DNA of 62,982 bases, the filler included, from Dugesia japonica (lineage: Eukaryota): the NCBI GenBank assembly GCA_001938525.1. It is 6 parts of 6 records of this genome, joined end to end, with 100 filler letters (N's around TTAATTAATTAA, not from the genome) between each part and the next. Parts side by side here need not be neighbours in the genome. Positions count along the whole stretch, not along the records: positions 54,040 to 62,982 come from MQRL01607103.1; 5 more parts are not named here. The stretch is one strand, 5' to 3'. The notes beneath the pieces are model-generated. The model ran no database searches. It saw nothing but the letters and a program-made list of their open reading frames with translations, and was not told the DNA's origin. Position numbers and translations under genes: made by a program. This document shows positions 1-62,982 of this stretch, one piece after another. Every line of letters begins with the position of its first letter. Positions within the stretch are counted from its first letter, which is position 1.

Positions 1-1314
1 CTAACCAACCTCAAAAACCTCCATTTTGTTCTGTTTTTGCTTTTATTCCTTTTCTAATTAGGTGTGAAGGCCAAGTCAGTAAGTAGATAGTGCACCAATG
101 GAACAACCGATCTGTATCCCACTCAATCAATAGACTTTCTCAAATAATTTACAATAAAACCGCATTATAATCTTATGGTGCCATATCAGGACTATATGGT
201 GGGTGTGGTAGTAAGTCTAAGCCAATTCCTANTAGTTTTTGTCGACTCATTAAAGATGTGTGAAGTTTTGTGTTGTGAGAGAAAACAACACCTCCGAAAT
301 TTTGGATGTTTCTGTTGCGATGAATCATTTATTTAATTTATTTTCTAATAGTCAACATTTGAGTCGATTGTATTGTTAACTAGTAAGAGTTCAAAATATA
401 CAATTCTATTATAAAATAACATTTTTCTGATGAGTTCCGCCCTTTCGTGCTGTTTTAGATGACTCACTAAGGTTAGACCATGATCTTTTACGTTTTACAT
501 TAATTTAACATTATTATTAACAAAATTCATTTTTTATTTCCTGTTATGAGGTTTTCAAAAATGATTTGGTCTGAATACTTCGTAAGAGTATATCGCCGAT
601 ATTCATTATTTGCATTAAATGAATTGACTCCAAATATCNAACTTCTTTATTTATACAAGCCTTTTCAATTGGTTACTATCAGTTGTGTTCGATAACTGTA
701 ATTGTCCTGCTATTTTACGGATCGTGGCGTGTCTATCAACTTCACAAAACTTTCACTTCGTCTTCAGAAGTTTCCGATGGCCAACCGGAATGGTGGTATT
801 TTTAAGTGAAAAATTTCCAGAAATAAATATTTTATACCAATTTTGGCAAACACAGTCTATTACTGCTTCAGAACACTACACGTCTCATATTTTTGTATGA
901 ACATTTGCAGCTGATTTGCCTTTAAAAATTAGAAAAGTAAAATTTGTCTAAAATGTACTCGTTTACTTCCCGTTTGAAAATCACGTCAAACAAATGCAAA
1001 CAAGTCAAATAAACTAAAATATTTAAACAAAATTAGCATTACTCATTATTATTAAAAATAAATATACGTTTTGAATTTATTATTTTCACAAATACATAAA
1101 AAGTTATTAAACCCGTGTGCCGTTAAAAACCGATAGAACTTTCTGAACAACCTAAAATTATCAAATAATATGTATATTTATGATATTTATTATATATAAT
1201 TGTATAGCTTGTTATTTATAATTCTGCGAACTTTTTTCACCTGATGTTTAATGAATTTTTCATTGCATTTCGTATTTCAAAATTCGATTTGTTATTTTTT
1301 TTAAATTTCTTTAG

Positions 1315-2286
1315 TTTGTAAGTAAAGAAGATCCAATTTTCGTTAATGATGAGAAGCAATTTCCAAATTATAATTATCACCCTAAAACGTTTGATTTGGA
1401 ACCTAAGGACTGTTATATATTTCAAAACGTACCTTTCGTTCATTCACGAGTCAGTTCAGAATATGTTCGCAATATCCCTGGTTTTTGGGGTACTAATCAT
1501 ATCAGACCCGGCGATCCTTGTGGTTTTAGTGTTCTCGGGGTAATTAACACAAATCTTAGTGCAAAATCCATGTCGGAATTTCTACCCGATCATCAAGAAA
1601 TTATTAATCGACATAATATCGCTAATGGTCTTCTCTCTGGTTTTACTTGGACTATGGCCCAAGCTCAAAACCAAGGTTTCAGTATCTATGATGAAATTAC
1701 ATACCCTTTCAGTGCTACTTTACTACTTACTGATGGTTGTAGTTTTCAATTATTGTATTATCAGTTGAATTCTATTTCATCTCTTTGGAAACCGGAAGAT
1801 GCTGGATTGCCTGTCAATATGATGTGGATTTCTCCGAAAATGCATCTTTTTAAATTAAATAATAAGAATGAAGTCGAAGCTATTAATGAACACGCTGTTC
1901 ATCAGCTTCTTTCTTGTATGTCATTACCTAAATCAATAATGACATCAGAAGAATTGCAACCGTATTTGAAAACTTCTGCAGCAAGAGATGTTGAAACTTA
2001 TATTTACGATTTTAATCAAGAAACAGCAACAGAAAGACAAATAGAAGAACATAAAAATCGAATAAGCGTCAGACAAGAGTCACCGTTTTCAGAACCTCAT
2101 CCGAACTTCATGTTTTATGTGGACGAGAACACTTCACTAACGATGAATCAAGAAATCCGGAAAATTATTCCTGGAATAGATAATCTTCCAGCGAAAATAT
2201 CCAGAAAGATTGATCTTTATCAATTGAAGAGAAAAAGGAGAGTTGGTAAAAAGAAGTTAATGCGCTATCCAACGAAATGGCAATAA
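1315..2286 (+). CDS. MRPS30: Terminal coding exon of a mitochondrial ribosomal protein S30 (mL65/PDCD9)-like gene; upstream exons not identified
   Basis: Pyrimidine tract plus AG acceptor (tttctttag, ending 1314) opens a frame FVSKEDPIF... continuous with ORF 1396..2286. Motifs NIPGFW..GDPCGFSVL, AQAQNQGFSIYDEITYPF and LLTDGCSFQLLYYQLN resemble MRPS30 family C-terminal motifs. AATAAA lies at about 2295. Confidence 0.75.
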   Translation, partial: FVSKEDPIFVNDEKQFPNYNYHPKTFDLEPKDCYIFQNVPFVHSRVSSEYVRNIPGFWGTNHIRPGDPCGFSVLGVINTNLSAKSMSEFLPDHQEIINRHNIANGLLSGFTWTMAQAQNQGFSIYDEITYPFSATLLLTDGCSFQLLYYQLNSISSLWKPEDAGLPVNMMWISPKMHLFKLNNKNEVEAINEHAVHQLLSCMSLPKSIMTSEELQPYLKTSAARDVETYIYDFNQETATERQIEEHKNRISVRQESPFSEPHPNFMFYVDENTSLTMNQEIRKIIPGIDNLPAKISRKIDLYQLKRKRRVGKKKLMRYPTKWQ

Positions 2287-2498
2287 ATTGTTATAATAAA
2301 AATTTCTCTTATTTTTCTCATTAAATCATTTATTATAAAATATTGTTTAAAAATTACTTTAATTTAATTTAATTTAATTAGTTTAATTTATTTTAATTTG
2401 TGACATTCTCAGCTTGTAAGAAATTAAAGGAAATTTTGTATTATACATTTCTATCTATATAGAGTAGTGTCACGCAATTTTCTTCGTATCGTGGTACA

Positions 2499-2805
2499 TA
2501 GGGTGCCAACACCTACAACCTCGAACCCGGCATATTATAAAATTGCAACCATTATAATTTATAACACTTAACAAACATAAATAATGGTTTTCATTTTTTT
2601 TTTGACAATGTTACAACTTACATATGATGATGTGTGTGATTATCACGATATGATGACTAATGCCAAAAAGTTATAAACAAAACAATCTTGTAAAAACGGA
2701 AAGACGGGAGTATTATATCTCCCGAGTCAGAGATAACGCCGAGACATCAGATGCAATCCATTTCCGGGAGACTCCCTCGCAAAAACGGGAGAATTTGTAA
2801 GCCTA
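2499..2805. mobile_element. Non-autonomous hAT-type MITE with 8-bp target-site duplication
   Basis: Flanked by an exact direct repeat GTGGTACA (2491-2498 and 2806-2813). Imperfect TIRs TAGGGTGCCAAC / TTTGTAAGCCTA. An 8-bp TSD is typical of hAT. Confidence 0.65.
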
Positions 2806-3857
2806 GTGGTACACCGAAAAACGAACAATTTTTTCGCAGCTCAGCCATAAAAACATAATTTTTAAAACGTGAGAAACAATATTTAATAAAAAAAATATTT
2901 TATTTAGTGTCGCCACACAATATTTAAAAGAAAAATCTTAAAACATGCTCAAAATCAGGTGACTGTTGAACATTTTCCCCGAAAAATTTAAAACTAAAAC
3001 AATCGGTTTTTCGAATTTTATATTTGTATTAAAAAACTGAAAAGCACATGTAGCTTTCGATATTTTCTTTAATTTTCGCAGTACACGAGTTTGTCGATAC
3101 TAATTAAACAAGGCGTGAGATTTTAAAGTTTTGCTTTGTTTTAAATGACTAAATTATGCTTATATATTAGTTAAAGTTTTTTGAAAATTTGATTATCATT
3201 AAAATTTCATATATTTAGATTGTAACTACTAAATTATAAAAGTTTTTGATCACCACACTTTTAAGTCTTTTTTAACCATAGGAACTTCCGTGTTTAGATT
3301 CATAATTTCATAAAGAGATCTTACAATAGTAGGGGGATTGTGTAGCATTTGAACATATCCTTTTCCCGCCGGCAAAGTGTTGTTTAATTTCGGTATTCTC
3401 TTTCCTCCTGTCTGGTGATGACCTCAGCTAATTGGTACTTGTATTGTTGCTCATTGTTCAATGTAAAATAACAATAGGTTTGATCTTGTGCTGCTGTTCT
3501 AAAATTGTAACCATTGAACTGGAATGAATGGTTTTAGAAAATAATAATATTTATTACTGAAAATAATAATTTCTAGAAATCTCTTTTGGACTTTGTAAAT
3601 AGGTATTTTTTACAATAATGAGTATAGATAATTTAATATGAATATCAAAATATAATTTAATTTCCTGTAAGCTTTTACCACATATAATCTTTATTTTTAA
3701 ATTCTATTCCTTTTTTGTTTATTGTGAAAATTACATGTTATGTAATTATTCACTTTTTTAAAATTTTTAACCATTGATCTCTGAATGAAAAAATAAAATA
3801 TTTTCAAAATTACGAAAATAAAGTTTCAAAAAAATGTTTTTAATTCTTTATTAAAGT

Positions 3858-4620
3858 GTTGGGGTGAAACACCCGAGTTAAAGAAATAAAATAAGTAGGG
3901 TCCCGAAACTGATGTTATGATAGATTTATTAAAGAAATAATGCAAGGAGAATCCCTAATAATGAGATAAATAACCAATTAATAATAATTTTGAATTAATT
4001 AGAAAAAATATGATTACAAATAATTAAATTATGATTAATCAGGAAGAAATTCAAAAAATAATAATAAATAATATGGAAAGTAACGAAGATCAGCAAACGA
4101 AAGAATTATAACCATAAATAATTAAGAAAAGATTCAGAATGATATTAAAAACTAATGGAAATTAAGAAAATAAAGAAAAATATTAATTAATAAGTACACT
4201 AAAAGAAAGGTCAATTAACCAGAAAAGTGAAAAGGGGAGTAGTTTTGTTCCAGATAACCCTAAAACAATGGGATATGAAAAATTAAACTGATCAGAACGA
4301 GAAGAATCCAATTTTATTAAAGTTGCAAAGCCCGCACTTTTAGGAAAGCTTAGAAAATGGTTTAAAGTTTAAGCCAATGAGAGACCAGAAAAAATACGAA
4401 AAAGAAAGACATAGGAATCAATTGGTTACCTTAAATAACCACCAATAAAACACAGAGAATAATAGAAAAGTCTAAAATTAAGGCAAGGAACCAATAAGAA
4501 GTCAAAGAAAAAATCTAAAAATAATGGCCCAATTGGAACCAAGTCGGGGTGCAATCAGAACGGTATTTAAACCCCCAAATATTAGCACAAGAGGTCTAAT
4601 TTTTTAGTGTTAATTTACAG
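3858..4620 (+). repeat. LTR-like (U3) segment with four CCAAT boxes and a TATA-like box
   Basis: Begins TGTTGGGG. CCAAT occurs four times between about 4370 and 4535, then TATTTAAACCCCC. Colinear with the reverse complement of about 10300-10610. Confidence 0.4.
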
Positions 4621-5619
4621 TAAAGTAGACAATCAAGTTTAAAGTTAAAGTCACATAGTCATTATTGCTACGAACTACAAGAAAAAGTTGTTATCATTAC
4701 GTTGCAGAATTCGACAATTATCAAGTAAATTTTGTGTTTAATTTACTTAGGTTATGTTAAAAAATAAAAATTATTATGAAAAGGTTTATTCAAATTAATT
4801 ATTCTTAGAAATATCGTTGAATGAATCACTCCCTGGTTTGTTATAGATAAACTCACTAGACTCATGATATGTGCTTAAGTTCACTTAACTGTTAATTTCT
4901 CTCATAGCTGAGATTCGCAGACAATGAAAATTGCTGGATCGTTTTTAATGCTTTTCTGCAGTAATATTCTAATAATTCCAAGTCATCCTCGTTATCACAG
5001 ATATACACGATAGCAAATAAAGGCACTACATTGTTCGCCTTAATGTACTGTTCAACAAAACTACCGACTTCATATTATTCAACTCACCGCGGCCAAATAA
5101 TTTGCATTTGGCTCTCACCAACAAATAATAATTGTGACGATCGTAACTGAACCAAGAGATTTTCGACGAATCCATCGCACACTAACTAGATAACTAGATA
5201 CTAGCAAACAATTTAACTAATTGACACACTATGGTGATTTAATTACTGATATCAGTCGCAACCGACTCTTGTTGACAAATTATTTCACTAGCATTTGCTT
5301 TCAAAGGATTGATCTTGTAAACACTAATTTAATTATTCTATCTATTAATCTCTTATTGTTTTTCCGGTTAAAAAATCGTAGGCAATCACTGTGAATGCGG
5401 TAGTGAATCAGCTCACTAATAATGTAATCACTGACATCAGACTATTTCTCATTTTCATCACTAGGAATTCTAATATCATTGCAGGTATTATTATAAATAC
5501 GAATACTATTGTCGTCGGTGTTGCTCTAGTCACGGATTAGGATTGATGTTGTTAAAGATTGTATTTGAGCGATGCATGACCAATTAATTTTATTATCCTG
5601 TATTATTTTTGTCCAATGA

Positions 5620-8600
5620 AAGGAAAAATAGGGTGCTGGGATGGTCACACGAGACGGACACATACGGTGGTTTTGTCAAGAAAAAGAAAAAATTAAGTAT
5701 ATACGCGATGTTTCTTTAGACGATGATGATAAAAACGATCAGCAACCTACTGCATCCATCTCCTCAGTAAGGTTGCAATAAGAGAAAAAATACTCCAAGA
5801 AGAAAAATTGATGTTAGATGATAAGATGTTTCAGAAGAGAGATGGAAGAGAATGGAGTTTTATGCGTTGCAATGAATATGACATTGAGATGTTGTGGGAT
5901 TCAGGAGAAGCAATATCAGTCATGAGCGCGGATGTGTGGAGAAAAGTTGGATCTATCGTCTTCACACATTGTTCTAGCAGGAGTGTTTTCTAAAAAAAGG
6001 AGAAAAATGTATCGAGAAAACTAAACTGAAATTACAATGGAATGGGAAACTTAGAGAAAAAGAAGTAATAATTGTTAGAAATATTTATCCAAAATTTATC
6101 GGAGGTATTGATATAATGAAGCTCTTTGGAATGAAAATCACTGAAGTTAATTTTATTAACTCAAACGATGGAAATCTATTTACCAATAATACAGAAAAAG
6201 TGAAAAATGACTTTAATAGTTCAAATAATTTCAGTCAAGAAGTAAGAAAAATGATAGAAACTTACACAATTATATTTATGTCATCAAACTTTGATCTTGG
6301 ATATACGAAACTGATGCAACATAACATTGAAACGACAGGACCTCCAATAATGATAAAACTGAGAAGACAGCCAATGTACTTGGAAAATAAAATAGATGAA
6401 TTGTTAGAAAATCTTAGAAAATCATATATTATAAGAAGTTACAGATGTCCATGGAATTCCCCATTGGTAATTGTACCAAAGAAAGATGGGACGATAAAAA
6501 TGTGTCTTGATTTTAGAAAATTGAATTCAATTACAGAAAAGTATTCGTTTCCAGTTCCAGATATTCAACTATTATTAGATACGCTTGAAGGATCAGTTTT
6601 ATTTTCTTCTTAAGATTTGGGCCAAGTATATTATCAAATTAAACTAAGCAAAGAATCAAAACTAAAGACGCCTTTAGTACAAAGATGTGTCAAGTTTGTT
6701 TTACTCGAATGCCCTTAGGATTATGTACTGCACTAGCAACATTTTAAAGCTTAATGCATTTAATATTTGAAGGAATGTTGTACAAAGGAGTATTAGTATA
6801 TCTAGATGATATTTTAACATATGGTAAAACTAAAGAAGAGCACGACAAACGAGTTGGTAAGGTTTGTCAGCTACTAAAAATGCGGGTATAAAAATTAATC
6901 CAAGTAAATGTGTGTTCAATTCCAAGAACCTGAAATTTTTAGGACATACAATTAGCACTAAAGATGTAGAGACAAATGATGAAACCATCAACAAAATTCG
7001 AGAAGCCGTAACGCCAAAATGCGCTACGCAAATACGAGCGTTCTTAGGATTAACAAATTATTACAGAAATTTTATAAAAGATTATGCTTTACTTGTAGCA
7101 CCATTGTATGCAGCGACGACAGGACAAGAAAAGAACATTGAATGGACAAAAGAATGTGAGGATAATTTTCAATCTTTGAATATAAAATTTTGTAGTGCTT
7201 TAATTTTGACTTTCCCAAATAATATGGGCGAAATAATATTGGATACTGATGCTAGTTTTTGAGCAATTTAAGGGGTTTTGAGTCAAATAACATATAATGG
7301 TTTGAAACAGGTCATAGCATATGGTTCTTGAACTTTAAACAATCACGAAAAAGGATATCGTGTTACTCGCAAGGAATTGTTTGCTCTGGATGAGTTTATG
7401 ATGTATTTTAAACACTATTTGTATGGCAAGAAATTTAGAGGAAGAACGGATCATAAAGATTGACTTTTATGACAAAGACTAGTAAACTCACCAGTTCTCA
7501 GTTTCAAACATGGATAACAAATCTAGCAGAATTTAATTTTGAACTAGAATTTTGAAAAGGAGCAGCTCGTGGAAATGCTGATGGACTTTCAAGGATATGA
7601 GAGAGCCTTTGTTCACAATGCCAGACTATACATCAAGATGCCAAAGGGGAATGATCTCGAGTTAAAAGAATCAACACTTTAGACAAAACAATTTTTGATA
7701 GCAGCCATATTAAAGAAGTACAGAGAAATGATCCAATAACGAGAGAAATCATTGAATATATTGAAAGTGAAATGATAAATAATAAGCTCAGCACAATGGT
7801 GACCAAAAGTAAATATTTTTCCAAACTGAAAAAGTTTGAATTGGATAAGGAGATACTGATTATCAATAAAGGAAACAAGAAAAGAATTATACTGGCAGGT
7901 ATATCGATACCTAATCTTATAGATTTTATACACGAGGAATTACGTCATGTGGAAGACCAAAAACTGACGGAGTATTTGAGTGTAAGTTATTTTTGGTCAA
8001 ATATGCAAAGAAATGTAGAACATCAACTAAAAAAATGTATGATATGTAACATGCGTAAAACATACACTGGGCGAACAAAAGAATTTCTTATTCCAAGAAC
8101 AGAATTTGGACCACTAGAACAGATTATTATGAATATCGCTTACTTTCCAGAAGTGAAAACCAAAAAGAAATATGTTCTCGTCATGGTTGACAGGTATAGT
8201 AAGTTAGTATCATTCATAGTAAACAGGATGAAACTTCGGTAGTTGAGGCAATAAAGGAAAACTGGTAAGCAAAAATGTTTAAAGGAAAGTTAATGTGGTC
8301 ACTTGCTGAGAAGTTTGAAATTCAACAAGAATTTTCGTCCACATATAAACATCAATCAAATGGTTTAGCAGAAAGAAATATTAGAACACTTTGCGATATA
8401 ATGGTAACTACGATATAAAACGGCTGCACTGAATCTGGTTGGGACAAATTACTTCCATGAATTCAGTTTGTAATAAATACAACACAACAAAAATCAACGG
8501 GTCTATCTCCTTTTAAAATTATCTTTGGAAGAAGGATAGTCTTACACGGATTACCAAAAGAAGGAAATCCGAAACTTGAAAAAATGAAAGAACTGGCAGA

Positions 8601-8800
8601 TGAATATTTACAGAAAGGAGCTCAAAACTTAAGCAAATACGAATGTGAAAAACGAACGTCCAACAGGTATGAGGGTCCTTACAAATTTAGTAAATTTATA
8701 AGCCCACATCAGGTACTTATAGATTATGCAGGACAGCTTAAACCGAGAAGACTTGAATGGAAAAAGTTCAACGAAACATCGGAGGTCTGTTTCGTCTAGG
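5620..8800 (+). mobile_element. Degenerate Ty3/Gypsy LTR retrotransposon internal region (gag zinc knuckle, PR, RT, RNase H, INT) with many stops and frameshifts
   Basis: Decayed knuckle CW..RDGHIRWFC (~5635); protease LWDSG; RT PWNSPLVIVPKKDGTIKMCLDFRKLN and YLDD (~6800); RAFLGLTNYYR; RNase H LDTDASF; integrase H..H..CMIC and VMVDRYSK; C-terminal RYEGPY. The order PR-RT-RH-INT is Gypsy. Confidence 0.93.
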
Positions 8801-10299
8801 TGCAGAATCAAGGTTGGGGCTAAGATGTGCCCGATTAGTTGTTTCTTTCTCGATCGCACTCGTTCTTGTTGGATTACTCAGAGAGTTATTACCAAGAAGT
8901 CAGACATGATTAAGGTGAATTCTAAGAGATTTATCTAGTTCGTGTAGGTGGGTAATTTGACAGCTTTTGCTATACTCGAATTTTATCTCGAATGCAATGC
9001 CGACAAAAATACACTAAATTATAACGTCCGGTGTTTGCATCGAGAAACAAAATTTTTTTTTTATAATAATGAGAATAATAATAGGATGAATAATAATGAT
9101 AGTAATTAAATTGGTGATTATACTAAGGATAATAATAATAATAGGGATACTAGAGGATGATGATAGTAATAATAATAATAAGGATTCTAACAATAGATTT
9201 TGATGGTGAATATAATACTAATAGTGATTATATAAAGGATAATATCGTTAATAATAATGTTAATAGGTGTACTAATTAATAGTAGACTAAATATTAGAAA
9301 GTTTCATCAATAGGATTGAAAACACTAATATTCATAACGTGCAATTATAATAATCTTGATATTAATGATACATTAATAATAATATTAATAATAAGACTAA
9401 TAACTATGAAAATAATAAAAATGATAATAATAGTTATATCTTTTATGTCAATAATAGTATTGATCATGAGGATATAATAATAGTCATGTTCCGTTCGTTC
9501 CTAAAATCAGAAAGTGGATAGCCTTCTTAATATAATTACTCCTTCAGCGTTGCTTAATACGTCAATATTGATGCATAAATTTTTAAATAGAGTTGTTAAC
9601 AAACCCGAACAAGGCCTTTTGATTATTCAATCACAAGAATAGATAGATCATAGCTTAATTTTCATATAATGACTAACTTTAAGCCACGACAAGTGAGTGA
9701 TGTATGTTTAAGTGGTGTTGGTGTGTCTGGCTGTTATACACATTTCCTAATTGAAATTTATTGTGACTGTAGTTGAGGACAAGCGTTTGATAACAATTTA
9801 TTTTAGAGGAACAGATTTTTTTGTACCGATCATTTACTAATTTTCTGAAAAAATTTATCTAGATGCATAACCACTTATTTTAAAGTTTCAGATCTGTAAA
9901 AGTACAAGGTGATCGCCGACGGGCGTTGGTGAGATTGCGGATTAGATCATCATTAATTTAATGTGATAGTTTTATGGAAACAAAATATAACACAAATTCA
10001 TAATCTAAACAATATTTATTAACTCGCCATACGCTACATTAAATAAAATTGACAAAAAAAATAAATATAAAACATACTCACTCGTAAAGGTGTCTACTGC
10101 AAACAGGATTTTTTAAGCAAATAATGGATTGTTAATTCTCTGCAATTAATTTCTTCCTGGTTTAGTATTTCCCAAGACTTGATGATTTTTTCTTCTAAAA
10201 TTTAATTGTTAAATTAACCAGTTATCAGCTAATAAGTCAACCATTGAAAAGTGTTTATTGTTTTTCTTCGATAGTTATTCCAATTTAATTCCACAATAA

Positions 10300-10945
10300 C
10301 TGATTTGCTGATTTACGCAATTGATTACCGAATTAATAACAAAATTTTAAGGGATTTTTCGTCTAAAATTTGGGGGGTTTTATAGCGTTTTCCAATGCAT
10401 CTCGGCACCATCGCCATTGGCTTTCTATTTTTAATTCAAATTTCTCGTTTTCTATTGGTGATGGTGCTGATTTTCGAAATTTTTCCAAGACTTTTAGATT
10501 GGTGGCTATTTTTAAGTCACCATGTGATTTTCTGTTCTTTGTTTTATTTTTGTTTTCTGGATGGCAATTGGTGGAAATTTAAAAACCTTCTCAAGACCCT
10601 TCTGGTGATTATAAACTTTTCTTGTTATGAAAACTTATAGCCCTGCATCATTTACTTCTCAGATTTTCTTATTACAGGCCTCCATGATTCTCCTGAGTGG
10701 AGTTATCTTTAAAAAACAGATTTTTCTTTAATTTATTTTGTTTTTTGCAATAAATTAATTAATTTTTTCCTGATTATTTTCTAATTTTCTTTTCTAATAA
10801 TTATGAACTTCTTAATTAGCAATTTAATTTCAACCACTATGTTACACATTTAATGACTTCTTTCAGTATTTTATCTTTTACCCAATTTTATATCAATGAG
10901 TAGTCTTAAAACTACAGTTTCCACCCAAGGTTGTACCCTACGCTC
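10300..10945 (-). repeat. LTR-like (U3) segment related to 3858-4620, in opposite orientation
   Basis: The reverse complement has four CCAAT boxes followed by TATAAACCCCCCAAATTTTAG, colinear with about 4345-4600. Confidence 0.4.
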
Positions 10946-11249
10946 ATAGATGCATTGGTTTACTTTCGTAAATTATAAATAGTAAAATAGCATAGGATAA
11001 ATAACCGCGCGTAAACCGTAGTTTTACAACTACTTACGGTATTATTTTGATTTTTGAATTTTTGAATTTGGATTTTTAAAATAAATAATTTATTAGTTAT
11101 TATTATTTTTATTAATAAATATGAAGGAGAGATAAAAAGAGGTTACGCAGCTAAAGCGATTTACCAAATTATACAGTAAAAACTTCAAACTCAAAATAAG
11201 AACCTTTAANGTAGTTATTTTTTATACAACCAAATTATTTATTTATAAA

Positions 11250-11643
11250 ATGAGTAGCTTCGCCAACACGAGTTCCTCAAATGAAATGACTTTTCAAAGA
11301 CCCATGAGTTCTTCGGCGTTAATCTTAAATGTTCTGTTTGTAACAAAACTTTTAAAAATAACGCGGGGTTGTTGTCAAATATTCAATCACAAACATGTAC
11401 AAGATTAAGAAACATGTTTTATAAATGTAATTTATGTTTCAAAAGATTAGCAATGAAAAAGGCTTGCGTTTACATAAAAACTCCACGAATTGTTCTCCAG
11501 GGGTGGGATTTAGTGTATTTCCATTATTTTATAATATCTGTAATTTAAAATTTACTAGACAAAACCATGCAAAATCTCATTTTAACAGTGATTTACATAA
11601 AAAGCAAGTTTTAAAAACAAAAGAAGAAGAAACTAAAAAATAA
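11250..11643 (+). pseudogene. Frameshifted multi-zinc-finger (C2HC/C2H2-like) ORF remnant
   Basis: Translated pieces: LKCSVCNKTFKNNAGLLSNIQSQTC, YKCNLCFKR..NEKGLRLHKNSTNC, NICNLKFTRQNHAKSHFNSDLH. Confidence 0.6.
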
Positions 11644-11730
11644 TAGATGAATTACCTTGAGATGAAGAAATTGATTTTGAAATGAATGAAACAAGAAAAT
11701 TATTTAAACATTTAAAAAATATAAAGTATT

Positions 11731-11942
11731 AGTAGATAGATAGGAGGACACTAGAACAAAGTAGGTCGACGGGGGTCCCCCGTTGCCATGGCAACCAATG
11801 TAGGCCAAGGTCGTTGCCATGGCAACCACCTTAGCAACGGTATCTAGGTCATTGGCTACCATCGCAAACGCCTTAGCAACGGTATCGAGGATGTTGGTTA
11901 CCATGGCAACCGTCCTTAGCAACGGAAACTAGGTCAAGGTCG
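11731..11942 (+). repeat. Element terminus AGTAGATAGAT followed by ~40-bp subterminal repeats containing RFX X-box palindromes; truncated by gap
   Basis: GTTGCCATGGCAAC twice, GTTACCATGGCAAC once, repeated CCTTAGCAACGG and AGGTCA. The first 27 nt closely match the reverse complement of 15689-15715. Confidence 0.6.
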
Positions 11943-12042
11943 NNNNNNNNNNNNNNNNNNNNNNNNNNNNNNNNNNNNNNNNNNNNTTAATTAATTAANN
12001 NNNNNNNNNNNNNNNNNNNNNNNNNNNNNNNNNNNNNNNNNN
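11943..12042. other. Artificial scaffold-joining spacer (N44-TTAATTAATTAA-N44); same spacer centred at 21620, 30472, 38916 and 53984
   Basis: Identical six-frame-stop 12-mer centred in N runs five times. Confidence 0.95.
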
Positions 12043-24289: not shown

Positions 24290-24973
24290 TTCAAATTTGG
24301 TATTAATCGTCTTAGAATTGTAAGGTAAACATTTTTTATATAGAGTTTGCTATATAAATATGCTTGGTTCTCTAGGAAAAGGTATCAGCGCACTGGAACA
24401 GTTGACCTTTTTTCTTAATTTCTCAGTCAATACTTATTATATTGCACTGAAAATGATGGCATTCAATTCAGACTAAAATTCCAAACATATTTTGTATAGG
24501 GTTTGCTGTAAATATATTTTTAGTTCAAAAGATAGAAAATTCCCAGGAGCCATGTTGCACCGAGGATGAAAAATTATCTTTTCGAGAAATATTTATGATA
24601 AGCAAACAAATTTGGTATTGGTGAACTCAGAATTAAACACTGAACATATTTCTCATATGCTTTGCTATATGAATATTTTTAATTTCCAAGATAAAGGTAT
24701 GAATGCACTAGAACACTTGACTTTGATCTACAAATTTCTCAGTGTAGACTCGTCGTATGGTTATGAATATGATGGCATTCGATTCAAAATAATATTATGA
24801 ACATATTTTGTATGAAGTTTGCTGTAAAACATTTCTTGATTCAAAAGATAGAAAATTCCCGGTTACAATGACCCATCGAAGATGCAAAATTAAACTTTAG
24901 AAATACTAATGATAATCAAACAAATTTGATATGGATCTTCTTAGAATTGAAAGGTAGAAATTGTTATATAAAG
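24290..24973 (+). repeat. ~314-bp degenerate tandem repeat (satellite-like), + arm
   Basis: Unit marker CAAATTTG recurs at about 24292, 24607 and 24921. Confidence 0.7.
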
Positions 24974-24974
24974 A

Positions 24975-25775
24975 ATCTGAAGAATTGACACCAAAAAATA
25001 GACATTTTCAAGTTGGAGACAATGTGCTAATCAAGGCAGAAAACTGATCAAAAGACAAAGAAAGATACACAGGTCCGTACGAGGTGATAAAACAGATTCA
25101 TGAAAGACGATACCTGCTAAGGAGTTCAGAAGGCAAGAATATTGATGAAATGTGGAAAAAATTTTAAAAAAATTTAAAGAGGTGGATTGAGTATTGATTC
25201 ATGAATTTCAAATATCTGAGATTTTTAAATTTTTATATATAATATTAAAATTGGTTTTTTAAAAATACAAATTAATTGAATAAAGTCTACATATTATATT
25301 ATAATAAAATTATGAAATTATAAAAATTATTTGGTAAACGTATGTTAAAAATAATCGTAAAATAAAAGTATTTCAAAATTTTAAATTATAAAATTATAAA
25401 AATTATTTTGTAAATATTAAGTTTAAAAAAGGTATTTTAAAATTAAAGTCGATATTAATATTATGTTAAATTATAAAATTATAAAAATTATTTGGTAAAA
25501 TTAGGTGTAAAAATAATTAAAAATAAATTTATTTTGGTATTTAAAAAGTCAAGATTTTTGAAAAAATCTTAAGATTTCTCAGATTATTTGTTTGAAATTT
25601 GTGAATTGTTATTTCATATTTTTAATTTTAATAAAAGACTTGTAATAATGAATAAACAATTTATGGAGATTTGTGAGACTTAAAATTTCACTAATATGGC
25701 GACCATCGCATCATTAGATTTGCTAAAAGAAGCCATGAGCCTTGGAATTTTAAAATCTGGTAAACCCAATTGATA
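24975..25775 (+). mobile_element. Gypsy fragment: integrase C-terminus, PPT, single LTR (~25188-25696), PBS and gag-like start
   Basis: KNRHFQVGDNVLIK..RYTGPYEVIKQIHERRY; purine tract AAAGAGGTGGA at 25176-25186; AATAAA near 25630 and 25651; TGGCGACC at 25697 overlapping ATG MATIASLDLL. Confidence 0.7.
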
Positions 25776-26329
25776 TAGTAAAGTCTATGTGATACAGTAA
25801 ACAAAAAGTTAGAGTAATCCAGTATATATAGTAAAGTAGTGGACATAGTAAACCAATGAACACCACACATAGATAGTATTTTGTCAAAGTATATGATCAA
25901 ATCAGACAATTCAAGTAAATTATTTAATTTATTACATTAATTTAATTTAATTTTAATCTATTATAATGTTTAGAAAAATATGTACTATTTTGAAAGTTAT
26001 GTTTAATTTAAATTTATGTTTTTATTGCTGTCAATAAATTTATTTTGTAAATTTTATAAATTTTTGAAATTTTAAATTTTATGTGTGTTGCCAATAACGA
26101 TATTTTAATAGTTTAAATTTTTTATCATGTAATTTTATTATTTTAGTTTTTCAATGTTTATAGTTTGTATAAATTTTAACGCTTATTTTTAAAAGTAAAT
26201 CAAAATTAATATCATAAAAATCATTAAAATGTGTCATTTACTGGAAAAAATCTTGAATTTAAAATTTTGAAATTTAATGAAAATTAATTAAAATTAACAC
26301 ATGAAATATAATTATTAGAAGGTAGCATT

Positions 26330-27393
26330 TTTATACAACAAACCCCATAAACGAAATGTTCAGTTTTTTATTTTAACTTTAATGGTCTTAAATATTTTAA
26401 ATATTGTTATTATTTTAATTATAATTTATAATTAATTATATAATTACATATTTTTTTGAGAATCATGCATATTTGTACAATATACCATGTGTGGAATATG
26501 TTCAGTTTTATATTCTGAGTTTAAAAAGACCAAATTTGTTTGACTGTTCTTAGTATTTCCCAGAAAAGATAATTGTCTAATTATCATTTGATAACCATAC
26601 CATATGTTTCCGTCGAGAAATTCGCAGATCAATGTCAAGTGTTCCCGTGCGCTCATACCTTTATCTTGGAAACTAAAATTATTCATATAGCAAAGCATAC
26701 ATGAAAATTTTATAGTTTTGAATTCTGAGTTCAACAATACCAAATTTGTATGATTATCATAAGTATTTCCAGAAATAATAATTTACTATGTACAGTGGTC
26801 ATGGCACCTGACCATTTTCTATCGTTTAAACTAAGTATATATTTAAAACAGACCATTTACGAGATATGTTCAGAATTTTATTCTGAATCAAATGCTGACA
26901 CGTTCATGATCATACGATAAGTTTTGGTTGAGAAATTTAAAAAACAAAATAACTGTTTCCGTGGGCTCATACCTATTCTGAGAGAACCAAGCATATTCAT
27001 ACGGCAAACTTTATATAACAATTTCCACCTTTCAATTCTAAGAAGATCCATATCAAATTTGTTTGATTATCATTAGTATTTCTAAAGTTTAATTTTGAAT
27101 CTTCGATGGGTCATTGTAACCGGAAATTTTCTATCTTTTGAATCAAGAAAGGTTTTACAGCAAACCCCATACAAAATATGTTCATAATTTTATTTTGAAT
27201 CGAATGCCATCATATTCATAACCATACGACGAGTCTACACTGAGAAATTTGTAGATCAAAGTCAAGTGTTCTAGTGCATTCATACCTTTATCTTGGAAAT
27301 TAAAAATATTCATATAGCAAAGCATATGAGAAATATGTTCAGTGTTTAATTCTGAGTTCACCAATACCAAATTTGTTTGCTTATCATAAATAT
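26330..27393 (-). repeat. ~314-bp degenerate tandem repeat, inverted arm; 27010-27393 is a near-identical reverse complement of 24591-24973
   Basis: Direct comparison. ORF-track peptides 24612..24800(+) and 27182..27403(-) are nearly identical. Confidence 0.85.
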
Positions 27394-27978
27394 CAAGGAT
27401 CATCTAGTGTTTGGCGCAGCCTAGAGTGCTAACACATATACATAGTTGAACACTTAATAAATGATCATTTACTTCAGAAAAAAATCATACTCATTTTATA
27501 GTTTAGAAATTCTTTAGTATTTATCAAATTTAATTTGTTTTCTTTTGACATTAATGATTTGAAATTGTTAATTTTCATTTAAAATATTATAAAGGCATTC
27601 CTTTGATATTGGATTATTATATTTTAGCATATGTTTATTTCAAATGGAAAAATCAATTTAAGAACCAATATACAACAGATGAGACTACAGGCTGCCTTTA
27701 TTTAGTATACTTTGAAAGCTACGTAGTTGTTACAGTTTTGGAAGGTCAGAGTGAATTAAAAACGTCCCCATTTGATAATTTCACTTTACAAGTTTCTAGA
27801 GGAGGTAAATATGTGTTCTTGTGCAGATTATCGGATGAGGAAAATAAAATCTACTTTATTAAATCGAAGACAATTGAAATATCTTGTAATTTTATTTTTG
27901 ATATATAGAATATTTATTTATTATATAACTAAAATATGTAGAAGTATCCTATCCGGACCAGTATGTGACGTAATCGCA

Positions 27979-28610
27979 AGGTGTGAAATTTCACACTTTA
28001 ACGTAAACAATGGACATTGATACCCTCAGTGTGAACTTTCACACCTTTCGCGACAATTTTCACACCTTTAAAATAAACAATGTTAGTTGTGAAATATCAC
28101 ACCTGTATTTGACCTGGAAAATTACTTTTTATTTTTATTCTAGTAAATTACATCGAGTAAATTACATAACTAAATGTAAATAATATATTTATATTGTTTT
28201 TTGTTTAAAGCATTGTGCATTGAGCAATAATAAATGGAATTATTATAACTATTATTATTTAAATGTTATTATTATAGGTGTGAATTTTCACACTTCATTT
28301 TTCCTAAAATTATTTTTTTGTTTTAATTAACATGAAAACAAATTCGCACATCATTTCATTATTCACATCTAAATGTAAATAATAGATTTTTATTGACTTG
28401 TAAATTTTTGCACATTATTATTTTATTATTATTATTAAAATGCTTTTTTTCTAGGTGTGAACTTTCACATCTTCATTCAAACAATGAAATTTCATAAGTG
28501 TAGAACATTTATCGGCATTATTTTTGTAATTGTTATGAAATATTTTTATATAAGGTGTAAATATAAACAGTGAATTTCACACCTTTAGCGCGAACTTTCA
28601 CAACCTAAAC
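27979..28610. repeat. Cluster of palindromic T-box-like sites AGGTGTGAA-TTTCACAC(C)T
   Basis: Copies at about 27979, 28029, 28059, 28088, 28276, 28453, 28570 and 28590. Confidence 0.7.
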
Positions 28611-29299
28611 TTTACAATTTTTCGTTTAAATTTCATGGAATAGTTAGTCTCAGAACAATATTTGTTTTATCTATGAAAATATACATTTTAAAAATGAATT
28701 TTCTCTTATAATTCATCATTAACATTATTATTAATATTATTATAATAATATTTATTATTACTATTATTATTGTTAGTTGGATTTTGAAAACTCATCGAAT
28801 CGTCAACATCAGAATTCAAATTCATTACAACGATTTATTAAAATAAAAACTATGACATCATTAATTGTTTTAAACAAACAAATTTAAAAATTCATATTTA
28901 AAAACGGAAAATCTAAATATTTAATTTTATATATTTTTAAATTTCATTATATTTAAATTATATTTTGATTTTTAAAAAAATACACTAAAATAGATATGTT
29001 TTATTCTTTTAAAATATGTTTGATTTTTTAAAAATACATTAAAATAAACATCATTTTTTATTTAATATTATATTTTATTTGAAAATATTTTGATTTTAAA
29101 AAATACAATAAATAGATATATTTTATTCATTAAAAAAAATACCATAAAATGAACATCTTTTATTTATTCAATTTTATATTTTAAAAATCCTTAAATTTTA
29201 GTAATTTCTTGGTAAATTATTTTCTTGATAAAATTTTAAGATAGGTGGGTCATATGGTAAGCTTTTATTATTTTCTTTCCAAACTCCTTTATCGTCATT

Positions 29300-30000
29300 A
29301 TTAGTCAAAGCTACCTTAGATCCAAAGAATTACACATTCCAGAATATAGATTATTACCAAAAACAGAATTAATTTTTTTAGAAAGAATTGCAATAAATAA
29401 ACCTATTCATGTTTCAAATTTAAATAGAATAACTGCTAAATCAAATTTAGACACAAGTGGAACTTATTCAATTAAAATTAGTAGTCTTGCATTTCAACCA
29501 AGATATATTTTTATTTGCATAAAAGATAGTGAAATTTCATATGAAAAAAATAACAATCTATTTATTCAGAAAAGTACAATAATCACAAAAGGTGTTGCAC
29601 CAGCAGCAGATGTACCCAAAGATCATTATTTAAAAAGTATGCAGATACAATTGAATAATTCTTATTACCCAATAAACGAATTAAAATTTAATATTGGAGA
29701 TAATGAAATGATTTATCCTTATATGTAAAATGTTGTCGTAGGGTTTTAACGGAACCTCAAATATCACTTTTAGATTTTGGAAATCTTTATCTAATATTTT
29801 GTTTTGATGTAAGTGCTCATGATGATAAAATAAATATTAATAATGTTGATGTCACACTTCATTTAACAAAATATCCAGATTTCAAAATTACAATTTACTG
29901 GTGTATACTTGAAGAAAAATATGTAGAAATGAAAATAGCTAACAGCAAAATTGTTATGGTTGAGAATGTTAGAGGGATTGATATTTTAATGTTAACTTTA
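29300..30000 (+). pseudogene. C-terminal half of a second, different Polinton/adintovirus major capsid protein (one frameshift/stop)
   Basis: KELHIPEYRLLP..., QPRYIFICIK, SMQIQLNNSYYP, DFGNLYLIFCFDVS..DVTLHL, IYWCILEEK. Largely missed by the ORF track. Confidence 0.72.
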
Positions 30001-30004
30001 ATAA

Positions 30005-30427
30005 ATGAAGAATTTTATATGTGACAATTGTGGTAAAATAATATTAAAAAAGAATAAGTCAAGACATTTAGATTTGTGTATAAACAGCGTAGCCCATAAA
30101 AGGAAAAAATGTGGCGACTTACAAAATTCAAAAATAATTTCAACATTATTAAAACCAATTACTACAGAAAAATATCCGGGTGAAAGACATTTGTTTAAAC
30201 ATAATTACACTGGACCTGAAACTAGATTAGATATTAGATTAGATTCCGAAGGCAAGCTAAATCTAGGTGAAGAACCAATTAATAATGTAGATAGTGCCGC
30301 ATTAAAACATGACATTGCATATAATTCAGAAAATATTAGAGATCGACATATTCCAGATGTAAATTTAATACATGATTTAAATAATATTGAAAATCCAACA
30401 TTAACAGAAAAATTTCAAAGAGCTCTT
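30005..30427 (+). CDS. Zinc-finger plus parvovirus-type phospholipase A2 domain protein (adintovirus PLA2-like); truncated by gap
   Basis: N-terminal CDNCGK...RHLDLC; Ca-loop-like NYTGPE; catalytic helix PINNVDSAALKHDIAY; R..D motif. Confidence 0.85.
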
Positions 30428-30527
30428 NNNNNNNNNNNNNNNNNNNNNNNNNNNNNNNNNNNNNNNNNNNNTTAATTAATTAANNNNNNNNNNNNNNNNN
30501 NNNNNNNNNNNNNNNNNNNNNNNNNNN

Positions 30528-31114
30528 TTCAGGAAATATTCATTTTCCTGTTTGAAAATGAGCATTTTGCATATTTAAACACGCTTTATTGGCCATCAGT
30601 AAGTTTATGAGGCGCCCATATTCCTGCTTTGCTTTTTATACCTATCTTCTTTAAATTTCGACGAATCGTTACTTTGTTTATTCCCAATTGTGAACTCATT
30701 CCAACCAGTATTTGACCGATTTTTTTCGATTGATGCCTGTATAACGTCAGTATCCACAGTCAGCGATCTGCCCAATCTAAAGCGTCCGTTAAATCAAAAT
30801 TTCCGACTTTGAATATGGAAAACCATCTCCGAAATTTTCTGACATCAAGAGCATTTTAAAAGATTTGGTTAATTGACCTTGCAGCCTCTGATGCCGTTTT
30901 ACCATGATAAAATTCGTAACTCATACAATTTACTATGTGGTCTTCATTAGGAATTTATCTGTCATTTCTACAGATTTAATACATATTCATCAAATTACTC
31001 GAAAAATATTTCACAAAATCGCCAAAAACAAATGATTTGATATATTTAAACAATTTATTAATTGATTGAATATGAAGTATTAAAAAAATCCATTACTTAT
31101 GTGTCGACCTAATA
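30528..31114 (-). mobile_element. 5' part of a decayed mariner transposon (TIR plus HTH and WVPHEL-like region)
   Basis: TIR TA-TTAGGTCGACACATAAGTAATGG on the minus strand ending ~31114. Peptides YEFYHGKTASEAARSIN, RRWFSIFKVGNFDLTD and GIWAPHKLT. Confidence 0.85.
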
Positions 31115-31795
31115 ATAAAAAATTAGTGATTTTAAAATAACAAGTAGTTTACTTAAATATTGAGAATTTGACGAAAAGAAATTAAGAAGCATGCAAATTA
31201 GAATTAGCTATAGAATTGAACAAAAGATTTCAGATTTGTTCAATTATCGAATTTTATTTGAAAACAAGATTTGTTAATATGTATTTTGGAATAAATATAG
31301 TTTAATATAAAAATTTCTGAATTTTATATGAACGAGTACGTATGCTCTGCTTCTAATAATAATTGCGAGGCATACATACCTCAGAATTTCCTAAATTTTC
31401 ATCTAACATAATAAAAATTGTTTATAAAAGATTTATTAAAATACAATTAATATACAAGGTTTCACAAATATGTTACCAGATAAAATTTACAATTCAGTAA
31501 GAATTAATACAATATTGCACTAAAAGGAGCAATTACAAAACTTAGCAAATTACAGGATTATAAATTCCAAAAATTACTTACTATTAATCTTCAATTATTT
31601 CTTAACTTCAATTCCAAATTATTATTCAAAAAACTTAAACACTTTTTATATCTTTTTGGAATATTTAAACAACTAAAATATTCACTTTTCATATTTTCCT
31701 CACAAAAATAATAATTATTATTTTATATCATTTATTCTTATATATTATCATTATATTTTTTTAAATTATAATATAAATTATAATATAAATTATAT

Positions 31796-32077
31796 ACTGG
31801 GTGTTTGTTTAACATAGGGCAAAAAATTAAGGAATTATTCCTTGCCATATTTTATGAATAATTATATAGTAAATCTTTTTTCTAGATCGTCTCGTTTCAA
31901 AGATACACACATTTAAAGATTTTCAAAAACACAAACAATTTCAATACGCATAATATAGAAATGCATNNNNNNNNNNNNNNNNNNNTCATTTGAAAAAATA
32001 TAATGATATATTTATATGTATAAACATCCAAGGAATAATCCCTTAAATTTTTGCCTCATGTTTAACTAACACCCTGT
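31796..32077. mobile_element. Tc1/mariner-type MITE
   Basis: TIRs TA-CTGGGTGTTTGTTTAACATAGGGCAAAAAATTAAGGAATTATTCCTTG / CAAGGAATAATCCCTTAAATTTTTGCCTCATGTTTAACTAACACCCTG-TA with TA flanks. Confidence 0.75.
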
Positions 32078-34357
32078 ATGAATTTTTAAAATAATCAAAA
32101 GTCATCTAAGTAGAAATAATAGAATATAATAATTTTATAATACTGTAAATCTTCACAAAATGTAGCTTGTATAATTAAACAATTATTATTTATTTCAATT
32201 TTACAATATATATATGTTAATATTATCATACCGTCATTCTAGTACACCATAAGATGCCAAAATAATAAAGTATTTATTTTATACTCTGAGAACATAATTC
32301 ATAACTCCGCTTTCCTTTTTTCCCAGATCAGACTGATTTTCTGGGCTTTAACCAGAACTAAAATCGCTATTGAAACAAGAATCGGCCTTAGTTCTTTATA
32401 TATAGCAAATAAAATTTATCATACATATAAATTATATTCTGGTACGGACTTTAATTAGAGAAACACGGTATTTCTTATAAAGCAGTATTTCTAAATTCAA
32501 AATACACCACGGACCAGTATTTAACTTACTAATAAATTCATTAATTTTTTTTGTAGAAAATCGTCATTGATAACAAATGATTTCTCATTATTGATTTGCA
32601 GATGAGGTGAAGTTTTAAGTAGATAATCAATGATTTAATGTAACAAAATCAGAAATATCATTAATTTGAATTAAATTCAAAAAGTTATTAAACGTTTTTT
32701 GAAAAAGTTTACTTTTTTAAAAAAAACGCATGATAATTATTCAGTAATTTTGCGGACCACAAAAAAAATTCTTGGAAACACTGCCATATTGCAATTATTT
32801 AAGAAAATTAAGAAAATTAAATGCATTTTTTGTCAAAATTTCGATTAAATTAAAATTAAATTTCATAATTTTAATATTATGTATGAAAATAATTTCATCC
32901 GAACTAAATTAATTGATATTCCATTAATATTTTGTACAAATATATTTTTTAGACAAATTACTCATTTTATTTACTTATTTTGTAAATGTATAAATCTGAA
33001 TGTTTTTCTCTAATACGCATTATGAAGTTTTTACATGTTTGACTAACTTTTTCAAAATTTATTTCTCTTTCTCTTAGTTAAATACTGGTGAAGTAATTTC
33101 TAGAAACAAAGAAGGAAATGAATAAACTGTGACTCGTGTTTTTTAATATAAGATCACTATCGCTATCAGAATGAAAGCATGTATCGTGAGAATAACTGAA
33201 AGTATTAGAGAACAACTAATTAAAAAACCAATCAATTATGAAACATTGTGACTATTCAATTTATAAACAATATTTTAGTCAATAAAAAACAAAAGCATTT
33301 CTAAGTATTTAAAAAGATGTTAAATTTATAATGAAATTTTTAAATTTACTTTTACTCATTTTTAAACATTTCGACACAATCTTCACCAAGATCGACAGTA
33401 CAATTCATTTTTGCAATTAAATTTTACATAGCAATCCAATGGAAATTAATTTGATTTAAATTGATTCTTATTGGTTAATAATTTACAATATTAAATAAAT
33501 AGGAAATGTTAACGGTTAACTTTCCCAAGCATTAAAATGTTTTGATTTTTTAACTATTCATCAATTTTTGCATTTAAAAAACGACATAAAATCTGTTTGC
33601 TTGTTACCTAGCTAGATTGTTATTAAATTAATCATACCATTTGTTCAGGTATATATATATATATAATAAATTTTTATCTAATTGTCGATAAAACAATAAC
33701 AATTTCAATAACTAGACATTTTAAACATTAAACACATTCAGCTAGGAATCATTAAGTGCTATTTATAAATTATTTTTGACTCCACAAATTTTTTTCTTAA
33801 GAAATTTTTCTTTGGAAACGAAAGTTATTATTTCCAAATCACGTCATTTCAATGTTTAAAGGTCAAAGTTAGATTTATTCAGCCATAAACAAATCTGAAA
33901 ATTACCTTCCTTTGATTGTTCATTGATAAATTGATTGAAAACTGAAAATTTGGCAAATAATAAAGAATAATTTATTTAATATAAAAAGCTCATGGTATAA
34001 TGTGAGCGAATGATTTAATTTTATCTAAGGAAGACATCTAAAGGTGAAAAGATTTAAATAGGGTAACATGTAAATGAGCCATTAAAAGTGATATTAATTA
34101 ATGTTGATTATCTAATTACAAAGCCGTAAGCTAAATACAATTATAAAGTTGAGTTAGATATTCCGATAAATTTTGATTAAAATTCATATTTATTTCAGCA
34201 AGATATTTTAATTAATTCATTTTAATAAAAGTTGGTTGATTTGTATTTGAAAGACATTTTGTTAAAAATGCTTTTCAAATTAATAAATTAATTTTCATTC
34301 ATTTTCAATTAAACAAGGATAGATCAAAAATATTATTTTTTTTATAATTTTCTTAGA

Positions 34358-34405
34358 GCAGGGTTTCTTAACCTCTGGTCCATGGTCCCCTAAGGGGTAC
34401 ATGGG
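34358..34405 (+). mobile_element. hAT-like terminal fragment, cut by gap
   Basis: CAGGGTTTCTTAACC..GGTCCATGG..CCCTAAGGGG resembles hAT/Charlie-type MITE ends. Confidence 0.4.
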
Positions 34406-35546
34406 NNNNNNNNNNNNNNNNNNNNNNNNNNNNNNNNNNNNNNNNNNNNNNNNNNNNNNNNNNNNNNNNNNNNNNNNNNNNNNNNNNNNNNNNNNNNNNN
34501 NNNNNNNNNNAGAAAAGCCAACCCATTGATTGAAATAAATTAATTCATTTGATAATATGCCTGGAAATGAGACAATGATGACTGTTAGAAGTGATTAAAG
34601 AAGCACAGAATTATTGGAATTATTATCCTCGAACATCAAGATAAAAGAGGTGCGGAAAGTTGTCACGAAGCACAGGGGCATTCGATCAAATTTTACAGAT
34701 ATTCATGAATAAATAACAACTAGGAACGACTTCTCTAAAATCTCAATACTACTAAACAGTAACAATAAATCAATAAGTAATACTTTAATAAATTTCAATG
34801 AAATCAATAATGTTTATAAATAATTATCGATAAATTTTTGAAAGCAGACAATAGGATTTGACGTGTAAATTCTAAAACTCTAAAAATTCATAAATTATCT
34901 AAGTAATTAAATTTCAAACTCTACCAACTTTTATCGCTTAAATTTAATATTATAGATTAAAATCAAATTTTCCAAAAGATTTAATTCAAATTTTATTTAT
35001 AGAAAGAATTAATTTTATTTTTGATACATTTTCCTTTCTGACTCATTTTTCATTTCTGAATTTTCTTTCAAATTTTATCCGATGAAAGTCAATAGTTGGT
35101 GAGTCACTTTAATATAGATATTTAGTAGGGCATTTATTATTTTAGTTATATATTATTAATAACCGTGAGAATCTAAGCAGTAAAAAAAAATTGGAATTCC
35201 GATTCATTGTTGTATTCCAATACAAAATTTCTCTTGCTCCATGATTCATTCTGTTACAATTAAACACAGTCTAACCACAACAGAGTTGTCGCTTTTCTTT
35301 CACCAATCGATTATGTGTTTTGAATACTTTTTTTAAAGTACAATTAAAATTCCAATTTTATATTTTATTTACAATTAAAATCAAAGAAAAAGTTAATTTA
35401 TTCAAAATTTCGTTTGTGTAATTCTTGGAGAGATATTATTCTAAAAATGAAGTTGTCATTAATTATTATTATTATTACTATCATTATTATTCCCAATTGT
35501 GTACATCATAAAGTTACAATAAGAAAAATAAAAAACAAACTCTTAC

Positions 35547-35676
35547 ATTCCATCAGCTGATAATGTCGAATTCGCAATTGCCGAATCTTTGGAGTTGCTT
35601 CGGCAAACATTTCCAACCACAGTTTTCCAACCGTTGTCTGCAGCTCGATAATTGATGTTCCCATGACAACTGGTGG
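35547..35676 (-). CDS. Internal exon (130 bp) of an unknown gene; in phase with exon 37370-37889
   Basis: Acceptor ...cactatcag and donor gtaagag. The phase-1 join gives an open frame ATSCHGNINYRAADNGWKTVVGNVCRSNSKDSAIANSTLSADG. Confidence 0.6.
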
Positions 35677-37369
35677 CTGATAGTGACAGAAACAAAACAA
35701 TCAATAGAAACAGCAAAATATATCAATATATTTATTACCTAAATAAATGAATAAAGGTTCTATAATATTTCATTATTAATTTCTAGGGAATTATTTTGTC
35801 TCGAAATGTGTTAAATTAACTCGTTGACTTTGAAATTGCCGCCACTAATTAGTTCGATATGGTTGAGTTAGATAATTAATTAATTCTACAATTACTATTT
35901 AAATCTGCTGGTTGGATAGCATCATCATATCATCAAATCGATTTCTCTTTTAGATTTAATTAATCACCTTAATTGATTGTATTGATTTTTCAATATTTGA
36001 TTGTTTAATTTTTTTGAAATTTATTTGAGATTTTATTAATCTACTCTTGAAATGTAAATTTGAAATTTCGATTTTTTTTGTAATAGCTTAGCATAAAAAA
36101 AAATAATAAAAAATAGTTTTCAAACCCTTTATTTTTAGAATTAATAAACAACCAATGAAATGATTTTGAAAATACAAACAATTTAAGTTGATTATTGGAT
36201 ATATTGGAAAAAAATAAATAAATTAAATTTCCATCAATATTTTATTAATAACAATTCTAGTTCTAACCAAGATTCGATAGTTTTGTCCAGGGTATTAATT
36301 AATTTTTGTTTAATTTTTGGCAATTGTTCAAGATTTGACATTTGTTTAATAAAAGAAGTGTTAAAAGTTATAAGTACTTTTCTTGTTATTTGGAGCCATT
36401 TTGATTGGTTCTAAGATGAATTAATATTTTTGAACATTTCATCCCAAAGAACTACTCATCCATAAATAAAACATTATATAAATAAGTATCTAACATTATT
36501 ATTATATTAAATTAATAAATAAAACGGATAAATAATATTTAAAAATTTGCTCCGAATAATGGAATGTAGCTAAGCAAGTTTTGATTAGAAATGATTATGA
36601 TCAATTTGTGTTTTCTGAAATAGATTATTTTACGGAACATTTAAGGTAATCTTATATATAGTATTCATAATTCCGCTTTATTGTAACAATATTACAGTGA
36701 AATTTCCTCAATATTGTTATCAATTCAGATTAAAACAATGATTTATCAATTTTTAAAATATTATTTTTCAATTTCATGTTGTGAAAAATATTAAAATACA
36801 TATTGCAATCAATCTCTCTTAATTCTCTCAAATTTATTTATAGGTATGAAAATCGGTACAGAAATTGTTTTCAATTAATTTAGAATTTCGGACAGAACTT
36901 ATTAAAATGATGTAACAAAACAAACGAAATATATTTGACATTTATCAGATATTATTTAAAAAAATTAAAAATCTTTTCATTGAAGCTTTTAATTTAATGA
37001 AATTGGACAGATATTCCAATTATTTAGAAATGAATATTTTGAACATATTAAAATCAATTACACAACTGTAATTATTATTAGAACTCAATAGAATAACAAG
37101 AATATAAAATGGAAATTGGAATTCTCCATAACACCTTGATTGGTAATGAAACTGAACGAGAAAAACAACAGAATCAGAAAAATTAAGAATCTAATCAAAC
37201 GTATTTCTGTGAAGCGAATTAATTAAATTTTCTCGAACAAAATCAACTCAATAAATTCTTATTTTCAAATTGATATAAAATAGTTTAAAATTTATTTTTT
37301 CAATGATTTTTCGCATAATAAATTAAGATACCAGAATATTTTACTTGTTTTAAAAAATATAATGATTAC

Positions 37370-37889
37370 CTGCAATAGAATGTTGATCGGCAGCATTGTA
37401 TTGATTTTGATGATTGTAAGTAAATATGTTGTGCCCACTGCTGCATAGACTTGCAGTATCTGGTAAACTAGAATCACTAGGTGTACGGACTCGTCCTACG
37501 ATTTTGCCTGGACCTGTGGAATTTATATAATCTACGGATGAGTTGTCATCAACACTTGTGTAGCTGTTACTTCTATTAGTGTCAGTATACAATGACAATG
37601 AACACGTTTTATCATCGTGCAGCATTGATTCGTAGCTATGATTGATTCGGGCTGCAGATTTAAACGAAAATTCACGCTCAAGTTGTTGAGAAATAATTTC
37701 TACTGATTTGTCACCTTCGTTGATTTTGTTGGTTTGATCTAAATTACTTGGATCACTTTTAACAGTTCTGTATGATTTCGACGAAAACAATAATGATATT
37801 GATTTTTTAATTCCACGTGGTTTAGAATTCGTGATTTGTGGAGTGCTTGGTGAGGCAACCGGTTTCTTTTTGAAAATTGATCTTGAAGG
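37370..37889 (-). CDS. Internal exon (520 bp) of an unknown Ser-rich, probably disordered protein
   Basis: Acceptor ttattttgcag, donor G|gtaatc, stop-free 173 codons, GC-richer than flanks. Confidence 0.7.
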
Positions 37890-38972
37890 CTGCAAAATAA
37901 CAAAGAAATAAGTAAATGTATGTAAGGAAAATTATAAATCTAAAAACAAATATGCAATAAAAATATAGAATAGATTTTGATAAATAAAATCTTGGTAACT
38001 TATTATATTCACATACATAAAATGATAATAATAATAAAATTAATAATTATAATAATAATAATATTATAATAAATAATATTATGATAATAATAATATTAAT
38101 GATAATAATAGTAATATTAATAAAAATAATAATAATAATATTAAACAAATTAATAATAATGATAATAATAATTAATATTATTCTTATCATTATTATCATA
38201 TATTAATAATTATAATTGTCTTTTTTTAAAAAAATTTATTTTTAAATAATAAATCAAATCCATTTAAATATTAATTTATCAAAAATTTTATATTTTAGGA
38301 GAAAAGCAAAACATCTTCATGCTAATTGAGGAAGTGGATACAAAAATTCTAAAATAGATCAAACCAAGTGAAGCACAAATATTGCGGAAAGTAATTTAAT
38401 CAATAAGCGGTAGTCGAGTATAGAAATTGTTTTTTAAATAAATTTCTCCTCAAAGGAAAATTGTCAGTTCTGAATATTTATTATTGAAAAATAAACTGTC
38501 AAAATATTTAAATCGGAATTTCTCATTTTACATAAATGCTAATAATAATAAATGATTTTATTTATAAAGAATACAAAAATCCAATTTAACTTTGATCTTA
38601 TGAAAAAAAATCTCATTAAATAATATTTAGCAATACGATATTAAATAAATATTTTTCATGTTCTGCTTGGTTTATTCAATAATTATTTATTTGGTGAAAT
38701 GCAAGAATTTTATTTTTTTGATAAATAAGAAATTATTTTTTCTAATGCAGTTTCTTGTTACATTGTTTTTACCATGTTTCGACAGAATAACTGTCATCTT
38801 CGGATAGAATGATTTAATTCTTTTTTGAAAATTCTGTATTGAAACAATATTTATTTCTTTTTTTCATTTTTNNNNNNNNNNNNNNNNNNNNNNNNNNNNN
38901 NNNNNNNNNNNNNNNTTAATTAATTAANNNNNNNNNNNNNNNNNNNNNNNNNNNNNNNNNNNNNNNNNNNNC

Positions 38973-40010
38973 AGATGGAATACTGATAGCTGGAACAGAT
39001 GGAATACTGATAGCTGGAACAGATGGAATACTGATAGCTGGAACAAAGGAAATACCGATAGCTGGAACAGATGGAATACGGATAGTTGGAACAAAGGGAA
39101 TACTGATAGCTGGAACAGATGGAATACTGAAAGTTGGAACAAAGGAAATACCGATTGCTGGAACAGATGGAATACTGAAACTTGGAACAGATGGAATACT
39201 GATAGTTGGAACAGATGGAATACTGACAGCTGGAACAGATGGAATACGGATAGCTGGAACAAAGGAAATACTGATAGCTGGAACAGATGGAATACTGATA
39301 GTTGGAACAGGTGGAACACTGATAGTTGGAACAGATGGAATACTGACAGCTGGAATAGATGGAATACCGACAGCTGGAACAGATGGAATACTGATAGCTG
39401 GAACAGATGGAATACGGATAGCTGGAACAAAGGGAATACCGATAGCTGGAACAGATGGAATACTGACAGCTGGAACAGATGGAACACTGATAGCTGGAAC
39501 AGATGGAATACTGATAGCTGGAACAGATGGAATACTGACAGCCGGAACAGATGGAATACTGACAGCTGGAACAGATGGAATACTGACAGCTGGAACAGAT
39601 GGAATACTGACAGCTGGAACANNNNNNNNNNNNNNNNNNNNNNNNNNNNNNNNNNNGATAGTTGGAACAGATGGAATACTGATAGTTGGAACAGATGGAA
39701 TACTGACAGCTGGAACAGATGGAATACTGACAGTTGGAACAGCTGGAATACTGATAGTTGGAACAGGTGGAATACTGACAGCTGGAACAGATGGAATACT
39801 GACAGTTGGAACAGATGGAATACTGACAGTTGGAACAAAGGGAATACTGACAGCTGGAACAGATGGAATACTGACAGTTGGAACAGCTGGAATACTGACA
39901 GCTGGAACAGATGGAATACTGATAGTTGGAACAGATGGAATACTGATAGATGGGGCCAATATCAAACGAAAGATTGGAATCGATGGAATACCCGCAGTTT
40001 CAAAAAATAA
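38973..40010 (+). CDS. C-terminal part of a Trp-rich tandem-repeat protein, about 40 x WNTDSWNR (24-bp units), ending WGQYQTKDWNRWNTRSFKK*
   Basis: Stop-free + frame. Unit variants are mostly synonymous (GAT/GAC, AGC/AGT, ACT/ACC/ACG, AAT/AAC, AGA/AGG) or conservative (D>E, S>T, R>K) in this frame. TAA at 40008-40010 overlaps AATAAA. The 5' end is lost in the gap. Confidence 0.75.
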   Translation, partial: RWNTDSWNRWNTDSWNRWNTDSWNKGNTDSWNRWNTDSWNKGNTDSWNRWNTESWNKGNTDCWNRWNTETWNRWNTDSWNRWNTDSWNRWNTDSWNKGNTDSWNRWNTDSWNRWNTDSWNRWNTDSWNRWNTDSWNRWNTDSWNRWNTDSWNKGNTDSWNRWNTDSWNRWNTDSWNRWNTDSWNRWNTDSRNRWNTDSWNRWNTDSWNRWNTDSWNXXXXXXXXXXXXDSWNRWNTDSWNRWNTDSWNRWNTDSWNSWNTDSWNRWNTDSWNRWNTDSWNRWNTDSWNKGNTDSWNRWNTDSWNSWNTDSWNRWNTDSWNRWNTDRWGQYQTKDWNRWNTRSFKK

Positions 40011-42760
40011 ATTTTAATAGATTCTACTGAAATGGAAAACTTTTACATTAATTCTTTATTTTAATATAATTTTTGCATTGTTATTTTTAATATATTTTCT
40101 TATAACTATAGTAAAAAAAATTATTATTATTAAAAAATTGTGAAAAATTATGGCAACTTTTTGATAAATAACGCCATTTAGAATATAATTTTATTGTAAT
40201 ATATTTCGACATACATCTGTGTAAGGCTTCAGGAACACAATCGTTTTGGAGGTGGTATTACTATAACCTAGCACAATAAGAATAAACTTAATGCGATTAT
40301 TGACATTTTAAATTTTAAAATTTTGTCTAAAATTTTTCTGAGAATGTTGAATGAAGGCATTAATGATTAGATTTTTTAATCGAAACATTATTATACAGAT
40401 AGGTCTTTCGACTAATTTAATAAAAGTTTTTAGATTTAAATTNNNNNNNNNNNNNNNNNNNNNNNNNNNNNNNNNNNNNNNNNNNNNNNNNNNNNNNNNN
40501 NNNNNNNNAAAATGTCATTTCATTTTTTATATTTACTAACTATGTTATTAATGAAATGCATTAATTTAACAATCACAATTATTATGAGAATAATTGTTAG
40601 ACTTAACGATTGATTCTATTTGAGATTTCATTAAAATAAAACCTTCAATCAAAATATTGTTTTTTCTTTTTAAGAAATAAATACTTTCAAATGAAATACT
40701 ATCAAGAACTAAAATAAATAAAATATAAATTAAGAATAGAAAAACAATATTTTCAAAGAAGTTTTGAATTTAATGAATAAATATATAAATTCGTTTTTAA
40801 TAACTAAAAAATTTATTTAAAAATATATTTTAAAAATTTTTATTAAAAAAAATATTTAAAAAAATTTATTTACAAAAATTTTTTTAACAAACAAAGATCA
40901 AAATTTCTGTTATTTTATTTTCAATATTTCGGCAATTATTATTATTATTATTATTATTATTAATATTCTCGAATTATTGTTAAGTAAATTCTTATTACAA
41001 ACCTAATTATATTAAAATTTATTAATATACATACTGAATATGTAATTTTATGTGAATATGCGTATGTGTATGTTTGAATTATATATAGAGCATTGAGTAC
41101 TTGAACAAAACTAAATAAATTAAAATATTAACTAATTCATTAAAGTACTTTCCAATGAATGATAAATATAATATTACATATTGGAAGAAGGGGGTAACAA
41201 AATTTAAAATGGAAGAGACATATATAATTAAGACAAGAAAAAACGTGGTAGGTCAAAATAAAAGTTGTAATATCGACGTAGGAAACATAAAAAAGCAGGT
41301 AATTAACTCTTCCATTCTTAAATCGGGTTATAATCTAAGCCAAAATTCTTATTATTATGTCAAAATTTGTGAAATACAAAAAGTATCTATGTGAATATGT
41401 TTTCATTTCTTACAGTTATTTTATATTATTCAGTATTTAATACACAGTATAAAAATGTTTATAGCTTAGTATGAAATTTATTATAGTATAATAATCGAAT
41501 TTTAACGGGGTCTCTTTATACCCCATTGAGGTCCTCGATCGCATCTTCGATGTTTCTGTATTCGAAGGTTAAATACTCTTGAATAAGTCAAAATCCTGAG
41601 GCCAGAACGCAGCGTATATAAAGAATGAGATTAAAAAATAAATTTTAGAAAAGTAATTTTGGGAAAGAAATAAAGCTTAAAGTTAAGAAAACAAATAAAT
41701 AAATCAAAAGAATTAAACTACAACTCAAGCTGTGACAAAGTTTAAAAGGTCTTTCTGTTTTGCAAACTCTTCTGAGCCACTTAACCACTCTTTGAATATT
41801 AACAGAGCTCAATCAACGCTGTTGAATTGTTATAAGTTGTATGTATAGTTGATTAAAAAAAGTTAATATATTTATGAGATATAATCAATAAAAAAAAACA
41901 TGGAATGAGAATATCAAAAAATGGATATTAGTTTTATAAACCCCTAACTCTACTGCCTTTAATTTTTTATACGAAAAAATTCATTATGAAAAAGTGAATT
42001 ACAACATCTTCAAATAAAAGTTCGTTTAGTTTTAAAATGTTTATCTCTTTTTTATATCAGCATTTCCATACGATTTTTTCAGTTTTAAAAAAATCTCTGA
42101 TTTTCTGATATTTAAATCGAATAAATTAATAAAAATGTATTAACTAAATCGTGTTAATTCGAAATCATATAAAAAGAGAATATGGTGTACAAAAAATTAT
42201 TTAATTAGTATCGACCTTTTAAAATGAACAAAATTTCATGAAAATAAAAGCTTCCATTAAAATTTCTTTTGTATTTGAGAGTATTTCGAGTTTTTTGAAC
42301 AAAATTTGTTCTTTATAATTAGATTTTAAAACTTTATTGGTTATTTTTGTCTATCATTATAACTAAATTCAGAAGAGTTCTATAATATTAACCGTCTTGA
42401 TTTAGGTTGTCGACAATATAATTGTTGAATGTAAAATAATTATGAATTTAAATGAATAAATTGTTATTACAAGAAATAAGTAAATTTTTCTCAAAATCTT
42501 TTCTTTTTTGATGAAATTTGTAAAATCTTGATGTTTTAAAAGTCAATAATCATCAATTTATAAAAATAATCAAATTAGTAAAATTCTATTTCTAATTTAC
42601 TTCCAATTGTATAATAATAGATTATCTGGATTAATTTTATATTAACAAACTTAGAAAAATTTCACAAATAGATGATAAAATTGGTTATACTGATAAAATA
42701 CAGATTTTTGAAGATAATAATTTATTCAGAAAAATCATGAACCATCAATAAGTTAAGTAA

Positions 42761-44025
<1,265 letters not shown>

Positions 44026-45829
44026 TATATTCCTTTGTTATAATAAAACATGATTACATATTACATAATATGTAATTAATGTTTAATATTAATAAAAATA
44101 TAAGAATCATAAAACACTGATTAGAATAAATATTGCATAAATAATTTTTGTGCTAATAAAAATTTTTAAAAAATAAATTTATTTTCCTTTTATGTTTCAG
44201 ATTGTTATAAAACATAAGAAATATTTCCAAAATTCTAATAAAATTAAATGTTAATTATTTAATAGATGAGTTTAAAAAATTTGTATTAAAATTGTTTTTT
44301 TCCATATTTTTGAAAAACATTAAGTTGTTGTTTAATGAAATGATTTAATAATAAATTTTAAACATTTAAATTTAACATATTCAGCTGTTTTAACTTTTCG
44401 TTAATTAAAAAAAANNNNNNNNNNNNNNNNNNNNNNNNNNNNNNNNNNNNNNNNNNNNNNNNNNNNNNNNNNNNNNNNNNNNNNNNNNNNNTTTATTACA
44501 ATTCTAGAGTATCAACAATCACTTTAATACGTTTCGTGATTTCTTGTAATTTAATGGGGAAATGAAAATGTTGATATTTATAAATGCTGATAGACGACAT
44601 TAGGTTAAATAATAATAATCAATGTAGTTAAACATTTGAATTATTTAAAAGTTATTTCAATTGTTTTTAGTAATGAAACTTTCTAATATCTTATTACAAA
44701 TTTTATAACATATAGTTTGCGAACATAATCAAACGAATTTATACGTCGAGTCTTAAAATCTTTACTTATTGTTTTCTATAATAACTTTATACTTCAAGCT
44801 TGAATTTATTTAAGCTGTCTATATTAATTTCTAAATTTTAAAATAAAATAGACGTTTCTAAATATTAATGTAAACACAATTGTTATTCTTATTTTCATTC
44901 AAAGAAATAAAGAATCACATGAAAAATTAACCAGTTTATAAACAAGACGAATAAAAATCATTTAAAATAAATAAGATTAAAAGCATAGTTTACGATAAAT
45001 GCTCCAGATTTTCCAACAAATTTGTGAATATACAAAAATTAATCAAACAATTGTTTTGATAGCAACATAAAATAAAATTGTATTCAATCTTGATTTATTT
45101 GTTTTGAGTTTTACCATTTTGTTTTGATTCGTTTATGTTTATTTAACATGACTAAATTGTTTTCATTCAAATTTTGTTGTGAAAATATAAAAGAATTTGT
45201 TAAATGAGTAAGAACACGCAAAAAAGATTAGAAAATGTTTTGAATCAAATAAAAAATTCAGACTTTGAAATTTAGTCTTGATAAATTTATGAGATCAAGA
45301 TTCTGGGCCACGTCAAAAAAAGATCCAGAAAATATAAAATAAATTTAAGAATTTAAACTACTCCAATGTTTAAAAAAATTTCGCGGATTTTTAGGACTTA
45401 CAGATTATTATATAAAATTTATTAAAAACTATGCAACACATTTGAGGATATTAAACAGTTTATGTGGAAACAATAAAAATTTTTTAATTAATTACTAAAA
45501 TTAAATTAGTAAAATTAAATTAATTTAATAATAATTTAAATGGACTTTGTGAGGATAATAATCATAATAATGATGATAATTTCNNNNNNNNNNNNNNNNN
45601 NNNNNNNNNNNNNNNNNNNNNNNNNNNNNNNNNNNNNNNNNNNNNNNTTATTTTTTAATTTATTTATTAAAATATCATACATTGAACTTGGTAAGTTTTA
45701 AGCTTTTAATCCAAGCTGTTTAGCGAATCTGAGTCTAGCCAAGTCTTAGTGATGATGATTAGCTGTTTGATATTTGACCCTATAAAGATTGAGTGAAAAA
45801 CAGTTGTGGTGGCCTACACTTTCATACCG

Positions 45830-46010
45830 AATGAGAACAGTTAAAATTTACTACGGAGTTGCAGATGCTGTACTCGAGCTTAGCCTAGTTAAAACTACGC
45901 AAGCTAATAGAAAAGTTCGTAATGAATGGTTCCGATTGAATGCTAACGGACCTTAATTGATAAGTTCTGTTGGACTGTACATTACGGAGGAGGTAATGTC
46001 ATGACATGGA
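45830..46010 (+). repeat. Dispersed repeat; diverged copy at about 60040-60200
   Basis: Shared GC(T/A)TAGCCTAGTTAAAACT(A/T)CGCAAGCT...GAATGCT...GAGGTA(A/G)TGT. Confidence 0.6.
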
Positions 46011-46167
46011 TTGAAAGTGAAAGTAGTTATCGAGAACAATGTGTGATTTATTTTTTTAATAATAATATTTTCAGATTTTTTAAAAAAATATTCTTTAAGT
46101 ATGACTAAGTCTGATTAGAGGGTAAATGGAATCATAGGTTTCGCATCAAATGAAAAGTTAAAATTAA

Positions 46168-48682
46168 CACTTCATTTCATGACTTTTTTAAAAAAAAGAA
46201 AAATATCATCGAAAAGCCATTGCATAATAAAAGAAGGGAAAAATAATAAAAAAAATATTTCTATGCATTTTAATATATTTTTTAATAAAAAACGTTCGTA
46301 GTAAATTTGCAACATCATGAATATGTAGTACAATTAGTTCAATTAATATTACATAAAATTTATTCGTGAAATTTTTTAAAATAATATATTTTTCAGGTGA
46401 TGCACAAATGTACTCCACATTTGCTGCATTTAAGAAAACTAAATCCTTCACACCCAATGCCCTACTTGATCGGTGCGAACGTTTTTTGGTAGAACATGTG
46501 CTTCTGGTCCTCTGTGTCGCTTGGCCTCAAATTCATGTTCAATTTCATTAGGTATATCTCTTTTTCTGGATTGTGTTGCTTTCATCAAACAAAAGTTTTT
46601 CCAATCTCTGTTCGGAATTCTAATACCGCATCTTGGTAGAAATACTTTTTTGCTCAGAGGCACGACTGAATAATAGCCATGCATTTATGATTGCCACATC
46701 GAGGAAATGGCAGAATACTCAAAGGTACCAATTTTTAGACCGTAACTGTACCCGATGTCTACCAGTGTGGCTGTCTAACAAATTCATTCCCTCCATATGT
46801 TTGTTGTATTCCCGTAATAATCTGTATTGTTTCCTTCTTCTTTCTATCAAATCTCGTCACTTTTGTTTTTGGCAGCTCCCCGGTACAATTCTATAGCAAT
46901 GTCCCTGGTTTATTATCAAACCACGAGACATTGCTTATTTCCATTCCATCAACATAAGCAGTTTATTCTTCCGAAAAGCCCCAAGGTTTCTTTTTTATCT
47001 TTTGCTCCGCCATCAATTACAGTTTGGAATGCGGTTTCTGCGTATTGTTCCTAATATGTATACTCCTTAGTGAGCCACGTAAATTATGAGTGGCAAATAA
47101 ATATAATAATTGTCACAATACANCACAAAATTTTTAAATTATTTTATGATTTTTGACAATCTTACTACGTTTCCACTTGCTCCGAAATCAGGTTCATCGT
47201 AAATTTTTTGGTAAAATGATTCTCTAGGTCTGTGAATATTTCAAAATTATATGCAAATACTGTAGCTCTACACAGTACAAAAAAGTTTGAAACCCCATTT
47301 ATTGGGCTTCAGAGACATGTACTATTTGCTTATATACAGCCATGCAAGGTTCCATGGGTATGGAAGCAAACATTTTGTTTAATTCCTCTAATAACGGTTT
47401 AAGTTTATATAATTTGTCATATTCTATGTGCCTTGCTTCTAGCATTTTATTTTTATCGTTGAAATGTAGAGTGCTCTTTAAATATTCAAATTTATTTATG
47501 GGCATTGGTGTTCTCACATCTTCAATTCCAATATGAGATCTCCAGTAACACCGTGGCTTAGGTAATGTCACAACATACATGTATTGAAAAATACCAAAGA
47601 ATTTTCTAACATCTATGGGGTCAAAACTGGAATTCCTATTTGGAGTTTTTGTGTTCCAAAAAGTTCCTCTGTTCACATATAAATGTTACTAAATTATCAT
47701 TGATGAAATGTCAGAAAAACTCGTAAAGTGAATTAAGCTCTACAATATTATNATGGAGCACTGATGAATCATTAAACTTCTTTCTGTTTCGGTCTATTCT
47801 TAAATTTTGTTTGGACCATAAAATGCTTTTGTATTTTATCTTTATTTTATTTCTCTTTTTTATATTTTAACCTTATCTGGCGCCAAACGAGTAGTTTTGT
47901 GGACAGTGGTACTATGATGCGCTGCTCCTTCTTCCTCCACACTTGAAGATTCTTTCTCCATTACATATTTTTCATTAGTGCCTACTAAGTTCTCCATTAA
48001 ATTATTTCCCCAAGTTTCAACGTCTATTCTAACGTTATCTCCTAAAACGTAATCGTCATCATCCACACCATGCAACTCCTCTTCGCTTTCGTCAAACCTA
48101 TTCATAATTTCCATCAACTCTTCATCTGTCATTAGCTGAGTACAGTTATTTCGGTTCATTTTAATCACATTAAAAATAAACAACTTTTAAACTTACAATA
48201 TACACAGAAATAATATATTTATAAGCATTATTTTGTTTCATTACTAATGACTACTTACATTCTTGCAGTATACGATGTAGGTATTTACAAGTGCATAATG
48301 TGGCAGATATGCAACATAGCTTATTATTGATTTATTTTTAAAAATATTACTCTATTATGTATAAATAATAACAAATATGTCTCACANCTTACCTAGTTTT
48401 AAAGAATTATTTTTATTTGAATGAAAATATTTTTTTTCACTTAATTCTGTCGCAGTTAAATTGTCACCAACACTATGTTGAAACAAACTGTCAACTTTCA
48501 AACTAAAAACACCAATTGAATGCAATGCAGGGCCTCTAGTGGTAATTTTTGTACTAAATATAATAGATAAAGTGTGTAGCTATTCAGAAACAGTATGCAA
48601 GAGTCAGATGTTTGAATACGCGTAGTATTTATTATTGAGTATTTAGATTTGTAGCAGATTTGCTATAAAATGAAATGAAGCG
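46168..48682 (-). mobile_element. Full-length but decayed piggyBac transposon (~2.5 kb)
   Basis: TTAA|CACTTCATTTCAT ... ATGAAATGAAGCG|CTAA ends. Acidic N-terminus (47860-48183); core RCYW..MPINKFE..LHFND..DKLYKLKPL; KWGFKLFVLC; EYNKHMEGMNLLD; Cys-rich C-terminus DQVGHW..CKCGVHLC. Confidence 0.88.
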
Positions 48683-51600
48683 CTAAAATAATTTTGTTCA
48701 AATAATGACTATACTTTGCATCATTTAACTATCTAAATATGATAAACTTGTCTAACATCTCATAGTAATTTGAAGAATACTTGTTTTTGATGTTTAAAAA
48801 AAATAAAAATTGAATTATTCAATGGTTAGGGTTACACTATACATTTTTAAAACATAATATTCTTATCCATCAGCTCATTACGGTTTGGACAATATTTAGT
48901 TTGCCTTGGTAAAGTAAATTAAAGGGTCTACAGTGTTTTCATTAATTAATTGTAATGGTATGCCAGAAGGTTGTGTAAATATAATATAAATATTCATCAT
49001 CTCACTGTGGTTTGAATAATACCTAACTTGACATTAAAAGAAAATTAAAGTTTGATTAACGAATGATAAGAGTACACAAGAAGATTTTGAAAACTTAGTA
49101 GAAATGTTCATCATTTGATCACCGTTTGAAAAATGCCATTTAAACATACAACAGTGAAGCTGTGGTGGCCCATCCAAATAAGGTATAAAAGTAAAAATTG
49201 TACACTAGCAGTCAAAAAATTTAAAAATTAGTTGAAAATTTTAAAAACCACCGGAAAAAGGTAACACGCTTCAAAATGGTAACACACTGGTCAAAAATAG
49301 TAAAATGCTGTCAAAATAAATTAAACACTTGGTCAACCAATTTAAGTAGCCATGAAAATTTCTAAAATTTAGAAAAGAATAATAAATTGCAAAATTAATG
49401 TGATCAACAATATTTAATTTATGTTGTATTAATAAAAAATGGGTTAAAAGTAAAACGGTGATAATATTATAGAGAATAATTAGTTACTTTATATAGAGAT
49501 TATAATCTAATGTCTAAGTCTTATTTAGAATGGATAGTGTAACTAAAGCAAAAATTAGCAAGCATGAAACTTCAACTTTACAAATGAAGATAGTATAAAC
49601 AACAAAGTCAAGTACCCATGCTACGAATTGTGAAAAGTGGAAAAAATGAGCGTTGTTATTCAGGTTGCTCTTTGCAGCAAGCTTGATTAACTCATTAAAC
49701 TAAGAACGAAACAATTTCTGAGAAACTGAATTTCAGCGCTTGCAAACAATATTGCAGGAAGCCACGAAAAGATATAGGAACAACTGTACTTTTCGATATA
49801 ATAAATCTTTAATGTGAGTTTTTAAAATTTTTTAACGTAAATATTAAATATATGTAATGAAATAGCAACTCCTTCTTATATAGTGCGAATTGTATTGGGC
49901 AATGTAACTGTTAACTAAAGCTACACACTAAAGTTAATTCCATTTAGATGGAGACCATAAGTGGCGAGCCTGTTTCTCTGACTTTATTCATGGCAGTCGG
50001 AGCGAGCAACTCCCAACAAAAAAAAATTGAAGAAAGTCAAGGAGAAAATAGTAGCAAGCACTCTGTCAGCAATAATCGGGAGCTGACACTCGTGCATAAT
50101 AACCTACTTTTGTTAAAGTGGTCAAGATCTGCGTACTTAAACTAAACGTACTTATGATCATCAAACCTTTTAAAAATATAGTTTTGAAATACTAATCGGG
50201 AAGATTATAACAAGTTCATTCCTCATTTATTCAATCTCACAAATTTCATACTAATTCAAAGGACTAAAATTATTTCTAAATGAAATGGATTCATTTAAAT
50301 TAATGCCTTCAATTCGTCGTTACAAATGTTAGTATCAGGTTTACTTTGTCCATACAATGTTAAAGGAAAATTGAATCAGATAGGAAACTCAACTAATAAA
50401 CTTTAACAGATGTCACTAAAAATACAGAGAAGACTTCATCAAAATCACTATTATTAATTTCCTAAAAACTATTTTAAAACAATTTTATGTCGAATATTAT
50501 TTATGAAACATGATTTGAAATAATACATTCTGTATCTAATAAACTGTTATTAAACATGATTAAATGGATAAATTTATAAAACAATTTCATTCATCATGAT
50601 TTATTCTCAAAATTTTTGTTATCCTTTATCTTGTCAAATTTACAAACTTAAACTTAATTTAATAATAGATTAGACTTATTAATTCGATAAATTTTTAAGT
50701 TATTATTTCTTGCTCTTAACCTCATCCTAACCGCTTATAAGATAGTTTTAAATGTTATAATAATTGCTTTTCTCGAATTTTTGGAGATAGAGAAAGGATA
50801 AAAATAAAGAAAATTTATAACTTTCAGTACAAANNNNNNNNNNNNNNNNNNNNNNNNNNNNNNNNNNNNNNNNNNNNNNNNATATCACCTTAATTTTAAA
50901 ATCATATTACATAATAACCAAATATTGATGTAGTAAAACAATTTCGTTACAAGAGTAATAAACATGGATATTCAATTCAAAAGTGAAATGTAACGTTATA
51001 GTGTAATGATTTATTAATGAATTAAAAAAACCAATTTACAATAAATACTTGGTGAAAATCTTTATAAATATTTAGGTATAATTTATAAACTTCAAAACAA
51101 ATTTACTGAAGTATTTATAATTAATTTAAATAATGTTAATCTTCATTTCATCAATTACTTTTCCTAGGATTTGCAACAAATTTTAATATTAGTTGATTAA
51201 TGAAATGCATTTCTTTAGATTTCTTGGTTATCTCGAATTCTTCCAATATGTTTCAATCTTTGAAAATGAAAATCATAAACGGAAGATTGTGTACAGTTGA
51301 ATATTGTTAAGATCATACAAGTGTCAGTTGAGTGAATTCATTGCTTTATCGTTATTGGTTACCAAGCTTATATTGAAGAAAATTTTCCATAGTTTATTTG
51401 TTATTCTTTTTACTATTGTGCACTAATAATTAGTATATGCTAATTAAGATTTTATTTGGTTATATAGGGATTTTTTTGGTTTTATATAGATTTCAGATGA
51501 TGTTATAAAGATTTTTATTAAGGCTTGCAAACCGGTTTTAATCATGATTTTTTCACTAACCGAAAACCGGTTTTTGTTCGGATTTTCTTATAAATATTGC

Positions 51601-52739
51601 AGAAGAAATTCTCTATAATCCAAACATTTTATAATGGGTTTCTTTAAGATCGAAATATAGCTTTTTAGTGCATACAAAATTTAAAATTATTGAATTACAT
51701 ATAATTAATTCTTTATTTATGTTTTGTGCTATTTGAGACATGTTTATAACACCAATTTTATTTTGCATTGATCTTTTTATCAATCAACAATTCAAACTTT
51801 AAAAATAAAGAATATTGTTTTACTGTAGTATATTCAATTTTCAAATCATTGTTAGAATACTATCAAATTATTTTACAATAAATTTTAAAAATATAAATTT
51901 AAAAAAACAAAGCATCATTTTTTTTATTTAAAAATATGTCAATTCTTTCATAAAAATCATTTCTTTTATGAAAAATGAGTAACAAAATGTTTGGGAAAAA
52001 TATAAAAAAGAAGCGAATAATACGGCGAGATATTTAATTTGTAAAGCAATTATAAAATGTTCGAGTGGGAGAACCTATTTTTGAAATCATCTCAAAAACA
52101 AACAATGAACCACCTGAAATACGATTGAAAGACAATAGTTTAAGTAATAATGTATTATATTTTTTCGAAAAAGAGACATTAACGTGAATAAACTTTTGAA
52201 AACCGTATTGATCACTAATAAATTGTATAAAACTATGTAGATCACATTACATAAGGTAGGTATGGGAAGTGCAGTGATCCAGTGCGCCACTATTTAAATA
52301 TTGTAATGATATCGACAGTATAGTGAAAATGTGAAGCAAGTTATAATGCTGGAGTTTCCACAGTTAAGTTCGTTTCCCCACAAAATACAAAATCTAGCTG
52401 TAAATTGTATCTAATTTCACTGTCAGGTAAGGGTCCGTTCTTAGGATTATTTTTTTATTATCACTTGAATAGCAAAAAACTTTGTTTCAAAGTTTTTTTT
52501 TTCAAAATTGCGACTATCGTGCATCATATATGTGTCAAATTCATTCAAATAAATGGGCGAAATATGCGACGGCAAAATTCAAGCAGGTCGTATTCACATA
52601 TAGAAAATCTGTTTAGGTTTTATTTAAAATTAAAAAAACAGTAAGCTTGAATGGTAATCTACACACAATAGAGTTTGGTAAATAAGATTAAATATATAAT
52701 GAAACAATAATTTAAATATTTATTTAAGAAAAAGTTCAT

Positions 52740-53850
52740 TTATATGAAATTAAAAATTCTTTCTTCAGCTGGAAATTTCACTAGTTTTTCAATATTTGGG
52801 TTCACATACAATCTTCATCATGCAAGAAAGATTAATGTTTATTTGTAAAGGTTGACGTAGAAGCCGTTTTATTTACTTTCATATAGGAAAATAATTGTTT
52901 ACATAAACATGTACTTCCAAAAATGCTTAGAAATTGAACCACAAAATATTTCATTTCTGATTATCGATCACATAAATAAGAATATCTTTTTAAGACTTCT
53001 AATTCTCGAAATTTGTTTTTAAAGATGAATTTTTTGTTAATCAATTAGTTCCAGTTTCATTGATTTAGGAGCCTTTTTGACTTCAAGGGAAAAAAGTTCA
53101 ATGAAAAGTTAAAAAAATTCATCAAACTTCCTAAAATCTTTGAAATGTTTCTCGAATTTGATTTTTTAACATTCAATTTTACCAGCAGTATTGTGAAAAA
53201 GAGTAACCTTGGCTTTTAACATTAAATTATTCGCGTGTGAGAAAATGCGTCAATTCATTTTTATTCAAGTGACCTTTAAACATATCTTGTTTTGTTGCAA
53301 TGCATGTTTGTAATTAATTCAGTTTTTTCATATAGTATATTAAATTTGTTAGAAAAGCTAGATCTTTTACCCACAGTAGATCTTTCATAATTAATATGTT
53401 CTCATTGCTGCCACCTTTCATTTCAAGAAACAATTTTATTTCATCAAAAAGCAAACCAAAACTCTTTAAAACTTTGTGGCTAGACAACCAAAGATTTGCA
53501 AAGTAATGAGAAACATCTTCAAACTCAGTTTCTATATCTTTAAGAAACGAAGGAAATTGAAGAAAATTAAGTGCTCATGATCGAAGAAAGTAGATTACCT
53601 TTGTAACAAATTTAAGAACACGGTTCATTTTTAATAATTTCCAACAAAGCACTTGTTGATGTTAAAAGCAATGGAAAGCTTTNNNNNNNNNNNNNNNNNN
53701 NNNNNNNNNNNNNNNNNNNNNNNNNNNNNNNNNNNNAAATCCTTTAATTTCAGCCGTCATAGACATAAAACCATCTGTTGTTACCGAAATTTAATTGACT
53801 TGTACAAAAAATATTAGAACTATTCTTCGAGTATTTAAAAAGATTGAAGC
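52740..53850 (-). mobile_element. Decayed hAT transposase (Buster/GTF2IRD2/SPIN-like)
   Basis: ALNFLQFPSFLKDIETEFEDV.HY..LWLSSHKVLKSF..LFDEIKLFLEMK matches the RWLS region; C-terminal FSYMKVNK dimerisation-like motif. Confidence 0.7.
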
Positions 53851-54039
53851 GAAGATTTTTAACTTAATTTTTGTTGGTGGCCAAATATTTTACGGCTTAT
53901 TTATTTTTTGAAAACTACTCATGGGCCATAGAAAACACGNNNNNNNNNNNNNNNNNNNNNNNNNNNNNNNNNNNNNNNNNNNNTTAATTAATTAANNNNN
54001 NNNNNNNNNNNNNNNNNNNNNNNNNNNNNNNNNNNNNNN

Positions 54040-55040
54040 AATGAACTTCTAAATTTTTCCAATTTATTAAATACAAATTTATAAACTCCCTCGACCTTTA
54101 ATAATGTTGCATTATTATTGCTTAGTTCTTTAATAGCAACTTCCATAGAGCTAGAATATCAAATTTTTAATTTACTTTCATAAACCATATCTAAATTTAT
54201 ATCCGCAAATGTTTTATTATCACGGTCAGCTACTCGTAAAAATCGTTTTATCATGACAATCATCGACTTCCACCGAATTTTATAAATACAACAATGGCTT
54301 TAGTTTCTTTTTCTCCTGTTTAAAAATATTTTCTTGTAAAATTGAATTTTTTACGGGTGATATTTTGAAGATTCTTATAATTTTTCGAGTTTTTTGTAGT
54401 ACAGTTCAGATATTATTTTACATCAAATAGTTTTCTTCCTTGACTACTTCAACGTTATGAGATAGTAGTACATTTTGCATTGTTTATTCCAAATTATTTT
54501 AGCCATGTCTTCGTCTGAATTGTCGATACTATCAAGACTGTCTTCATCACTATAATTTTCTTCTTGCTGACAATGCCGAGAAATATCTTTCTTCTGATAT
54601 AGACAATCTATTACTGCCAAATGCAATGCATGATTGAAGCGAAGTTGATTAATNNNNNNNNNNNNNNNNNNNNNNNNNNNNNNNNNNNNNNNNNNNNNNN
54701 NNNNNNNNNNNNNNNNNNNNNNNNNNNNNNNNNACACAATCAGTCCACTCGTCGACTGTGATAGAAAATAATCGATTCTCCTTGCAGTTTTGAAAAGTAA
54801 TTCAAAGCTTGTCATGTTTTTCGTAAAATTGGATAATTTTTGATGCTATCGTCGTAAAACTTTTGAGCATCATGTACCCTTTAGATTTCACGAAGCCCTC
54901 GATAGCTTTTGATTTTGTCTTAGTCATATCATACATACCATCAATTGCAGGGACTCTTAATAAAATTTCCTGCAACGATTCTTTCTTCATAAAATTCAAA
55001 ATTGTGCTGGTTGTCGGTTTTTCAATTTTGTTTTTTCGAT
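54040..55040 (-). mobile_element. Decayed hAT (Ac/hobo-like) transposase
   Basis: SITVDEWT (first catalytic Asp), NHALHLAVIDCLY (CxxH region), IRWKSMIVMIKRF (TRWNS-like). Confidence 0.75.
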
Positions 55041-55265
55041 AATTCTCTATTCACAATTTTATTTAGAGAAACATTATGAGATTTTAGAGGATTTATCATA
55101 GGAGTCGTTGAGGATCCTTTGCATCCAATAATTTTGCCACATTTATTACACACCACTGACTTCAAATTATGGACATCGCTAAAACTTTATACAAAATTAT
55201 TAAAATTATTGAAATTATTGAAATTATTAAAATTATTAAAGTTTTAAACAAAATTATTAAAATTA

Positions 55266-56330
55266 TTGAAATTATTATTTGAAGAAAATTTGAAGAAAAG
55301 ATTAAATTTACGATTGTGTAATTCCATGAAAAAATTATTAACAGATCCATTAAAAGCCGGATTCAGAAAATTGATAAAACTTGCAGATGTTCTAATAACT
55401 ATATTACTGAATAAAGAATCAGTTTGTTTAGATCAACCAAACTACATCGGACAGACTGTACTGGACCTTTCAAAGTTGCGTATGTAACAACTGCAATACA
55501 TTGAGTTAGAAAAATACAGGAAAGAAGAATATTGTCAAAAAAATATTGTAGCCGGCGATACGGAGAATTTTTTCTTGGAAATTATGGATATAAATTTGGA
55601 AAAACTAACCGGTTTAATGGTAAAGGATCAGCTAATAGACACTTCAAATTATAATCTAAATCATTGCATTAACAGCAATCAATTAAATTCTGTTATTGGT
55701 AAATTTAAAAATGAAAGTAAAAGGAGTTAGTATAAGGAGTGGATTTTCTTGAGGCCGAAGTGTTACAACCTATTAAATGAAAAAACCACAATGAAAACAA
55801 AAGATTTAAAAATGAAAATAGAGTTATCAATCATCAAACATTTTTTGACTGTAATACAAGTACCGGTCTCTGTGGAGCAATTTAGAATCGCATCAGAAAA
55901 CCACCAATTATANNNNNNNNNNNNNNNNNNNNNNNNNNNNNNNNNNNNNNNNNNNNNNNNNNAAATTATAATGTAAATCATTGCCTTAACAGCAATCATT
56001 TAAATTCTGTTATCGGTAAATTTAAAAATGAAAGTAAAGGGAGTTAGTATAAGGAATGGATTTTCTTGAGACCGAAGTTTTATAACCTTTTAAATGAAAA
56101 AACCACAATGAAAACAAAAGATATAAAAATGAAAATAGAGTTATCAATCATCAAGCATTTTTTGACTGTAATACAAGTACCGGTCTCTGTGGAGCAATTT
56201 AGAATCGCATCAGAAAACCACCAATTATACAGTATAAAAATAAGAAAGTTGCACTCAGTAACAACGACGATAAGAGAGTGTGGACAAGTAAAAATACTAG
56301 TGTTCCATACGGACATTACACAATAAGTAA
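55266..56330 (+). pseudogene. C-terminal remnant of a protein-primed family B DNA polymerase (Polinton pPolB)
   Basis: LDQPNYIGQTVLDLSKLRM, AGDTENFF (YxDTDS-like), DTSNY, VIGKFKNES, LRPKCY. About 55660-55912 is duplicated across the gap. Confidence 0.85.
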
Positions 56331-57699
56331 TACAAAATAAGAACAATCTAATATCCTTTCTCAAACTCAATGAAAACCGATGAAAAAAATCAATACATTT
56401 CGGGAGGTAAATTTTATATTATTAATTTATTATGAAAACGTTTTTCCAAATTTAGATATCAATATAAATATAAAAAAGAAAACTCCAGAAATTTATATGA
56501 AAAAATTGCAACCTGATAAAATAAATTATTTTATTTTGTTAATATTTAAAAATAAATTACTTAGTTAAATGTCAGTGTCAGAATCGTGAGAAGAACAGAT
56601 GAGGAGAACATATCTGATCCAAATTTTATATATTCATTTTATTTTTTAAATATTTTTAACATTCTTATTATTTAGTATGTTGTCAATGATGGAATCGAGA
56701 AAGAAGAAAAATTGTAATATAGAATCAAGATAGAATCAGACTATAAAGAAAAAAGAAATGTAAATACGCCAATATGAGAATAAATACCGGTTCTCTTTAG
56801 AACCAAAAAAAATGATTATCTCCGATGGTAAATGGGTAGTCAAATGTTTGTTATCTACAGATTGTTCGTATTTATATACTCACTGGTAATTTTATTTAAC
56901 TAATTTTTCAAAGTTATAAAATCTAATTTTTTATTCAAATAATTAGACCTATTCAAAAATATCCATAAAACGATTCAATACTAAACTGAATTTTAAATTT
57001 ATCAAACTTTCTTTTAATGCTATGTTTTGGTTCAAATTTTAATAAATTGAGTTCATTATCCTTTAAATTAACATTGGTTCAATTTAAAACATTATTTTTT
57101 AACATGAAACTTATAAATACCAAAACGTTTCCTAAGATTTTAACGATTTTTATTCTGTGATGTAAATTTATTATGAATTAAATTATTAGACATGAAAATA
57201 GCTATCTTAATACACATATAAAAGTGAAATCATTGCTTACTTCATACAGAGCTAATCTCACTATTGTCAAATTCTTGAAAATATAATTTCATCTTCTTTT
57301 TTCCAGCTCTATTGTGCTTCTTAGCATCTTTCTATGAATAAATCTCCGATCCTCATTTAACAAACATTCCGTAAGTTTCAATTTCAATAAAAATCGTGAA
57401 ATAATATGATCTTCACTGCATGTCTGTAAGAAGGATATCAATTTATTCTCGGCACAAGCTACAAATTAGTTTTGAATATCTTCTAAATATCTTCAATGCA
57501 GGTTGAAAATTGTTAGAAAAATATAAATAAAACGATGACAAATGTTTAATGAAAAGTAAAATTAAATATAAATTTACTAGAAGTCTTGGAAATTTGTCTG
57601 AAGTTTACTCTAAGTCATTAGAAAGGATCATACATTACTAGAAGTCATTAGAAATCTTTATAAGTTAAATAGCATTCATCAATAACTTTCAAAATTACA

Positions 57700-58260
57700 A
57701 AAAACGTCAATAAAAATTATCATTCATTACACTGAAATTACATTCTATCACAAAAAAATTAACTTTCAACATGTAAAAACGTTAAGTTAACACATACAAA
57801 TTATAATCCAACAAAGGAAAATTGCATTTCATCATACTAAAATTACATTCCCTCTCAAAAAATTGTAACATATTAAACTAAACATATACTCCATCACACT
57901 AAAATTTGATTCATCACATTAAAAATAAATGCCATCACACAAAATTGCATTTGATTATTGTAAAACTGTATTATATTACACAAAAATTACATTCCATCAC
58001 ATAAAAATTGCATTTCATCACACAAAACTTTAAATCAACAGGTAAAATACGGGATTCATTATAAAAGATAAACACTTCAACATGAAAAATAGTCACTTTA
58101 TTATGGGTGATTTAAGATTTTACACAAAAAATAGACGTTTCATGGTAAATACATGAGTCATCATAGAAAATATTCGATTCAATATAAAAATAAAAGACAA
58201 CAACATAGACAAGACATTAAAAATACAACTTTTATCACAGAAACTAACTCTTTGATGACA
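57700..58260. repeat. Degenerate short-period tandem repeat (AAATT[AG]CATT[CT]CATCACA core)
   Basis: The core recurs many times between 57735 and 58030. Confidence 0.5.
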
Positions 58261-60889
58261 GAATAAAAAGTATTTTACTAAATAGATTTTTATTAATACA
58301 AATTATTAACAAATAAGTGTTAAACAAGTGTCTAAACAAGTGTTACCAACCTAGAATCTGTAAAAACACTATATCCACAGTAGATAGCCCATTGAACCAA
58401 CACACCTCCCCTCCTTATGTAAAAATGATTAGATAACTTTTTCAATGTAAATAGGCGGAGCAACACATTTGTGTGTATTACGTAACAGTTGCTCGTATTT
58501 TTGAATAGTTTAACGAATTATCGAGTTTTTAGGAAAAGCGTTAATTTGTGTGTATTACATAACATCTGATCATACTTTTTACTAATTTATCGATTTATTT
58601 AAATTTTTAAATTTTTTGGACGATTTGATAAGGAAATATTTCGAGAAGGTTTATTTTTCGGTGCTTTTGAGCAATAATTTCCACTGGTTTGTCTGTTTCA
58701 GTTGAATTTTTTACGCAAATTCGTGAGAAATAAACGAATTTGTTTAAATAATTCAAATAATTAAACTTTATATAAGAATCCGGACAAAAAACCTAAATTT
58801 GAAAAGTTTTTGACAAATTTTTGTGTCGATAATTTTACACAAATCGATTTAGAATNNNNNNNNNNNNNNNNNNNNNNNNNNNNNNNNNNNNNNNNNNNNN
58901 NNNNNATGTCGTGATCATTTCTAGCCTAAAATATTTTTTTCGAAAAATATTCTTTTCTCGAATTTAATTATACACTAATCTATTTGATAGAAAATCTTTC
59001 GCTGATCATGACTGACATGATTAAAAATCACTAAATCATGTTGGGTACTGAAGAAATTAAGAAAAACAGGTGATTGTTTGAGAATTTTTGAAAATATTTC
59101 TTCTCTAATCGTAACGAAACAAGCATTATTCTATAGAGAATTTGTATAATTAATCGATTTTAATTTTTAAATAATATAAAAAAAAATTAAAATGTTAAAC
59201 TTATTGGCAATGAATATTGATAAAATTAAATATAATATGATGGAGTATAGAGTAGAGAATAGCAAAAAAAAATTTGATAGAGATATTAATTATTCAGTTT
59301 CCATGGAACCAATTAAAGTTGACTTGGCTGATATTTTACGTGAAAAACTAACGATTCATGATAAAACCATTGATCAAAGCAATAAAATGTAGTATTTTAA
59401 TAATTTTTATTTCAATAGTTAAATGCATTTATTTTTAGTGTATCAATACAAACCAGTACAATATAACCAAGCTTAAATGTGTTCTGATGCGCTACTACCC
59501 TTGTAGTGAGAACCAAACATGTTTTATGAAAAGTAAAACTATATTCCTATAGACGTTTTAATTTTGAGTTGAATGTTCTAGATATTTTTTAAAACTTATT
59601 ATTATTTTAGTTATTATTATAATTTATAATTAAGTATATAACTATAAATTATTTTGAGAACCACACAGATTTGTACAACAAATTCTTTATGAAATACGTT
59701 CAGTTTTTTATTCTAAGACAAATGGTATCAAATATGAGACAATCAATAATGACTGAGAAATCCTTGAAATAAATTTCAAGTGTTCTCATGCACTGCTGCC
59801 ATTGCAAAGAGAACCCAACATATTTTGAAAAACTTAAAATGTTATTCTTATACAGAAACCAACATATCAATTTTGATCGAAGCTTTTATTTTAATGAAGT
59901 AAAAGTTGCGTTGGAATTCCTGACTATTTTAAAGATCTGAGTCTATTCAATTATTTATGATGCTGACTGATTGTTTTTTAACAATTGTAACATTGTTCAA
60001 TTTTTGACCGATGTAAACGGTCAAAAGCATTGCTACCAGAGATGCACATACCGTAATCAAGCATAGCCTAGTTAAAACTTCGCAAGCTGATCGATAAGTT
60101 CAACTATGAACGGACTCGAATCGAATGCTTAAGAACTTGATAAATTCGCTCCGTCGGACCGTAATTGTCAGAAGAGGTAGTGTAATGGTATGGAAGAAAA
60201 ACAAATTCTGTTACTGAAACAATGTCTGAAAATAATTAATAATTATTAATAATTTATTGATTTAAACTATTAGCTTAAAAAAAATCAATTAAATAAATGT
60301 CTTTTTTATATTTTTAATCTCATAAAATCTTAAAAGTAAATTTAAAACTCATTTTTGCAACACAACAGCTGTATGCGTTCAACACACAAACAGTTTACCC
60401 CATATTTACCTTTGGCAACCTATATACCGATTTTGTAAATCAAGTCAAATCCATCATCGAAACCCAAAAATCTTAAAAAAACACACAGTATCACTTTTGT
60501 TGTTTTTTAATATATACTTACAAACACACACGCACCGTCACCCTAAAAATATACAAACACAACACCGTTACGTACCTCTACTCACCCTCTTTTATCCAAC
60601 TTGCAACACAACACCCTTTTTAACAAAAATGCGACAACTCCAAACTGTAACCCTTAGAAACCTTTTAGACTACAGTAACTTATGAATTTGTAAATATTTT
60701 CTAAATACCTTTTCAAATCGATCATCTCAACCATAACAAAAGAAAAAAGATAAAGAAATGAAAAAAGAGAAAAAAGAAAAGTAAAGCAAAACAATAAATA
60801 AAACAAAATTGTAAATATTCCGAAAAAACAAAAACAATTTAAAATTTTCGCCAAAAATCTTTACGTCTTAATTAAAACAGAAACACGGT

Positions 60890-61370
60890 TAATGTGAGTG
60901 CATGCTTGCTTCTATTCGATTGGTCAACCATCTATTTCGATTTTTGTTTCCAACAATTTCGAAAAAATAATTTTCTACACCCCCTTTTTAAATAATCAAA
61001 CTGATAAAAAAATAAGTAATCAATCACTTCGAAAATCAATAATTTGAACTTGCACTTGTCCTTGAACTGCCATTGCACATGTTCTTGAAAATCATTTTGC
61101 ACTTCCTTGCATTAAAGCTTACACTAAAAACAAGCAATAATCAATCAGATCAGAAATCAATAATCAAAAATCAATTAGATTAAAAATCACTTAATGCGCG
61201 ATAAACCATACGGTTGTATACCGAAGTCGTAATATATTTTCGCTAAGGGGAGAAGAAAGGTGAAATTTTTTTAACCAATCAAATTTCTAGATCAGTCGAA
61301 ATGAACGATTCTGATTGGTCAAAAATTTACCAATCAAATAGGTGCGGTCATGCACTCACATCTACCTACT
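60890..61370. mobile_element. Small non-autonomous element with TIRs of the AGTAGGTAGAT family and CCAAT boxes
   Basis: ATGTGAGTGCATG..CTATTCGATTGGT (60893-60925) is the inverse of ACCAATCAAATAG..CATGCACTCACATCTACCTACT (61329-61370). Confidence 0.6.
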
Positions 61371-61699
61371 TAAATTCTTGAAAATTATGATCAATGTTAT
61401 TGGAAATATAGAAACTTATTATGAATTTCCATTAACTATGGAAATAAGTAAGGATATATATTTTATTTAATGGTAGCAATGTTTTGTAATGATTTTTTTA
61501 CACGGTAATGAATATGTTTTGTAATGATTTTATTTTAAATTAACAATGTTTTTAATTCAAACTTTCATTTTCAATTAATAATTTGATTTTCAGACAATAA
61601 TTGTTTAAGTTAATGATTTGAAGTTAATGATGTGAATTATTGGAAATATAAAAACTTATAACTTATTAACTATGAAAATAAGTAATGATTTATTTTTAT

Positions 61700-62135
61700 T
61701 TAATGGTAATGGAAATACTTCATCACTCCAATTATTATTAAAATTCTTGATGAATAGTGAAGNTGATATCTTTGAGATTCTTACATGATCAGCAATTTTA
61801 TATTTAGATTTCATAATTGTTTTTGGTTCTGGTTTCAATAGCCATAATTACAATAATTGTCAGATGATACATCAAAGAGTCGTGCACAATTTAATCTTTT
61901 ATGACTTGTATGATTATAACCGTCAATTATTTTGAGTAATACATGAATCCATTTCTTATTACCAGTATGTACAAAAAGCTTTTTCAGTGCATCTCTCAAT
62001 ATTCGATTAAATCTTTCAACATATGTTGCTTTGTACAAATTAATGGTTAATGTTTAGAAAATCAATAAAATTTTGATTTTCTAATTATAAAAATCATTTC
62101 TTAGATAAGTTTGTAAACTATCTCGATGACCATCT
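61700..62135 (-). pseudogene. Polinton/Maverick retroviral-like (DDE) integrase remnant
   Basis: LQTYLRNDFYN (LQTDxGxEFYN-like), KATYVERFNRIL, KWIHVL..IIDGYNHTSH, KYKIADHVRISK..F.K....NWSDEVF. Confidence 0.88.
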
Positions 62136-62136
62136 T

Positions 62137-62460
62137 TTAACCACGGGGTGCAAGAAACCAATGAGATCAAAGGTTTTAAAGTATAATATCCAGAATATTC
62201 AATCACAATCACTTGCAGTTGTTTATAATTTAAGAACTATGATTGATTTATATGAATTATCCAAAGTAATCAAATGCGCATATGGACCGAAAATATTAAC
62301 AGAATTAAGAATTTCGAAATATGATCCAATATGTGTTAATTTATTTTCAAATGAAAATATTTTACTAGTTGGAATTAAAACATTTTATTATCAGTCTATA
62401 ACTAATGAAATATTAAAAGAATTAATTAATTTAAATAATAATTTAAATACCATAGTTTAA
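62137..62460 (+). CDS. TATA-binding-protein (TBP)-fold-like repeat, probably a degenerate, element-borne fragment
   Basis: QSLAVVYNLRTMIDLYEL..AYGPKILTELRI..PICVNLFSNENILLVGIK aligns by eye to the TBP repeat QNMVGSCDVKFPIRLEGL..YEPELFPGL..PRIVLLIFVSGKVVLTGAK. The in-frame upstream TTGCKK resembles the end of a first repeat. Confidence 0.6.
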   Translation, partial: LTTGCKKPMRSKVLKYNIQNIQSQSLAVVYNLRTMIDLYELSKVIKCAYGPKILTELRISKYDPICVNLFSNENILLVGIKTFYYQSITNEILKELINLNNNLNTIV

Positions 62461-62498
62461 ATTAAGTGATTGTAATCATTGAAAAAATTTTCAAAAAT

Positions 62499-62968
62499 GG
62501 ATGATATAATCTTGCCAGGAAAACAGAAGGAATTTTTTCAAAGAAACAGAATTACATAATGAAGATTTGGTTATTGAGGATAATGATGAATTCATGATAT
62601 CCTTAATGAAATTGCATGGAAGAACAATTATTTAAAAAATTATTTCAGAGACTAAAGATTGTTTATCGTTGAATTATGAAGATTATTTCAACAAATATAA
62701 AGTTGATGTAGCCGATAATTTAGCAAATTTATTCAATCCTGATCCATTTATTAATGCAATGGAGGAAATATTAAACAATGAAATTATACTTTATCAACAT
62801 AAATTAGAAGAAACATTACAAAGTAGTCTACGGGCCCTTATTCAAATTCAATTCTTAGATAGTTTTGTGGTTTTCAGAAGATTGGAATATATAGATCAAC
62901 TAAATTTTCATCCAGAAACGTTGGAAAATATGAAACTAAAACGAATTTATAAAATTTCAGTAAAATAA
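62499..62968 (+). pseudogene. Unknown ORF remnant downstream of the TBP-like ORF
   Basis: ATG at ~62498 (MDDIILPGKQ...), interrupted, then a 99-codon open stretch 62669-62968 with no recognised motif. Confidence 0.3.
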
Positions 62969-62982
62969 GATAAGGCTTCGAT

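Follow-up and report, generated by a model that had tools for sequence, protein, structure and literature searches.

A decayed TBP-fold gene fragment in Dugesia japonica points to a compact Polinton-borne TBP family and a candidate late promoter

The stretch of Dugesia japonica DNA analysed here (62,982 nucleotides, hereafter the window) carries at positions 62146–62460 a fragment of a compact (~150 aa) Polinton TBP-fold gene. To judge from its sequence, this copy is a dead, decayed fragment rather than a working gene, and the value of the locus is as a pointer to a TBP family whose intact members lie among Polinton genes. In intact elements, with a probability that we put at about 0.6, the compact TBP would be made early and act on specific promoters, binding their ATAAAC box and directing host Pol II to genes for packaging and capsid, much as in known viral systems, the window holding a dead copy.

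A truncated TBP-fold gene and its surroundings

Positions 62137–62460 of the plus strand form an intron-free frame open for 107 aa, in agreement with the intronless TBP-repeat stretch of ~100 aa that an earlier note on this DNA had described. The same note read it as one TBP repeat plus the tail of a preceding one, and this description is borne out by homology to an intact relative, P0002 (153 aa), which starts at about 62146, corresponding to residue 50 of 153, and takes in the tail of repeat 1, the whole of repeat 2, the final helix and the stop. The window peptide is 78% identical to residues 50–153 of P0002 over 104 aa, and P0002 matches PF00352 in two stretches (E 5.8e-12). A Pfam comparison of the window peptide itself, which the earlier note had proposed for PF00352, gave no match at E≤1, and comparison with PDB sequences gave no TBP match. 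Scored against a TBP profile of 60 rows (cellular, archaeal and giant-virus-type TBP, with Polinton rows excluded), the peptide reached 23.8 bits, the top value being 8.8 bits among 1000 shuffles of the same peptide, 956 of which gave a score. The TBP assignment therefore stands on the identity to P0002, the PF00352 match of P0002 and a profile score above all shuffles. In the ESM Atlas, 27 of 30 matches to the window peptide fell in TBP clusters at 0.93, with a recognition value of 1854, below the 2300 mark and thus a lead only; none of 177 candidates proved to be a longer homologue. The features of this region are as follows.

55248–56337, plus strand: C-terminal remnant of pPolB (protein-primed B DNA polymerase); tblastn with the L022 pPolB, E 1e-22; repeat D3
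60892–61370, no strand: small inverted-repeat element ending in ATCTACCTACT, its 36-bp arms 81% alike; lies left of the integrase
61662–62116, minus strand: middle part of a Polinton retroviral-type integrase, remnant; tblastn with the L019 and L022 integrases, E 1e-22
62117–62145, no strand: junction of two truncated genes; the homology of TBP and integrase ends here
62146–62460, plus strand: 3' two-thirds of a compact Polinton TBP-fold gene, 5'-truncated and decayed; P0002 identity, profile and shuffle test, tree, decay pattern
62497–62968, plus strand: frameshifted remnant of an unknown gene that lies 3' of TBP in the element family; six-frame reading and contigs of other copies

Relative to P0002, the window copy departs at 8 of the 25 near-invariant columns and at 15 of the 79 variable ones, and eleven intact relatives differ from P0002 at 1–2 of the 25 near-invariant and 37–57 of 70–79 variable columns. 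The changes affect the stirrup region. In addition, the 5' third of the TBP gene is absent from this copy, and neither the missing part nor an ATPase remnant was found elsewhere in the window. Across four RNA runs, none of the 558 mapped reads was ≥99% alike and 15 were at 95–99%, a pattern to which strain differences could contribute. A look-up of RNA data sets containing the stretch listed none. Reads derived from other TBP copies were few and of mixed strand, with a summed depth of ~20–37 in X10 and <6 in the other runs, leaning one way in X9 and X10 and the opposite way in X14; they may represent DNA carry-over of a high-copy repeat. The idea of a Polinton lineage with its own TBP thus holds at the level of the family but not of a working gene at this locus, where the copy is truncated and altered at near-invariant positions.

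The earlier note had placed a Polinton integrase remnant head-to-head with TBP at ~62136, and one was indeed recovered there. It corresponds to residues 145–301 of the L019 integrase, lacks the 5' part and carries a stop, a frameshift and small deletions; the L019 and L022 integrases match rve and Chromo in Pfam. TBP and integrase, each 5'-truncated, meet within ~30 bases. Other copies continue differently at 62145, because 27 RNA reads from such copies cease matching at this position and run on with different letters. On the other side, contigs of other copies join the TBP end and the downstream gene in the three DNA-type runs (X1, X2 and X3). This downstream gene has no Pfam family and no match among the fetched loci; a sulfotransferase identity was rejected, as its Atlas cluster matches share just 89–106 of 256 features.

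For each of the three DNA-type runs, >3000 contigs were mapped on 60800–62982. In X1, summed depth, which is not equivalent to copy number, was 17,000–90,000 over TBP and 8,600–129,000 over the integrase, compared with 11–36 on the left flank and 25 over 62041–62113; overall, TBP, integrase and downstream gene reached summed depths of thousands to hundreds of thousands. This shows that many diverged copies of both TBP and integrase exist in the host, and the two genes therefore likely belong to one element family.

Among the 30 pieces listed out of 9734, none spans the junction. In relatives, TBP and integrase are co-directional in all five that have both, as are TBP and ATPase in 7/7 compact loci, and the ATPase lies 1.3–1.8 kb before the integrase in 12 of the 16 loci with both. 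The head-to-head join is therefore read as a secondary rearrangement. A single deletion through a divergent integrase–ATPase block and TBP has about an even chance of explaining it, with the lack of any relative in which TBP is divergent from the ATPase (0/7) or the integrase (0/5) counting against this account; an inversion in this copy is somewhat less probable. A join of unrelated pieces by rearrangement had been raised earlier as a caveat: the co-directional relatives uphold the rearrangement, while the copy depths make it probable that the pieces are related, as parts of one element family.

Two further components had been reported on this scaffold. The pPolB was confirmed, as remnants at ~55248–56337 that are partly duplicated around an N gap and lie 5 kb from the integrase remnant; that it shares an element with TBP and integrase is a candidate link only. 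An element with AGTAGGTAGAT-type ends is likewise present. In the window, AGTAGGTAGAT occurs solely as the reverse complement, at 15705, 16369 and 61360. The copy at 61360 closes the 60892–61370 inverted-repeat element, the end of which at 61370 faces away from the integrase, so that it is a candidate end of the TBP element only. The ATCTACCTACT end nearby bounds this small element, whose depth is far below that of the TBP and integrase stretches in all bins but one, and the window stops 520 bases after TBP.

The window is AT-rich DNA of animal type; besides several Polinton remnants, it holds actin and MRPS30 genes and remnants of LTR elements. Decayed Polinton hexon and adenain genes lie at 19356–20852 (minus strand), and another Polinton remnant at 29261–30475 comprises a capsid-like remnant followed by a zinc-finger-like and PLA2-like ORF (Phospholip_A2_4, E 1.5e-7). 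The stretch 15675–16381 contains two ATCTACCTACT ends at a distance of 664 bases, and the interval holds 49-bp repeats that bear CCAAT. The actin gene at 42761–43888 (minus strand) is full-length and intronless (Pfam E 2e-151), and 1315–2286 is a coding stretch of mitochondrial ribosomal protein S30 (PDCD9). Two decayed LTR-retrotransposon copies, Gypsy-like by resemblance and in opposite orientations, lie at 5978–8799 and 11991–15388, with an RVT_1 match at 13620–14231. A 24-bp unit is repeated in tandem over 38889–40017, where several reading frames are open, and a 385-bp inverted repeat pair (98%, arms 2 kb apart) at 24333–27393 probably represents a DNA transposon or foldback element of recent origin.

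Fold, relationships and gene context of the compact TBP family

A phmmer search gave 55 representatives at E≤0.001, and a 36-row alignment was then used for a profile search that retained 301 of 1263 candidates at E≤1e-10 (301 clusters). All 120 family members listed carry PF00352, and the median length among the 120 aligned homologues is 150 aa. The structural checks that the earlier note had suggested for the peptide were run on intact P0002: its AlphaFold model has a pLDDT of 95, a Foldseek search with it gave 44 matches at E≤0.001, every listed one a TBP, and structural alignment with TBP gave Z 13.7 and rmsd 2.5 Å over 147 residues, the next non-TBP fold scoring Z 7.3. On this model, P0002 is predicted to adopt the two-repeat TBP saddle fold.

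The roles of the intercalating Phe residues, the TFIIB-binding stirrup and the saddle residues are assumed here to be those in known TBP structures, and repeat 1 was matched to its cellular counterpart by alignment and visual inspection. Of the four intercalating Phe positions, three show no variation in 120/120 homologues, and the first is replaced family-wide. Repeat 2 keeps both of its Phe positions together with the acidic stirrup, the glutamates of which are kept in 116/120 and 120/120 intact homologues and altered in the window copy. Repeat 1 is shortened, with one Phe position kept and proline at the other. At several positions of the saddle, the hydrophobic residues of cellular TBP give way to invariant polar ones in the compact family, and the predicted DNA-facing strand residues equal the stirrup in invariance. 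These clade-wide polar changes suggest that DNA reading may be altered.

The phylogeny called for in the earlier note was built with eukaryotic, archaeal and giant-virus-type TBP rows and without TRF2/TLF/TRF3 rows, and it recovered a Polinton clade of its own, apart from cellular TBPs. The window copy pairs with P0002 inside this 23-row clade (support 100/99), the compact TBP group forms one side of a branch with support 97, and the giant-virus-type rows sampled fall apart from the compact family. The split between Polinton and cellular TBPs is weak (76/94) and long branches meet there; for these reasons, and with TRF2/TLF rows absent, no donor or single origin is claimed.

From a metagenome scan, 80 of 374 loci were kept, 24 of which (L005–L028) belong to the compact TBP family. 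A Polinton hallmark gene is present in 10/24 family loci, including all five longer than 4 kb; the remaining family loci, of 1–3.4 kb, carry TBP alone or with unnamed genes common to the longer loci. Pfam identified pPolB, an rve+Chromo integrase, an A32-type ATPase (Pox_A32), adenain (Peptidase_C5) and PLA2 in the family loci, whereas the labels penton, GasderminX, cupiennin, ‘exonuclease-like’ and ‘SSB-like’ are presumptive, given by resemblance. The gene order in L022 is pPolB, KilA-N, PLA2-like, TBP, ATPase, integrase and capsid genes. Both pPolB and rve integrase are present in the compact-TBP elements L022 and L085, and the capsid of L085 has the double jelly roll fold. L016 additionally has an LRR gene, and a TcdA/TcdB identity for one locus ORF was rejected (Pfam E 0.022, under the cut-off).

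An independent set of 17 contigs (L085–L101) was chosen by packaging ATPase alone, ignoring TBP. At least five of these 17 partial contigs carry a TBP (two compact, three long). The statement in the earlier note that TBP is not a core Polinton gene accordingly needs qualification, TBP being not rare in this Polinton group. These Polinton-like contigs lay inside bacterial GTDB metagenome-assembled genomes and are likely eukaryotic contaminants of the bins. Six further metagenome loci are Polinton-type with longer TBPs; scans of viral contigs gave no family locus and no Polinton control, and one of them returned four unrelated TBPs. In L097 (4714–5831), TBP and TFIIB genes are adjacent (Pfam E 2e-18 and E 7e-7) between hexon and integrase, and in L033 (1302–2731) a PC4 coactivator gene (Pfam E 4e-21) lies two genes ahead of a full-length TBP, followed by integrase and hexon.

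The search for intact two-repeat copies and their neighbours thus located them beside pPolB, integrase, ATPase and capsid genes, and it supports the proposal that a Polinton/adintovirus lineage carries its own TBP-fold protein.

The ATAAAC motif and the possible role of the compact TBP

The promoter analysis covered 21 of the 24 family loci, after removal of two near-duplicates (L013 and L015) and a fragment (L028). ATAAAC is the most enriched hexamer 15–60 nt before start codons, occurring in 36/89 windows with 3.2 expected, and 28 of 54 sites lie 30–49 nt upstream of the start. For per-gene counts, L085 and L086 were added, and nine ORFs whose start was truncated or wrong were left out. The motif precedes the ATPase in 6/7 cases, the GasderminX-like gene in 5/7, the exonuclease-like gene in 5/7, penton in 3/5, hexon in 2/4, PLA2 in 2/3, the integrase in 1/5, and adenain and the cupiennin-like gene in 0/3 each. 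It was found before 1/19 TBP genes compared with 25/42 virion/packaging-type genes, a class in which the exonuclease-like gene was counted as ‘late’ after the motif had been seen there. Out of sample, ATAAAC occurred in 6/18 windows of L085 and L086 compared with 5/162 in 20 other Polinton loci, genes within a locus not being independent.

A different box accompanies a different TBP. L073 (215–11088), which has a divergent TBP of another kind, lacks the ATAAAC motif and carries ATGCAA, mostly as TATGCAA, 29–46 nt before 6/14 genes with 0.4 expected in this one locus, among them the ATPase and a penton-like gene. The TBP-carrying loci L033, L046/L048, L088/L090 and L097 showed no strong motif of their own. 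A TAAGAA candidate in L033/L092/L093 (6/28, 0.8 expected) fails given the number of hexamers tried, and an initiator-like pattern before TBP genes (14/19 compared with 4/42) was chosen after looking and is not taken as evidence. Because the elements with a compact TBP group together in the ATPase tree, shared descent alone may account for the association of motif and TBP; the 12 contigs recorded as ‘no TBP seen’ are incomplete, and several of them are sister to contigs that do carry TBP.

Under the reading we favour, host TBP would transcribe the viral TBP gene first, from an ordinary promoter. In the resulting protein, the intact repeat 2 would grip the TATA-like 5' half of (T/C)ATAAAC while retaining the TFIIB-binding stirrup, and the remodelled repeat 1 would read the 3' C. 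Host TFIIB would be recruited through the kept stirrup, followed by Pol II, which would then transcribe the packaging and virion genes, some of which form overlapping runs that one promoter could serve. An early viral TBP would in this way turn on late genes, as in herpesviruses, with the motif–TBP link confounded by kinship. Points against this reading include the absence of the motif before adenain and cupiennin-like genes, before two of the four hexons and before four of the five integrases, the lack of a strong motif in the other TBP-carrying loci named above, the single locus behind the TATGCAA case, the likeness of TATAAAC to an ordinary TATA box, and the small number and mixed strand of the family RNA reads. 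Where the earlier note had left it between redirecting and antagonising host transcription, redirection appears the better supported because of the promoter motif.

Antagonism nevertheless has to be weighed. The protein might act as a decoy that binds host TFIIB or TBP regulators via the stirrup and dampens host transcription, with host TBP reading ATAAAC; we regard this as unlikely. TATAAAC is near the TATA-box consensus and may be recognised by host TBP, the stirrup is kept, and the shortening of repeat 1 with replacement of one intercalating Phe position could weaken DNA binding; the kinship confounder leaves further room for it. However, the invariance of the predicted DNA-facing residues matches that of the stirrup, the TBP gene itself avoids the motif, and L073, with a different TBP, has a different non-canonical box. 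A slightly less probable alternative is a general helper without promoter choice, which would top up TBP in replication compartments or bend DNA at element ends while another element factor reads ATAAAC. The pairing of TBP with TFIIB or PC4 in other Polintons suggests general initiation machinery of this sort, and several unnamed conserved genes beside TBP could encode the reader, but the spacing from motif to start codon is TATA-like and the invariant polar saddle changes suggest altered reading.

By far the least probable explanation is an origin of the fragment as a retrocopy of a host TBP or TRF gene, or as an unrelated sequence placed beside the integrase by chance or misassembly. It can draw on the lack of a junction-spanning piece among those listed and on trees built without a TRF2/TLF sequence. 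Against it, the window copy nests among Polinton-borne TBPs, its relatives lie in Polinton gene arrays, and TBP, integrase and downstream gene all stand at high summed depth relative to the flank. A retrocopy or unrelated origin of the TBP gene is already refuted by these observations, and misassembly of the join alone is possible.

Beyond the promoter-specific role of the compact TBP, a broader and more tentative proposal, which we hold slightly less probable than its negation, is that animal Polinton lineages run a private transcription code, in which a lineage-specific TBP of altered specificity (accompanied in some lineages by TFIIB or PC4) and the box that fits it (ATAAAC or TATGCAA) would drive an early-to-late programme on host Pol II by a single 150-aa switch, TBP being a near-core gene missed so far. 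If true, a dedicated TBP with a matching late box would offer a direct test of a Polinton virus cycle and a marker for late genes, bearing on the timing of capsid genes in Polintons and on the existence of a true virus cycle. The 150-aa protein would also represent a minimal TBP provided by nature, its DNA preference probably altered, and would be of use in TBP structure–function work and as part of an orthogonal promoter pair.

Comparison with known systems

The gene set of the TBP-bearing loci matches that given for adintoviruses, Polintons and MELD viruses in the accessible text of Starrett et al. 2021 (PMC8502044), namely pPolB, rve integrase, packaging ATPase, adenain, double jelly-roll capsid, PLA2X and GasderminX-like genes. 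The Fig. 5 legend of that paper bears a ‘TBP’ label on MELD viruses, and this label is the sole direct mention found in the literature covered, which lay outside subscription journals and Repbase; Fig. 5 itself and Table S1 may say more. In their readable parts, the text and the preprint (10.1101/697771) describe no TBP family, structure, spread or promoter beyond the label; the maps of animal adintoviruses (Fig. S2, PMC8502044) likewise lack the label in their readable text.

Cellular TBP (PF00352; human 1cdw/7egb, yeast 1ytb, archaeal 2z8u) shares with the compact family the two-repeat saddle, at the Z and rmsd given above, and a repeat 2 in which the two Phe positions and the acidic stirrup are present. 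It is larger (~180 compared with ~150 aa), shows 21–27% identity, and has four intercalating Phe and a full-length repeat 1, whereas the compact protein, encoded by a mobile element, has the first Phe replaced and a polar saddle. Nucleocytoviricota TBP homologues have the viral TBP fold in common with it (BFVD matches from E 6e-8), and these viruses, unlike the Polinton system, bring their own RNA polymerase.

The closest likeness in manner of working, though only in that, appears to be with herpesviruses, whose TBP-like late factors reportedly include EBV BcRF1, KSHV ORF24 and HCMV UL87; each system would combine a nuclear virus lacking an RNA polymerase, an own TBP-fold protein and a TATA variant before structural genes. 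BcRF1 matches the P0002 fold weakly (E 8e-3) and does not form a homologue group with it. The beta- and gammaherpesviruses combine a TBP-like factor with TATT late promoters (PMC4893493). Their factor is a large multi-domain protein within a six-member complex (five partners) that acts on a TATT box, whereas the compact TBP is a stand-alone protein of 150 aa with an ATAAAC box. By this comparison, a viral TBP for late genes is of a kind already known, and what would be new here is a Polinton TBP family with a testable mechanism.
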